Assembly: GCA_045615545.1 (NCBI GenBank)
Contig: JAZLFA010000040.1
Location: 13,667-77,666, forward strand
Source: Bacilli bacterium
Lineage (GTDB): Bacteria; Bacillota_I; Bacilli_A; RFN20; CAG-826
Direction: 5' to 3'
Length of the DNA: 64,000 bases
Part shown: piece by piece, positions 1-64,000 of the stretch
How positions within the stretch are numbered: position 1 is the stretch's first letter
Layout of the letters: each line of letters opens with the position of its first letter
The notes under the pieces: generated by a model
Database searches by the model: none
What the model saw: the letters and a program-made list of their open reading frames with translations, nothing else
Told to the model about the DNA's origin: nothing
Position numbers and translations under genes: made by a program

Positions 1-273
1 TACTGTAACATTAATTGTTGGTCCCACAACTAAAGACATAATGAGTTGAGCAACCTCATTTTGAAGAACTTTCACCTTTAAAGGTGCATGTACTCTAACA
101 AGCGTATTCCAACTAGTTTGTTCGACTCCTTTATGAAAGACCATTGCTTCCGGAGCAATAAAATCAATATCATCAGAATCACATTCATATAATTCAGCAA
201 TTTTAGGAGTTAACTCCTTGGAAAGATTACCAACAACGAATTGATCCAAACCATAAATAGTAATCGTAATCAT
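1..273 (-). CDS. Hypothetical protein, N-terminal part only (gene runs off the window start); translation begins MITITIYGLDQFVVGNLSKELTPKIAELYECDSDD
   Basis: Open frame on the minus strand with ATG at 273 and no stop before position 1. Not in the ORF track because it is edge-truncated. No recognisable family. Confidence 0.3.
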   Translation of the reverse strand, partial: MITITIYGLDQFVVGNLSKELTPKIAELYECDSDDIDFIAPEAMVFHKGVEQTSWNTLVRVHAPLKVKVLQNEVAQLIMSLVVGPTINVTV

Positions 274-306
274 AAATATACCTCAAATAGAGTATACTAC
301 AAATTT

Positions 307-2502
307 CTAGAAATTGTAGGGGTCTATATTAACAAATATATTAATTGAACTTTTCTTTATAAATTTATCCACTACTTCTTTTAGAATTGGTTCCGCAATT
401 GAAATGTCTTTGTATTTAATCAAAAGTGTACGGTTAAATGCATTTTTTTCAAATGCTATATAAGGCGAAATTGGTCCAAGAATAATTCCATCATCTTTAA
501 ACTTTTCATTAAGTAGATCAACTACTTTATTAATTTCATCAATTGCCTTTTCTTCGTTTTTGCTCGTTATAGTAATACTTGCTAGATAGCAATATGGTGG
601 ATAATTTTGTTGATGACGCATTTGCATTTCTTTTTTGTAAAACATTTCATAGTCTTGTCTAGCTGCTAAAGTAATTGCGTAATGTTCAGGCATATAAGTT
701 TGTATATAAGCTTTTCCTGGACGATCTTTTCTTCCGCATCTACCTACCGCTTGAGTAATTAATTGAAATGCTCGCTCACTACTACGATAATTTGGCATAT
801 TTAAACCAATATCTGCCAAAACGACACCCACTAAAGTGACAAGAGGAAAATCGTGCCCTTTTGCGATCATTTGAGTACCAATCAAAATATCAGCTTCATG
901 ATTTCTAAAAGCTTCTACAGTTTTAGCGATACGAGTTCTAATCTTAGCAGAATCACTATCAAGCCTTAATGTTCTAGCTTCTGGAAATAAACGATGTATT
1001 TCTTCTTCAACCCTTTCAGAACCAAAACCAGTCTTCATTAGATATTTACTTCCGCATTCAGGGCAAGTGTCAGGCATAAGTTCAACATAATCGCAGTGAT
1101 GACATTTTAGTAAGCCATCAGCTTTATGATAAGTTAAGGCAATGCCACAATTTGGACACTTAAAAACGTGTCCGCAATTTCGACAAGAAACGTTAGTAGA
1201 AAATCCACGTCTATTGAGTAATAAAATAGCTTGTTCTTTTCTATCTAATACGCTTTGAATCTCTTTTCTTAATTGTTTTGAAAAAATATATGAGTCACGA
1301 TCAATATTTGCATAGTTTAACATGTTGATGATATGAGTTTCAGGAAGAGGTTGGTTATTTACTCTTTTTGTTAAAGAAAGAAGGTGGTAAATTCCTTTTT
1401 GTGCTCTTGCCCTAGAATCAAGAGATGGAGTAGCACTTCCAAGTAACACCTTAGCGTCGTGCATGCGTGAGCGCATTAGAGCCACATCTCGGGCATGATA
1501 GAATGGCGCCGTATCTTGCTTATAACTTTCAACATGTTCTTCATCCAAAATAATTAATCCAATATTATCTAATGGCGCAAAAATAGCACTTCTAGCGCCC
1601 ACCACTACAGAACATTCTCCACGAGCAATTTTACGATATTCATCATACTTTTCCGCTGGCGTTAATTCGCTATGTAAAATAGCAACATTTCCCTTAAATC
1701 TTCTAATAAAATATTCCATCATCATCGGAGTTAAAGAAATCTCAGGAACAAGCATTAAAACTTGCTTGCCTTTAGAAAGGACATTTTCACTAATTGATAA
1801 GTACACTTCTGTCTTACCACTTCCAGTCACACCTTCAAGCAAAAATACCTTATCACTTGAAGAAGAAAATTCATCAACGACATTTTGTTGATCAATGGTT
1901 AATTCTTTTGCTTGTTCAGGTTCATAATTAGGAATTTCAAAACGTCGTTTTTCTTCTTTTATGATTTTTACTTTTTTAAGTTCAACCAATTTAGAAAGAA
2001 TACTAACAGACTTTATTTCGCGTTTTAAAATCTTGTCTTCACTCGATAATAATCTTAATAATTCTATTTGTTTGTGGGTTAAGTTTTCTTCGCTTTTATC
2101 AATAACAACAACATATTGATCATAAGCTATCTTAGGAGCTTTTAAACTTGAGTGTCTTATTGATAAAGAAGGAGGAAGCATTGTCTGTAAAACAGAAATC
2201 TTGCTGGCTAAATAATATTCACTCATCTCATCCGCTAGTTCTAATAGATCGGGTTTAAGTAATGGTGTTTCATCAATTACATCAATAATTTCGTTTATAG
2301 AAAAACCAAATTCATCTTCTAATTCTGAAATTGACTTATCACTTTCTTTCACAGATAAAACATAGCCGACCAATTCTTGATTATTGAAATTAATCAGTAC
2401 ACGAAAACCAGAATCAACTTTTTTATTACCATGATAACAATATGTAAATGGTCTATTTAAAGAAAGAGTAGCGTGTTCAATTAACAGTTCAATTAACTTC
2501 AC
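307..2502 (-). CDS. priA: Primosomal protein N' (PriA replication restart helicase)
   Basis: 731 aa. Walker A GVTGSGKTEVY, DEEH box, two CxxC zinc-finger pairs (CRNCGHVFKCPNCG, CHHCDY, CPECG), and helicase C-terminal motifs TQMIAKGHDFP and QAVGRCGR. Confidence 0.9.
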   Translation of the reverse strand: MKLIELLIEHATLSLNRPFTYCYHGNKKVDSGFRVLINFNNQELVGYVLSVKESDKSISELEDEFGFSINEIIDVIDETPLLKPDLLELADEMSEYYLASKISVLQTMLPPSLSIRHSSLKAPKIAYDQYVVVIDKSEENLTHKQIELLRLLSSEDKILKREIKSVSILSKLVELKKVKIIKEEKRRFEIPNYEPEQAKELTIDQQNVVDEFSSSSDKVFLLEGVTGSGKTEVYLSISENVLSKGKQVLMLVPEISLTPMMMEYFIRRFKGNVAILHSELTPAEKYDEYRKIARGECSVVVGARSAIFAPLDNIGLIILDEEHVESYKQDTAPFYHARDVALMRSRMHDAKVLLGSATPSLDSRARAQKGIYHLLSLTKRVNNQPLPETHIINMLNYANIDRDSYIFSKQLRKEIQSVLDRKEQAILLLNRRGFSTNVSCRNCGHVFKCPNCGIALTYHKADGLLKCHHCDYVELMPDTCPECGSKYLMKTGFGSERVEEEIHRLFPEARTLRLDSDSAKIRTRIAKTVEAFRNHEADILIGTQMIAKGHDFPLVTLVGVVLADIGLNMPNYRSSERAFQLITQAVGRCGRKDRPGKAYIQTYMPEHYAITLAARQDYEMFYKKEMQMRHQQNYPPYCYLASITITSKNEEKAIDEINKVVDLLNEKFKDDGIILGPISPYIAFEKNAFNRTLLIKYKDISIAEPILKEVVDKFIKKSSINIFVNIDPYNF

Positions 2503-2512
2503 TTTGCTACTC

Positions 2513-3085
2513 CTATTTATTTAATTTCTTAAGTAAGATATCAATTATCTCATTGCCCGCTCTATCAATTGTGTCATTGATAATTACGTGTTGATATCGA
2601 TCCGCCATTTTCATCTCGCTGATACCTTTATTGAGTCGCGCTTGTATGGTTGCTTCATCTTCACTTTGACGGCTTCTAATGCGCGCGCTTAAGTCTTCAA
2701 CACTTGGAGGCATCAAGAAGAAGGAAACAACTCCATCATCTTTAACCTTGCTAAGTACTTCTGTTGCGCCATTAATCTCTATCTCCAGGAAGACATTCTT
2801 GCCAGCATTTCTAAGCTCATCAACCTTATCTTTTGGAGTGCCGTAACAGTTACCAACAAATTCACAATGTTCGAGCAAGTTACCATTTTTAAGGTTTGTA
2901 TCAAACTCTTCTTTTGAAACAAAATAATAATCAACTCCATCTTGTTCCATAGCGCGTGGTTTACGCGTTGTCATGGAAATCGAGTAAGTCAAATCAATCA
3001 CATTTTTTTCGAAAATGTATTTTCTAACTGTGCCTTTTCCAACTCCAGATGGACCCGATAAAATTACTAGTAAACCTTTTTTCAT
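2513..3085 (-). CDS. gmk: Guanylate kinase
   Basis: 190 aa. P-loop LSGPSGVGKGTV and the typical Gmk length and layout. Immediately downstream of priA. Confidence 0.9.
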   Translation of the reverse strand: MKKGLLVILSGPSGVGKGTVRKYIFEKNVIDLTYSISMTTRKPRAMEQDGVDYYFVSKEEFDTNLKNGNLLEHCEFVGNCYGTPKDKVDELRNAGKNVFLEIEINGATEVLSKVKDDGVVSFFLMPPSVEDLSARIRSRQSEDEATIQARLNKGISEMKMADRYQHVIINDTIDRAGNEIIDILLKKLNK

Positions 3086-3143
3086 ACTTTAATATTCTAA
3101 ATAATGTGCTAACCATTATCAATAATGATAATATGAAATTGTT

Positions 3144-4520
3144 ATGAAACCACTTAATGTAAGAGAAATTAGCTTATTAGTGAATCAAATTAACGAAAAA
3201 ATAAAAGAGAATCATATCTCTAATATCACTGTCGTTAACTCAACTGATTTTATTTTTACCTTCTCTTATTATAGAAAGGAAAAGCTTTATCTATCATTGA
3301 ATCATAATGCGCCTATTATTGGATTTATAACTGTTAAAGATAATGTTCCAACAATATTGGGTAAATATAATGAAATATTTAGAAATGAAATTAAAGATAC
3401 ATTACTTAAAGTAATAGAGACTCCATATAACGATAGAATCATTCGTTTTAAATTATCTAAAACGGATGAATTTTATGCTAAGCATGACAAATACCTTGTC
3501 TTTGAGATGATTCCACATCATCCAAACTTAATTATATTAAATGAAAACGAAGAAATTATATTTGCAACCCACTATACAGATTTAACAAGTGACCGATTAA
3601 TTGTTAAAGGAAGCAAATATGTTGCTCCAACTGCGTCATTAACAAAAAATGCGGAAGTTAGAGATAATCTTGCTATACAAATCCAAGAAACATACGACAA
3701 TTCTTTATTAATAAGAAACAAAGAAAAATTTGACGAATTAGGTGAATACATCAAACATAAAATTAAAGTAGCAGAAAAGAAAAAGTTAGTTTTACTAAAA
3801 GAAATTAAAGAAGCAGAAGAAAAGCTAGTCTATCAAGAGCACGCTAACATGCTTTTAACTTATCAATATAATCCACAAGAATTTAACAACTATCTTTTGG
3901 CCAATCACTTTCCATATGATTCATCAAAATCTAAACAAGACAACATCAATAATCTTTTTAAATTATATAAGAAAGCTAAACTAACAGTTCAAAATGATAA
4001 AGATCAAATAGCGTTAACAGAAAAAGATCTTAACGATTTATATATTGATCTAGATATTTATCAAAGTGGTGATGAAGAAAAAATCGTTCTATTAAAGAAT
4101 AAATATCCAAAATTAATTAAGACAAATAAAGCACAAGTAACCGGAAGATCAATGCCATACTATTTTGATATTGATGGAACAAGGTACGCTTATGGAAGAA
4201 ACGCAGAACAAAATGACTTCCTTACCCATAAACTCGCTAAAAAAGATTATTACTTCTTTCATATTAAGGACTTCGCGGGCGCGCATGTTATCATCATGAA
4301 ATCTAATCCATCTGATTACGAAAAAGAATTAGCGGCTGAACTAGCAATTTATGCTTCAAACAAAGATATTGGAGAAGTAACAATGTCTCAAGTTAAAGAC
4401 ATTAAAAAAGGCCATAAACCAGGCCAAGTAATTTTAGATAAATTTGAAAGCGCAATAATTAAGAAAATTGATGATCGTATAAAACAAGGATATAAAGCTT
4501 CTAATCGTTATTCTTTTTAA
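3144..4520 (+). CDS. NFACT-family protein (RqcH/FbpA-like ribosome quality control factor), short form
   Basis: 458 aa with the NFACT-R signature DFAGAHVII near the C-terminus and a coiled-coil middle region. Shorter than canonical RqcH (about 570 aa). Confidence 0.65.
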   Translation: MKPLNVREISLLVNQINEKIKENHISNITVVNSTDFIFTFSYYRKEKLYLSLNHNAPIIGFITVKDNVPTILGKYNEIFRNEIKDTLLKVIETPYNDRIIRFKLSKTDEFYAKHDKYLVFEMIPHHPNLIILNENEEIIFATHYTDLTSDRLIVKGSKYVAPTASLTKNAEVRDNLAIQIQETYDNSLLIRNKEKFDELGEYIKHKIKVAEKKKLVLLKEIKEAEEKLVYQEHANMLLTYQYNPQEFNNYLLANHFPYDSSKSKQDNINNLFKLYKKAKLTVQNDKDQIALTEKDLNDLYIDLDIYQSGDEEKIVLLKNKYPKLIKTNKAQVTGRSMPYYFDIDGTRYAYGRNAEQNDFLTHKLAKKDYYFFHIKDFAGAHVIIMKSNPSDYEKELAAELAIYASNKDIGEVTMSQVKDIKKGHKPGQVILDKFESAIIKKIDDRIKQGYKASNRYSF

Positions 4521-5031
4521 CCTCTTCAAATAACCAATCTTCTCCCTTAATTGCTTCATGAGTGGCAAGATTAGGGAATTTTTGTTGTCTTAAAACTTCA
4601 TACGCAACTAAAGCAACGCAATTAGATAAATTTAGCGACCTAGCTTCAGGAACCATTGGAATTCTAAATACATGTTCAATATTTTCTCTTAATATATCAT
4701 GAGGAATACCAGTAGATTCTTTTCCAAACATTAAATATATATCTTCACTTGCATTTGGATAAACAAATTCACTATATACATTTTTTCCATATCTTGAGAT
4801 GTAATAGATATTGATATTCGGATGAGACTGTTTAAATTCACTATAATTATTGTAGTAGGTTAATTTAAGTGAATCGATATAATCCATTCCAACGCGTTTT
4901 AAATCTTTGCTATCAATGGAAAAAGTTAACGGACCAATAATGTGTAAATGTCCGCCAATAGCAACACATGTACGCATAATGTTACCAGTATTTTGTGGTT
5001 TTTCAGGTTGATATAACACAATGTGAATCAT
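4501..5031 (-). CDS. trmL: tRNA (cytidine/uridine-2'-O)-methyltransferase, SpoU/TrmL family
   Basis: 176 aa. N-terminus YQPEKPQNTGNIMRTCVAIG is typical of TrmL-type SPOUT methyltransferases. Confidence 0.7.
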   Translation of the reverse strand: MIHIVLYQPEKPQNTGNIMRTCVAIGGHLHIIGPLTFSIDSKDLKRVGMDYIDSLKLTYYNNYSEFKQSHPNINIYYISRYGKNVYSEFVYPNASEDIYLMFGKESTGIPHDILRENIEHVFRIPMVPEARSLNLSNCVALVAYEVLRQQKFPNLATHEAIKGEDWLFEEVKKNND

Positions 5032-5437
5032 TTTTTTCGTACACTTTCATAGACACTTATTCGTGTAAGCGCACGTTCAAGCGCTGCTTCGGCACGAACT
5101 TTATCAATTTCTTTATCTTGTGATGCCATTCTTTCGTCCGCTCTTTTTTTAGCGCTTAATACGCGTTCAATATCAATCTCACTAGCATCTTCAATAGAAT
5201 TTAAAATAAGCGTTGCTTCATCATTGCCAACTTTAATCACTCCGCCACTTGTAGCAAAAGTTTTAACAGAGCCATTTTGTTTAAGTGTTAAAACACAAAT
5301 ACCAACTTCACTAATCAATGGAGTGTGTCCAGGAGTAATGCCTAAAGTAAAGTCATCATTTCTAAAAGAAATGGTACTAACATGAGAATCATAATATTTA
5401 CCATATGGAGTAAGGATCAAAAGATGAATTGTTTTCA

Positions 5438-5438
<1 letters not shown>
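5028..5438 (-). CDS. atpC: ATP synthase F1 epsilon subunit
   Basis: 136 aa. Last gene of the atp operon, with an epsilon-like beta-sandwich N-terminus and helical C-terminus. Confidence 0.8.
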
Positions 5439-6847
<1,409 letters not shown>

Positions 6848-6854
6848 TTACCTC

Positions 6855-7703
6855 CTATAGTGCTTCACTAGCACCAACAATTTCTATAATTTCTTGCGTA
6901 ATAGCGGCTTGTCTAGCCTTATTAAATTCTATTTGTAATTTATCCAATAATTCTTCGGCATTATCTGTAGCGTTTTCCATTGCATTACTACGTGCAGCGT
7001 GCTCACATACTTCGCTTTCAAGTAAGCGTGAATATATTGCAGTATTTAAATACATAGGCGCAACAGAATCAAATAGTTTTTGAGGAGAAGGTTCTAGCAA
7101 TGGTCCATAACCTACCTCATTATCTTCTCCAAACGATATATTTAAAGGTAAAAAACGATACATTTTTGGAATAAAAACAATCGGATTGTTAAAGCTTGAA
7201 TATATTAAATAGATATTCTTGTAATTACCTTTAACGTATTGATCAATTAAAAATGATGTAATCTCTTTTACAATCTTTTCATCTTTAATGGATGAATAGG
7301 AGGAGAAGGTATCAATCTTATTAAAGTCTTTATTTGCATAATGGATAATACCTTTATTTCCTAAAATAATAGCGTCATCGTTTTCTTTTATATTCGCATC
7401 CACTGCTTTAAAGATATTTGTGTTATATGCTCCACATAGTCCTAATGAGGAAGATACGATTACATATAAATCTTTTGCAGCTTTTTCATTTATATTTAAT
7501 AGCGGTGATTTCACCTTACCCGCAAATCTAAATATCTCATTACAAGTACTTTCAAGTGCGTTTAAATATTCCCTATAGGAAAGCATCTTGTTTTTATTAG
7601 CCTGAAGTTTGACTGTAGAAACAAGTTTCATCGCACTAGTTACTTTATAAGCACCAGTAACAGATTTAATTCTAGATTTAATCTTGGTAATGTTTTGTCC
7701 CAT
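6855..7703 (-). CDS. atpG: ATP synthase F1 gamma subunit
   Basis: 282 aa. Sits between atpA and atpD and has a conserved C-terminal helix (ITQEIIEIVGASEAL). Confidence 0.85.
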   Translation of the reverse strand: MGQNITKIKSRIKSVTGAYKVTSAMKLVSTVKLQANKNKMLSYREYLNALESTCNEIFRFAGKVKSPLLNINEKAAKDLYVIVSSSLGLCGAYNTNIFKAVDANIKENDDAIILGNKGIIHYANKDFNKIDTFSSYSSIKDEKIVKEITSFLIDQYVKGNYKNIYLIYSSFNNPIVFIPKMYRFLPLNISFGEDNEVGYGPLLEPSPQKLFDSVAPMYLNTAIYSRLLESEVCEHAARSNAMENATDNAEELLDKLQIEFNKARQAAITQEIIEIVGASEAL

Positions 7704-9223
7704 TATTTAATATAATCTTTCTTAAATACTTTGAAGAATTCATCAATATTCTTATCAAGTCTATTTTCAATTTCTTTAGTTAAGTTCTTTTCGTTATTAA
7801 TTAAATCGATTAGAGCTTTATCTTTGTTAACTAAATATTTATAACCATCATTTAGTATGGTTCTAACTAACTTAGGTTCAAATTCATCAAGATAACCTTT
7901 TTTGGCAACATATAAATCATAGATTTCATGATCCATAGTTTTAGGTTCATATTGACCTTGTCTTAACACTTGAAGTAGAACTTCACCATGTTTAAGAATT
8001 TTTTGTGTTGAACTATCTAAGTCACTACCAAATTGTGAAAATGATTTCATTTCATTAAAGTTAGCTAAATCTATTTTTAAGGAACTAGCAACTTTTTTCA
8101 TAATCTTAGTTTGTGCCGCTCCACCAACACGAGAAACGCTAAGACCTGCGTCAATAGCAGGGCGTTGTCCAGCGTTAAATAAATCAGTAACTAAGAAAAT
8201 CTGTCCATCAGTAATACTAATTACATTTGTTGGAATATAACTAGAGATATCACCTGATTGAGTTTCAACGATTGGTAAAGCTGTAATAGAGCCACCACCA
8301 TTTTCTTCGTTTAATTTACACGCTCTTTCAAGTAGACGAGAATGTAAATAGAAGACGTCGCCAGGGTAAGCTTCTCTTCCTGGGGAACGTTTAAGTAATA
8401 AAGATAAAGCACGATAACTAACAGCGTGTTTGCTTAAGTCATCATATACGATAAGTACATCTTTACCTTGATGCATAAAATACTCTGCTAACGCGCAGCC
8501 CGCGTAAGGAGCAACGTAAAGTAGAGGTGCTGGTTCACTAGCAGTAGCAGCAAAAACAGCAGTATATTTATCACATCCAAAGGATTTTAATTTATCAACG
8601 ATTTGAGCAACAGTAGAGTTCTTTTGTCCGATTGCGACATAAATACAGATGACATTTTTATCTTTTTGATTGATGATTGTATCAATCGCTAAAGCGGTTT
8701 TACCAGTTTGACGATCACCAATAATTAATTCTCTTTGTCCGCGTCCAATAGGAGTGATCGCATCAATCATAGTAATACCAGTTTCAAGTGGTGTATCAAC
8801 ACTTTTACGTGTCATAACTCCAGGGGCAATGACTTCAATTGGTCTAGTCTCTTTAGTTTTAATATCACCTAGCCCATCAATTGGTTGTCCTAAAGCATTA
8901 ACTACTCTTCCAAGCATTGCTTCTCCAACTGGAACTTCCATAACTTTACCAGTACGTTTGACTTGGTCTCCTTCTTTAAATAAAGAATCATCACCCAACA
9001 AAACAACTCCGACATGTTCACTTTCTAAATTCATAACCATGCCATAAATGTCATTAGGGAAAATTAATAATTCCCCAAGCATTGCTTTAGTTAATCCATA
9101 TACTAAAGCGATACCATCACCAACAGAGATTACGCTTCCAACATCAGAAGCATCAACCTTATGTTGATAGGCTTTAATTTCTTCTTTAATTAAGGAACTA
9201 ATTTCATTTGCATTTATTTTCAT
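7703..9223 (-). CDS. atpA: ATP synthase F1 alpha subunit
   Basis: 506 aa. P-loop GDRQTGKTA. Confidence 0.95.
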
Positions 9224-9232
9224 AATGTAGCC

Positions 9233-9763
9233 CTACTTTCTTAATAATTCAGATTTCATCTTTTCAAGATGATACTTAATGGAATCGTCATAGATATGGT
9301 CGTTGATTACCACCTTGACTCCACCAATAAGATTAGGATCGATTACTGGTATTAGTTCCACTTCACTATGTTCGATTTCACCAATACTTTTTGTAATCTT
9401 TGTTAACGTAGTTTCATCAAGTTTAATTACAGAGTATATTAATCCTTCTTTCACTCCACGATATTCATTCGCTAAAGAATTATAACTAGTTAAAATATTC
9501 ATTAACTCATTAACACGATGATTTTTAACTATTACTTTAAGTAAACCAACAATGTTAGGATTAAAATCTTTTAATGTTCTATCAATAATAGAGAATCTTT
9601 CATTTAAAAGTAAAAATTCACTAGAAAGAACAAATAAAAATTCTTCATTACTAGTTAATATCTTCTTTAATTCTTTTACCTCAAGTTGCCAAGCTTCCAC
9701 TTGGTTAGTTTCAAGAGCAATAGAATATAACGATTCAGCATATCTTAGAGCGATTTCGTTCAT
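9233..9763 (-). CDS. atpH: ATP synthase F1 delta subunit (OSCP)
   Basis: 176 aa, positioned between atpF and atpA. Confidence 0.7.
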   Translation of the reverse strand: MNEIALRYAESLYSIALETNQVEAWQLEVKELKKILTSNEEFLFVLSSEFLLLNERFSIIDRTLKDFNPNIVGLLKVIVKNHRVNELMNILTSYNSLANEYRGVKEGLIYSVIKLDETTLTKITKSIGEIEHSEVELIPVIDPNLIGGVKVVINDHIYDDSIKYHLEKMKSELLRK

Positions 9764-9764
9764 A

Positions 9765-10298
9765 TTATCTCTTTAACTCCTTGATAAAGTTTTCCGCTAA
9801 ACGAGCATTATCTTTTTCGTTAACTTCTCGTTTAAGGATTTCACTTGAGGCACTTAGCGCAAGAGAAACCATTTCTTTTCTAATTTCTTCTTGGGCTTCT
9901 AATTTAGATTGCTCAATATCTCTTTGAGCTTCATTTTTCATTGCAGAAATTTCAAGTTTAGTTTCGGTAATGACATTTTCTTTGATTTTAAGAGCGTCCT
10001 TTTCAGCAGCAAGTAGAATTTCTTGCGCTTTCTTTTTGCTCGCTAATATAGCTTCTTCGCTAGCTTTTAAATTAGCATTTGCTTTTGCGTTATTAAGCTC
10101 ACTATTTTTGATATTGTTATCAATAAAATCTTTACGAGCATTAATAATCTTCTTTACCGGTTTATAGGCAAAGATAATTACAGCAATAATTAACACTACT
10201 AGTGCTAAAAGTTGCGTAAGAAAAGAAACTGGATTAGTTGTAATCTTTGAAATATAGTCATCTTTACTTGGTAGTTCTGCCAATAAATATGAAAACAT
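9765..10298 (-). CDS. atpF: ATP synthase Fo subunit b
   Basis: 177 aa. One N-terminal TM helix followed by a long charged helix. Confidence 0.7.
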   Translation of the reverse strand: MFSYLLAELPSKDDYISKITTNPVSFLTQLLALVVLIIAVIIFAYKPVKKIINARKDFIDNNIKNSELNNAKANANLKASEEAILASKKKAQEILLAAEKDALKIKENVITETKLEISAMKNEAQRDIEQSKLEAQEEIRKEMVSLALSASSEILKREVNEKDNARLAENFIKELKR

Positions 10299-10311
10299 GT
10301 TTTAGCCTCCT

Positions 10312-10530
10312 TTACTTCGCAACAAATAAACACAAAATAGCAATTAATAATGCATAAATAGCGGTTGTTTCAACTAACGCACAAGCTAAGATCATAACTG
10401 TACGAAGTTTGCTATACATCTCAGGATTACGAGACATACCATTGATACATCTAGTACAAACCCAAGCTTCACCGATAGCACTACATCCAACTGTTACCAT
10501 TGCAATTGCAGCAGCCATAGCATTTGTCAT
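10312..10530 (-). CDS. atpE: ATP synthase Fo subunit c (proteolipid)
   Basis: 72 aa. Two-TM hairpin with a conserved acidic residue in helix 2 (LVETTAIYAL). Confidence 0.8.
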   Translation of the reverse strand: MTNAMAAAIAMVTVGCSAIGEAWVCTRCINGMSRNPEMYSKLRTVMILACALVETTAIYALLIAILCLFVAK

Positions 10531-10531
10531 A

Positions 10532-11278
10532 CTAATTTCCTCCTTTCATCATCAAATCTTCTATATCTTCTTCTGGAGCTTCTTGAGCAATATTAATCAT
10601 TGTCAAAAAGATAAATATTGTCGTTTGAATTAATCCAGAGAACAAATCAAAATAACAGTGCAATACTGGGGTAATAAATGGCGCTAAAAATACTTCACCC
10701 CACTGACCTAAACCAGAAAATATCGCTCCACTTGCACTTTGAAGAGCGTAATATACAATCGACATTAATGTCGAACCTGCTAATGCATTCCCTAAAATAC
10801 GAAGGGTCATTGATAATAATGGAGCCCACATCGAAATTAAATTAATTGGTAAAAACACAGGGAAAGGTTCAACATAACGTTTAAAATATCGAAATTTTGT
10901 ATACTTTACACTTGTCGCGTGAATTAACGCGAATGTTACAAGTGCTAAAGATAATGGGACTGCCAAATTAGTAATAGGAGAAGGTAGTCCAGTTAAACCA
11001 AAAATAAAACTTAGGAACAAATATACGGCGATAGCCATAATAAAGCCACCAAATCCCTCAAAACGCTTGCCCATCATTGATTCAACTAAATTATCAAAAA
11101 ATTCGACACCAACTTCCGCTAAGAAAAGTAGTCCATGATGTCTTTTAAGTGGATCGGCAAAATGCGCTTGAATACATATAATAATAGATAAAATCAAAAT
11201 AATTCCCATCACTATCAGTGAAGAGATTACTTCATCTTGTAAATTAGTTGATGTAAACCTCGCAATTAACTCATCCAT
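10532..11278 (-). CDS. atpB: ATP synthase Fo subunit a
   Basis: 248 aa polytopic membrane protein with the conserved Arg-containing helix (LRILGNALAGS). Confidence 0.8.
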   Translation of the reverse strand: MDELIARFTSTNLQDEVISSLIVMGIILILSIIICIQAHFADPLKRHHGLLFLAEVGVEFFDNLVESMMGKRFEGFGGFIMAIAVYLFLSFIFGLTGLPSPITNLAVPLSLALVTFALIHATSVKYTKFRYFKRYVEPFPVFLPINLISMWAPLLSMTLRILGNALAGSTLMSIVYYALQSASGAIFSGLGQWGEVFLAPFITPVLHCYFDLFSGLIQTTIFIFLTMINIAQEAPEEDIEDLMMKGGN

Positions 11279-11280
11279 AA

Positions 11281-11676
11281 TTAACTGTTCTTTATTTCTT
11301 TTTTATCGAGTAAAAACAAAATTACAAAAATGATAATTACTGCTGTATAACCACCTACAACCGCAAATATGTTTATTACATGTACATTCGCGTAGTAATA
11401 TAAAAAACCAAGACCAATAAGTGAACCACCTAAAACAAATAATCTAATAATGTTAGCGGCCATTAACCATATTGAATCTTTGTTCTTAAATTCAATTATG
11501 CCAGTCATCAAATATAATAAAGCCCCTAGGCCTAATCCTACGACTATACCTAAAGGGACTTCAAAGTTATTATTGATAAAAAAGTAAAGAGAAACCAATG
11601 TTGTTAGGATCATTAATACAACAGACCAAACAACTATTTTGAAGTAGATGTTTAGAGAGCAATATTTCCTAATCAT
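11281..11676 (-). CDS. Small hydrophobic protein at the AtpI position of the atp operon
   Basis: 131 aa, four predicted TM helices, immediately upstream of atpB. Its start overlaps the stop of the preceding pfk gene. Confidence 0.45.
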   Translation of the reverse strand: MIRKYCSLNIYFKIVVWSVVLMILTTLVSLYFFINNNFEVPLGIVVGLGLGALLYLMTGIIEFKNKDSIWLMAANIIRLFVLGGSLIGLGFLYYYANVHVINIFAVVGGYTAVIIIFVILFLLDKKEIKNS

Positions 11677-12881
11677 TATTTAGTAACTAAAACTTTCTTC
11701 CAGCAAGCGACTTTAGCGACACCTTGTTCACAATCAAGTGTAACTCCACCATTGATTAATGGACGGAGATAATCTCTAAATTTATCGCTCATTCTTGTTT
11801 TATCAAACATGAAGTCTGGTGTAATTTTGCTTTCAGCATTAGCGACCAAACTTAAATCAGCAAGTTTGTAATCAATATGATATGGTGCGTTTGATGTACG
11901 GGTAAAGATAATCATTTTGCCTGTATATCCTTTTAAAGCAGCTTGAACTGCAATGCTTCCAGTATTAATAGCTTCGTTTCTATCAACAGCAGAAACAAAT
12001 ACTGGACACGCCCTTTGCATTAATGAAAGTTCAATTGCTCTAGTTGGTAAACCAAGTTTTTCTTCCACGACTGAACATAAATAAGCAGCAGTACCACCAA
12101 GTTGAGCATGGCCAAAGCCATCAACACGAACATTGCTCATATCTCTTTCAACCTTGATACCTTCAGAGATAGCAACCATCGCATAACCATGTTGATCAAA
12201 TGCTTCTTTAACATCATTTAAGAATTCTTCAGTATTAAATGGATTTTCAGGTAAATAGAATAAATGTGGTCTTGTATCTTCAGGAAGCAAATCAGGAGCG
12301 GCAGTTAACCAACCAGCATTACGTCCCATAATTTCAACTATGAACACTTTACCAACTTTGAAACATTGAGCATCTTTAGCGAAAGCATTAATTGTGTTAA
12401 TAACAAATTTAGCGGCGCTTGGGAAACCTAATGAGTGATCAGTACATGCTAAGTCATTATCAATAGTTTTTGGAACACCAATAACTTTGATATCAAGATT
12501 GAGTTCTTTGCATAAAGATGAAATCTTATAGCAAGTATCCATTGAATCATTACCACCATTGATGAAGACGAATCCAATGTTATATTTCTTTAAGTTAGAA
12601 ATAATTTGCATATAAATTGGATCATGAATATCTTTAGGTAATTTTCTTCTAGTTGTACCTAAAATTGATCCAGGTGTTTGAAGTAATAATTCAATTTGCT
12701 CATCACTTTCAGCGTTGATATCAATAATTTTATCTTCTATAAGACCTTCAATACCGTTCAATGAGCCATAAATATTACCAATTTTATCGAGGTGTTTTCT
12801 TGCTTCTTTAATCGCACCATATAAAGAGGTGTTAATGACAGAAGTAGGTCCACCTGACTGAATATAAATCATATTTTTCAT
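11676..12881 (-). CDS. 6-phosphofructokinase, likely pyrophosphate-dependent type
   Basis: 401 aa. PFK fold with N-terminal IYIQSGGPTSVIN. It has GGNDS where ATP-dependent PFKs have GGDGS, and its length exceeds ATP-PFK (about 320 aa); both point to a PPi-PFK. Confidence 0.7.
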   Translation of the reverse strand: MKNMIYIQSGGPTSVINTSLYGAIKEARKHLDKIGNIYGSLNGIEGLIEDKIIDINAESDEQIELLLQTPGSILGTTRRKLPKDIHDPIYMQIISNLKKYNIGFVFINGGNDSMDTCYKISSLCKELNLDIKVIGVPKTIDNDLACTDHSLGFPSAAKFVINTINAFAKDAQCFKVGKVFIVEIMGRNAGWLTAAPDLLPEDTRPHLFYLPENPFNTEEFLNDVKEAFDQHGYAMVAISEGIKVERDMSNVRVDGFGHAQLGGTAAYLCSVVEEKLGLPTRAIELSLMQRACPVFVSAVDRNEAINTGSIAVQAALKGYTGKMIIFTRTSNAPYHIDYKLADLSLVANAESKITPDFMFDKTRMSDKFRDYLRPLINGGVTLDCEQGVAKVACWKKVLVTK

Positions 12882-12970
12882 AAAAAATATTTCCTCTTTT
12901 CTTTCTTATGATACCTAATATTCTAAGAATATTCAATGTAATTACATTAATAAATATAAAAGTAGAATAT

Positions 12971-12999
12971 TTGATTAATTTCTTATTTTGGTAGATAAT
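12971..12999 (+). promoter_or_regulatory. Putative sigma-A promoter, TTGATT-17-GATAAT, for the uridine-kinase-like gene
   Basis: A -35/-10 pair with 17-nt spacing lies 40 nt upstream of the ATG at 13038. An AAGAGG RBS is at 13025-13030. Confidence 0.3.
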
Positions 13000-13037
13000 G
13001 AAGGCGTAAGATATTCATAATCTTAAGAGGTGTGGCT

Positions 13038-14678
13038 ATGTCATTCACAATTACTTTAAATAACAAAAAAAATACTTATGAAAAACCAACGAGCATCCTT
13101 GATATTGTTGGAAATGATCGAAGCATTATATGCGTGAGAGTAAACAATCGTGTACGTGAACTCACATATGTAATAGATCAAGATGCAGAGATTGTTCCTT
13201 TGACGTTCAAAGATAGAGATGCAAAACCATGTTATGAAGCAAGTTTAAGATATCTTGTTGCGATGGCAATGTATCGTATCAATCCTGAAATAAAGATTAG
13301 ATTTTCCTATAACGTTTCTCGTTCCATCTTTATGCAAATCTTAAACCCAAAAGTGGTCGCTACTACTCACTTAGTAGAACAAATCAAAGAAACAATGAGG
13401 CAAATCATTGAACAAGATATTCCATTAACAAGAAGAATTGTTTCAAAAGAAAAAGCAGAGAAAGTATTTGCAAAATGGGGTTATCAAGATAAAATCGATA
13501 TTTTAAAATATCGTCCAGAAAAAACCTGCCATATTTATTCATGTGCAGAATATGAGAACTATATGTATAACAGAATGGTTCCTTCTACAGGATACATAAG
13601 AGAATGGAATATATTCTTCTATCCACCGGGAATCATTATTCAATATCCACGTCCAGATAGTAATGGCACCATTCCACCTTTCGAAGATGCCCCAACATTT
13701 GGTAAAACATTAAAACGCGCTCATGAACAAGCAAAAATCACAGGCGCAGATAGTGTCGTTGGTATCAATAGAAGATTAGAAGAAGATGGGGAGATTGATT
13801 TAATTTCTCTTTCAGAAGCTAACCACGCTAGACAATTAACAGAATTAGGTGAAATGATTAGTAGCGATATTGAAAATATCAAACTTATCTGTGTTGCTGG
13901 TCCTTCTTCAAGTGGCAAAACCACATTTGCGAATAAACTTAGAATCGAACTATTATCAAGAGGCATCCGCCCAATTCGTATTTCATTAGATGATTATTAT
14001 TTACCAACAGAACAAATTCCTTTTGATGAAAAAGGTGAAAGAGACTTCGAATGTATTGAAGCTCTTGATATCGCTAAATTTAATGAAGATATGCGTGATT
14101 TAATTTCTGGTATCAGTGTCGATTTACCAAGATTTGACTTTGTAACCGGTAAGCGCGTATACGATAGGCATGTACAATTAGGTGAAAATGAACCAATCAT
14201 TATCGAAGGTATCCATGCATTAAACGATAGAATGACAAGAGAAATTCCAAGTCACCAAAAATTTAAAATATTTATCGCACCACAAGCACAAGTAAGTATT
14301 GATAATCACAATCCATTAAGTATTACCGATTTAAGGTTATTAAGAAGAATCGTTAGAGATTATCAATTCCGTAATAGCAGCGCGATTGAAACTCTCTCCA
14401 TGTGGAACAATGTCCGCTTAGGAGAATTTAAGTGGATTTATAAAACACAAGAAGGCGCGGACTTTGTCTTTAATTCCTTCTTAAATTATGAATTATGTGT
14501 TATGAAAAAACACGCAATGCCACTACTTGAAGAAATAGATCGAGAAAACATCTATTTCCCAGTCGCAGAAAGATTAATAAGAATGCTCAAATTCTTCGAA
14601 GACGTTGATGATAAATGGGTGCCATGTAACTCACTTATTAGAGAGTTTATCGGAGGCAGCTGTTTCGCTGATGTTTGA
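13038..14678 (+). CDS. Uridine kinase / phosphoribulokinase-family nucleoside kinase with a long N-terminal extension
   Basis: P-loop CVAGPSSSGKTTFANKL starts about residue 290. The N-terminal 280 aa look like a ThrRS-type TGS/second-additional domain. ATG 13038 is preferred over the GTG at 13032 because of the RBS spacing. Confidence 0.6.
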   Translation: MSFTITLNNKKNTYEKPTSILDIVGNDRSIICVRVNNRVRELTYVIDQDAEIVPLTFKDRDAKPCYEASLRYLVAMAMYRINPEIKIRFSYNVSRSIFMQILNPKVVATTHLVEQIKETMRQIIEQDIPLTRRIVSKEKAEKVFAKWGYQDKIDILKYRPEKTCHIYSCAEYENYMYNRMVPSTGYIREWNIFFYPPGIIIQYPRPDSNGTIPPFEDAPTFGKTLKRAHEQAKITGADSVVGINRRLEEDGEIDLISLSEANHARQLTELGEMISSDIENIKLICVAGPSSSGKTTFANKLRIELLSRGIRPIRISLDDYYLPTEQIPFDEKGERDFECIEALDIAKFNEDMRDLISGISVDLPRFDFVTGKRVYDRHVQLGENEPIIIEGIHALNDRMTREIPSHQKFKIFIAPQAQVSIDNHNPLSITDLRLLRRIVRDYQFRNSSAIETLSMWNNVRLGEFKWIYKTQEGADFVFNSFLNYELCVMKKHAMPLLEEIDRENIYFPVAERLIRMLKFFEDVDDKWVPCNSLIREFIGGSCFADV

Positions 14679-14697
14679 TAAAAGAAAAGCCTAACAA

Positions 14698-15816
14698 TCA
14701 ATTGTTAGGTTTTTTCCTTTCTTCTTGCCAATGTACAAATGCGCTCAATTCGCGTTTATGTATACTCATTAATTGCGATAGATATACATCACGCATATGC
14801 TTATATCTCACTGTCTGTTCTTCGTTAACTTTATTCGCTAAATGACGAGTAAAGATTTTTTCTAATCTAAAGAAGGATTCGTATAAAACAAGCAAAGAAA
14901 CATAATGGAAATATTGAGAATTAGAATAAATTAATATTGGAGTGCTATGAATCAATTCACTGCTAGAAGAATATTGTTTGTTATATTGTTCAAGTCCTGC
15001 TAGTTTTTCCACTCCATCTCTAAAGTTAAGGAAGTTATATTGTTTAAAGTCATCTATCGCATATAGCCATCCATATTCGATATATTTTTTCATATCTTTG
15101 CTCTTTAAATCATGTTCTTTCATTCCGGCTTTAATTTCTTTAAAGATTTCATCTGTTTTAGGATTAGGTTCTTCATTCATATTAAAGACAATTCCATATT
15201 TCATATGTTTTAAATATGACTTAATTGCCACTTCGCCATATTTATCTAAAATAATTAAAGTGCATTCACATTCGTGAAGTGTTCTCCATAAGGAGAAAGC
15301 TTGACTTTGGAAACCATCAACAAGTAAAGATAACACACTTCTTGCAATACTAATTGATTTGACCAATAAATCACGAATAAGAGTTGTATTTGGATCGTTT
15401 CGAGAATATTGATTCAAAATATTGAGCATGAAATTTAAATATAAATTCAAAGACGAAATGGTTGGTAAATATTTATTTGTAAATTTATTCTCTGAATAAT
15501 TAAAGAATGAAAGAGTTAAGTATTTATCCGCGGCAACACTAGATATTTGCGATGCGACATCTTCTTTTTGTTTCATTTCGTTACGCTTAGCTTCACTTAA
15601 TGGTCCAAATATATAAATATATTCGCCAATTAAATAATTGATTAAATCATAGTGATTAACATTAGAAATTGATTTAAATACGCCGGTTTCAGAAAGTTGA
15701 TAAATTCCATCTAACGCATCTAGGTAACAGTTATATAAATATGTCGCGTCAACAAAAGATGGAACTTTAAGTTCTTCTAAACCTTTTTTGAATAGTTCAA
15801 GCGCAATTTTTTCCAT
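14698..15816 (-). CDS. Hypothetical protein (no recognisable family), translationally coupled to glpK
   Basis: 372 aa intact ORF. Its start overlaps the glpK stop (ATGA overlap at 15816). No motifs recognised. Confidence 0.5.
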   Translation of the reverse strand: MEKIALELFKKGLEELKVPSFVDATYLYNCYLDALDGIYQLSETGVFKSISNVNHYDLINYLIGEYIYIFGPLSEAKRNEMKQKEDVASQISSVAADKYLTLSFFNYSENKFTNKYLPTISSLNLYLNFMLNILNQYSRNDPNTTLIRDLLVKSISIARSVLSLLVDGFQSQAFSLWRTLHECECTLIILDKYGEVAIKSYLKHMKYGIVFNMNEEPNPKTDEIFKEIKAGMKEHDLKSKDMKKYIEYGWLYAIDDFKQYNFLNFRDGVEKLAGLEQYNKQYSSSSELIHSTPILIYSNSQYFHYVSLLVLYESFFRLEKIFTRHLANKVNEEQTVRYKHMRDVYLSQLMSIHKRELSAFVHWQEERKKPNN

Positions 15817-17291
15817 TATTTAAACATCCTTGTCGCATTGACGGCTTTTTTCCATCCTTCATAAAGTTTATCAATTTCATCTTTATCCATTTTTGGTTCA
15901 TAAATTGCTTGGTAACAATGAATCTTTTTAATTTCATCTAAGGAGTTATAAAATCCACTGCATAGACCAGATAAATAACAAACACCTAACGCTGTTGTTT
16001 CTAAACATGTAGGAAGTTTGATTGAAGTATTTAAGATATCACTTTGGAATTGCATCAAGTATTTATTCGCTGTTGCGCCACCATCAACTTTAAGAGAATT
16101 TAAGCACATACAGGCATCTTTCCCCATTGCTTCAAATACATCTTTACATTGATACGCAATTGAATCTAATGATGCTCTAACAAAATGATTTCTGTTACTA
16201 CCGCGAGTTAAACCAAAAACAGCACCGCGAGCATCATCGTCCCAATAAGGAGTTCCAAGACCAACAAAAGCTGGTACCACATATACTCCGTGCGCGCTCT
16301 TACACGCGTTAGCACGCTCTTCGCTTTGGCCACTGTCATCAATCATTTTCATTTCATCGCGAAGCCACTGCACTACTGCACCACCAATAAACACCGATCC
16401 TTCTAAGGCATAAGTAACTTTATCTTTTATCTTCCAAGCTACAGTTGTTAATAATCCTGTTTCGCTTCCAATAGGTTTATCACCGGCATTCATTAACAAG
16501 AAGCAACCAGTGCCGTAAGTACATTTACAATCGCCAATATCAAAACATGTTTGGCCAAATAAAGCAGCTTGTTGATCTCCAGCCACACCACAAATAGGTA
16601 TCTTTCCTTCATCAATTTTAAAATCACCAAAGTGATAGCTTGATGGTTTTACTTCAGGAAGCATACACATTGGAATGTTAAATAAATCACACAATTGTTT
16701 ATCCCAACTCATCGTATGAATATTAAATAATAAAGTACGGCTGGCATTAGATACATCGGTTGCAAAAACTTTACGTCTTGTTAATTTATAAATTAACCAG
16801 CAGTCGATTGTGCCAAACATTAATTCGCCATTTTCTGCTCGAGCTTGTCCATTTGGAATATGGTCAAGAATAAATCTAATCTTACTAGCAGAAAAATATG
16901 GATTAATTAATAAACCAGTCTTTTCTTTGATAAAATCTTTTTTATCGCTTAATTGTTCGCATATTGAAGCAGACTGACGAGATTGCCAAATCACTGCATT
17001 ATAAACAGGCATACCAGTATCTTTTTCCCATACCACCGCCGTTTCTCTTTGATTAGTAATGCCAATAGAATCAATATCTTCACTTGTAATATTAGCAACA
17101 ATACTAATTTCCGCAATAACATCTAAAACTGATGAAATAATTGTGTTAGCGTCAGATTCGACCCATCCTGGATGTGGAAATAAACACTTAACTTCACGTT
17201 GAGCTTTGTAACAAAGTTTGCCATTATGGTCAAATAGAATGGCTCTAGAAGAAGTTGTACCTTGGTCAATGGCTAAAATGTATTTTTTCAT
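15816..17291 (-). CDS. glpK: Glycerol kinase
   Basis: 491 aa. N-terminus ILAIDQGTTSSRAILFD and FGGY-family motifs. Confidence 0.9.
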   Translation of the reverse strand: MKKYILAIDQGTTSSRAILFDHNGKLCYKAQREVKCLFPHPGWVESDANTIISSVLDVIAEISIVANITSEDIDSIGITNQRETAVVWEKDTGMPVYNAVIWQSRQSASICEQLSDKKDFIKEKTGLLINPYFSASKIRFILDHIPNGQARAENGELMFGTIDCWLIYKLTRRKVFATDVSNASRTLLFNIHTMSWDKQLCDLFNIPMCMLPEVKPSSYHFGDFKIDEGKIPICGVAGDQQAALFGQTCFDIGDCKCTYGTGCFLLMNAGDKPIGSETGLLTTVAWKIKDKVTYALEGSVFIGGAVVQWLRDEMKMIDDSGQSEERANACKSAHGVYVVPAFVGLGTPYWDDDARGAVFGLTRGSNRNHFVRASLDSIAYQCKDVFEAMGKDACMCLNSLKVDGGATANKYLMQFQSDILNTSIKLPTCLETTALGVCYLSGLCSGFYNSLDEIKKIHCYQAIYEPKMDKDEIDKLYEGWKKAVNATRMFK

Positions 17292-18556
17292 TTAACACCT
17301 CTAGTTTTAAATAATCTTTCAACATCACTAATTTCTTTTGCGATATCTTTGCTTAGCACTTCCGCTCCCGCTTCCGTAACTAAAACATCATCTTCGATAC
17401 GAACACCAATGCCTAATTCTTTAAAATATAGGCCTGGCTCAACTGTAATTACATTTCCAACTTCAAGTGGACGAGAACGATCACCACAATCATGAGTATC
17501 TAAACCAAGGAAATGTGAAACATTATGATAATAAACGGTTCTAATATCATCTTCTTCTTTTAATAAGCCTACCTTAACACATTCATTTTTTAATAATTCT
17601 GAGGCATACTCTTGTAAATCTTTAATAGTAAGACCAGGGCGAATATATTCGATAACACCTTTATTGCAATTTAAAACAGCTTGATAAACCTTTGTTTGTA
17701 AATCGTTAAATTTACCATTTGCAGGATATGTACGAGTAATATCAGCACTATAACCTTTATGAGCAAACCCTAAATCAAATAAAACTAGATCATCATTACT
17801 TACTACATCATTTTGAATTTGAACTGGGTAATGTAATACCACAGCATTTTTACCACTTGCACAAATAGTAGAAAATGATAATTCACTACGATCATGGCAG
17901 CGGCCAAAAAATTCAAAGCGATCAGATAGTTCATACTCTTTAATACCTGGTTTAAGATTAGCGATTAGATTTAATAAACCAAGATTAGTTAAATCGATTG
18001 CTTTTTTTATGCAATCTACTTCATAATCACTCTTTTTTAATCTAAGCATTGTGATGAATGAATAAATATCGCCAACAGTAATGTGCGGATATTTATCTTC
18101 AATTTCCTTTTTAAATTCAATGGTAGATTTTTGTTTTCCGACTTTTATTTCAGGAGTTAAATCTAAATATAAAGAGCGAATTGATCCATATTGGTTATTA
18201 TCTTTAGCTAAAGCTAATTCAAGCATAGCGTCAAAATCTCTTGTGGAGTAAATACTTGATATATTACTTAATTCTCCTGCTTCTAATATTGAAAGGGTTT
18301 TGCCATACCATTTTTCATAAACAGGATTATATTCATCGATAAATAAATATGTTTTCTTTACACCAACACCCTTAACAAGCATAAGTATTGAGTGTTCTTG
18401 TTCAATGTTTGTGAGATAAAAGAAATGACGGTTTGCTAAAAACGGTAAAGATTCATCTTCGCTAGCAACCTTTGCGTGTCCGGCAAAAAGAATAGCGACG
18501 CTATTTTCATCCATCAAATCGAATAACTCATTACGACGTTTAATATTTTCTTCCAT
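17288..18556 (-). CDS. M24-family Xaa-Pro aminopeptidase
   Basis: 422 aa. Pita-bread fold metal-binding residues (DLGFAHKGYSADITR, HNVSHFLGLDTHD, EPG, IEDDVLV). Confidence 0.8.
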   Translation of the reverse strand: MEENIKRRNELFDLMDENSVAILFAGHAKVASEDESLPFLANRHFFYLTNIEQEHSILMLVKGVGVKKTYLFIDEYNPVYEKWYGKTLSILEAGELSNISSIYSTRDFDAMLELALAKDNNQYGSIRSLYLDLTPEIKVGKQKSTIEFKKEIEDKYPHITVGDIYSFITMLRLKKSDYEVDCIKKAIDLTNLGLLNLIANLKPGIKEYELSDRFEFFGRCHDRSELSFSTICASGKNAVVLHYPVQIQNDVVSNDDLVLFDLGFAHKGYSADITRTYPANGKFNDLQTKVYQAVLNCNKGVIEYIRPGLTIKDLQEYASELLKNECVKVGLLKEEDDIRTVYYHNVSHFLGLDTHDCGDRSRPLEVGNVITVEPGLYFKELGIGVRIEDDVLVTEAGAEVLSKDIAKEISDVERLFKTRGVK

Positions 18557-18558
18557 AA

Positions 18559-18936
18559 TTAATCCTCTACAAATTCCGCAATATTAATTACTTCCACCCC
18601 TGCTTGAACATAGGTTCTAAGTAGGCGAGATGCACCTAAAAGCACTCCACCAAAATATCTTACTACAAAAATAACAGTATTATTGATATCTTTTTTTAAA
18701 AGTAATTCCAATAATGGTCTTCCAGCTGTTCCTTTTGGTTCCCCATCATCACAAGATTTTGATAATTGCCCAATACGATAGGCATAAACAATATGTTTGG
18801 CTTTACGATGCTCTTTTTCAAGTTCTTTCAAAATAGTCTTGAAATTATCTAAATTTTCTAAAGGCATTAATATTGCAACAAACTTTGATTTGCTAACTTC
18901 AATTGTGTGAGAATATGTTGAAAGACACTTTTTCAT
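18559..18936 (-). CDS. IMPACT/YigZ-family protein (UPF0029 N-terminal domain only)
   Basis: 125 aa. Signature GEPKGTAGRPLLELL. Confidence 0.6.
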   Translation of the reverse strand: MKKCLSTYSHTIEVSKSKFVAILMPLENLDNFKTILKELEKEHRKAKHIVYAYRIGQLSKSCDDGEPKGTAGRPLLELLLKKDINNTVIFVVRYFGGVLLGASRLLRTYVQAGVEVINIAEFVED

Positions 18937-18995
18937 ATTAATTAGTTACTTTTGTAACATAATTATAGTATATTAGAACCAAGGATTGTTCGCAA

Positions 18996-19796
18996 ATGTT
19001 CTTTAAAGAAAAGAAATGTGAAAGCTGTGGTGAGCATTATGATGAAATGCTCGACTTTTGTCCTAAATGCAAAACCAACAATATTGATAAGCAAACCAAT
19101 GATAATATGACTTGGCTTCCAGTCAAAATACAACTATTCAATTTTTTAATTGGTTTTATCGGCTTAAACATTATTGTTGTTATCTTTACTGTGATTTTAT
19201 CTAGCCTATATAGTAAGGATGAAGTTTTAGCGATGGCGTTAATTAATTCTTTATCGTATTTAGCTACTTTTTTAGCTTTGCTATTCTTAAATTTTAGAAG
19301 CGGAATAAAAGAATTCTTTATTAGCCATTTTAAAGATAAATCTTCCTACTTTTATGGCGTTATTGGAGGGATAATTATTATCTTAGTCGGATATATATTA
19401 TCCTTAATTGCCTCAATACCATTCCCAAATGATACAAGCGGTAATCAAGTTGCCGCTGTAAACATGGTAAATAGGCTCCCACTAATTTCTATTATTGTTT
19501 TAGGAATTATGGGTCCAATTGTCGAAGAACTTGCTTATCGAGTAGGATTATTTAATTTACTTTGTCGTACAAAGATATGGATTGCTTATCTGCTTGAAGC
19601 AGTATTTTTCGCTTTATTACACTTTGATTTCACCGGTAATATATTATTAGAATTAATTAATTTACCATCTTATTTATTTGCAGGATTAGCATTATCTTAT
19701 ATTTATAAGAAATATGGGCTAGGCGCCAGTATTACTGCCCACGTTATTAATAATGTATTTTCGATTTTAAGTATCATAATCGCAATTAATGTATGA
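18996..19796 (+). CDS. CPBP-family intramembrane metalloprotease (CAAX protease / Abi-like) with an N-terminal zinc ribbon
   Basis: 266 aa. N-terminal CESCGEHYDEMLDFCPKCK, then multiple TM helices carrying EELAYR, FALLHF and HVINN motifs. Confidence 0.65.
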   Translation: MFFKEKKCESCGEHYDEMLDFCPKCKTNNIDKQTNDNMTWLPVKIQLFNFLIGFIGLNIIVVIFTVILSSLYSKDEVLAMALINSLSYLATFLALLFLNFRSGIKEFFISHFKDKSSYFYGVIGGIIIILVGYILSLIASIPFPNDTSGNQVAAVNMVNRLPLISIIVLGIMGPIVEELAYRVGLFNLLCRTKIWIAYLLEAVFFALLHFDFTGNILLELINLPSYLFAGLALSYIYKKYGLGASITAHVINNVFSILSIIIAINV

Positions 19797-20698
19797 GGAA
19801 ATATCAGTTTTGTAATTCATTTATATTAAAATTAATCGCCTTTGGTTTTATGACCTTAGATCACCTAGGTGTCATTTTAGATATTTTCTTTAATATTGGA
19901 GCGCCAGGTAACTCATTAAATTGGATATATGTAATGCTACGTATATTGGGACGTATAGCAATGCCTCTATTTGCCTTTATGGTTGTGGAAGGTGTTAGAT
20001 ATACCAAAAACTATAAAAAATACGCATTAAGATTGGGAATAATGGCGATTCTTATAAGTGTTGTTTTATGTGTTTGCCAATTTGTACCAAGTCTAGGTAT
20101 GACAGATCTAGCTAATCAAGGTAATATATTTTTAGATTTATTATTAGGTAGTTTAGCAATTTATCTTTTAGATAATAAAAAAGTATCAATCAAACTATTA
20201 GCCCTTCTTCCACTAGCAATTTCAATATTAAGTTATGCCGCTAAAGGGATGGAAATGGCAAGAATGGGCGAGCAATTATGGTTCCCTAAATTCTTAAGAT
20301 TACAATTTGATTGGATGTCTGTTGGATTAATTATTGGCTTTTATTTTGCTAGATTCTTCACCACTCAATACTTTATTAGCCAAGAAAATAAAACCGGCTT
20401 AAAGTGTGAGTATGTTGAGGGAACACCAATCTATCAAACCGCGAATAACCTCTTCTCAATATTGTTCTTATTTATTGTTAGTATTTTATACTATCTTGGA
20501 AAATATATCGCACCTAATATCCAATTCTATGATCTCGATATTCAGTTAGCAATGTTAATGGCGGGATTATTTATCTTAGTTTATAACGGTAAAAGAGGAT
20601 ATAACGCAAAATGGTTCCAATATGGAAGTTATCTATTTTACCCAGTACATATTTTAGTGTTATATGCTATTGTATATTTGTGTTCACTAATTCACTAA
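19793..20698 (+). CDS. TraX-family membrane protein
   Basis: 301 aa polytopic membrane protein. N-terminus LKLIAFGFMTLDHLGVIL matches the TraX-family signature. Overlaps the CPBP stop by 4 nt. Confidence 0.5.
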   Translation: MRKYQFCNSFILKLIAFGFMTLDHLGVILDIFFNIGAPGNSLNWIYVMLRILGRIAMPLFAFMVVEGVRYTKNYKKYALRLGIMAILISVVLCVCQFVPSLGMTDLANQGNIFLDLLLGSLAIYLLDNKKVSIKLLALLPLAISILSYAAKGMEMARMGEQLWFPKFLRLQFDWMSVGLIIGFYFARFFTTQYFISQENKTGLKCEYVEGTPIYQTANNLFSILFLFIVSILYYLGKYIAPNIQFYDLDIQLAMLMAGLFILVYNGKRGYNAKWFQYGSYLFYPVHILVLYAIVYLCSLIH

Positions 20699-20708
20699 GG
20701 AGAATTTT

Positions 20709-21020
20709 ATGATTATCGAAGTAAAAACATTTGAAGAATTTTCTAAATATAGTCAATACGGTAGAGTTTTAGTTGATTTCTTTGCTACTTGGTGTGGTCC
20801 ATGCAAAATGCTAATGCCTGTCATTGAAGAAATGGAAGAAGAAGGATTATTTGATGAAGTCAAAGTCCTTGAGGTTGATGTAGATAGACTAGGCGAAGTA
20901 GCGGCCAGATTTGATATTCAAGCAGTTCCAACTCTTATTTATATGGAAGAAGGAGACGAAAAGAAACGCTCACTTGGTTATCAGAATAAAAATCAATTAA
21001 TTAACTTTATTAGTAAATAA
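20709..21020 (+). CDS. trxA: Thioredoxin
   Basis: 103 aa with the WCGPC active site. Confidence 0.85.
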   Translation: MIIEVKTFEEFSKYSQYGRVLVDFFATWCGPCKMLMPVIEEMEEEGLFDEVKVLEVDVDRLGEVAARFDIQAVPTLIYMEEGDEKKRSLGYQNKNQLINFISK

Positions 21021-21021
21021 T

Positions 21022-21051
21022 TTGATATTTTTACTCATCTTGTTATATAAT
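21022..21051 (+). promoter_or_regulatory. Putative promoter TTGATA-18-TATAAT upstream of tRNA-Gly
   Basis: Consensus-like hexamers lie 14 nt upstream of the tRNA 5' end. Confidence 0.3.
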
Positions 21052-21064
21052 CGTTAAGCACAAT

Positions 21065-21138
21065 GCAGGTGTAGTTTAATGGTAGAGCATCAGCCTTCCA
21101 AGCAGATTACGCGGGTCCGATTCCCGTCACCTGCTCCA
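21065..21138 (+). tRNA. tRNA-Gly (anticodon TCC)
   Basis: Cloverleaf: acceptor GCAGGTG/CACCTGC, anticodon loop CTTCCAA, T-loop GGTCCGATTCC, encoded CCA. Confidence 0.85.
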
Positions 21139-21192
21139 ATTGCTTAATTAGAATGATTGAAAAACATCATTCTTTTTTTTACAATTTTAGAT

Positions 21193-21795
21193 ATGAATTA
21201 CGAAATAGTAGTTGCTAGTTCAAATAGGCATAAAGTTCAAGAAATAAGGAAGATTTTATCTCCTCATAAAATGACTGTTTATGGACTATGTGATTTAAAT
21301 ATTGATGAAAAAGAAATCATTGAAGATGGAAGTAACTACCAGGAGAACGCATTTATCAAGGCTAACGCGTACGCGCATGAATTCAATAAACCAATTATCG
21401 CTGATGATTCAGGAATTGAAATTGATGCACTAAATGGTAAGCCTGGTCTAGAATCAGCGCGTTTTGCCGCCTCAATGGGTGGTCATGATAAGGCAATTGA
21501 ATACATAATCGAACGAGTTAAAGCAACAGGGATAAATACTGCTAGATTTATTTGTTCTATTGTTTTAATTAACGAAGAAAATAAACCATTAACTTTTGAA
21601 GCAGTTGTTAATGGTCACATATCATTAGCACCAAAAGGAAAAGAAGGATTTGGTTATGATCCAATATTTATTCCTGATGGATTAGATAAAACATACGCTG
21701 AATTAACAGAAGAAGAAAAAAATAAACTTTCCCACCGCGGAAAAGCTTTATTAAAATTAATTACCTATTTAAAAATAAATCAAAAAATTATCTAA
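21193..21795 (+). CDS. rdgB: Non-canonical purine NTP pyrophosphatase (RdgB/HAM1 family)
   Basis: Start taken at MNYEIVVASSNRHKVQE, which is internal to the ORF-track ORF. Ham1 motifs DDSGIEIDALNGKPG and FGYDPIF are present. Confidence 0.8.
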   Translation: MNYEIVVASSNRHKVQEIRKILSPHKMTVYGLCDLNIDEKEIIEDGSNYQENAFIKANAYAHEFNKPIIADDSGIEIDALNGKPGLESARFAASMGGHDKAIEYIIERVKATGINTARFICSIVLINEENKPLTFEAVVNGHISLAPKGKEGFGYDPIFIPDGLDKTYAELTEEEKNKLSHRGKALLKLITYLKINQKII

Positions 21796-22460
21796 GCCAA
21801 AATTGTTACAGCTAACAAACCAAATACAATTAAGAATTCGCCGAGTAAATAGGAGAGCATGATATAAAAGTCTCTCCTTTTTACATCCTTTGCAAATGTA
21901 GTAATTGAAAGGATAGTATCACTAATAAAGAAACTAGCGTAGCCAATTGCCATTAATATACCAGGGAGTGGTTTTGCGGTATTATCAACTGCGAGCATAA
22001 TGCCAAAGGCTAGACCTGTTAATAAAATCATCATGTAGAAATTACCAGGTAAAGCTAATATACCACACATTTTCTTTGTTAATGGATAAATTAAGAAAGC
22101 AAGGGCCACTAGCGCAATTGGAACAACAATATAAGCAATATAATTTATTTGATATGAAAGAGATAATATTGCCTGCGCTATGTATAAGAAATGGCCACCC
22201 AAAAATACGAAAGTACCAAAAGCAAAACAAATCTTGTTATGTTTAAATAGCATAAATATATCGCCAATTAATCCAAGTATTGCGCCAACATAAATAAGAG
22301 GTTTACTAGGAACAAGGATAATGGCAGCTATAATAAGCATCAATAAACAAAATGGTTTAGTAATTGCTCTTAGTTTTTCGTTTTCTTTATAACAAAAGAA
22401 TAGATGCACCAAAGAAACTACACCAAAAAGGATAAGAAATATTAATCCAGGAACATTCAT
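21792..22460 (-). CDS. YhhN-like (lysoplasmalogenase family) polytopic membrane protein
   Basis: 222 aa with about 7 TM helices. LGLIGDIFML and GGHFLY resemble YhhN motifs. Confidence 0.4.
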   Translation of the reverse strand: MNVPGLIFLILFGVVSLVHLFFCYKENEKLRAITKPFCLLMLIIAAIILVPSKPLIYVGAILGLIGDIFMLFKHNKICFAFGTFVFLGGHFLYIAQAILSLSYQINYIAYIVVPIALVALAFLIYPLTKKMCGILALPGNFYMMILLTGLAFGIMLAVDNTAKPLPGILMAIGYASFFISDTILSITTFAKDVKRRDFYIMLSYLLGEFLIVFGLLAVTILA

Positions 22461-22610
22461 TACTTTAATTTTAAATTAAGTTTTAAATAAAATAAATTAA
22501 TTTAGCTAAATTATTTCTTTATACAAAAATAAGAGGCAGGAAATCTATACTAAATCTATAACCTACAATATTTTATTTATATTTATGGGTAATAATAGTA
22601 AAATAATTTT

Positions 22611-23687
22611 ATGAACATAAATTTAAGCAATGCTGATCAAAAACAAGTTAATAAACTTTTAGAAGTAAAAGAAAATAACATCACTATCGCAAATTTACTT
22701 ATTGATATTTGTTTAATTAGGGATGATGAATTTTATAAACAAATTAAGTTTAATTTTGTAAAAAATAATAGTTTGGCTCTTGCGGTATTAGATACATTAC
22801 AAATTGATATAAACGAACCAACAAATAAAAAACTTGTTGATGAATATTTAGCAAATGCATTTTTGTTTTTAGATATTTCAAAATACGAGCAAAATCCATA
22901 TAATTTAAGCGTAAAACCCCAACAATTTAAAAATAAATCTTATGAATTGTGTTATGAAAAATATCCAGCGTATTCATTTTTTCCATTAGATGATATTAAG
23001 TTATTTGGAAATAAATTTCTGGAATGCTCAAGCATTGGAACGGTTAATAAAGAATATAAATATTTATGTTTAAAAAAGAATAATGAAATTTGGATGTGTA
23101 TTACACCAAATGAAATTAATACGATGGATAATTTTATCTCTGAAGCAAATGGTAATGTATTAACGTACGGGCTTGGTTTAGGTTACTTTTCATTTATGTG
23201 CGCTATAAAAGAAAATGTCAAAACCGTAACAGTAATCGAATCAGATAAAACAATCATTAATTTATTCTTAACCTATATTTATCCATTTATTCCAAACAAA
23301 GAAAAAATAAATATTATTAACAACGATGCTTTTGCTCACTATCAAAATATTAAACAAGGGGAATATGATTATTGTTTTATTGATATATGGCATGACGCTA
23401 ATGACGGGGTTATTTCATTCATTAAATTTAAAAGCATGGAACATAATTATTTATTAACTAGATATTGGATTAACGAATCATTATATGCAATGGTAAGAAG
23501 ATGTTTATTAACAATTATTGAAGAGCAACTTAATGGTGTTAATCCATCAATATATTCAAAAACAAAAAATGACAATGATAGAGTAATAAATTACTTATAT
23601 GAAAAAACAAAAACGATGTCACTTAATTCATATAAAGACATCGTTAATCTATTAACTAATAAAACAATTGATAAAATACTTAAATAA
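22611..23687 (+). CDS. Hypothetical protein with a C-terminal spermidine-synthase-like / class I SAM-methyltransferase-like fold
   Basis: 358 aa. GLGLGY (glycine-rich loop), TVIESD, NNDAF and YDYCFIDIWHD resemble PABS/MTase motifs. The N-terminal 170 aa are unassigned. Confidence 0.4.
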   Translation: MNINLSNADQKQVNKLLEVKENNITIANLLIDICLIRDDEFYKQIKFNFVKNNSLALAVLDTLQIDINEPTNKKLVDEYLANAFLFLDISKYEQNPYNLSVKPQQFKNKSYELCYEKYPAYSFFPLDDIKLFGNKFLECSSIGTVNKEYKYLCLKKNNEIWMCITPNEINTMDNFISEANGNVLTYGLGLGYFSFMCAIKENVKTVTVIESDKTIINLFLTYIYPFIPNKEKINIINNDAFAHYQNIKQGEYDYCFIDIWHDANDGVISFIKFKSMEHNYLLTRYWINESLYAMVRRCLLTIIEEQLNGVNPSIYSKTKNDNDRVINYLYEKTKTMSLNSYKDIVNLLTNKTIDKILK

Positions 23688-24456
23688 CTTTGAAATGTTT
23701 TAAAGCTTTCTTTATTCCTTTACGATCAATTGGAGTGGTAACATAGAAAGCTTTTTCTTTTGCTTCTTCTCTACCATTGCCCATTGCAATACTATATTTA
23801 ACCTCGTTAAACATATCAATATCAGGAATATCGTCACCAATACCCATAGCGTCTTCTTTAGAAAAACCATAGTAATCAAGTACAGCCTTAACACCTAATC
23901 CTTTATGATATTTACTTGGATAAATATCGCACCCCTCATCAAAGAAACGATAAAAATAAACAGGGAATTTATTAAAAGATTTATCGCTGTCTTGATGCGA
24001 GAAAAGAAGCATACTAGTAACTTCTTGGCCTTTATATTCTTCTATACGTGGTTTCTTTTCAACCCAATGTTCAAAGAAACGAATAGTAATATCACTTTCG
24101 GAAATTAAAAAAGCATCATCTGGTGTCATAATCTCTAATACGAGATTCTGCTTTTTTGCTATATCAATGATATCATTTACTATTGGATTAGGAATTACTT
24201 GTTTTAATACATATTTACCATCTGTATAGGCTAAACCACCATTTGTGCACACAAATCCATCATTATCAAGCTTATCTAAAACGCCAATACCTTTTAACGA
24301 ACAATATGGTCTTCCTGTACACAAAACAATCTTCACTCCATTAGAGTGAGCTTCATTTAGTGCTTTAAGACCACTTTTACGGAAGCGCTTGGCTTTGTGA
24401 TCATATAAAGTCCAATCTACATCTACAAATATTATTTTGATATTTGACTTATTCAT
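23680..24456 (-). CDS. Cof-type HAD-IIB family hydrolase
   Basis: 258 aa. Motif I FVDVDWTLYD, TGR, GDDIPDIDMF. Confidence 0.7.
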   Translation of the reverse strand: MNKSNIKIIFVDVDWTLYDHKAKRFRKSGLKALNEAHSNGVKIVLCTGRPYCSLKGIGVLDKLDNDGFVCTNGGLAYTDGKYVLKQVIPNPIVNDIIDIAKKQNLVLEIMTPDDAFLISESDITIRFFEHWVEKKPRIEEYKGQEVTSMLLFSHQDSDKSFNKFPVYFYRFFDEGCDIYPSKYHKGLGVKAVLDYYGFSKEDAMGIGDDIPDIDMFNEVKYSIAMGNGREEAKEKAFYVTTPIDRKGIKKALKHFKVI

Positions 24457-24461
24457 TAATA

Positions 24462-25481
24462 TTAAAGTGGTAAATCCTTCTTAATAAAATATTTGCTTCC
24501 AGCAAAAGCAAAGATAATTCCAACTAAAACCAAAATGCCAAATTCCCAAATCCAGTTATATGAAATAACATCGCTACCAAAGTTTGTTACAGCTTTTGAG
24601 AAAGATGCAATACTATCAGTATCAATCAAAGTATATAAAGTGAAGTAATTAAATACATTCATTGCTTGAACGCCAACACCAACACTAACGAATACTTTGT
24701 TGCCAAATAAACCTAAGATACAACATAAGAAACACAATACACAAACGCCACCACCAACAGCGATTGATTGGTTAGATTTGTTAAAGAATGCACTAGCACC
24801 AAAGCAAACACCAGTTAAAGCAAACATCGATAGGAAACTACCTAAACAATAAAGAGCTGATTTAAGGAAGAAATAATTAAACGGCGTTTCAACTTTTGCA
24901 GTTAAATTAACTATATAGTTAGCAATTGCACCAGTTCCTAAAGCTGCAATTGTAATAATTAAATACATTGCTGCTAAGCTAGCAACAATAAATAAATATT
25001 GAGTTCTAACAACTTTTTTTCTAGCAGTAGGAGTTGATAAAACATAGGCCATTGAACCATCACTAACTTGCGCTGCTAAAAGTTTATTAGCAACGATCAT
25101 GACATAAATCATTGGTAAAAGGACACCAGCAATCTTATATATAAGATCGTTCATAATCGCATTTAAGTCTAATTGTGACATGACCTCAATACGCGAAAGA
25201 GAAAATCCCATTGTTTGTAATAAACCAAGAATTTGTAGCCAGTTCATATTTTCATCTTTTACATATTGTTGAACACTAGCAATATCAATATTTGTAAAGA
25301 TTGCTTTTGTTCCAACCACTAAGTTAACGATGATAAATATAGCAGCGCTTCCAAGAGTGAGCACTAACCATAAAACCCAGTTAGCTTTAAACGACTGTTT
25401 AAATAAAGGCCAAGAGAAATATGATTTATGTTCTGGTTTAGAACTAATTGGTTCCATTACTGCTTCATTGTTCTGACTCAT
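24462..25481 (-). CDS. ABC-2 type transporter permease
   Basis: 339 aa with six predicted TM helices, downstream of two ABC ATPase genes. Confidence 0.6.
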   Translation of the reverse strand: MSQNNEAVMEPISSKPEHKSYFSWPLFKQSFKANWVLWLVLTLGSAAIFIIVNLVVGTKAIFTNIDIASVQQYVKDENMNWLQILGLLQTMGFSLSRIEVMSQLDLNAIMNDLIYKIAGVLLPMIYVMIVANKLLAAQVSDGSMAYVLSTPTARKKVVRTQYLFIVASLAAMYLIITIAALGTGAIANYIVNLTAKVETPFNYFFLKSALYCLGSFLSMFALTGVCFGASAFFNKSNQSIAVGGGVCVLCFLCCILGLFGNKVFVSVGVGVQAMNVFNYFTLYTLIDTDSIASFSKAVTNFGSDVISYNWIWEFGILVLVGIIFAFAGSKYFIKKDLPL

Positions 25482-26433
25482 ATTCGATTCCTCCTACAAC
25501 ATTTTCAATAAAGTATTTTTCAAGTGAATACTGCACCTCTTTAATTAATTTGATGTTATGTTTAGTTAATTCTCTAAACATGCCATCAGTTTTTTCTATC
25601 GGTACCCTAATTAAGTAACCGTAAAATTCAGGATATTTTTCTAAGACAATAATTTGACTTGTGTCGGCAGTGTCATAACTCTTTTTATCATTAAATGTAA
25701 TGACATATTCTTTGAATGGTCGATTATGAATTTCATCCATATCGACAATGTCGATAATTTTTCCTTCTTTAATGAAAGCAACATAATCACATGTTTCTTC
25801 AAGTTCATCAAACATATGATTAGACATAATTATTGTTGTACCTTTTTCCTTTTCTTCTTTAATAATGTTAATAAATGATTCACGCATTAAAGGATCTAGT
25901 CCGGTAGTTGGCTCATCAAGCAAAACAATCTTTGGATGATGCATAAATGCCGCCACTAGAGCGGTTTTTTGTTTCATACCCTTACTCATACGTTTTAAGT
26001 TAGCGGTTGGATCTAATTGCAAAGCATTAATTATTTCTTCCGCTCTACTCATATCTGTAACATTAAGAAGTTCAGCTTGGCTTTTTAAAAACGCACTTCC
26101 ACTTTCAACAGCAGGGAAAGCAATTTCTCCAGGGAGATAGCCAATAAATGGTTTAATTTTTTCACTATCTTTCCAAGCATCCATACCTTCAACAGTAACA
26201 CTGCCTTCTTGAGGTTTTAAAAATCCCATGATATGACGAAGGGTAGTTGTTTTACCAGCACCATTAGTGCCACAATAACCTAAGGTTTTTCCACGAGGAA
26301 CAATGAAGCTAACATCAAATATACCTCTACCTTTACCATAGTCTTTTGTTAAATGAGAGACTTTGATTGCGATATCTTCATCTTTAAAATCTAATAAGCT
26401 TTTCGCGTGCTCATATTTTTTAAGCTCTTCCAT
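25465..26433 (-). CDS. ABC transporter ATP-binding protein
   Basis: 322 aa. Walker A GTNGAGKTT, signature MSKGMKQK, Walker B VLLDEPTTGLD. Confidence 0.85.
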   Translation of the reverse strand: MEELKKYEHAKSLLDFKDEDIAIKVSHLTKDYGKGRGIFDVSFIVPRGKTLGYCGTNGAGKTTTLRHIMGFLKPQEGSVTVEGMDAWKDSEKIKPFIGYLPGEIAFPAVESGSAFLKSQAELLNVTDMSRAEEIINALQLDPTANLKRMSKGMKQKTALVAAFMHHPKIVLLDEPTTGLDPLMRESFINIIKEEKEKGTTIIMSNHMFDELEETCDYVAFIKEGKIIDIVDMDEIHNRPFKEYVITFNDKKSYDTADTSQIIVLEKYPEFYGYLIRVPIEKTDGMFRELTKHNIKLIKEVQYSLEKYFIENVVGGIEYESEQ

Positions 26434-26444
26434 CTTAGCCCCTC

Positions 26445-27404
26445 CTATTTTTTATTACCAACAACACCAGAAAGACCGCCAAATTCTTTCTCTTCTTTAT
26501 AGAAAGACATGAAATAGTCTTGTAATGTATATGGTTTTTCACCAAATGATCTCACCTTAAATCTGAGAACGGAATCGATGAAATCACTATATTGATTTAC
26601 TTTAAATCTTACAAAAACAATATTACGTTTTGGATTTGTATTAACTACTTCAAATGGACATTTTGATAAATATCTTTCCATATTGTCATAATCTTTAAAT
26701 TCCAAAACATATGTTTTGGTAGAAATATCTTTTACATCTTCAGCTCTAAAAGTTGAAACGTGTTTACCATCTTTAATAATAGAAATATTGTCACAAGTCG
26801 CATCAACTTCAGAGAAGATGTGGCTGGAAAGGAGAATGGTTTTTCCTCTTTTCTTTTCATCCACAATGAATTTGATGAATATTTGTTGCATAACAGGATC
26901 TAGTCCACTGGTAGGTTCATCTAATATTAAAACGTCAGGATCATTCATAAATGCTGCAACAACAGCGAGCTTACGTTTTTCACCTAACGACATACTTTTT
27001 ACCATTGGAGATGGATCAAATTTAAATAAGCGAAGAAGATAATCTAATCTTTCTTGATTAACTTCGCCACGCATATCCTGCATCATCTTAATAAATCCCC
27101 AGCCATTTAATCCCATTGGAATATTTGGTTCACCAGGGAGGTAACCAACTTTTGCAAGAATCTTGTCAGTATTTCCAAAAGTATCAATTCCAAAGATTTT
27201 TGTGAAACCAGTTGTTGGTTTAGAAAAACCCATAATATGCCTTATGGTCGTAGATTTACCCGCTCCATTAGGACCTAAATAGCCATAACATTCACCTTTA
27301 TGGACTTGAATTGAAACATCGAAAACACCACGGCCATAACCATAGTCTTTAGTCAAGTGACTAACTTCAATAACAACAGGTTCTTTTGAAAAATCCTTGC
27401 TCAT
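26445..27404 (-). CDS. ABC transporter ATP-binding protein (second ATPase gene)
   Basis: 319 aa. Walker A GPNGAGKST, signature LSLGEKRK, Walker B LILDEPTSGLD. Confidence 0.85.
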   Translation of the reverse strand: MSKDFSKEPVVIEVSHLTKDYGYGRGVFDVSIQVHKGECYGYLGPNGAGKSTTIRHIMGFSKPTTGFTKIFGIDTFGNTDKILAKVGYLPGEPNIPMGLNGWGFIKMMQDMRGEVNQERLDYLLRLFKFDPSPMVKSMSLGEKRKLAVVAAFMNDPDVLILDEPTSGLDPVMQQIFIKFIVDEKKRGKTILLSSHIFSEVDATCDNISIIKDGKHVSTFRAEDVKDISTKTYVLEFKDYDNMERYLSKCPFEVVNTNPKRNIVFVRFKVNQYSDFIDSVLRFKVRSFGEKPYTLQDYFMSFYKEEKEFGGLSGVVGNKK

Positions 27405-27405
27405 A

Positions 27406-28302
27406 TTATTCCTTTGTTAATTCAATAGGCACTAAGTGTGCAGCTCTAAATGTATAACTATATTGAGAGAAAAGTGGAGCAAAATTTTCATTCATTTCTT
27501 TTACTTCGTTAATATTATGTTTTTCATCTACAAGCGGGGCAGTACCAACTCTACTTTGAAAATCTTGATTTCCATCCGCACCAGGAAGATCACCACAGCC
27601 AGCAGGAAGTTCATCTTTCTTTTGCAAGTTATGAATAATTAAGTTATCGAATCTACCAGTTGAGTCATATGTTGGAATGATAAATAAACCATACCAACAT
27701 AGTTGGAATAAGAAATCATTAAAACTAACAGGCATTGTGATTGAAATTTTATTACCGCTTAAAAATGCCACCAATATCGATTCAATAATAATTTCACTTA
27801 ATTCAGAGCTTATCTCTGGAGGAAGAATCATCGAAAAAGCAGCAGTACCAATTCTCATTCGGTTACCTTTTCCGTTAGTTACTTTTTCATCAAGACTATA
27901 GTAAAGATGTAAATCTTCTTCACTAAAGAAGACGGAAAGAAGCTCTTTAATTTCATCAAAAGTTACTACATCAGAATTTAAAAGAGCTAAAATAGCGTTC
28001 GCAAGTAAATCAATCTTAGACATGGATGTTCCGCCAGTAAGAAGCGCAAAATCAAGCACTCTTTTTGTATTATATAAAGAAGGCACGCTTGAAGAGCTTG
28101 AAGGTGACTGACTACCGCTAGTAAGAGCAGGTTCAGCAGGAATCTCGTAGATTTCTTGTGTTAAATTTAAAGAAACACCAATTGTAGATTCAGGAGTGCT
28201 ACCAAGCTTAAAGGAATATTTTCCATAAATGCTAGATGAACTACATGAAGTCAAAGCCATAAACGGAATGGCTAATAGAAGTAACATTTTTTTCAATTTC
28301 AT
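27406..28302 (-). CDS. Putative lipoprotein, unknown function
   Basis: 298 aa. Signal peptide with lipobox (MALTSC) followed by a Ser-rich linker. No family recognised. Confidence 0.5.
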   Translation of the reverse strand: MKLKKMLLLLAIPFMALTSCSSSSIYGKYSFKLGSTPESTIGVSLNLTQEIYEIPAEPALTSGSQSPSSSSSVPSLYNTKRVLDFALLTGGTSMSKIDLLANAILALLNSDVVTFDEIKELLSVFFSEEDLHLYYSLDEKVTNGKGNRMRIGTAAFSMILPPEISSELSEIIIESILVAFLSGNKISITMPVSFNDFLFQLCWYGLFIIPTYDSTGRFDNLIIHNLQKKDELPAGCGDLPGADGNQDFQSRVGTAPLVDEKHNINEVKEMNENFAPLFSQYSYTFRAAHLVPIELTKE

Positions 28303-28334
28303 AAATAAATACCTCCGGTAACTTTATAAATTAA

Positions 28335-28736
28335 CTAGATTTTTTTAACAAATGTAACAACATTTTGATTATTAATACGTTCATACTTTATCTCATCAGT
28401 AAGTTTCTTACACATCAAAATGCCAAGACCACCAATATCGCGATCTTCAGCATGAAGAGTGATATCAGGATCTTCTTTTGCGAGTGGATCAAAAGCAAAA
28501 CCAGAATCAATAATTTGATAGGTAAGCGAATTATCAACTAACTCAATAGAAATGTCACATTTGCCTTCTTTGTTTGGATAAGCAAATTTTGCAACATTAG
28601 TAAAAAGTTCTTCCACTACTATATTCATAGACATTAACACCTTCATCTCAACACCAAAAGATTCCAAAGTTTCTTCATTAAAAGATAAAACGTTTGGAAA
28701 TTCATCTAATGATGCAATAAAAGATTGTTTTGCCAT
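28335..28736 (-). CDS. Anti-sigma regulatory factor-type Ser/Thr protein kinase (RsbW/SpoIIAB-like HATPase_c)
   Basis: 133 aa. N-box EELFTNVAKFAY, G1 DSGFAFDP, G2 GGLGI. Confidence 0.7.
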   Translation of the reverse strand: MAKQSFIASLDEFPNVLSFNEETLESFGVEMKVLMSMNIVVEELFTNVAKFAYPNKEGKCDISIELVDNSLTYQIIDSGFAFDPLAKEDPDITLHAEDRDIGGLGILMCKKLTDEIKYERINNQNVVTFVKKI

Positions 28737-28814
28737 AAAACCACCATTATGAATAATCCTAGTAAAAATTGATATTCTTACTAGGCAAAATTCAAAATAT
28801 AATTATCAACAATA

Positions 28815-29111
28815 TTATTCAATATTGAGGATATAAGAGAAGCCAGTCATTTCAAAGATTTCTTTGATAGAATCACTGACATGAATAAGGTTCATTGTAC
28901 CTTGTTTGCTCATTACTTTTTGAGCGCCTAAAATAACACGTAAACCAGCACTTGAAATATATTCAAGATTTGCGAAATCAAATGTTAAATGATTAATTCC
29001 AGGAAGTGATTGATTTAAAACAGTTTCAAGTTCTGGAGAAGTGACTGTATCAAGTCTACCAGTAATAGCAATTGTTAAACTTGTGTCATTTAATTTCTTT
29101 TCAATAGTCAT
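28815..29111 (-). CDS. STAS-domain anti-sigma-factor antagonist (RsbV/SpoIIAA-like)
   Basis: 98 aa from MTIEKK, which has GAGGAAA 7 nt upstream. ITGRLDTVTSPELE carries the conserved phosphorylatable Ser/Thr region. The ORF-track ORF extends to 29138. Confidence 0.7.
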   Translation of the reverse strand: MTIEKKLNDTSLTIAITGRLDTVTSPELETVLNQSLPGINHLTFDFANLEYISSAGLRVILGAQKVMSKQGTMNLIHVSDSIKEIFEMTGFSYILNIE

Positions 29112-29231
29112 AATTATTTCCTCTTTTTTTCTTTTCAATATTATAAATTGAAATTTATTATTTTTCTATTACTTTTTATCATATCAACATATTGAATCAT
29201 TATTTATTGATCAATCGTAAAAATTACAAAT

Positions 29232-29258
29232 AAAAAGCGTAACAAAGTTACGCATTTT
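29232..29258. terminator. Hairpin AAAAAGCGTAAC-aaa-GTTACGCATTTT (bidirectional terminator)
   Basis: Perfect 7-bp GC-containing stem flanked by A and T runs, immediately 3' of the minus-strand tRNA-Ser(GCT). Confidence 0.5.
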
Positions 29259-29265
29259 AATTAAA

Positions 29266-29356
29266 TGGCGGAGCAAGAGAGACTCGAACCCTCGCACCGG
29301 AAACCCGATCTACGTCCTTAGCAGGGACGCCCCTTCACCAACTTGGGTATTGCTCC
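29266..29356 (-). tRNA. tRNA-Ser (anticodon GCT)
   Basis: The reverse complement folds into a class II tRNA with a long variable arm, anticodon loop CTGCTAA, T-loop GGTTCGAGTCTC and encoded CCA. Confidence 0.85.
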
Positions 29357-29406
29357 AATAGTGCCCAATTATATTAACATAATTAGGCGAATTTAATAAA
29401 TGTTTT

Positions 29407-30846
29407 TTAATAAGCTTTTGCAAATAATACAACTTTTGTTGCTTTTTTACCACAAACAGGGCATTTATCATCAAAGCCAATTTGATTAAATGGTATTGCT
29501 CTAGCAGTAGCTTGGAATTTATCTTTAATTGCTTTTTCACAAGCTTCATCTTCACACCACATGACTTTAGCGTATCCACCTTTGACATTTAGGATATAAT
29601 CAAGTTCTTCCATGTTATGTGCTTCTGTAATGTGTTCGAGTAAATATTTATTTGCTTTGTCATACATTTCCTTATGAATAACGCTAAACAATTCTTTAAC
29701 TTTATTTACCAACTCATCATAGCCACAGAATACCTTTTCTCCAGTGTTACGTTTAGCAAGAACGACTTGCTGTTTTTCGATATCTCTAGGACCAATCTCA
29801 AGTCTTAGTGGTACACCCTTCATTTCATATTCAGAGAACTTCCATCCTGGAGTCTTATCACTATCATCAATTTTGACCCTAATACCCGCGCTTGCGAGAA
29901 CTGATGCAATTCTTTTTGCTTCAGGGATGACTCCTGGTTTATTTGCAGCAACAGGAATAACAACAACTTGAATTGGGGCAACAAATGGAGGTAACACCAA
30001 TCCATTATCATCGCCGTGAACCATAATAATGCTGCCTAATAAACGTGTTGAAACGCCCCAACTTGTTTGATGAGGATTTTGAATTTTACCATCACGGTCT
30101 TGAAATGAAATACCAAATGCTTTTGCAAACCCATTACCAAAGTAGTGAGTCGTGCCGCTTTGTAATGCTTTTCCATCTGGCATTAAAGCTTCAATTGTAT
30201 AAGTTTCTTTAGCGCCAGCAAATTTTTCTTTTTCAGTTTTTCTTCCTTTTACAAAAGGAACAGCTAAAATATCTCTGCCTAAATCATCATAAATTTCAAG
30301 CATCTTTAATGTTTCGGTTCTTGCTTCTTCTTCGGTTTCGTGCATTGTGTGACCTTCTTGCCACAAGAATTCTGCTCCACGAAGGAAAGGACGGGTTGTT
30401 TTCTCCCATCTAACAACAGAGCACCATTGGTTGTATAGCTTTGGTAAATCACGATATGAATTAATTATTTTTGCATAATGTTCACAGAACAATGTTTCAC
30501 TAGTAGGACGAATAATTAATTTATCATCAATTTCTTCTCCTCCGCCCATAGTAGCCACTAATGTTTCAGGAGCAAATCCTGCAATATGATCTTTTTCTTT
30601 TTGAAATAAAGATTCAGGGATTACACTAGGCATATAAACATTTTCATGTCCTGTTTCTTTAAATCTAGCATCTAGATATTCTTTAATTCTTTCCCAAATA
30701 GCATAGCCATAAGGTCGATAAATAATAAATCCTTTTACACTGGAATAATCCATTAATTCTGCTTTTTTGCACACATCAGTGTACCACTGAGCAAAATCGA
30801 CACTTTGGCTAGTAATAGCGTCATTCTTTTTCATTTCACTACCCAT
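29407..30846 (-). CDS. proS: Prolyl-tRNA synthetase, archaeal/eukaryotic-like type (no editing insertion)
   Basis: 479 aa class II aaRS with the typical N-terminus FAQWYTDVCKKAELMDY and a C-terminal zinc-binding domain (CPVCGKK). Confidence 0.9.
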   Translation of the reverse strand: MGSEMKKNDAITSQSVDFAQWYTDVCKKAELMDYSSVKGFIIYRPYGYAIWERIKEYLDARFKETGHENVYMPSVIPESLFQKEKDHIAGFAPETLVATMGGGEEIDDKLIIRPTSETLFCEHYAKIINSYRDLPKLYNQWCSVVRWEKTTRPFLRGAEFLWQEGHTMHETEEEARTETLKMLEIYDDLGRDILAVPFVKGRKTEKEKFAGAKETYTIEALMPDGKALQSGTTHYFGNGFAKAFGISFQDRDGKIQNPHQTSWGVSTRLLGSIIMVHGDDNGLVLPPFVAPIQVVVIPVAANKPGVIPEAKRIASVLASAGIRVKIDDSDKTPGWKFSEYEMKGVPLRLEIGPRDIEKQQVVLAKRNTGEKVFCGYDELVNKVKELFSVIHKEMYDKANKYLLEHITEAHNMEELDYILNVKGGYAKVMWCEDEACEKAIKDKFQATARAIPFNQIGFDDKCPVCGKKATKVVLFAKAY

Positions 30847-30857
30847 AATAGTTCCCC

Positions 30858-32630
30858 CTATTTATATTTCTCCGCTAAAGCGGATAAACGATCCATTTTC
30901 TTTTTATCAACAGGTAATATCATATCATTACTTGCTGTAATATTTTCACTAGAAATTACAGAAATTCCACTTTGTATTAATAATTCAATTGCTTGCCAAC
31001 CATCTAAATCGGTAGCGATAATCGGTTTATTGTATTTAAGTAATTGCTCAATTAAAACGTGAACGGATAGTCTAGTTCTACCACTTTGTTTGATTTCACC
31101 AATCATTGAGCTACCAACAACAAAGAAATCGAAATTTAAATAAAATGATGAATCTAAAAGCAAATCACGATTTTTAAGTGATAAGGCCAAAGAATATCCT
31201 TCGTCTCTTAAATCTTTATATATATTTGTTAACACGTCATATCCATCGACATTATCATTAATCTCTTCTTCATCAAAAATTAATACGAGATCACATTCTT
31301 TAATTCTTACTATAGTAGATAATAATTCTTTAATGTGTTTGATATCGAGTAATGACACAGCAAAGAATAATTTATATTTCTTGTTTTTAACAGAATTAAC
31401 AAATTCAGTAATTGCCATTTTAGAGACAACAGAAAATAGTTCTCTATTCTTATCTACTTTCGCGGCATAATTGGCCATTTCTAAGAAGTCTCCCAAAGGA
31501 GATTCGTAAGCTTTGATGTATTCAAAATAGCCCAAAATTGAAGCAGTGTTTATATCCACAATAGGACGATATAAATATCTTAATGAATTTGGTTTTAATA
31601 GATATTCAACATGTTCGTTAATTCTATTAAGGTCGATGAGTGGTCTTGAACTACTTCTTTTAAACAAATAAATTGTTTGATTGTTTTGTTGGGCATAAAA
31701 ACAAGCTTGCTCACTTGCTTCAATGATACCCTCAAAATCTTGGAAATATTGATTGTTTCCAACAATACCAATCGTAAAGTTAATGGAATCTTGGAAACCG
31801 TTAATAACGATTGCTTTACGCATTGACTTTTCAATAGAATTTGCAAGCAATATTGCGCGTTCCTTAGAGTCAATATTTAAATCAAATAATAAAATTTGAT
31901 TGTCTTTGTTATCAATAATTTGACGGCAATGTTTTTGATCTAATGCGAAAGGATAAACATTATTTTTAAGAGAAAGCACCATAAAACGTTCAATCTTTTC
32001 ATTTGTTGTAACAAGTGGCTTTAAGTAATAAAAACGTATTGCATATGTAAATCCTTTAATGGATTTTCTTTTGTTAATCATATCGCTATAAGCAACAGGA
32101 TCAACTAAACCATAACTTTTACTAATATGTTTTGGCTTTTTGCTAACAAAATTGTTAGGGGTTATATATCTGAAAAGATGACTTTCAACATGAATTAAAC
32201 CGGCATTGGAATCGAATTTTAATAAACGGAGAATTGAAAAATAATTATTTTTACCATGATTTGTTATCATATCCGCTTCGATATATTCATCAACATCTTT
32301 ATGATCAATATACATTGAATAAATCCAGTTTTTTACTTTTTCAACATCGCCTTCATGGAAAGAATTGAAAAATTTTGTAAGTGACATCACTCTTTTAACT
32401 TTCAAATTAGTGCGGTCAAAATAGACAACACGGTTTTCTTTTGGATTGATATTTAAAACGCGAACAACATTGGTTTCACGAATAATTTGTTCCGCGATTC
32501 TTGTATCCGTAACAAGGGAATAAATGAAAGAAGCAATTAATCCGATAATAAAAACAATGACCACCAAACAAATGATGAATAAAGTTAAGAAGGGAATATT
32601 ACTAAAGTTCCACAATTCCATAATACACAA
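30858..32630 (-). CDS. Membrane-anchored protein with a catalytically degenerate EAL domain (and possibly a degenerate GGDEF-like middle domain)
   Basis: 590 aa. N-terminal TM (IPFLTLFIICLVVIVFIIGLIASFIY). The C-terminal 250 aa follow the EAL layout: YRPIVDINTASILGYFEYIKAYESPLG against (Y)QPIVDL..G.I.GYEALLRW, LIFDEEEI against LEITE, LRDEGYSLALSLKN against L..LG..IALDDFG, LNFDFFVV against LKIDRSFV, and KPIIATDLDGWQAIELLIQSG against L.VVAEGVET.EQ...L...G. Catalytic residues are replaced. Confidence 0.5.
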   Translation of the reverse strand: MCIMELWNFSNIPFLTLFIICLVVIVFIIGLIASFIYSLVTDTRIAEQIIRETNVVRVLNINPKENRVVYFDRTNLKVKRVMSLTKFFNSFHEGDVEKVKNWIYSMYIDHKDVDEYIEADMITNHGKNNYFSILRLLKFDSNAGLIHVESHLFRYITPNNFVSKKPKHISKSYGLVDPVAYSDMINKRKSIKGFTYAIRFYYLKPLVTTNEKIERFMVLSLKNNVYPFALDQKHCRQIIDNKDNQILLFDLNIDSKERAILLANSIEKSMRKAIVINGFQDSINFTIGIVGNNQYFQDFEGIIEASEQACFYAQQNNQTIYLFKRSSSRPLIDLNRINEHVEYLLKPNSLRYLYRPIVDINTASILGYFEYIKAYESPLGDFLEMANYAAKVDKNRELFSVVSKMAITEFVNSVKNKKYKLFFAVSLLDIKHIKELLSTIVRIKECDLVLIFDEEEINDNVDGYDVLTNIYKDLRDEGYSLALSLKNRDLLLDSSFYLNFDFFVVGSSMIGEIKQSGRTRLSVHVLIEQLLKYNKPIIATDLDGWQAIELLIQSGISVISSENITASNDMILPVDKKKMDRLSALAEKYK

Positions 32631-32735
32631 TTATAAAAGAAAGTTATCGATATTTCTATACGATAATTTGCCTATATATCAATACCTATGATGATTTTCA
32701 CTTATTCTCAGAAAATTGTGATATAATTTATGGCT

Positions 32736-32826
32736 GGAAAGGTACTCAAGTGGCCGAAGAGGGCAGTTTCGAAAACTGCTAGGAGATGCAAGTCTCGCGT
32801 GGGTTCAACTCCCACCCTTTCCGCCA
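32736..32826 (+). tRNA. tRNA-Ser (anticodon CGA)
   Basis: Class II tRNA with anticodon loop TTCGAAA, long variable arm, T-loop GGTTCAACTCC and encoded CCA. An extended -10 (TGTGATATAAT) lies just upstream. Confidence 0.85.
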
Positions 32827-32831
32827 GTATC

Positions 32832-32863
32832 AAAAAAGTCGCTCAAGAGGCGACATTTTTTTA
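32832..32863. terminator. Hairpin AAAAAAGTCGC-tcaagag-GCGACATTTTTTT
   Basis: A and T runs flank a GC stem between tRNA-Ser(CGA) on the plus strand and yitT on the minus strand. Confidence 0.6.
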
Positions 32864-32877
32864 TTAGATATTATAAC

Positions 32878-33867
32878 CTACTCAACAGGTCTACTAAAGA
32901 AATTTCCAACTAATTTATTTACTGGGGTAACAACAATGAATGCGTTTGAATCAACTTGTTTAGCAACTCGAATAACCCTATGAACTTCAGTGGAAGAAAC
33001 CACCATGTAAACTGTTTGTTTTTCTTTTTCTGAATAAGCGCCTTTAACATTAGAAACGGTTGCACCATGTGGAAACAAAGAAACCAATGTGCTAGCCATA
33101 TTTTCTTGGTCAGTTGTAATAGATAGTTCAGCTTTTTTATTACGGATGTTAATTAAATCTATAACAAGAGAAACAATAAACAAATAAACAATCGAATACA
33201 ATACAATTACAAGGTTTTCACCCCATTTGTGCGGATTTCCTATTACTAATAATATAAAGTAGAAAACGACAACAATGGAGTTAATAATGACGCCATATTT
33301 ACCTATTTGTGATGATTTTTTCATACCCATATAGTAAGTAGCAACATCCACTCCACCAGAACTCGAATCAATCTTAAAAGCAATGGAAGAAGAAACCCCA
33401 GAACATAAACCGGCAAATAAAGCCCTAGTAAGAGGCGAATTTTGAATAAATGTTACATCTTGTATAGTGCGCGCAACACCAGTATCAGTAAATACAGATA
33501 TAAAGATAGACGAACAACCTACAACAACCACTGATAACAAAGCAAATTTCTTGCCTATTTTTAAGAAAGCAAATATTAAAATTGGAATATTAATCGCAAA
33601 ATATAAAATTGATTGAAGGTTGTCACTTGAGATGGACGCACCACACATTTTAGCAATAATAACAATATTTTGGCATAAGCCACTTGCTCCACCTGTAACT
33701 AATGTTGCTGAATCATTAGAAATAAAACACGAAAAGCCAAAAGCAAATAAAACACCAGCTGCAACAGAAATGATTAATTCAACTGCGAGCTTCAAAAAAG
33801 CTCCAAGTGCAATATGATCATATAAGAAGTTGGTAATTTTTTTATGTAATCTGTCGATTTTTCGCAT
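32878..33867 (-). CDS. YitT-family membrane protein (DUF161 + DUF2179)
   Basis: 329 aa with 5-6 TM helices and a soluble C-terminal domain. N-terminus FLKLAVELIISVAAGVLFAFGF is typical of YitT. Confidence 0.6.
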   Translation of the reverse strand: MRKIDRLHKKITNFLYDHIALGAFLKLAVELIISVAAGVLFAFGFSCFISNDSATLVTGGASGLCQNIVIIAKMCGASISSDNLQSILYFAINIPILIFAFLKIGKKFALLSVVVVGCSSIFISVFTDTGVARTIQDVTFIQNSPLTRALFAGLCSGVSSSIAFKIDSSSGGVDVATYYMGMKKSSQIGKYGVIINSIVVVFYFILLVIGNPHKWGENLVIVLYSIVYLFIVSLVIDLINIRNKKAELSITTDQENMASTLVSLFPHGATVSNVKGAYSEKEKQTVYMVVSSTEVHRVIRVAKQVDSNAFIVVTPVNKLVGNFFSRPVE

Positions 33868-34013
33868 ATAATTATCCTATCTATAGTTTTTATAAAAAAC
33901 AATAGAAAATGACTAAACTTATAATATTCTCACTATAACAATAATTTTATTGTAAATAAATTGTTGTTTGTGGTAAGATATGAAGGCTATATGTGAGCTA
34001 GGAGGCTACAATT

Positions 34014-34841
34014 ATGGTCGTATTACGTGCAATTGGAAGATTCTTCGCCCGTATCGGACGTTGGATTAGAGACACAGCTTGGGTTCAACCACTATTAATC
34101 GTTGGTGGTATCTTTGCAATCATCTTCTCTATCCCTTATATTACAAAATGGGTTCAAAGTTGGTTTGCTGGATCAAACGAAGCTGATGCTTATTATGAAA
34201 GATTCAAACTTTCTCTTGATGGAGCAAAAGAACAAAAGAGCGAAGCTGATAAATTATTTAAATACATGCTTGGCGATGTTACCGATCAAGAACAAAAAGA
34301 ATACAAAAATAGATTTGGTGAAAAATTCTTTATCGCTTTTGTAGAAAAAGGCTGTGCTGGTTGCGAAACTGCATATACAGGTTTTGAAACATTACAACAA
34401 CAATGGAACAGCGATGACTTTAAAGTTGAAGATGGTGAAACATTTAAATTATTCACAATCTTTGTTGATACAGTTGATGAAAATGATAAGGATGCCAACT
34501 TATTCAAGAAATATTTCTTCGGCACTCATTACGATCAATACTTCGAAGAAGTTTCATACGCTATGACACAATCAGACTATTACACAAACAAAGGCGGGGA
34601 TAGTTCTTCTTATGCAAGTGAACTTGAAACAATCATTGATGAAGATAAATGGGCTGCTCCAGTCTTCATGCTTGTTGATTTCAACAAAGTTTGTCCACAA
34701 GTTAACTCTTTAGGTGTTACAGAAGTCTTATTCTCAGTTGATGGAAAAGGTGGCAAAACCGATTCTGTTGCTAAAGCAAGAACATTATATGACTGCTGGA
34801 CATATAACGATATCTTCTCACCTGATTACAAGAAAGACTAA
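34014..34841 (+). CDS. Hypothetical membrane-anchored protein with a CxxC motif
   Basis: 275 aa. N-terminal signal-anchor helix, then an acidic extracytoplasmic domain containing GCAGCE. Confidence 0.4.
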   Translation: MVVLRAIGRFFARIGRWIRDTAWVQPLLIVGGIFAIIFSIPYITKWVQSWFAGSNEADAYYERFKLSLDGAKEQKSEADKLFKYMLGDVTDQEQKEYKNRFGEKFFIAFVEKGCAGCETAYTGFETLQQQWNSDDFKVEDGETFKLFTIFVDTVDENDKDANLFKKYFFGTHYDQYFEEVSYAMTQSDYYTNKGGDSSSYASELETIIDEDKWAAPVFMLVDFNKVCPQVNSLGVTEVLFSVDGKGGKTDSVAKARTLYDCWTYNDIFSPDYKKD

Positions 34842-34853
34842 TCGTTAACAAAA

Positions 34854-34886
34854 CAAAAAAATAGCCATCACTACGATGGCTTTTTT
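34854..34886. terminator. Hairpin AAAAAAATAGCCATC-acta-CGATGGCTTTTTT
   Basis: Bidirectional A-run/stem/T-run structure between convergent genes. Confidence 0.6.
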
Positions 34887-34896
34887 AATACATTAA

Positions 34897-35376
34897 TTAA
34901 TATTTTTCTTTTAGTTTTTTAAGAACTGAATTTGGAACTAAATTAGAAACATCAACACCGTTAGTAAATAATTCCATAATCATAGAGGAAGTAATATCTG
35001 ATGTAATACCTCTAGACATAAAGAAGACAGAATCAATATTACTGTCTGCAAATTGATTAGCTGCCGCTAATTGGAATTCATATTCAAAATCAGTAACGGC
35101 ACGTAATCCTCTAATTAAATAATTGGCATTATGCTTTTTAGCATATTCGACAGTGAGACCATTAAAATAATCAACTTCAACATTTCCCATATCTTTAGTG
35201 GCTTCTTTAATCATTTCAACTCTTTCTTGATATGTAAAGCGAGAAGACTTGTTTGGATTAACAGCAACTAAAACGATAACTTTATCAAAAGCTTTTAATG
35301 CACGAGATAAAATATCCATATGCCCATTGGTAATTGGATCAAAACTTCCAGGATAAATTGCTACTTTATTACTCAT
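34897..35376 (-). CDS. coaD: Phosphopantetheine adenylyltransferase
   Basis: 159 aa. N-terminus AIYPGSFDPITNGHMDI (HxGH nucleotidyltransferase motif). Confidence 0.9.
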   Translation of the reverse strand: MSNKVAIYPGSFDPITNGHMDILSRALKAFDKVIVLVAVNPNKSSRFTYQERVEMIKEATKDMGNVEVDYFNGLTVEYAKKHNANYLIRGLRAVTDFEYEFQLAAANQFADSNIDSVFFMSRGITSDITSSMIMELFTNGVDVSNLVPNSVLKKLKEKY

Positions 35377-35912
35377 AATCTAATAATATCAACAATGATA
35401 TCGCCATAATGATAGTCTTTTATTGATTTAAAAGCAAAAGAATCGTAGTTTATTGTTCTATTTCTTTCTACTACAATTACAGCATTTTCATTTAATAATG
35501 GGTTTGTTAATAAAAATGAAATTATTTTTTCATATTCTCCTTTTTCATAAGGAGGATCTAAAAACACTAAATCAAATTTAACGTTTTCATTTTTAAACTT
35601 ATTTAATGCATCAAAAGCGTCCATAAATAAAATCTTTATATTATTAATTTTTAAGTTTTCAACATTTGCAGTTATGGTATTTAAAGCAATTTTATTGTTA
35701 TCAACAATATATGCCAAGTTAGCAGCGCGGGAAACAGATTCAATGCCCATCGCTCCACTACCACCAAACAAATCTAAAACTGTAAGATTGCTTATATCTC
35801 CTAGAGCAGAAAAAATCGCCTCTCTAATTCGATCTTTTGTTGGCCTAATATTGATATTATCTTCTGGCCAAATGATGTTACGATGTCTATATTTTCCGCC
35901 AACTATTCGCAT
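35373..35912 (-). CDS. rsmD: 16S rRNA (guanine966-N2)-methyltransferase RsmD
   Basis: 179 aa. DLFGGSGAMGIE and DPPY motifs. Conserved rsmD-coaD gene order. Confidence 0.8.
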   Translation of the reverse strand: MRIVGGKYRHRNIIWPEDNINIRPTKDRIREAIFSALGDISNLTVLDLFGGSGAMGIESVSRAANLAYIVDNNKIALNTITANVENLKINNIKILFMDAFDALNKFKNENVKFDLVFLDPPYEKGEYEKIISFLLTNPLLNENAVIVVERNRTINYDSFAFKSIKDYHYGDIIVDIIRL

Positions 35913-36262
35913 TTATTACATTCCTTAATATATAAATCACTAAACAATGTATCATTTATTGTTTCAATAAGTAATCTTACTTCTTGATATGAACTTAAAT
36001 ATTCTCTTACAAGAGGATGAGATTCGAGTGCTTTTTTTGCTAAATAAAGTTCATGCTGAGCATCTTTAACTTCTTTGCTATCTTTATCAAAATGACGTAA
36101 AGCATCATTATATCTATCTTCTAAGAGATCTTTTTTATATGATAGCTTGATTACTTCACTATCATTTTCCATTTTCTTTTCTATATCATTTAACTTAATA
36201 AAACGAGGATCAATATCCATTGCATTTTTAAGCTTATACGCCTTCTCAATAACCTTATCCAT
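35903..36262 (-). CDS. YlbF/YmcA-family regulatory protein
   Basis: 119 aa helical protein. Family-typical N-terminus and the conserved genomic position upstream of rsmD-coaD as in Bacilli. Confidence 0.5.
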   Translation of the reverse strand: MDKVIEKAYKLKNAMDIDPRFIKLNDIEKKMENDSEVIKLSYKKDLLEDRYNDALRHFDKDSKEVKDAQHELYLAKKALESHPLVREYLSSYQEVRLLIETINDTLFSDLYIKECNKCE

Positions 36263-36309
36263 GCCTACATTATATTACAATTCATAGTAAACTATGCTAT
36301 ATTATTAAC

Positions 36310-36855
36310 ATGGCGTTAAAAATAATCAAAGATACAAACCCAATAATGAGACAAAAAAGTCTTCCTGTTGATATACCTTTAACTATTGAAGATAAAAAAC
36401 TTCTTGATGAAATGAGCGATTATTTAATCAAATCACAAGATGAAGAATATGCGAAAAAAAATCATATCAAAGCAGGTGTTGGTTTAGCAGCAATTCAAGT
36501 TGGCGTTTTAAAACGTATGTTTGTTATTTATTACATTGATGAGAACAACAAAGTTGTTCAATATCAAATAGTTAATCCAAAAATCATTGAAACAAGCATT
36601 AAAAAATGCGCAATTCAAGCAGGTGAAGGTTGTTTATCAGTTGATAAAGAACACGAAGGACTTGTTCATCGTTATTTTAAAATTAAGATGGAAGCATTTG
36701 ATGCTTTAACTAATAAAAATATCTTAATTGTTGCTAGAGGATTTGATGCCATAGTTTTACAACATGAATATGATCATTTAGATGGTAGATTCTATTATGA
36801 TAGAATTGATAAAAACAATCCTAACTCACCACTTGAAGGTGAAACAATTATCTAA
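36310..36855 (+). CDS. def: Peptide deformylase
   Basis: 181 aa. Motifs GVGLAAIQVG, EGCLS and HEYDHLDG. Confidence 0.9.
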   Translation: MALKIIKDTNPIMRQKSLPVDIPLTIEDKKLLDEMSDYLIKSQDEEYAKKNHIKAGVGLAAIQVGVLKRMFVIYYIDENNKVVQYQIVNPKIIETSIKKCAIQAGEGCLSVDKEHEGLVHRYFKIKMEAFDALTNKNILIVARGFDAIVLQHEYDHLDGRFYYDRIDKNNPNSPLEGETII

Positions 36856-36926
36856 TTTACAAAATTAGCTTTTTTGCTCTATAATATAAGCAACTCAAAT
36901 AACATAGTAATGTTTCGGAGGAAAAT

Positions 36927-38594
36927 ATGGGTACTCTATCTAGTCCTATTTCTATATACGCTTTAGGCGGTTTAGGTGAAGTCGGCAAAAACATGTATTG
37001 TATCGAAAATGATAATTCTATTATTATCATCGACTGCGGCGTGCGTTTTCCAGGCATCGAATTACCCGGGATTGATTATTTAGTTCCTGATTTTACTCAT
37101 TTAAAAAATAACCGCAACAAAATTAGAGCATTAATCATCACTCATGGTCACGAAGATCATATTGGTGGCATTCCTTTTTTGGTGCAAAACGTTAATGTTC
37201 CAACAATCTATGCTCCACGTCTCGCGTCCGCATTAATAAGAAATAGGATGGAGGAGAATCGTTTATCTGATCGATTAAATCTAATTGAATATAACGAAGA
37301 TACAAAAATTCATCTTCCTGATTTTGATATTTCTTTCTTTAGAGTTACGCATTCAATTCCTGATTCTTTTGGTGTGGTTGTTGACACAAGTGAAGGAAGA
37401 ATAATTTCAACAGGCGACTTTAAAGTCGACCTTACTCCAATTGGTCCAGATTTCGCTCTTACTAAGTTAGCCAAATTAGGTGATGAAGGGGTTGATTTAT
37501 TATTAAGTGACTCCACTAATGCTGAAAGCGAAGGATATACACCAAGCGAAAAAAATGTTTACGATTCGATAGTAGATATATTTGAAAATGCTCCAGGAAG
37601 AGTAATCGTTTCCACCTTCTCAAGCAATATATCTCGTATTCAACAAATATGTGAAGTTGCTGTTAATCATAAAAGAAAAATTTGTATTGTAGGTCGATCA
37701 ATGGAAAAGGTTGTTCAAATTTCAAGAGAATTTGGATATATCAAAATTCCTGACAACATGATTGTTCAATCACAAGATATTAAATTATTTAAAAACTCAG
37801 AGATATTAATTCTATGTACAGGTAGTCAAGGTGAAGCTATGGCGGCTTTAAGTAGAATTATTGGTGGCGAAAACAAAGATATTAAAATTTGTCCTGGTGA
37901 TACAGTTGTATTTTCAAGTTCCGCCATCCCTGGAAACGGCATATTAATTGATCGTATGGTTAACCAATTAACACGCGCGGGCGCGGAAGTTATCACAAAT
38001 TCTATCGTTAACGATATCCATTCATCTGGTCATCCAAGCAAACAAGAATTACGCCTTGTTTTAAAATTGGTTAAACCAAAATACTTTATGCCAATGCACG
38101 GCGAACATCGTATGCTTAGAATTCATGCTGAATTAGCTACTACTCTTGGTATCCCAAGTAGCAATACTTTTGTATTAGATAATGGAAATACGATTGTGTT
38201 AGCAAGACACAAAATTTCAAGAGGGTATAATGTTGAAAGTGGCATTACATACATTGATGGAAACTCAATTAATGGATTAGCGGATACTGTTTTAGATGAT
38301 CGTATCTCTTTATCTAATGATGGAATGGTTGCCATTGCTATAGCGATCGACGGAAAAACAAACCAATTATTAATGGATCCAATTTTATACAATAGAGGCG
38401 TTATTAATCAAGGCAACAACACTATCGCAATCGAATGCAAAGAAATAGTTACTCGTGCAATCAAAGAAAACCTCTCTTCAAAAACAAATTATGCCGAACT
38501 TAAAAATGTTATTAAGACAGTTGCAGGCAATTATTTATTTAGCAAAATTAATCGCCGCCCAATGATCGTGCCAGTTATTATGGCTAAAAATTAA
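36927..38594 (+). CDS. rnj: Ribonuclease J
   Basis: 555 aa. Metallo-beta-lactamase motif HGHEDHIGG, beta-CASP domain and RNase J C-terminal domain. Confidence 0.9.
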   Translation: MGTLSSPISIYALGGLGEVGKNMYCIENDNSIIIIDCGVRFPGIELPGIDYLVPDFTHLKNNRNKIRALIITHGHEDHIGGIPFLVQNVNVPTIYAPRLASALIRNRMEENRLSDRLNLIEYNEDTKIHLPDFDISFFRVTHSIPDSFGVVVDTSEGRIISTGDFKVDLTPIGPDFALTKLAKLGDEGVDLLLSDSTNAESEGYTPSEKNVYDSIVDIFENAPGRVIVSTFSSNISRIQQICEVAVNHKRKICIVGRSMEKVVQISREFGYIKIPDNMIVQSQDIKLFKNSEILILCTGSQGEAMAALSRIIGGENKDIKICPGDTVVFSSSAIPGNGILIDRMVNQLTRAGAEVITNSIVNDIHSSGHPSKQELRLVLKLVKPKYFMPMHGEHRMLRIHAELATTLGIPSSNTFVLDNGNTIVLARHKISRGYNVESGITYIDGNSINGLADTVLDDRISLSNDGMVAIAIAIDGKTNQLLMDPILYNRGVINQGNNTIAIECKEIVTRAIKENLSSKTNYAELKNVIKTVAGNYLFSKINRRPMIVPVIMAKN

Positions 38595-38595
38595 A

Positions 38596-39162
38596 ATGAT
38601 TATATTAGGTAGTAATTCGCCAAGAAGAAAAGAGTTGATGGAAAAATATATTTCCACTTCTTTTCTTATTGACCCAAGTAATAATGAAGAGATAGTTAAT
38701 ATAAATCTATCTCCATTAGAAAATGTGAAAAATATCGCTCAAGCAAAATGTGAAAATGTTTTTCTTCGTCACCCTAATGATGTTGTTATTTCAGCAGATA
38801 CAATTGTAGTGTTTAATAATAAAATATATTGCAAACCAAAAGATGAAAATGACGCAAAAAAAATATTAGAAACTTTATCAAATAATGAGCACCAAGTTAT
38901 TACTGCTTACGTCATTAAATATCAAAATAAAACGATTACAAAAGCTGTTATAAGTAATGTTTATTTTAATGATTTAACTGATGAGTTTATCGATTTTTAT
39001 ATCAAAACAAAAATCCCAATGGATAAAGCAGGAGCATACGCTATCCAAGGAGAATATGGAACAAAAATTGTTAAGTCCTACAAAGGGAGCTTATCCAATA
39101 TTATCGGTTTCCCTTACGAAGAAATTTTAAAAGATTTAAAGAGTAATAATATTCCTTATTAA
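38596..39162 (+). CDS. maf: Maf-family nucleoside triphosphate pyrophosphatase
   Basis: 188 aa. N-terminus IILGSNSPRRKELM (the Maf S-P-R-R motif). Confidence 0.8.
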   Translation: MIILGSNSPRRKELMEKYISTSFLIDPSNNEEIVNINLSPLENVKNIAQAKCENVFLRHPNDVVISADTIVVFNNKIYCKPKDENDAKKILETLSNNEHQVITAYVIKYQNKTITKAVISNVYFNDLTDEFIDFYIKTKIPMDKAGAYAIQGEYGTKIVKSYKGSLSNIIGFPYEEILKDLKSNNIPY

Positions 39163-39164
39163 TT

Positions 39165-39194
39165 GAAAAAAGCCTACAATTTGAGGCTTTTTTT
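39165..39194. terminator. Hairpin AAAAAAGCCT-acaatttg-AGGCTTTTTTT
   Basis: Bidirectional terminator between maf on the plus strand and the EIIB-like gene on the minus strand. Confidence 0.6.
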
Positions 39195-39199
39195 CTTGA

Positions 39200-39451
39200 T
39201 TATGCTAATTTTTCAGCAATATCTTCGGCGTTTGAATTAAGAACAAGGATCATCTTATTTGACATCGAGATCGTTGACTTAACACCAAGTTCTTTAAGTT
39301 TATTTTGATCAATTAATTCATTGTTTTTTAAAGTAACAGTAAGTCGACTTCCTTTACCGCTTAAGGAAACAATATTATCTTTGTCGCCTAAAGCAATAAG
39401 GAAACTTGAAGTTTCAATTACTTTGACTTTTTTCTTTTTAAGGAAACACAT
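39200..39451 (-). CDS. PTS EIIB(Glc-type)-like domain protein lacking the phosphorylatable cysteine
   Basis: 83 aa. NIVSLSGKGSRLTVTLKN fits the EIIB signature N-[LIV]-x5-C-x-T-R-L-x-[LIV]-x-[LIV]-x-[DQN], but the Cys position is Lys. A GGTGGTG RBS lies 8 nt upstream. Confidence 0.4.
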   Translation of the reverse strand: MCFLKKKKVKVIETSSFLIALGDKDNIVSLSGKGSRLTVTLKNNELIDQNKLKELGVKSTISMSNKMILVLNSNAEDIAEKLA

Positions 39452-39560
39452 AAATAAATCACCACCGTTAGCACCAAAAGAATGGCCACACTAAGAGCAA
39501 TCCAGAAGGAATAGGATTGCAAGAAATTATTCAAATCATCTTTAAATTCAATAGGCATAA

Positions 39561-40331
39561 TTATTTAATGAAAGTTTTGTTTAATTTGGCGAAATAAGAA
39601 TAACTATTTGCGTGAATTACACGTGCCTTTCTATTTGCGATGCGAATTTCAATATAGTCTTCTTTATTTACATCAGTGAAATTATCATATCCAATAACAA
39701 CACCTTCCATATTCGCTTTAATTGTTACTGTTTCATTTTTATCTAAAATAATTGATGAGCCAAGAGAGTGATACATATTATTTTCAATAGCGGCGACTTC
39801 AGTTAATTGCATTATTTTTAAACTAGGATGCACTAAAGCACCTCCAAGAGATTTGTTATAAGCACTGCTTCCGATTGCAGACGCAATAACTAAACCATTA
39901 CCTCTAAAGTTTTCTAAGTAAGTTCCACTAATATATACTTCACCAATTAATGTTCTAAATGGATTTTCAACACGTATCTCATTAATCGCATAAACAGTTG
40001 AGGAACCATATTTAGCTTTTAAAAGAGGATATTCACTAATTTTGTAATTATTGCTATCAAGCAGATCAAAAATTGTCTCAATGTCTTCCTCACGATATTC
40101 GAAGAAGAACCCTACTTTACCATTATTGATTCCAATAAATTTTATTTCATTTAGTTGATTGATGTATTTATGGACACATTTTAAAAATGTTCCATCACCG
40201 CCAATAAAGATAACAACATTAGGATTTTCATCATCCAAAGTATATCCGCGTGATGTGGCGCATTTGATAACCTCATCCTTAATTCTTAAGCCTGTTTGAG
40301 ATTCTTTTATAAAAATTCCTAATTTCTTCAT
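39561..40331 (-). CDS. nadK: NAD kinase
   Basis: 256 aa. GGDGTFL motif. Confidence 0.85.
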   Translation of the reverse strand: MKKLGIFIKESQTGLRIKDEVIKCATSRGYTLDDENPNVVIFIGGDGTFLKCVHKYINQLNEIKFIGINNGKVGFFFEYREEDIETIFDLLDSNNYKISEYPLLKAKYGSSTVYAINEIRVENPFRTLIGEVYISGTYLENFRGNGLVIASAIGSSAYNKSLGGALVHPSLKIMQLTEVAAIENNMYHSLGSSIILDKNETVTIKANMEGVVIGYDNFTDVNKEDYIEIRIANRKARVIHANSYSYFAKLNKTFIK

Positions 40332-40363
40332 AGTTTATGCATTTAATATAGCATAAAATATAT

Positions 40364-40939
40364 TTGATGGATAGAAATATAGAAAAAGAAGAACGTGCGA
40401 TGATAAGTGAATCAACTTATCAAACCATGGTTAATGAATTATGTAATCATATTGCACCTTTTAAACAAACCAATTTTTATTTTGATACGAAAGACTTAAG
40501 TCTATTAAGCAAGCACATTGTAATTAGGATAAGAATAATAGATAGCAAAAAATATGAACTCACCTGCAAAATCAAAGGAATAGATGGTGACCAAGAATAT
40601 AATTATTTGCTAAGTAAAGATCAGTACAATTTTTATCTAAAACAGAAAAAGATTGAATCTTTTCAACTTCCAGGTGGAGAAGAGCTCATTGATTTATACT
40701 ATATTGTTGATTTATCAACAATTAGATACGAAATTAAGTATGATGATTACTTATTAGTTATTGATAAAAACCAGTACGATGGAGTAGTTGATTATAATAT
40801 TGAAATTGAGTCAGATATTTCAAAAGAACATGCGAAAAAAGTCTTATTTGAATATAAAGAAAAATATGGCTTTACTTATGACATAAATTACATAAGCAAA
40901 AGCCGTCGCGCTATTAATAAATATTTAAACAAAAACTAA
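40364..40939 (+). CDS. CYTH-domain protein (YjbK-like)
   Basis: 191 aa. Divergent from nadK as in Bacillus (yjbK-ppnK neighbourhood), with alternating beta-strand-like pattern and acidic residues typical of CYTH. Confidence 0.45.
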   Translation: MMDRNIEKEERAMISESTYQTMVNELCNHIAPFKQTNFYFDTKDLSLLSKHIVIRIRIIDSKKYELTCKIKGIDGDQEYNYLLSKDQYNFYLKQKKIESFQLPGGEELIDLYYIVDLSTIRYEIKYDDYLLVIDKNQYDGVVDYNIEIESDISKEHAKKVLFEYKEKYGFTYDINYISKSRRAINKYLNKN

Positions 40940-41367
40940 ATTTTGTCCTGTGCAACATCACAGTTATCAAATTTAGGACATGTTGTTGAAGTACACGCCC
41001 ATTCAGCCAATCTTTGAGCATGTGGAATAAATACACGAATATCTTCTGGATTATAACCAACCTGAATCTTATGGTCATCAACCACAATAGGTCTTTTTAA
41101 TACAGTTGGGTTATTTTTAATAAAAGATATCAATTCATTGGTTGTTAAAGAATCAATATCAATACCGCTATCCTTAATTATTTTACTGCGCTTTGAAATG
41201 ATATCATCGGTGCCATTTTCGCTTTTAGAAAGCATATCTTTAAGATCGTTTTCACTTAAAGTTTTGACAGTAATATTAGTCTCAATAAAAGGAATGTTCT
41301 GTTCACGGAACCAATCTTTTACTTTTCTACAACTTGAGCAACTAGGTGTGGTATATATTTTTATCAT
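40936..41367 (-). CDS. spx: Spx/ArsC-family global transcriptional regulator with a Cys-rich C-terminal tail
   Basis: 143 aa. N-terminus IKIYTTPSCSSCRKVKDWFREQNIPFIETNI and ISKRSKI / KRPIVVDDHKIQVGYN closely match Spx. An extra tail WACTSTTCPKFDNC is present. Confidence 0.75.
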   Translation of the reverse strand: MIKIYTTPSCSSCRKVKDWFREQNIPFIETNITVKTLSENDLKDMLSKSENGTDDIISKRSKIIKDSGIDIDSLTTNELISFIKNNPTVLKRPIVVDDHKIQVGYNPEDIRVFIPHAQRLAEWACTSTTCPKFDNCDVAQDKI

Positions 41368-41459
41368 CGCAAAAATAGTTTAGTGTATTACTATGAGATA
41401 ATCAACAATAGTTGAAATCACCTAGTTATTTTTCTAATATATTTATTGAGGTAATTTTT

Positions 41460-42467
41460 ATGAGTGAAAAGATTCTTACAGGTATTAAACCGACTGGCCA
41501 ACTTACTCTTGGTAACTATTTAGGTGTGCTTAAACATCTTCCAGAAATGATGGATAGAGGTGAATGCTATATCTTTATCGCTGATCTTCACGCTCTTACA
41601 TTACCAATCGAACCTGAAGTATTAAGACAAAACAGCATCGACATTGCTTGCTTTTATTTAGCAGCAGGACTTGATCCAAAAAGAGTAACGCTATTCTTAC
41701 AAAGCAGCGTTTCAGCACACGCTGAACTCAACGCCATTATGCAAAACTATATGTATATGGGTGAACTTAGCAGAATGACTCAGTTCAAAGATGTTTGTGC
41801 TAAATTAAACTTATCAAAAGATGCAAAAGATTCCCATGTTGGCTTAGGTATATTCGCTTATCCTGTTCTTATGGCGTGCGATATTGTTTTATATGACGCT
41901 AATATCGTTCCTGTTGGTGCGGATCAATCTCAACATGTTGAGTTATGTCATGATTTAGTTAATAGATTCAATCATAAATATGGCGACATTCTAACGATGC
42001 CAAAAGCTGAAAATCAAAAAGTTGGCGCTAGAATTATGTCACTTAGTGACCCAACTAAAAAAATGAGTAAATCTGATCCAAAAGGAGATATCTTCCTTAA
42101 AGATGATTTAGCGATTGTTCGTAAAAAGATTATGTCTGCTGTTACTGATATGGGAAACGAAATTAAATTTGATCCAGAAAATAAACCTGGCATATCAAAC
42201 TTATTAACAATTTATGCAGCAACCAAAGGAATCTCAATCGAAGAAGCAGAAAAACAATTTGTTGGTTTCCGTTATGGAGACTTTAAGAAAGCTGTTGCGG
42301 ATGCGGTAGTTGAAGACTTAGGTGCCTTCCAAGAAAGATATAAAAAGATCCTTGAATCAAAGGCTTATGTTGAAGTCTTAAAACAAGGAGCAACCAAAGC
42401 AAACATAGTTGCAAATAAAACACTTAAACGTGTTAAAGAAGCTGTCGGTTTACTTAGTATCGATTAG
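41460..42467 (+). CDS. trpS: Tryptophanyl-tRNA synthetase
   Basis: Start taken at MSEKILTGIKPTG, which has a GAGGT RBS. HIGH-like TGQLTLGNY, KMSKS, and GADQ motifs. Confidence 0.9.
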   Translation: MSEKILTGIKPTGQLTLGNYLGVLKHLPEMMDRGECYIFIADLHALTLPIEPEVLRQNSIDIACFYLAAGLDPKRVTLFLQSSVSAHAELNAIMQNYMYMGELSRMTQFKDVCAKLNLSKDAKDSHVGLGIFAYPVLMACDIVLYDANIVPVGADQSQHVELCHDLVNRFNHKYGDILTMPKAENQKVGARIMSLSDPTKKMSKSDPKGDIFLKDDLAIVRKKIMSAVTDMGNEIKFDPENKPGISNLLTIYAATKGISIEEAEKQFVGFRYGDFKKAVADAVVEDLGAFQERYKKILESKAYVEVLKQGATKANIVANKTLKRVKEAVGLLSID

Positions 42468-43427
42468 TTTATCGAGCAAAGTTTTACATTCTAAAGGCAT
42501 ATCTACTTCGATATGCTTTTTATTTAAATTATTTAATGGAGCGGATAATTCACCAAAATCAATACGATTAGCAACTAGAAATTGATTCTTGAATCCATAT
42601 TCTTTTTCAATCATATGATTAAGTTCAAAATCACCATATTTATTATCGCCCACTACTGGGTGATGAATATAAGACATATGTACTCTAATTTGATGCGTCC
42701 TTCCAGACTCTAAAACCACATCTAATAAAGTGTATCCATTCATTTTTGTAATCACATGGTAATTTGTTCTAGATGGCTTTCCGCCTTCTTCAATTGGAGT
42801 AACAAACACCAAGGAAGATTTTTCATTTTTCTTTAAAGGAGCATCAATAAAACCATCTTTATCAATTTCACCTTTAACAAGTGTAATATAATGTTTGCTA
42901 ATTAATGTTTTTTCTTTAATTAATGTAAATAAATATTGTAAAACCTTAGTATTTTTACCGAAAATTACAAGTCCTGCTGTATTTCTATCTAGTCGATGAG
43001 CTGGTCCAGGAGTATAACTGTCTCCCACTTTATATTCACCTTTATAAACTAAATAAGATAAGACCATATCATCTAAAGCTTTTACTCCAGCCTTATCTTT
43101 TTGAACCAATAAGCCACGTGGTTTATTAATTATTAAAATATTGTCATCTTCATAAACAAATAATGTTTTAATTTCATCGCTAGGTTCAATCTTTTTATTT
43201 GAAGCAAATTCATCAAACTGTGCATCGGTTACATATATTGAAACAATATCACCTTGATGAATTTTTGTTTTATCTTTTTCCCAATGGTTATTTATGCGAA
43301 CATCTTTTTTTCTAAACAACTTATAAATAAAAGAACTAGGGGCGTTAGGCAAAACTTTCCTAACATATTTTTCTAAGGAAAGGCCCTCTTCTTCTTTTTT
43401 GATTGTATAGCTAACCATAAATAACAT
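42450..43427 (-). CDS. RluA-family 23S rRNA pseudouridine synthase (RluD-like) with N-terminal S4 domain
   Basis: 325 aa. HRLDRNTAGLV catalytic motif and an S4-like N-terminus. Its 3' end overlaps trpS by 18 nt (convergent). Confidence 0.8.
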   Translation of the reverse strand: MLFMVSYTIKKEEEGLSLEKYVRKVLPNAPSSFIYKLFRKKDVRINNHWEKDKTKIHQGDIVSIYVTDAQFDEFASNKKIEPSDEIKTLFVYEDDNILIINKPRGLLVQKDKAGVKALDDMVLSYLVYKGEYKVGDSYTPGPAHRLDRNTAGLVIFGKNTKVLQYLFTLIKEKTLISKHYITLVKGEIDKDGFIDAPLKKNEKSSLVFVTPIEEGGKPSRTNYHVITKMNGYTLLDVVLESGRTHQIRVHMSYIHHPVVGDNKYGDFELNHMIEKEYGFKNQFLVANRIDFGELSAPLNNLNKKHIEVDMPLECKTLLDKLIDTK

Positions 43428-43519
43428 TTTATATTATGGAAGTTTAAAAAAATAGGGTGCATATTATTTTTATTTTGATATAATAAAACACGCTAAATAA
43501 TTATGGTTCAGCACACACT

Positions 43520-43610
43520 GGAGGAATACCCAAGAGGCTGAAGGGGCGGGCTTGGAAAGCTCGTAGGCATGTAAAAGTGTGCGAGGGTTCAAATCCCTCT
43601 TCCTCCGCCA
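43520..43610 (+). tRNA. tRNA-Ser (anticodon GGA)
   Basis: Class II tRNA with acceptor GGAGGAA/TTCCTCC, anticodon loop TTGGAAA, long variable arm, T-loop GGTTCAAATCC and encoded CCA. Confidence 0.85.
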
Positions 43611-43642
43611 TTTACAAAAAAGTTCGATGAATACGAACTTTT

Positions 43643-44917
43643 TTAATTTTTAAGACTTGTTATTGGCACTACATATACGCCATCGTTTCTTCTATAAGCA
43701 GCGTTAGTTAAACCACAAATGACGCATAGCTGCCTAGCTGGTTTGCCACCTTTTTTTTCAATATTTTTATTTAAAGCAATAAGTTTTAAAGCGGCATCAT
43801 CAATTTGATTGGCGCCTAACTTAATTTCAAATGCACACCAAGAACCATCTTCAAGTTCAATCACAGAATCAATTTCGTTATTTTCGTAATCTTGGTAATG
43901 AAATAACTTTCCTCCAAAAGACTCAGCATAAGTTAATAAATCTCTCTGAACAAGTGATTCAAACATAAATCCTAATAAGTCTAAATTATTCAACAACTTT
44001 TCATGCGATAAATTTAATAAAGCACATGGTAAAGAAGGATCAACAAAATGCCTTTTTTCGCTTTGCTTAACTCGAATAGAAGACCTAATGTTTGAAGAAA
44101 AAGGAGGTATATTTTCTAGTATATATAAATTATTAAACAAATTTAGATAATCAGTAATTGTATCAACATCAATATCATGTGAATCTTTTTCTATAATGTC
44201 TCTTTTCAAAGTTGTATTTGTCACAGTTGTACATTCGTTTCTTGCTAGAGATTTTAGAAGTAACTCAATTTTGTGTTTATCTCTTTTTATATCATCAACT
44301 TTAAAAATATCTTCATTAATTACAGATTTAATGTATTCTTTACTAACTAACATACCTCGTTTAACATCTAATTCTAGTGTTGCGGGCCACCCACCGACGA
44401 CAATACAATCGATAATATCATTTATATCTACTTCATTAAGATAAACATCTTTTGCTTTTCCATAACATATATCAAGCAAAGAAATTTCACCTTTTGATTT
44501 ACCGCTCTCATATAAAGACATTGGCCTCATTTTTAAACGAGCTATTCTGCCGGTTCCAGTATGAATGTATTTATTCTTATTTATTGTCGCAGAACCAGTT
44601 AATATAAATTGCCCTTTTCTTGGATCTGAATCAACCTTCCCTCTAACGGCATCCCAAATTAAAGGTGCTTCTTGCCATTCATCTATTAATCTAGGAAAAT
44701 TACCATCCAGTATAAGGTATGGATTCATTAAAGCTAATTTTTTATTGTTAAAATTTCCTTTTGGATCAGATAACATAACTTCGCTATTAGAATTATTTTT
44801 GCTTGTCCATGTTTTTCCACACCATTTAGGACCTTCAATTAAAATAGAAGAAAATGTTGTAAGATAGAAACTTATCTTTTCATCTATTATTCTTTGCTTG
44901 TAATTTACTAATTTCAT
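43643..44917 (-). CDS. AAA-family ATPase (AAA_14) with C-terminal DUF4143 domain (putative PD-(D/E)xK nuclease fold); paralog 1
   Basis: 424 aa. Walker A GPKWCGKT, Walker B-like LILDGNF.LIDEWQ, and C-terminal EIDSVIELEDGSWCAFEIKLG (D...ExK pattern). Confidence 0.7.
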   Translation of the reverse strand: MKLVNYKQRIIDEKISFYLTTFSSILIEGPKWCGKTWTSKNNSNSEVMLSDPKGNFNNKKLALMNPYLILDGNFPRLIDEWQEAPLIWDAVRGKVDSDPRKGQFILTGSATINKNKYIHTGTGRIARLKMRPMSLYESGKSKGEISLLDICYGKAKDVYLNEVDINDIIDCIVVGGWPATLELDVKRGMLVSKEYIKSVINEDIFKVDDIKRDKHKIELLLKSLARNECTTVTNTTLKRDIIEKDSHDIDVDTITDYLNLFNNLYILENIPPFSSNIRSSIRVKQSEKRHFVDPSLPCALLNLSHEKLLNNLDLLGFMFESLVQRDLLTYAESFGGKLFHYQDYENNEIDSVIELEDGSWCAFEIKLGANQIDDAALKLIALNKNIEKKGGKPARQLCVICGLTNAAYRRNDGVYVVPITSLKN

Positions 44918-44948
44918 TTTGCAAAACCTCTGAAATTATATTATTACA

Positions 44949-45017
44949 TTCCGATAATTTAGTCAAACTTATTCCGAGAGTTTTGATAGTTTTGTTCCGA
45001 GAGATTTAGAATATCTG
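44949..45017. repeat. Three direct copies of a TTCCGA(T/G)AG-containing 23-bp unit
   Basis: TTCCGATAA at 44949, TTCCGAGAG at 44972 and 44995. The exact 23-bp spacing lies 32-100 nt upstream of the paralog-1 start (44917). Confidence 0.4.
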
Positions 45018-45110
45018 TGTAATGGCAATGTACTGGTAACCTAAAAGTAGACACACAAAATTTATTCAGTAGACACACGAATGTTAAAATGGAAACAAGG
45101 AGGATTAAAT

Positions 45111-45449
45111 ATGTGGAGAACATATCAAGAAGAAGTAGACATTGGAAACAAAGTTTTTAATCACGTAATGACAAAAACGGAAGCAATGGAACAATTTGAT
45201 TTAACAAATAACGAGCTTACAACTTGTATTAAAAAATACATGAAAGAAAACAATATTCCAATCATACCTGAAGTGCTTAATGCTATAAGCATTGAGTTTC
45301 CAAATTACTATGATTTAAGTAAAGAGGAATTGATCAAAGAAATCATGAAAAAAGACATTGAGGTTGAACGTGCAAAAAAAGGATACACAGTGAGAGGGGG
45401 TGGAAAGACAAAGGAGTTCATTTCTATAAAAGATGCGAATATCAAATAG
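45111..45449 (+). CDS. IS3-family transposase OrfA (HTH)
   Basis: Start at MWRTYQ with AAGGAGG 7 nt upstream. Small helical DNA-binding protein immediately 5' of orfB. Confidence 0.5.
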   Translation: MWRTYQEEVDIGNKVFNHVMTKTEAMEQFDLTNNELTTCIKKYMKENNIPIIPEVLNAISIEFPNYYDLSKEELIKEIMKKDIEVERAKKGYTVRGGGKTKEFISIKDANIK

Positions 45450-45451
45450 TA

Positions 45452-46051
45452 ATGCAGCTTTCAAATAAATGGCACGTAAGAGATTTATGCGATGCGATGT
45501 CTATATCAAGATCAGGCTTCTATAAATGGAGAAAAAGAATCAACAATCCATGCAAGACTGTTAAAAAACGAATGGATGATATAATTCTCTTTGAGAAATA
45601 TCACAAGAAATATCCAAGCCACGGTTATAGATGGCTTAACGCAAAAATAAGATTAGACCTAGGTTTAGTTATGTCTGATCAATATGCACATAGATGTTGT
45701 AAATTCGCTGGAATAAAATCTCAATCAAAACATTACCAATATAAAGCGCCAGGAGAAAATAGAAGAGTCTTTGAAAACATGGTTATGTCATCCATAAAAA
45801 TGGATGGCCCATTACAAGTTGTGGTCTCAGATATGACAGCCTTCTGGGCAAATAAAACATATTGGGAATTAACTTTATATATGGATTTGTGGAATGATGA
45901 AATCATAGGCTATGGTTTATCAAGCCGAAGAGGTGATAGAAACACTTATTTCGAAGGATTAAAACAAGTTTGTGAAAAAATAAAAGGAATAGAAGGTCTT
46001 GAGTTGATTTTGCACACAGATTGGATAAGTATTGCAACAGGAATTTTTTAA
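45452..46051 (+). pseudogene. IS3-family transposase OrfB, 3'-truncated (no DDE glutamate region)
   Basis: SRSGFYKWRKR, YPSHGYRWLNAKI, VVSDMTAF (first D) and LYMDLWNDEIIGY (second D) match IS150-like OrfB. The ORF stops at 199 aa against about 280 expected. Confidence 0.65.
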
Positions 46052-46340
46052 ATATAAGTATTGCATAGCAAAAAGAGGCTAGATTTAGCCATTTTTTATT
46101 TTTTTGTCATATAATTACTATTGTTGGATTGTAAAAACTTCTCGCTTAGAACATACCGCATATATGATTCTAGCAAGCTTAAAGACCCAATCACCGACTG
46201 GTCTAGAACATAAGGAAGAAACATAGTACATCAGAAAGAAGAAATTCGTTCTCCACTACGGCATTTACATAAATTAAAAAGACTCCAAAATGAGTCTGTT
46301 GATGGCTTCGGCCATCTTTTCTTTTGCTTTTTGAGACCTT

Positions 46341-46398
46341 ACGTGTCCTAACATTTAGTCTTAAAAGTGCTTACGTGCCCTAACATTTAAGGACATTC
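46341..46398. repeat. Two adjacent copies of the 20-26 bp motif ACGTG(T/C)CCTAACATTTA(A/G) (third copy at 48023-48048)
   Basis: 46341-46360 ACGTGTCCTAACATTTAGTC. 46373-46398 ACGTGCCCTAACATTTAAGGACATTC. 48023-48048 ACGTGTCCTAACATTTAAGGACATTC. The motif contains the hairpin GTCCT-aacattta-AGGAC. Confidence 0.55.
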
Positions 46399-46426
46399 AC
46401 AAAAAAGTTCGATAAATCGGACTTTT

Positions 46427-47713
46427 TTAATTTTTTAAACAAGCAAGAGGGACTTCATAAACTCCATCTTCTCTCTTTAAAGCAGCTACTCCTTTAGTTA
46501 TAACCATTAAAAAAGCAGGTTTTCCAGTTTTTTCTTTATCAATATCGTTGGAAATTTTAATTAATTTTTTTGCTGCCTCATCAATATCTTCTTGATCAGT
46601 AAGTTTGACTTCGATTAATGCCCAACTGCCATCTCTAAATTGAATAACAGCATCTGCTTCGCGATCCATTTGATCTTTATAATGATAAACATTTGCTCCA
46701 AAAGTATCACAGTATATTCTTAAATCACGAATTGCTAATGATTCAAACAAAAATCCAAAAGTATTCATATCACTAAATAACCCTTTTGGACCAATCCCAA
46801 GTGAAGCGGCCGCAATAGAAGGATCAACAAAATGTCTAGTATTTTTTGATCTAATTGAAACTTTGCTTCTTAGATTAGGATTCCAAGCCTCCAATTCCTC
46901 TACAACATATAGTCTTTTAAGAGCAAGTAAATACTTCTCAAATGTTTTTACATCAAAAGAATTATCATTAGATGCAACATCATTTACAATGACACTATCT
47001 GCGCACTGAGATCCAATATTTCTTGAATATGAACGCATTATTTTTTTTGCTTTATTTACATCTTTTCTTATTTTAATATCTTTTAGTGAAAATAAATCCT
47101 CATTTACAACAGCATCATAAAAATCTATAACTTGTTGTAATGCAACATCTTTTTCTTGATTAATTGATAATGGCCATCCGCCACGACAAATATAATATGT
47201 GTAGTCTTCAATTGTTTTATTAGATAAACATGGTTCAAATATGCCTTCTTTTAAATTAAGTAACGAAACTTTTCCGTTACTATCTCCGCTTTCAAACAAA
47301 GACATAGGTCTCATCATTTTTCTCACAATTCTTCCTGCACCAGTATGCCTTTCGCCATTATTCTTTGAAATGGTTTTATCGGTAATACTTCCTGTTAATA
47401 TAAATTGTCCAAAAGATCCGCTCTTATCAACTTGGTCTTTTATAGAATTCCAAATAAAAGATATTTCCTGCCATTCGTCTATCATAAGTGGTTTTTCACC
47501 TTGTTGCAAAAAAATAGTTGGCGAAGCTTTTGCCAAATCAATATATTGTTGTTTTGTTTCTTCTATTGTTAAATCGATAATAGTTTTTGCTTGTCTAGCT
47601 GAAGTTGTTGATTTGCCACACCATTTAGGGCCAACCACCAATACAGCTCCTTTTGATTTAAGCGAAAATCTTAACGTTTCATCAAACAATCTTGGTATAT
47701 AATTTTTTTCCAT
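46427..47713 (-). CDS. AAA-family ATPase (AAA_14) with C-terminal DUF4143 domain; paralog 2
   Basis: 428 aa. Walker A GPKWCGKS, MIDEWQ, and C-terminal EADAVIQFRDGSWALIEVKLT. About 40-45% identical to paralog 1 by eye. Confidence 0.7.
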   Translation of the reverse strand: MEKNYIPRLFDETLRFSLKSKGAVLVVGPKWCGKSTTSARQAKTIIDLTIEETKQQYIDLAKASPTIFLQQGEKPLMIDEWQEISFIWNSIKDQVDKSGSFGQFILTGSITDKTISKNNGERHTGAGRIVRKMMRPMSLFESGDSNGKVSLLNLKEGIFEPCLSNKTIEDYTYYICRGGWPLSINQEKDVALQQVIDFYDAVVNEDLFSLKDIKIRKDVNKAKKIMRSYSRNIGSQCADSVIVNDVASNDNSFDVKTFEKYLLALKRLYVVEELEAWNPNLRSKVSIRSKNTRHFVDPSIAAASLGIGPKGLFSDMNTFGFLFESLAIRDLRIYCDTFGANVYHYKDQMDREADAVIQFRDGSWALIEVKLTDQEDIDEAAKKLIKISNDIDKEKTGKPAFLMVITKGVAALKREDGVYEVPLACLKN

Positions 47714-47766
47714 ATTAAATTATCCTCAAAGGTATGATACATCATTAATAAATTAATGTAAATACT

Positions 47767-47832
47767 AAATCCCAAAAATGTAAGTAAATAAATCCCAGAA
47801 ATGTAAGTAAATAAATCCCAAAAATATAAAAT
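47767..47832. repeat. 23-bp tandem direct repeat, 2.8 copies (AAATCCCARAAATGTAAGTAAAT)
   Basis: Units at 47767, 47790 and 47813, the last degenerate. They sit between the HTH mini-gene stop and the paralog-2 start. Confidence 0.65.
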
Positions 47833-47945
47833 TACTTAATATGTTTTATAGCACCATTGATTTTTTTAGATGAACAATAATTACGTGCAGTTCTTTCTGA
47901 GATATTCCATTTTTCTGAATATTTTTTAACTGATATAAATTTCAT
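47832..47945 (-). CDS. 37-aa helix-turn-helix protein (AlpA/excisionase-like HTH_17), absent from the ORF track
   Basis: The minus-strand frame translates to MKFISVKKYSEKWNISERTARNYCSSKKINGAIKHIK. ISERTARNY is a typical phage Xis/AlpA recognition-helix motif. Confidence 0.4.
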   Translation of the reverse strand: MKFISVKKYSEKWNISERTARNYCSSKKINGAIKHIK

Positions 47946-48214
47946 GCTTTGGTAATACCATCAGACGGCAAGAAGTTCAATACTTTAATAAAGTTTTATT
48001 TTTTATGCCGTTTACAATTCATACGTGTCCTAACATTTAAGGACATTCTTGATTGCAAATACACATGAAATGTCGTGTGTATTTTTATTTTGTAATATTA
48101 ATGAAATTTGCTTGCAAATAAATGACTTATTAATATTATTTGTTGCTTTTTATCGCAAAGACTATCAAAAAGAGGCATAATTATATTATGCTAATCAAAA
48201 AGGAAGTTAAATGA

Positions 48215-49117
48215 ATGACTAATTATAAAATCATTACCGATAGTTCCAGTGATATTCCAACTGACATAAGAGAAAAACACGGAATTGACTATTTTCAAAT
48301 GGGTATTGTCGTAGATGGCGAACAAATGCCAGCGGATTTAGATTGGAAAACATATACTCCAGATGAACTATATGGTTGGTTATCTGCAGGAAGAAAATTA
48401 AAAACAAACCTTATTACAGTAGAAACATTTATTAATAAAATTAAGCAATACTTTGAAAAGGGTATCGATGTTTTATATCTTGGTTGCTCAACCGCATTAA
48501 CCGGATCATTAAACAGTTTTAATTTAGCAAAAGAAATATTAATGGAAGAATATCCTTCTAGAAGAATGGAAGCAGTACAAACTTATGCTGCAGCAGCAAC
48601 ATTAGGTATGTTAGTTGTGGATGCAGCAAGAGAGCAAGAAAAGGGCGCTGATATCGACACCGTTATGAAATGGGTTGAAGATCATCGTTTCTTCTATAAC
48701 CAATTCTGCACAGTTGATACATTAACTTTCTTAAAAGATGCTGGAAGAATTAAAGGCACAGCTGCTTTCTTCGGAAATATTGTTGGTGTTAAACCTGTCT
48801 TTATTTCGGATCGAAAAGGAAATAATCTTGTTATCGAAAAACTTAGAGGTACAAAAGCGAGTTTGAATGCTATATATCAACATATTATGGATGTAATTGA
48901 TCTCAATCACGCATCTAGAGTTGTTATTGCTCATTCCGGAGTAAGTGATCGCGCTGAATTGTTAAAAGCGCGTTTCTTGGAAGCTGGAATAAAAGAAGTA
49001 ATTATTGTTCCACTTGGACCAATTATTGGAATTACTTGTGGGCCAGGCACAATATCAACCTTCTGTTATGGTAAAGAAGTTACCAGATACGAAGGCGACG
49101 GAATTAGTGTTAAATAG
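48215..49117 (+). CDS. DegV-family fatty-acid-binding protein
   Basis: 300 aa. N-terminus YKIITDSSSDIP and the DegV fold pattern. Confidence 0.85.
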   Translation: MTNYKIITDSSSDIPTDIREKHGIDYFQMGIVVDGEQMPADLDWKTYTPDELYGWLSAGRKLKTNLITVETFINKIKQYFEKGIDVLYLGCSTALTGSLNSFNLAKEILMEEYPSRRMEAVQTYAAAATLGMLVVDAAREQEKGADIDTVMKWVEDHRFFYNQFCTVDTLTFLKDAGRIKGTAAFFGNIVGVKPVFISDRKGNNLVIEKLRGTKASLNAIYQHIMDVIDLNHASRVVIAHSGVSDRAELLKARFLEAGIKEVIIVPLGPIIGITCGPGTISTFCYGKEVTRYEGDGISVK

Positions 49118-49273
49118 ATAAGCGGGCAACCGCTTTTTCTTTAACAAAAAAAGCAAGAAGACAGTCCCCACTTCAAATCACTTGTGATTAAGTGGTGGGA
49201 GCTAGTATGTCACTAATTTAAATCAAAAAGAAAAAGTCCACCATGGACTTTTCTATTATAGATATTATTAATA

Positions 49274-49630
49274 CTATTCAGATACTTTGGCATCAACCAC
49301 TTCTTCGGTCTTATTTCTAGCAAGACGAGCAGCACGTCTTTGTGTTTTCTCATAATCACGATCAACATTTTTCGCATAGATAATTAAGACAACAACAGCG
49401 CATGTAACAGCGATTGCCATGAGAATTAAGCCCCAGCCAAAGAAAGAAAGACCAAAAAGGTTTTTTATCACATTACTCGCTTGGAGTAATTGATTGTCTT
49501 TAAGAGGAAGCGCTAAATTGTCAGCTACTAAGCCAAGAATGGTATAGGTAAATCCCCATAAAAATAATGCGCCATTAATTAGGTACCAGACAATTTCAAA
49601 TTTTGATAATTTTCCTTTAGTTTTATTCAT
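49274..49630 (-). CDS. Small two-TM membrane protein, unknown function
   Basis: 118 aa with two hydrophobic helices and a basic C-terminal tail. Confidence 0.4.
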   Translation of the reverse strand: MNKTKGKLSKFEIVWYLINGALFLWGFTYTILGLVADNLALPLKDNQLLQASNVIKNLFGLSFFGWGLILMAIAVTCAVVVLIIYAKNVDRDYEKTQRRAARLARNKTEEVVDAKVSE

Positions 49631-49654
49631 AATGTCTCTCCTTTAGTTAAGCTA

Positions 49655-50515
49655 TTAAGCTTCAGGAACTTCTTCCTTCTTATTTTCGTTATTTTTCTTG
49701 ATGGTTTCAAGCATTTCTTTTAATGCTGCATCATAAGATGCTTGGTATTCAGGTGCAATTTTGTTAATTGCATTTGAGAAATTTTCCATTGAGGCCTTAA
49801 AGAAATCAGCGAATGGTTTGCCATCTCTTCTTTCTCTTCTACCTTCAGTCATTTCGATAAGCTCGATGTTATCATCCATGATATCAAGTGTCTCATTATC
49901 AGTGCAGTGAGCGTGGGCTCTTACAAATCTGATCATTGTGGCCATCTTGCTTAACTCATTTTGAACGATGTAATTACTTTGTGGAGTAGCTTGTCCTTTA
50001 CTCTCACCCATTACTTTTTGGAATTCTGAGAAACTCTTTTGGTATTCTTGCATTACTAAGTAAGACTTAAGTAAGCGGTCAAACCTTTCATCTAAGTTAA
50101 CAAGTTTAGCAGTAATTTCTTCAACTTGTCCTTTACTTCTTGCAAAGTTAACGTGGGAATAAAGAATATCTCTTAATGTTTCACTTAAATAAATAACATA
50201 GTCATAAATTTTTTGATGTTGTGTATGATCTACACGAATTTTGTCATCAGCAGTTTTGACTAAAACAGTAGAATCTTCCCCATAGATTTCTTTTAAAAAT
50301 TCTTGATACTTCTCTTTAAATTGAGTAAGTTTTTCAGCATTATCTTCAATAAACTTTCCTAAGAAAGATTTATTATCAGTAATACTTGTTAAAATAGTTT
50401 TTCTTTGATCATATGACTTCACTTCGTGTTCTTTAGGAAGCACAAATTCCATTGTGTCTCTCAAAGTTTTTAACACGTGACATATGTCAAAGATGCATTG
50501 ACTAGCGTTGTTCAT
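49655..50515 (-). CDS. Hypothetical helical/coiled-coil protein
   Basis: 286 aa with no recognisable motifs. Stop-start overlap with the upstream HAD gene. Confidence 0.45.
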   Translation of the reverse strand: MNNASQCIFDICHVLKTLRDTMEFVLPKEHEVKSYDQRKTILTSITDNKSFLGKFIEDNAEKLTQFKEKYQEFLKEIYGEDSTVLVKTADDKIRVDHTQHQKIYDYVIYLSETLRDILYSHVNFARSKGQVEEITAKLVNLDERFDRLLKSYLVMQEYQKSFSEFQKVMGESKGQATPQSNYIVQNELSKMATMIRFVRAHAHCTDNETLDIMDDNIELIEMTEGRRERRDGKPFADFFKASMENFSNAINKIAPEYQASYDAALKEMLETIKKNNENKKEEVPEA

Positions 50516-50517
50516 AA

Positions 50518-51390
50518 TTATTTTTCTCCTTTATGCAACACAAGTTTACGTAACTGGTAAACTCCGTAAATAACATGCGACGCATATTTCTTCACAGATG
50601 GATAGGCTTTATACATCACATAACTATTTTCATGATAAGCATTGAACATGGAAATATCATTACCACTATCGCCAACAACATAAACATCTTTTGGATCGGC
50701 TTTTAAATAGTCGCAATAATATTTTACACCATAACCTTTATTACAGTTAACAGGAGTTAATTCATTAACTATACTGCTCCAAGAAGATTCAACATCGGGA
50801 TAATTTTCACGGATGCGTTTATTAATTTCTTTAGCGATATCAGAATTTTTCTTACGAATACCAAAAAATAACATTATTTTATATACTCTGCCATCAGTAA
50901 ATTGGGACATGAATCTTTCATTATCAATAACCCAATCTTCTTTACGTTTGAACATAAAGAAACCATACAAAGCGTAAAAAGCAAGCATGATTGCAGAACT
51001 ACGATTTCGATAAATTAAGAAAGGTTGTTCTTTTGCATTCATTAAAAAGGCTTTTGGCTTATATTTTATTCTTAATTCTTCAATATCACTTTTTAGCTTT
51101 GGATTCATCGCAACATCACGAATTGGTTTTCCATCGCAAGTAATATAAGCAGAAGAATAGGAAATACAATCAAAAGGTCTTTGTATTTCTTTTTCAAGCT
51201 TTTTACAGTATTCTGGCGGACGAGATGTAACAAGTACTAAACGATTACCGGCATCAATCCATTCACGAAGGAATTTACAATTTCTTCTACTGATGTATCG
51301 AAATAAAGCAAACGATTTTAATAATGTTCCATCAAGGTCAGTACAAAGTATCTTTTGGCTCATAATGTATACATTATACACGATAAACAA
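50518..51390 (-). CDS. HAD-superfamily (Cof-like) hydrolase
   Basis: Motif I LCTDLDGTLL, VTSR, VVGDSGNDISMF. The start may instead be the internal MSQK at 51363. Confidence 0.6.
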   Translation of the reverse strand: MFIVYNVYIMSQKILCTDLDGTLLKSFALFRYISRRNCKFLREWIDAGNRLVLVTSRPPEYCKKLEKEIQRPFDCISYSSAYITCDGKPIRDVAMNPKLKSDIEELRIKYKPKAFLMNAKEQPFLIYRNRSSAIMLAFYALYGFFMFKRKEDWVIDNERFMSQFTDGRVYKIMLFFGIRKKNSDIAKEINKRIRENYPDVESSWSSIVNELTPVNCNKGYGVKYYCDYLKADPKDVYVVGDSGNDISMFNAYHENSYVMYKAYPSVKKYASHVIYGVYQLRKLVLHKGEK

Positions 51391-51399
51391 AAATTGAAA

Positions 51400-51430
51400 A
51401 GAAAAAAAGGAGGAACAATGTCCTCCTTAA
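51400..51430 (-). terminator. Rho-independent terminator of hpf: AAGGAGGA-cattgt-TCCTCCTT followed by a T-run on the minus strand
   Basis: 8-bp stem followed by TTTTTTTCTTTTC on the minus strand, directly 3' of hpf. Confidence 0.5.
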
Positions 51431-51446
51431 ACTATTTTGAGACTAA

Positions 51447-51998
51447 TTATTGTTTAATTGGATTTTCAGCTTGAATAACACCATATCCACCATCATTACG
51501 AATATAAACAACAGAGATACGATCATCTTCTTCATCTAAATAAACAAAGAAGTTATGTCCTAAAGCTTCCATTCTTGTAATAGCATCTTCGATGCTCATT
51601 GGATCGAGGTAATAAGATTTTGTTCTAACAATAACATCTTCCTCACTTCCCTCTTCTCCTTCAACTTGATCGAAGTTAATGTCATGAGACAATCCCAAAC
51701 GAGCATTGCTACGATCCATTCTAGTCTTTAGCTTACGCATTTGACCTTCGAGCTTATCAACCGCTAAATCAATAGCAGCGTATAAGTCTGCATTTTCGAC
51801 TTCAGCACGAAGTTTGATTTGAGGTAGGAAAATAGTAATTTCAACTTTTTGAACGCCAACATGTGCACTACAAACAGCGCGGCATTCAACATCTTCGTTG
51901 ATCAGGAAATACTTTTCCATTCTCGCTGTCTTTTTTTCAATGGCAGCAGAAATCCCTTCGGTGATTTCGATGTTTTTTCCGATAATTTGGTACTTCAT
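51447..51998 (-). CDS. hpf: Ribosome hibernation promoting factor (long HPF)
   Basis: Start at MKYQIIGKNIEITEGI, which has an AAGGAGA RBS. S30AE N-domain plus a C-terminal dimerisation domain. Confidence 0.85.
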   Translation of the reverse strand: MKYQIIGKNIEITEGISAAIEKKTARMEKYFLINEDVECRAVCSAHVGVQKVEITIFLPQIKLRAEVENADLYAAIDLAVDKLEGQMRKLKTRMDRSNARLGLSHDINFDQVEGEEGSEEDVIVRTKSYYLDPMSIEDAITRMEALGHNFFVYLDEEDDRISVVYIRNDGGYGVIQAENPIKQ

Positions 51999-52075
51999 AA
52001 TATATTTTCTCCTTTCCAAAATTTATTACGGAGAGGTCTACATTTTTATTATAAAAGATAGAATAGATAATTTCA

Positions 52076-53245
52076 TTAATTATCTTTAGTTAATAGTTCT
52101 TTTATGATATCAACCTTATCTAATTTCTCCCAAGGAAGAGATAAATCTGGTCTTCCAAAATGACCATAGGTTGCCAAATCTTCATACTTAAAAGATGGAT
52201 TTGTTAATTTGAATGCCTTACAAATCATTCCTGGTCTAGCATCAAATACATGGCGAATTATTTTTAATATTTTTTCATCATCATATTTACCAGTACCAAA
52301 TGTTTTAATACCAATTGAGATAGGTTCATTAACTCCGATAGCATATGCTAATTGAACTTCCATCCTATCAGAAACTCCAGCAGCAACTAAGTTCTTGGCA
52401 ATGTATCTAGCGTAGTAAGCGGCTGTTCTATCAACTTTGGTTGGATCTTTCCCAGAAAAAGCACCACCACCATGGCTAGCTGTACCGCCATATGTATCAA
52501 CAATTAATTTTCTTCCAGTTAAACCAGTATCACCTTTTGGCCCACCAATTACAAATGAACCAGTTGGATTAATTAAATATTTAAAATCAGCATTTAAGTT
52601 AAATGATTTTGCTACCTTAACCATAATCTCATCATGAATATATTTTTTAAATAGATCCATATCAATATCAGGGTCATGAGAAACAGACATTAAAATTGTG
52701 TCGATTTTTATATTATTAGTATTTGAATAATCAATAGTAACTTGTGACTTCATATCAGGCCTTGAATGAAGAAATTTTCCTTCATGTCTAAGTCTACTTG
52801 CTTCACGAACTAACTTATGGGCAATCGAAATAGGAAGAGGCATATAACCACTTGTTTCATTCGTCGCGTAACCAAACATCATTCCTTGGTCTCCCGCTCC
52901 TACTTTTTCTGCCTCATTTTGACTTACACCTAATGAGATATCTGGGCTTTGCCCTTTGATTAAATTAATAATCTTAACGTTATGATAATCAGTGCCTAAT
53001 TCCAAAGAATCATACCCAATCTTTTTTAATACATTTTTTGCAATTTCCTCACAATTTGGTAGAGATTTGCAGGTAATTTCGCCTCCAATAATGATTGTGT
53101 TATCACTGGCAAAAGTCTCACAAGCCACTCTTGCTTTTGGATCAATTGCTAAGCATGCATCAAGTATCGCATCACTAATTTGATCGCATACTTTATCTGG
53201 ATGTCCTTCACTAACAGATTCACTAGTAAATAAAATCTTTTCCAT
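52076..53245 (-). CDS. metK: S-adenosylmethionine synthetase
   Basis: Start at MEKILFTSESVSEGHPDK with a GGAG RBS. GHPDK, GAGDQG and DTYGG motifs. Confidence 0.9.
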   Translation of the reverse strand: MEKILFTSESVSEGHPDKVCDQISDAILDACLAIDPKARVACETFASDNTIIIGGEITCKSLPNCEEIAKNVLKKIGYDSLELGTDYHNVKIINLIKGQSPDISLGVSQNEAEKVGAGDQGMMFGYATNETSGYMPLPISIAHKLVREASRLRHEGKFLHSRPDMKSQVTIDYSNTNNIKIDTILMSVSHDPDIDMDLFKKYIHDEIMVKVAKSFNLNADFKYLINPTGSFVIGGPKGDTGLTGRKLIVDTYGGTASHGGGAFSGKDPTKVDRTAAYYARYIAKNLVAAGVSDRMEVQLAYAIGVNEPISIGIKTFGTGKYDDEKILKIIRHVFDARPGMICKAFKLTNPSFKYEDLATYGHFGRPDLSLPWEKLDKVDIIKELLTKDN

Positions 53246-53261
53246 AACGTATCTCCATGAA

Positions 53262-53412
53262 AATAAAAGCTTCCCCATAGACGGGGAAACTTTTGAAATT
53301 TGTTTCCTTACTCATCGTTCGAAGCTATGGGACTTCGCTAGAGAGGGCACTTACTCTTTTCGAGAGTTGCCACTGCATTTTTTCATCTCAATTATGCAGT
53401 TCTTGATAAGCA
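53262..53412 (-). promoter_or_regulatory. S-box (SAM-I-like) riboswitch leader with intrinsic terminator, upstream of metK
   Basis: On the minus strand the leader reads CTTATCAAGA...ACTGCA-(GATGAAA)-TGCAGT GGCAAC ... CGAAG-n-CTTCG AACGATGAG, then terminator TTCCCCGTCTATGGGGAA + TTTTATTTT. The P1 halves CTTATC/GATGAG, a four-helix layout and the GCAAC junction resemble SAM-I, but the canonical GGAGGGA/GGCCC P2 is not present. Confidence 0.45.
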
Positions 53413-53433
53413 ATTTAATTATAAGATTATTAT

Positions 53434-53688
53434 CTATTTTTTCAATAGATGTTTTTTAATTCCTTGCGCCATTTGATCTGGGCAAGATGTTGGACGTGGA
53501 CCACAATGAATTCCTTCAAGTTTTTCCACAACTGTTTCAAGTTTAAGCCCAACTATTAGTGAACATATACCCTGAAGATTACCATTACAACCGCCAATAA
53601 CATAAGCAGAAGTAACGATTCCTTCATCGTTATATTCAATATGCATTTCCTTAGAACAAACGTTCTGAGGTTGAAACACTAATTCCAT
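53434..53688 (-). CDS. TSCPD-domain protein (TIGR03905-like)
   Basis: 84 aa with the conserved CGPRPTSCPDQ motif plus GGCNGN. Confidence 0.6.
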   Translation of the reverse strand: MELVFQPQNVCSKEMHIEYNDEGIVTSAYVIGGCNGNLQGICSLIVGLKLETVVEKLEGIHCGPRPTSCPDQMAQGIKKHLLKK

Positions 53689-54290
53689 TATTTAATTAGC
53701 TTTCCGTAAACAACGCCACCAGCGTTTGCAGCGTTACATTCATCAGTATCAATGTGACAAGCAAGAGCGAAGTCATCTCTAACTCTAACAACTACATCAC
53801 CAAAGATTAAGCTTCTGCCTGGTGTATTAACTTCAAGCTTAACGATATCACCATTTTTAACACCAAATTCTGCTGCATCAGCATTTGTCATATGAATATG
53901 ACGTTTAGCAATAATAACTCCTTCAGTAAGTTCAACGCTTCCAGCAGGACCCACTAATTTACATGGAGCACTACCAGCGATATCACCACTTTCTCTAACT
54001 GGAGCTTTAACACCTAAAGTTCTAGCATCAGTAGCGGCTAATTCAACTTGGTTTACTTTTCTTACTGGTCCTAAGATAGAAACACCTTTTAGAACAGTTT
54101 CTTCTTTAGCACCTGTAACTTTGTTAATTTTATAACCAACTACATCAATTCTAGTGGTAGAAACAAATTGTCCAGGTTGTGATAAATTAGCTCTAACTTC
54201 TAATGTAGCGCCTTTACCACATAATTGTTCTAATGTTTCTTGTGTGACATGAATATGTCTTGCACTTGTTTCAACTAATATTTCTTTCAT
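53688..54290 (-). CDS. PduL-type phosphate acyltransferase (phosphotransacetylase analogue)
   Basis: 200 aa. Two PduL-like half-domains with ARHIH at residues 10-14 and HIHM / ACHID metal-site-like motifs. Length matches PduL. Confidence 0.6.
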   Translation of the reverse strand: MKEILVETSARHIHVTQETLEQLCGKGATLEVRANLSQPGQFVSTTRIDVVGYKINKVTGAKEETVLKGVSILGPVRKVNQVELAATDARTLGVKAPVRESGDIAGSAPCKLVGPAGSVELTEGVIIAKRHIHMTNADAAEFGVKNGDIVKLEVNTPGRSLIFGDVVVRVRDDFALACHIDTDECNAANAGGVVYGKLIK

Positions 54291-54402
54291 AAAAATACCC
54301 TCTATTTAACTTGTATTGTAGCACAGTAAAAAACGATATTCATTATATACGCAAAAATATTTATTGTTGCCATTTTATTAAAATGAGTTTATAAAGTTAG
54401 GG

Positions 54403-55836
54403 ATGGAAAAAGAAGAACTCACATTATTAATTAATGAACTCACCGAAAATAGAAATGCGAAGAAAATAAGAGAATTGTTCGAAATCACTCCTACTATTGA
54501 TATCGCAGATGCATTAGATGAGGAAGAAGACGTTGCTAAACTCTTATTTATAATTAGAAGCATTGGCAGCGAATTTTCTGCTGATTTCTTTAGTGAGTTA
54601 ACTCAAGATCAACAAGAATTAATTATTAATGCTTTTACTGATAAAGAATTACTAACAATGTTAGAGAACTCTTTTACTGATGATATTGTTGATGCAATGG
54701 AAGAAATGCCAGCCAATATGGTTAGCCGTATTTTAAAGATTGCACCAAAAGAGTTAAGAAAAGATATTAACACCCTCCTTAAATATGAAGATGACACTGC
54801 CGGAAGCGTCATGACGACAGAATATTTTGATATCAAAGAAACATTAACTGTTAAACAAGCAATTAAAACAATTAGAGAAAAAGGCAAAGATGCCGCTAGT
54901 GTTTACACTATATTTATTAGAGATGATACAAGAACGATGGTTGGTACTGTTAACCTTGATGATTTAATCTTTGCCAATGAAGATGAACAAATCTCTGAAA
55001 TTATGGACCGCAACTTTGTTGTCTGTGATGTGCACACAGACCAAGAAGAAGTTGCTAATATGTTCAAACGTTACGATCTTAACGCTATGGCAGTTGTAAA
55101 TAAAGAAAATAAAATCATTGGTATTATCACCATCGATGACGTTGTTGATATTATCGTTGAAGAAGCTAGTGAAGATATCGCTAAATTAAATAATGTTACA
55201 CCTGTTGAAGATGAATATTTAAAAACACCTATTTATAAATTAGTAATTAAGTGTGCTCCATGGATTTTAGTATTGATGATATTACAAATCTTCTCTACAT
55301 TAATTCTTTCAAACTTTGATAACGTCTTATCCCAATTCATCATTCTTACCGTATTCACTCCATTAATTATGGATGCAGGCGGAAACTCCGGTGGGCAAAC
55401 AACAACACTTATAGTGCGCGCGCTCGCCTTAGATGAGTTTGATAAGGGTGATTTTAAACGTGTGATTTGGAAAGAATTGCGTACAGCTTTTGTGATTGCA
55501 TTAATTGTTGCAACATTCTCGTTCTGTTGGTTGTTATTCGAAATAAATACTGGCATAGTTTCAACAGAAGAAGTTCTTAAACTATATCCAGGATTATCCA
55601 CTGTTCAAATCTCACTTGTTGTTGGTGGTTTAGTATCTTCAACATTATTCGTCACAATGATCATTTCCAGATTAGTTGGTGTGTGCTTACCATTCTTAGC
55701 TAAACTATTAAAAAGAGATCCTGCTGTTATGTGCGGACCTCTTACCACTACTATAGTAGATATTGTTTCTTTATTAACTTATTTCGTCTTGTGGGTATTT
55801 GTGTTCGCTCCAATATTAGGCGTACACATTGTTTAA
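54403..55836 (+). CDS. mgtE: Magnesium transporter MgtE
   Basis: 477 aa. N-domain, tandem CBS domains and a five-TM MgtE integral membrane domain (GGNSGGQ motif). Confidence 0.85.
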   Translation: MEKEELTLLINELTENRNAKKIRELFEITPTIDIADALDEEEDVAKLLFIIRSIGSEFSADFFSELTQDQQELIINAFTDKELLTMLENSFTDDIVDAMEEMPANMVSRILKIAPKELRKDINTLLKYEDDTAGSVMTTEYFDIKETLTVKQAIKTIREKGKDAASVYTIFIRDDTRTMVGTVNLDDLIFANEDEQISEIMDRNFVVCDVHTDQEEVANMFKRYDLNAMAVVNKENKIIGIITIDDVVDIIVEEASEDIAKLNNVTPVEDEYLKTPIYKLVIKCAPWILVLMILQIFSTLILSNFDNVLSQFIILTVFTPLIMDAGGNSGGQTTTLIVRALALDEFDKGDFKRVIWKELRTAFVIALIVATFSFCWLLFEINTGIVSTEEVLKLYPGLSTVQISLVVGGLVSSTLFVTMIISRLVGVCLPFLAKLLKRDPAVMCGPLTTTIVDIVSLLTYFVLWVFVFAPILGVHIV

Positions 55837-55844
55837 TTGTAATT

Positions 55845-57872
55845 CTAATTATTAGTTAATTCTTCCTCGTGGGAGAATTTTTTTCTATATATATAGCCAC
55901 CAATGCCAAAAACAACAACACTTCCCATACCAACATAAAAGAATGGTTCTAATATTCTAAATGTTTTTGTGCGTTCAAACTTAACATTAAGTGTGTATTC
56001 ACCTTTTGGAAGTTCAAAGCTCACTAATCCATCTACATTTGTACCGCTAACCACCTCGTCATTAAAATAAGCAAAATAGCCATCTTGATAAAATTGTGGT
56101 AACTGCACAAGTGCAGTATCGCTTGTAACATTCGCGCTAAAAGTAACATTAGGTGTATTTAATTCAGTAATAGTAAGTTCTCCATTACCACTAATAAAGG
56201 CAGGGTTTATATATTCTTCCATTGTGTATATAAAACGCGAATATGAACGTACGCGATTAAAAATATTGTTATATAAAGAGTTTTCGGCTGGAACATATCC
56301 ATCTTGATAGAAAACTTGTGGAACCATTTCATTTTGAGCCCCGCTATAATAAATAGTCTTAAGCCAATCTTCGTCAGCTACTTGATATAGACCAATATCA
56401 TTTTCATAAGCTTCTCTTTTTTCAAATATAGGCATTGATAAAAGAATAAAGAATGAAGCAATAACACCACTAATTGCATAAGTGTATTTATATTGTTTGA
56501 GTTCATTTATAACAATTAACGCCAAGTAGAATAAGAAGAAATATAAAAACCCAAATAATCTCCACGCAAATTGCGCACTATAGAAAACTGATGGAACAAA
56601 TTTCCACGCATCTCCAATAAAGATAAAAATTAAATTAATGATTATGCCAAAACAACAAAAATATATATCAGGATTTTTATATAACTTATCTTTAGTTATC
56701 GATACATCTTTATCTTTCTTTTTACTTCTAAATAAACAAATAAGTACAAAACATATATAACCAATTAATAAGGCGAAATAAAATTCACCTCTTTGCCAAA
56801 AGATTGCAGGAATTAAAAATAACACCACAAAATCAACAATATAACGATAATATTTATTATTTGGACACTTCTTAATAAAGCAATCGACGACATACATTAA
56901 AGCAAAGCAAATAAAATAAAGGAATAATCCAAATAACAATAAAGAGACTTTACTTGCTGTATATGGCGTTCCGAAAATCCAATACCAATTTAAAAAGCCA
57001 GAGAATGTCGCACTAGTTAAAGTTGATTGAGATACGTGATCAAAATTCGTCCACATTGCAACACTATCGCTTAAACGGAAGATGTTCATTCCTTGTGTAT
57101 GTAATGCAAGTGAAACATAAAACATTACTGAGATGCCAATAATTAATGCAGATATTGCTAAGTTAAGCGAAACATGTTTCCAACGTTTATAAATAATGAT
57201 TTTATATAAATTAATAATAATATAAATTCCACCAAAAATAGCGCTCATTAAAGCGGTAAATGGATGAGACAAAATTATCAAAACAGCTCCAACAATTAAA
57301 CATACATAAGGTGCAACATAATAACGATCATCATTAATGATTCGATACGCAGCATAAAACACCATTGGAATAAAGCTTAATGCTATTGTCTCGCTATACG
57401 CCTGACGGCATATTCCACAGAAGACTCTATATGGTAAGAAAATATAAAATACTGTGCAAATTACTGACAAAACAACATTCTTTTTACTAATTTGCATACT
57501 AAATAGATATGCGAATATCCCACTAACAATCGTGGTTAGCATAATCATTGTTTTATAAGCGCCAATGCTATTTGCCCCAGCACCAGAAAAGATAAATTGA
57601 ATCACCGCTGCAGCGTAGTGTGGGAAAGGCCCATAATAGCCATAATTATCAAGAGCAAAAATACCAAAAAATGTATGGTTAGTTGATAGTCTCCAATAAC
57701 CTTTTTTAAAAGATAAATAAAGATCTTCAATTTGCGCCAAATGAAAAACACGGTCATCGCCACTAGTGATACCATTAAATAGCAAAGTATATGCAGAAAA
57801 AATGCTTGCAAAAATAATAATTATCCATGGTAAGGAACGCAAAAATATATTCTTAAAATTAATATTTTTCAT
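55845..57872 (-). CDS. Large polytopic membrane protein, YfhO/PMT-like GT-C fold glycosyltransferase candidate
   Basis: Start moved to MKNINFKN so the ORF no longer overlaps tRNA-Leu. About 14 TM helices, a DD motif in the first extracytoplasmic loop (SGDDRVFH), a roughly 200-aa C-terminal extracytoplasmic domain and a final TM. Confidence 0.4.
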   Translation of the reverse strand: MKNINFKNIFLRSLPWIIIIFASIFSAYTLLFNGITSGDDRVFHLAQIEDLYLSFKKGYWRLSTNHTFFGIFALDNYGYYGPFPHYAAAVIQFIFSGAGANSIGAYKTMIMLTTIVSGIFAYLFSMQISKKNVVLSVICTVFYIFLPYRVFCGICRQAYSETIALSFIPMVFYAAYRIINDDRYYVAPYVCLIVGAVLIILSHPFTALMSAIFGGIYIIINLYKIIIYKRWKHVSLNLAISALIIGISVMFYVSLALHTQGMNIFRLSDSVAMWTNFDHVSQSTLTSATFSGFLNWYWIFGTPYTASKVSLLLFGLFLYFICFALMYVVDCFIKKCPNNKYYRYIVDFVVLFLIPAIFWQRGEFYFALLIGYICFVLICLFRSKKKDKDVSITKDKLYKNPDIYFCCFGIIINLIFIFIGDAWKFVPSVFYSAQFAWRLFGFLYFFLFYLALIVINELKQYKYTYAISGVIASFFILLSMPIFEKREAYENDIGLYQVADEDWLKTIYYSGAQNEMVPQVFYQDGYVPAENSLYNNIFNRVRSYSRFIYTMEEYINPAFISGNGELTITELNTPNVTFSANVTSDTALVQLPQFYQDGYFAYFNDEVVSGTNVDGLVSFELPKGEYTLNVKFERTKTFRILEPFFYVGMGSVVVFGIGGYIYRKKFSHEEELTNN

Positions 57873-57946
57873 AGAAAAATTATAAGTGTTTACAATTGTG
57901 CTTGTCAAAGAATAGTATTTTATTTTAGAATAAAGGGCACAAAGTT

Positions 57947-58031
57947 GCGCGAGTGGCGGAACTGGTAGACGCGTACGTTTGAGGGGCGTATAAGGAAACT
58001 TGTGTGAGTTCAATTCTCATCTCGCGCACCA
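57947..58031 (+). tRNA. tRNA-Leu (anticodon GAG)
   Basis: Class II tRNA with acceptor GCGCGAG/CTCGCGC, anticodon loop TTGAGGG, long variable arm, T-loop GAGTTCAATTCTC and encoded CCA. Confidence 0.8.
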
Positions 58032-58034
58032 TTA

Positions 58035-58061
58035 AAAATACTGAGTTATCTCAGTTTTTTT
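58035..58061 (+). terminator. Hairpin AAAAATACTGAG-ttat-CTCAGTTTTTTT
   Basis: Directly 3' of tRNA-Leu. Confidence 0.55.
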
Positions 58062-58098
58062 ATTTGTAAAATATTAGCAACTAAATTATATTTATATT

Positions 58099-58608
58099 AT
58101 GAAATTCTTTAGAAAAGAAAATATCTTATTCATTAGATTATTTGCATCTATTCTTGCCTTACTATCAATTATTACAATATTTTTTACCCAATTAACTTGG
58201 GAATTAGGTGATCCATCAATTCATAGCGAACTATATCGCTTTTCATTTGTTGATGTCGCGTTTGGTAAGATTACATATGATGGCATCATTACGCACATTT
58301 ATTATTATGGAAATAAAACAGTTCTTTGGGGTTATATATTATTAGGATTAGGGGCACTTCTAGGTTTATTTCAATCATTTAAAGAGGAGAAAGGAAATAA
58401 AACTGTTAAAATGATGTGCGATATTCTCACTAATCTATTACTTATTGGTGGAGGTATTTTATTGCTTCTACAAAGAGACGCTTTTATTAATAGTAATATT
58501 GGCTACGTTGATAATACAGTTCAATTAGCGGCTTCTCCAATCGTTGGCGCAGTTGCTAGTTTTACTGCAAGTGTCGGAATTACTATGGGAATAATCATTG
58601 ATAAATAA
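58099..58608 (+). CDS. Small four-TM membrane protein, unknown function
   Basis: 169 aa with four hydrophobic helices. Confidence 0.4.
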   Translation: MKFFRKENILFIRLFASILALLSIITIFFTQLTWELGDPSIHSELYRFSFVDVAFGKITYDGIITHIYYYGNKTVLWGYILLGLGALLGLFQSFKEEKGNKTVKMMCDILTNLLLIGGGILLLLQRDAFINSNIGYVDNTVQLAASPIVGAVASFTASVGITMGIIIDK

Positions 58609-58647
58609 TTATTATTCATTAAAATATTTAACTAAGGGGGATTAAGA

Positions 58648-59109
58648 ATGAAAAGATTAAGTAGCGTTTGGTTTATGGCATTTAGCGTTGTTTTGGGATT
58701 ATTATCACTCTTAATGATGTTTGTTCCTTTATTCAAAGCCGGTGGAACAGTTTATAACGCCACTACCGGATTCTTTGGTTCGGGTTCAGGTATCGCTGGT
58801 ACTAAAGGTGCATGGCCAGCATTTGTTGGATTTATGCTTATCTTAGTTAGCACGCTTGCAGTGTTGATTATCTCTTTACCAATCAATATTTCATTCGGTG
58901 TTGAAAAACTCGTTCTTATTGGTGGTTCTATTCTAGATTTAATTGGTTTAGTTCTCATCATGCTCATCACCGTTGAATGGTGTGACATAAACAACTGGAT
59001 TATGTCTCCAAGTAATGGTGCTTGGTTATATCCAGGAAGTTACCTCGCTAGTTTCTTTGCTTTATTAGCCGTTTGTTGCAATGTTCAAGCATATAGACTA
59101 GATAAGTAA
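58648..59109 (+). CDS. Small four-TM membrane protein, unknown function (similar architecture to the preceding gene)
   Basis: 153 aa with a strong RBS (AAGGGGG). Four TM helices and a Gly-rich loop. Confidence 0.4.
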   Translation: MKRLSSVWFMAFSVVLGLLSLLMMFVPLFKAGGTVYNATTGFFGSGSGIAGTKGAWPAFVGFMLILVSTLAVLIISLPINISFGVEKLVLIGGSILDLIGLVLIMLITVEWCDINNWIMSPSNGAWLYPGSYLASFFALLAVCCNVQAYRLDK

Positions 59110-59124
59110 TTCATTAATCAAAAC

Positions 59125-59160
59125 CAAAAAAAGCAGCGATAATAATAACCGCTGCTTTTA
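59125..59160. terminator. Hairpin AAAAAAAGCAGCG-ataataataac-CGCTGCTTTTA (bidirectional)
   Basis: 7-bp GC-rich stem with A and T runs, between convergent genes. Confidence 0.6.
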
Positions 59161-59175
59161 CTTTGTAAAATCTTA

Positions 59176-60885
59176 TTAGAATTTATCGATATCAAATTCG
59201 TTAAGAACTTTTGTACATCCTTTAATAACCTTAGCAACATTGACATCAATAAATGGATTACGTAAATGGTTCTTTTCAAGGTTAGAGACAAATGGTAATT
59301 TACCACCACATTTACAAAGCTTAACATATTTCTTCCAAGCCTTTTCGTGATTTTTGCGATCTTCTAAGAAGAATTGGAATGCCACTACTTGAGCAAGAGT
59401 GTAATCAATGTAATAGAATGGAGAACTAAAGATATGTGTTTGTCTCATCCAAATTGTACCTTTGTTTAAGGTTGGAGTATCATCAAATTTCTTATGTGGA
59501 GTATATCTGCTTTCAATATCTTTCCAAACAGCACATCTTTCTTCGTGTGTAGCAGTTGGATGTTCATAAACCCAGTGTTGGAATTCATCAACAGTGATTC
59601 CATATGGTAAGAATTCAATAGAATCAGATAAATGATGATAACAATATTTTTCTTCATCTTTGCCAAAGAAACCTTTTAAGTATGGCCAAGCGAAGAATTC
59701 CATTGACATACTATGAATTTCACAAGTTTCTAATGTTGGATTTCTATATGCTGGAATTTTAATATTTGAACATACATAAGCTTGGAAAGCATGACCGCCT
59801 TCGTGGGTTAAAACATTAACATCACCTTGAGTGCCATTAAAGTTAGAGAAAATAAATGGCGCTTTATATAGTGGGAAGTATGTGCAATATCCACCAGGTT
59901 GTTTACCCGCTCTAGCAGAAAGATCAAGCAATTCGTTTCTAATCATGAAATCAAAATATTCACCACTTTCTTCACTTAAAGCGTGATACATCTTTTTAGC
60001 TTGAGCGACTAGATATTTTTCGTCACCAGCTGGAAGAGGATTTCCGCTTCTAAATGAAACATTATAATCGTAATATTGTGGGTTTTTGATGCCCAAATTC
60101 TTCATTTGTTTCTTATATAACTTGTTACAGACAGGGACAACTGACTCAGCAATTTGAGCGCGATATCCTTTAACATCTTTAGCATTATAATCTGTACGTC
60201 CAAGTCTTAAATAACCAAGTTCTACGAAGTTCTTAAAACCAAGCTTTTTAGCCATAGAATCACGAACAGTAACAAGTTTAGAATATGTGTCAGCAATTTC
60301 CTTCTCGTTTTCTGCTAACCATTTATCCATTGCTTGAGCAGCTTCTTTACGGGTATTTCTATCATTATCTTGAAGATATTTTCCTAATTGAGATAGGTTA
60401 ATAACTTCGCCTCTAAATTCAATTTTAGCGCCGCCCATAATTTCGTTATAATGACTTGATAATTTGTTTTCTTCAATTAACTCTGGAATGATTTTGTCAT
60501 CAAATGCTTTTAATGAGCTATCAATCATTTCAAAGTAATATTTACCCAAGATTTTTTCGAGATCTTTTCTATATCTAGCTTTAGCAAGAACCTTATTAAA
60601 TTCATTTGAGTATTTGCTTAATAATGGTGTTAGTTCATCAACACGATCTTGAGCGTTCTTATAAACTTTGTTTGTAGTATCTAATGAATACAAAACATAG
60701 ATAACACTGATTTGTGTTTCTAATTCATCATTAAATTTGTTCCAATGTTTAATTGCGGTCATGGCTGTTTTAGCACTACCACATTCTTTTAATTCTTCAA
60801 CTAACTTTTCAAGTTTGTTGATGGTTCTTTTTTCGGTTGGAACAATCAATGGATACTTAGAAAATTTTAATTCTTCAGTTTGCAT
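59176..60885 (-). CDS. pepF: Oligoendopeptidase F (M3B family)
   Basis: 569 aa. HEGGH zinc-binding motif (LTHEGGHAF). Confidence 0.85.
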   Translation of the reverse strand: MQTEELKFSKYPLIVPTEKRTINKLEKLVEELKECGSAKTAMTAIKHWNKFNDELETQISVIYVLYSLDTTNKVYKNAQDRVDELTPLLSKYSNEFNKVLAKARYRKDLEKILGKYYFEMIDSSLKAFDDKIIPELIEENKLSSHYNEIMGGAKIEFRGEVINLSQLGKYLQDNDRNTRKEAAQAMDKWLAENEKEIADTYSKLVTVRDSMAKKLGFKNFVELGYLRLGRTDYNAKDVKGYRAQIAESVVPVCNKLYKKQMKNLGIKNPQYYDYNVSFRSGNPLPAGDEKYLVAQAKKMYHALSEESGEYFDFMIRNELLDLSARAGKQPGGYCTYFPLYKAPFIFSNFNGTQGDVNVLTHEGGHAFQAYVCSNIKIPAYRNPTLETCEIHSMSMEFFAWPYLKGFFGKDEEKYCYHHLSDSIEFLPYGITVDEFQHWVYEHPTATHEERCAVWKDIESRYTPHKKFDDTPTLNKGTIWMRQTHIFSSPFYYIDYTLAQVVAFQFFLEDRKNHEKAWKKYVKLCKCGGKLPFVSNLEKNHLRNPFIDVNVAKVIKGCTKVLNEFDIDKF

Positions 60886-60896
60886 AGTTTTTCTCC

Positions 60897-62501
60897 TTAT
60901 TTATGAATGATGAGAGACTCTTCATTCATTTCAACTGGTTTAGTTTCTCCCAATAACTCAATGATTGTAGGAGCAATATTGGCAAGTTTGCCACCTTCTT
61001 TAACTAATTCAATATCAGTTCTATTAATACAGAATGGTACGAGATTAGTTGTATGAGCAGTAAATGGCTTACCATTTGCGTCTAATATTTCTTCTGCATT
61101 ACCATGATCGGCTGTTACTAATAATGTAGCGTCATTGGCTTCACACCAATCAATAATCTTACCGACGCATTCATCAACGGTTTCTACAGCTTTAACAACT
61201 GCGTTATGAACAGCAGTATGCCCAACCATATCACAGTTAGCAAAATTCAATATGACAACATCTAGATAGTGTTTATTTAATTCAACCATTAATGCATCAA
61301 GAACTTTATAAGCACTCATTTCTGGTTGTAAATCGTATGTCGCGACTTTAGGCGAGTTAATAAGGACTCTAGTGCAATTATTAAGTTCAGGTCTTTCTAC
61401 ACCATCAAAATTCATTGTGGCATCAAAGAAGAAAGTAACGTGAGCGTATTTTTCTGTTTCAGCAATACGAAGCTGCTTATAGCCATGTTCAGCAAGCCAA
61501 ACACCAAGAATGTTAGTCATTTTTGGAAGTTCGAAAGCAATCTTTCCTTTAACGCTGTCAGCGTATTTCATCGTACAGACATAAAATATACCTTTAAGTG
61601 GGTGAGTAGGAACATAAGGTTTATATGCCAATGTTCCATCTTCTTTAACAGGAGGATGTTCATAGAACATTGGATTAGTAAATAATGTTGAAATTTGAAT
61701 TGCTCTATCTGGACGATAATTCATAAAGATGATTGCATCGTTATCAGAAATTCTTCCATCGCAATTTGCGTTATAGTGAGGAATAAGGAATTCATCACTT
61801 GCTTCTTTACCCATTTTTGGCAATTCTTCATATTGTTCTTTGAAGAATTTTTTATAATCAGTAAAGCTTGGACCATCATGATCGACCATACAACGATATG
61901 CGACATCAACACGGTCCATGTTTTTATCTCTATCCATGCCCCAATATCTTCCGCCGATATCAGCAATATGACCAAAATGTAATTCGTCCATTTTTGTTTG
62001 AATCATATCAACATATGTAACACCAGCTTGAGGATTAACATCTCTTCCATCCATAAAGCAGTGAACAAATACATCATCAAGGCCTTCTTTTTTAGCCATT
62101 TCAATCATTGCTAATATGTGCGTAATGTGTGAGTGTACGCCCCCATCACTCGTGAGACCAAAAATATGGAGTTTTGAATGATTCTTTTTAGCGTGTTCAA
62201 TTGCTTCTAAATAGGTTGGGTTAGCAAAGAATGTTTTATCTTTAATCGCTTTATTAATCAATGTTAATGATTGGTACACAATACGGCCTGCTCCTATGTT
62301 CATGTGGCCAACTTCTGAGTTGCCCATTTGCCCATCAGGAAGTCCAACGTATTCACCAGAAGCATTAATCATCGTATAAGCATACTTATTAAAGAAAGCA
62401 TCTAAATGTGGTTTTTTAGCTTCTAAGATTGCATTACCATTAGGATTAGATCTAATACCATATCCATCCATAATGCATAAAATAATAGGTTTCTTTTTCA
62501 T
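60897..62501 (-). CDS. gpmI: 2,3-bisphosphoglycerate-independent phosphoglycerate mutase
   Basis: 534 aa. N-terminus ILCIMDGYG and metalloenzyme motifs (VTADHGN). Confidence 0.9.
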   Translation of the reverse strand: MKKKPIILCIMDGYGIRSNPNGNAILEAKKPHLDAFFNKYAYTMINASGEYVGLPDGQMGNSEVGHMNIGAGRIVYQSLTLINKAIKDKTFFANPTYLEAIEHAKKNHSKLHIFGLTSDGGVHSHITHILAMIEMAKKEGLDDVFVHCFMDGRDVNPQAGVTYVDMIQTKMDELHFGHIADIGGRYWGMDRDKNMDRVDVAYRCMVDHDGPSFTDYKKFFKEQYEELPKMGKEASDEFLIPHYNANCDGRISDNDAIIFMNYRPDRAIQISTLFTNPMFYEHPPVKEDGTLAYKPYVPTHPLKGIFYVCTMKYADSVKGKIAFELPKMTNILGVWLAEHGYKQLRIAETEKYAHVTFFFDATMNFDGVERPELNNCTRVLINSPKVATYDLQPEMSAYKVLDALMVELNKHYLDVVILNFANCDMVGHTAVHNAVVKAVETVDECVGKIIDWCEANDATLLVTADHGNAEEILDANGKPFTAHTTNLVPFCINRTDIELVKEGGKLANIAPTIIELLGETKPVEMNEESLIIHK

Positions 62502-62510
62502 AATATCTCC

Positions 62511-63089
62511 TTAAGCAATAATTTGCTTATCATTTACTTTTGCAAGTTTATATATGTATCTAGTTGGAAGAAAATGGATCCAATAGTTATAACCAATAAC
62601 ATCAGCATTATATGTTGCAACTAACATACGATAATTTGTATCCATTTCTTCAATAGAAGATAGTGCTTGTTTAATTTCATTATGTTTATTTAAAATTTCA
62701 TCTCCACGAACAATAACAACAATTTCATTTTTAAGCTGATTTAATGTTGCTCTTGCTGCGATACAAGAAGGCGTATCAGGAGAAGAAAAACATTTAGTAT
62801 CAATTTGAGTGTATTTATTAACATATTCCGTATTTACTGGAATTGCGTATTTATTAACAAGCTCAAGTAATTTATGAATATTGTCATATTTTGATTGTAA
62901 AAATACAGCGATAGCGTGAGTATGTTTCTTTAAATTAACTTTAAAAGAAACGAAGAAAATAAAATCGATGAGTACAAAGATTAAATAAACACTCACAATG
63001 ATTCCAATAACTAATAATGCGATTTGGTAACCTTCCATAGTATAAAAATAATACCACAAGTGAATAAATATATTCAAATAAATCGCCAA
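62511..63089 (-). CDS. LemA-like single-pass membrane protein
   Basis: N-terminal TM. The C-terminus YRMLVATYNADVIGYNYWIHFLPTRYI resembles the LemA YN..V..YN.....FP tail. The start is possibly the internal MEGYQ at 63038. Confidence 0.35.
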   Translation of the reverse strand: MAIYLNIFIHLWYYFYTMEGYQIALLVIGIIVSVYLIFVLIDFIFFVSFKVNLKKHTHAIAVFLQSKYDNIHKLLELVNKYAIPVNTEYVNKYTQIDTKCFSSPDTPSCIAARATLNQLKNEIVVIVRGDEILNKHNEIKQALSSIEEMDTNYRMLVATYNADVIGYNYWIHFLPTRYIYKLAKVNDKQIIA

Positions 63090-63137
63090 TTTGACATATA
63101 TTATCTATTTTGATAATATAAAAAAGAGGTTAAAAAG

Positions 63138-63974
63138 ATGAGTAAACCAATATTAGCTATTTTATACGATTTCGATAAAACATTATCGACAACCGATATG
63201 CAAAACTATTCATTCATTCCAAATCTAGGATTAGAACCAAGTGAGTTCTGGGGTAAAACTTGTCAGTTCACAGAATCACAAGGAGTAGAAAGAATCCTTT
63301 CTTATATGTATGTAATGCTTAGCGAAGCTAAAAAGAAAAACATTAAAGTCACAAAAGAATACCTAAATGAATGTGGTAAAAACATTAAATTCAATCCTGG
63401 GGTATTAACTTGGTTCAAAAGAATTAATGAATACGCAGCAAGCAAAGGAATGGTCGCAGAACATTATCTTGTAAGTTCGGGTACAAAAGAGATTGTTGAA
63501 GGCTCAGCAATTTGTAAAGAATTTAAAGAAATATATGGATGTGAATTTTTCTTTGATGATAACGGTGAAGCTGTATGGCCAAAACGCGCTATCAACTTTA
63601 CACAAAAGACACAATTTATCTTCCGTGTTGCTAAGGGCGCAACTGATGCAAACGATGATGACGGTGTAAACCAAAAAACTAACGTACTTAGAGTCCCATT
63701 CTCAAACATGATTTATATGGGTGATGGGATGACTGATATTGCCTCTATGACTTTAGTCAAGAAAAACGGAGGAACATCTATTGCGGTATATCCAGAAAAA
63801 GATATTCAAAAGGTTAAACAAATCTATGATGATAAGCGTTGTAGCTTTGTGGTTCCAAGCAATTTCTCAGCTGGTTCTAGACTTGAAAAAATTCTACAAT
63901 TAATTATCGATAAATTATCACTTCAAGAAACAATCGATGAACGTGAAAAAACACTTGCAAATCTATATTCATAA
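63138..63974 (+). CDS. HAD-superfamily hydrolase
   Basis: 278 aa. Motif I LYDFDKTL and motif IV YMGDGMTDIASM. Confidence 0.6.
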   Translation: MSKPILAILYDFDKTLSTTDMQNYSFIPNLGLEPSEFWGKTCQFTESQGVERILSYMYVMLSEAKKKNIKVTKEYLNECGKNIKFNPGVLTWFKRINEYAASKGMVAEHYLVSSGTKEIVEGSAICKEFKEIYGCEFFFDDNGEAVWPKRAINFTQKTQFIFRVAKGATDANDDDGVNQKTNVLRVPFSNMIYMGDGMTDIASMTLVKKNGGTSIAVYPEKDIQKVKQIYDDKRCSFVVPSNFSAGSRLEKILQLIIDKLSLQETIDEREKTLANLYS

Positions 63975-64000
63975 AATAGACAAATTTATCGAAAGTGCAT

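Follow-up and report, generated by a model that had tools for sequence, protein, structure and literature searches.

A 37-codon open reading frame beside a PDC-S01 ATPase cassette is probably the 5′ remnant of an HTH_17–Fic gene

Results

Gene content of the segment adjoining tRNA-Ser(GGA)

We analyzed a 64-kb stretch of DNA, henceforth referred to as the window. The features of interest lie in a segment (43611-48214) with tRNA-Ser(GGA) (43520-43610) on one side and a DegV gene, which starts at 48215, on the other. This segment contains two ATPase paralogues, a truncated IS3-family element between them, and a short open reading frame (ORF) next to the second paralogue (Table 1). Housekeeping genes (NAD kinase, CYTH, ArsC, TrpRS and pseudouridine synthase) lie beyond the segment. 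The IS3-family remnant (45081-46051, plus strand) retains an orfA-like frame of 122 aa together with part of orfB; this 199-aa fragment spans positions 97-282 of the IS3 transposase profile, which has 369 positions.

Both ATPases have the Pfam domains AAA_14 and DUF4143 and match the PADLOC candidate defence gene PDC-S01 (E = 1.5e-59 for paralogue 1 and the value in Table 1 for paralogue 2). PDC-S01 is an ATPase fused to a PD-(D/E)XK domain (PMC12988326, PMC3424549); it is a very common candidate defence gene with a predicted anti-phage function (PMC12988326). The gene content at this location differs among related genomes. In L001, the same site beside tRNA-Ser and pseudouridine synthase contains an ATPase orthologue and a TOTE-type primase-helicase, and the island in L002 encodes an ADP-ribosyltransferase, an ATPase_2/DUF234 protein, an ATPase, a SoFic-like Fic protein and a trypsin-like peptidase. 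On sequence grounds, the locus is a variable defence island adjoining tRNA-Ser(GGA).

A dispersed intergenic repeat, TGTCCTTAAATGTTAGGACACGTA, borders the region of the short ORF and recurs past the 3′ end of the ATPase gene (46372-46395; 2 matches against 0 expected). L001, L002, L009 and L011 have copies as well. Written as (G)TCCTTAAATGTTAGGACACGTA, the repeat is often present as a tandem pair: it is found in the window at 48022-48045, 46372-46395 and 46340-46362, in L001 at 444-546, 1324-1473 and 3702-3769, in L009 at ~770-830 and in L011 at 1-55. It lies at several rearrangement borders, and in the window it flanks the segment formed by the short ORF and the ATPase on both sides. An Rfam search of 46000-48300 gave no match, so this hairpin or REP-like element is not a known RNA family. 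A separate terminator-like hairpin (48057-48084, plus strand), with a 12-bp stem and a T-run, lies between the upstream region of the short ORF and the DegV promoter; conserved counterparts precede the ATPase cassettes of L001 and L002.

Table 1. Positions in the window of the short ORF, its upstream elements and the ATPase features
Feature	Position	Strand	Basis or remark
37-codon ORF, probable 5′ stump of an HTH_17–Fic gene	47832..47945	minus	Translation, HTH_17 match, phmmer, tblastn
Codons 1-35, part homologous to HTH–Fic N-termini	47841..47945	minus	DNA alignment with L009, L011 and L012
Junction: codons 36-37 and TAA stop	47832..47840	minus	Sequence in common with left edge of ATPase cassette
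Conserved 5′ region of the probable stump	47946..48011	minus	Aligns with upstream regions of L009 and L011
ACGGCA	48006-48011	minus	CGGCA at -65
-35-like TTGAAC	47975-47980	minus	
TTGCCG	47966-47971	minus	At -26, between -35-like and -10-like elements
Extended -10-like TGnTATTAC	47952-47960	minus	
Dispersed intergenic repeat TGTCCTTAAATGTTAGGACACGTA	48022..48045	minus	Borders the region of the probable stump
ATPase paralogue 2, AAA_14/DUF4143 (PADLOC PDC-S01 candidate defence gene)	46427..47713	minus	Pfam; PADLOC E = 4e-55
ATPase paralogue 1	43643-44917		
Three 23-bp direct repeats of the ATPase cassette, core TTGGGATTTA	47755..47834	minus	
ATPase promoter-like site TTTACA-17-TATCAT	47734..47762	minus	
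GAGGA after the ATPase promoter-like site	47723-47727	minus	

The 37-codon ORF matches part of an HTH_17 domain

The first-pass annotation had described an uncalled short minus-strand frame of 37 codons that is co-directional with paralogue 2 and whose stop codon touches an array of 23-bp repeats. All of this was borne out. The frame translates as MKFISVKKYSEKWNISERTARNYCSSKKINGAIKHIK (37 aa), it runs in the same direction as the AAA_14/DUF4143 ATPase, and its stop codon (47832-47834) overlaps the outermost, degenerate repeat copy.

The same annotation had read the peptide as a Xis/AlpA-like helix-turn-helix (HTH) mini-regulator and had proposed a profile search. Pfam HTH_17 (PF12728) matched residues 5-34 with 17.1 bits (E = 0.0067), below the curated gathering cut-off of 27 bits and over positions 3-31 of the 51 in the profile. 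The cut-off was passed by three relatives of the ORF, P0151 (30.0), P0002 (28.1) and P0014 (33.5). The ORF covers only the N-terminal ~60% of the domain and lacks the wing (G-x-W-x-IP, or GGxWxIP in close relatives; profile positions ~32-51). The assignment to the HTH_17/excisionase-type superfamily stands, whereas the idea of an intact mini-regulator fails on the missing wing and on the nearest relatives, which are the N-termini of Fic proteins. Matches to TIGR01764 and to PHROG excisionase profiles had E-values of 0.01-0.06. Phage sequences gave five matches with at most 54% identity, of which only one is annotated as an excisionase (39% identity); the gene at the second-best match is annotated “Huntingtin interacting protein E-like”, which is a name of the Fic type (HYPE/FICD).

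We searched 1.84 billion cluster representatives with phmmer and retrieved 177 matches to the ORF at E ≤ 1e-3. Nearly all of them align residues 1-33 of the query with residues 1-33 of a longer protein. The top single-domain match is P0002 (74 aa, 76% identity, E = 3.8e-10). A word-indexed homologue search with the ORF padded to 42 aa returned no match, and products identical to those of the ORF, the ATPase or DegV were not found in the collection of called genes. Codons 1-32 are free of stops and frameshifts, and neither the start codon nor the upstream motifs are disrupted. Over these codons, most substitutions relative to the closest DNA relatives are synonymous (dN/dS = 0.09-0.11, dS 0.6-0.9). 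The branch leading to the window carries ~3 non-synonymous and ~3 synonymous changes, a number too small for a selection test. Judging from the 177 phmmer matches and the codon-level conservation (dN/dS ~0.1), the ORF is not a chance frame.

The closest relatives are HTH_17–Fic proteins and short HTH-only proteins

The closest relatives are P0151 (78 aa), P0002 (74 aa), P0013 (72 aa) and P0014 (194 aa), and the short HTH-only ones among them come from low-GC Bacilli metagenomes. P0151, P0002 and P0013 are the nearest sequences to the ORF, with 76-78% identity. Where the window ORF ends, P0151, P0002 and P0014 continue with GAYQNGGCWFIPEDA. In the alignment, the closest relatives run on past “…KKIxGA” into “YQNGGCWFIPEDA”, the segment that corresponds to the wing of an excisionase/MerR-type winged helix; P0002 departs after “CWFI”. 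The AlphaFold2 model of P0151 was built from a 4-sequence alignment (pLDDT 52.8) and was used for the order of secondary-structure elements only. With low confidence, this order is beta 3-5, alpha 6-13, alpha 17-26, beta 33-34 and beta 37-39. The window peptide departs from its relatives at residue 33 and ends at residue 37. Because the wing strands at residues 33-34 and 37-39 of P0151 lie past this divergence point, the last strand, together with the conserved W-x-IP, is missing from the window peptide.

A metagenome scan with an alignment of the close relatives yielded 444 confirmed relatives, and the best 80 of the 444 were examined. Among these 80, 74 of the 75 complete ORFs encode 250-349 aa, and 75 of the 80 have the Fic motif HPFx[D/E]GNGR. 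The two representatives that were scanned (L013 and L018) contain Pfam Fic as well as HTH_17 and match the PADLOC candidate defence system PDC-S04 (E = 2e-112). The core of the L013 protein resembles a Clostridioides difficile Fic protein (PDB 4X2C/4X2E). P0014 shares the sub-branch of the ORF itself (SSxKI…AYQxGGxWFIPEDA) and extends into the beginning of the Fic region, with the SNHIEGS inhibitory motif included.

When six full-length Fic proteins were used as tblastn queries, the match was confined to 47945-47847 of the window, with 61-75% identity over residues 1-32/33 (E from 1e-8 to 4e-11). These searches gave nothing past residue 33, neither the Fic core nor a 3′ fragment, anywhere in the 64-kb window. 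By these alignments, the homologue of the ORF in HTH–Fic proteins is their N-terminal DNA-binding domain. A search of one literature collection for the HTH–Fic architecture found no account of it.

Motifs upstream of the ORF are those of HTH–Fic genes

Among the best 80 of the 444 relatives, upstream sequence was compared at 78 HTH–Fic loci. TTGCCG is present within 100 nt upstream of the ATG at 77 of these, and at least two TTGCCG and a CGGCAA are present upstream at 62 of the 78. Typically, a palindrome, TTGCCGnTATCGGCAA, is found ~60-70 nt upstream and a proximal CTTGCCGATAG directly precedes the ATG; both are strongly conserved in the 100 nt upstream of the start in loci L013-L092. The palindrome and the proximal motif probably form an autoregulatory operator, and TTGCCG/CGGCAA would be the putative cognate operator of this HTH–Fic family of HTH domains. 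The upstream TTGCCG/CGGCAA signature of the HTH_17–Fic family was also found at the window ORF, and it is absent from the 23-bp repeats of the window.

No Shine-Dalgarno sequence precedes the ATG in the window, L009 or L011. In the window, 6 nt separate the -10-like element from the ATG, so the transcript could be leaderless. The -10-like hexamer is poor, with a C at the last position, and the site was not called by the promoter scan.

Similarity to HTH relatives ends where the ATPase cassette begins

The similarity of the ORF to its HTH relatives is clear up to codon 32 (47850), weak over codons 33-35 and lost past 47841. We approached the same point from the other side by aligning the ATPase cassettes. 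Starting from the ATPase stop at 46427, blastn similarity extends up to 47835/47838 (L001/L002) and 47829 (L007). The four-way alignment of the window, L001, L002 and L007 has no conservation upstream of ~47836, and in it L001 has GGTAATTTT where the window has AAGTAATTTT. Since cassette similarity begins at ~47836-47838 and L001 has GGTAATTTT, the last two codons of the ORF and its TAA lie in cassette-side sequence. A tblastn search with the ORF peptide in eight related ATPase loci gave no match with E below 10; the ORF is thus present in none of the eight.

The 23-bp repeats accompany the ATPase genes

Three direct repeats with an exact 23-bp spacing lie upstream of all ten ATPase genes, namely the two window paralogues and those of L001-L008. 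They are located at 47755-47834 and ~44955-45006 in the window and ~60-140 nt upstream of the ATPase starts in L001-L008. For the tandem array at paralogue 2, TRF reported 47755-47829 with 3.3 copies and a separate repeat search reported 47766-47834; the L006 array has four repeats, one of them degenerate. The cores lie at a near-fixed distance from the ATPase ATG, at about -108, -85 and -62, or at -83, -60 and -37 in the case of paralogue 1.

The sequence of the core varies among the genes. Paralogue 2 shares TTGGGATTTA with L001, L002 and L007, whose orthologues are 89%, 87% and 89% identical to it at the amino-acid level, respectively. The core is AGCCAAA…TTGTAT in L003, L004 and L006, GCCA…TTGGTAT in L005, CGCCAAATTGCC in L008 and TCGGAA in window paralogue 1. 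Given their presence at 10 of 10 ATPase genes and the lack of the ORF at all eight related loci, the repeats, as judged by this distribution, belong to the ATPase and are independent of the HTH ORF. These clade-specific repeats look like an operator that co-evolves with the ATPase. A TATTAT-like -10 element and the GAGGA are kept in L001, L002 and L007 in the four-way alignment.

The repeats, promoter and ATPase form a unit with sharp similarity borders, one a little ahead of the first repeat and the other at the stop codon (the unit spans 46427-47838 in the window, 3879-5287 in L001, 3877-5287 in L002 and 516-1602 in L007). The flanks of the unit differ in each genome, as in a swappable cassette. 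In L007, two copies of the operator-like ATACTCGACAA, which is typical of the L009-type ATPase, lie upstream of a paralogue-2-type cassette. Both window paralogues are followed by a near-identical, terminator-like hairpin, AAAAAGT(C/T)CG…CGAACTTTTTTGT(G/A)AATG (46396-46426 and 43611-43642), which suggests that the 3′ flank is shared or has been copied between them.

Short HTH-only genes end at different breakpoints

We examined where other short relatives depart from the HTH–Fic sequence. P0151 (L009/L010) is cut at ~residue 57 by the dispersed repeat and is followed by a different PDC-S01 ATPase. P0002 (L011) diverges at ~residue 41, and P0152 ends at residue 116 with IS21-family genes directly downstream. 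Because the tails of the short relatives differ from one another after residues 41-57, these proteins appear to be independent truncations at other breakpoints. Of four distinct close-relative loci, two (those of the window and L009/L010) have a co-directional PDC-S01 ATPase directly downstream. The ATPase of L009 has other repeats (ATAYGCTCGACAA) and is set apart from the HTH gene by a repeat element. A similarity of P0151 to Fic proteins that extends up to residue 81 was rejected as homology: its last ~25 residues are ~10% identical (an estimate) and are encoded by the dispersed repeat.

Discussion

A gene remnant joined to an ATPase cassette

The ORF probably represents the remaining 5′ end of an HTH_17–Fic (PDC-S04-like) gene that became joined at ~47836-47841 to a PDC-S01 ATPase cassette. 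The stump would comprise ~codons 1-35 of the Fic gene, with the family's own 5′ region kept. The cassette to which it would have been joined at 47836-47841 is self-contained, with three 23-bp repeats, a promoter and the AAA_14/DUF4143 ATPase, and its side of the junction would supply the last two codons and the stop of the ORF. The island next to tRNA-Ser(GGA) may be a site of exchange for such cassettes. The truncating event could have been an insertion, a replacement or a deletion; we infer it rather than reconstruct it because an intact HTH–Fic gene at exactly this site was not found in any genome, nor a Fic 3′ fragment in the window. As the last wing strand with W-x-IP is missing, the peptide is most likely non-functional as a DNA binder. 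On this reading, the ORF is an ordinary gene remnant, not a new regulator.

Could the stump nevertheless have been kept because it is useful? The peptide might occupy the TTGCCG operator or interfere with an intact paralogue, or the additional promoter might drive the ATPase cassette. The intact start codon, upstream motifs and frame and the low dN/dS speak for such a role, as does the minus strand between the ORF and the ATPase, on which no terminator-like site was detected. For this last reason, transcription from the stump promoter, if it fires, would continue across the repeats into the ATPase gene. However, there is no Shine-Dalgarno sequence, the -10-like hexamer ends in C and escaped the promoter scan, the wing strand is missing, and the ATPase has its own conserved promoter. 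An intact frame with a dN/dS of 0.09-0.11 may reflect either a recent truncation or residual constraint. The data fit both, and a recent truncation explains the low dN/dS equally well. We therefore regard retention for a useful function as unlikely.

A more specific proposal, that the PDC-S01 ATPase cassette has recruited the truncated HTH stump and its promoter for upstream control, seems to us doubtful in the extreme, and the occurrence of a stump followed by a PDC-S01 ATPase at two loci leaves a small chance of a functional link. If co-option were true, it could involve a read-through promoter derepressed by the loss of autorepression, or a mini-peptide with residual DNA binding. The arrangement in the window and in L009/L010 would then mark a preferred docking site for cassettes, not a coincidence.

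The first-pass annotation had suggested a module of regulator, binding site and effector, in which a functional Xis/AlpA-like mini-HTH binds the 23-bp repeats and controls the ATPase. The ORF does abut the repeats in the same direction as the ATPase, and a PDC-S01 ATPase likewise follows the 78-aa relative in L009/L010. HTH proteins of the Xis/BldC type are able to bind direct repeats in head-to-tail fashion. Against the module, the repeats occur at 10 of 10 ATPase genes whereas the ORF is missing from 8 of 8 related loci, and an AAA_14/DUF4143 ATPase lies within 3.5 kb at none of the 80 HTH–Fic loci (best 80 of 444). The family motif TTGCCG/CGGCAA lies upstream of the ORF and is absent from the repeats, the peptide has no wing, and at L009 the ATPase has different repeats, with a repeat element between it and the HTH gene. 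We find the module very improbable and do not retain it.

No more credible is the other option raised in that annotation, here taken as the ORF being what is left of an excisionase from an integrative element that had integrated at tRNA-Ser and has since lost its integrase. The island is directly beside tRNA-Ser(GGA), an IS3 remnant is nearby, and the fold class is common with excisionases. Yet an integrase, a Fic remnant and a duplicated tRNA end were all looked for nearby and none was found: the scanned neighbour ORFs contain no integrase domain, and 43611-49000 contains no att-type repeat of at least 10 nt of the tRNA-Ser 3′ end. Nor did the data include a related genome in which an integrase and att sites surround the corresponding segment. 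Neither a partnership with an integrase and att sites nor annotated excisionases as closest homologues could be recognized; the closest homologues are Fic N-termini (60-75% identity), and the only excisionase-annotated phage match is 39% identical. A chance ORF in AT-rich intergenic DNA, which would fit the short length, the missing Shine-Dalgarno sequence and the lack of an identical product in the collection of called genes, can be dismissed in view of the 177 phmmer matches among 1.84 billion sequences (E = 3.8e-10) and a dN/dS of ~0.1.

If the ORF is a gene remnant, the frame should be annotated as a pseudogene fragment, from a truncated HTH_17–Fic (PDC-S04-like) gene, instead of a new Xis/AlpA-type regulator, and the 23-bp repeats should be assigned to the ATPase gene. 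The locus would then illustrate gene turnover in a defence island beside tRNA-Ser, with a PDC-S01 ATPase cassette taking the place of a Fic-type gene. Of greater biological interest is a neighbouring feature, the conserved architecture of three repeats with 23-bp spacing and clade-specific sequence upstream of PDC-S01 ATPases.

Comparison with known systems

Like phage and ICE excisionases and AlpA (HTH_17, TIGR01764), the ORF belongs to the same HTH superfamily, with a beta1-alpha1-alpha2 layout and a SERT-R-Y recognition helix. Unlike phage and ICE excisionases, it is below the threshold of the HTH_17 and TIGR01764 models and no integrase partner was found in the scanned neighbour ORFs. The short HTH-only relatives are closer. 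P0151 and P0002 have the upstream region of the window, and a PDC-S01 ATPase also follows P0151, whereas these relatives keep all or most of the wing (GGCWFIPEDA; P0002 departs after CWFI). The HTH_17–Fic proteins are ~295 aa long and match PDC-S04; their N-terminal winged helix is Xis/MerR-like, and a class II Fic AMP-transferase domain comes after it. The window ORF is homologous to them over residues 1-32, and its upstream TTGCCG/CGGCA motifs and their layout match the family. In contrast to the full-length proteins, the window copy is without the wing, the linker, the SNxIEGS inhibitory helix and the HPFx[D/E]GNGR core, and it would be a remnant, non-working member of the family.
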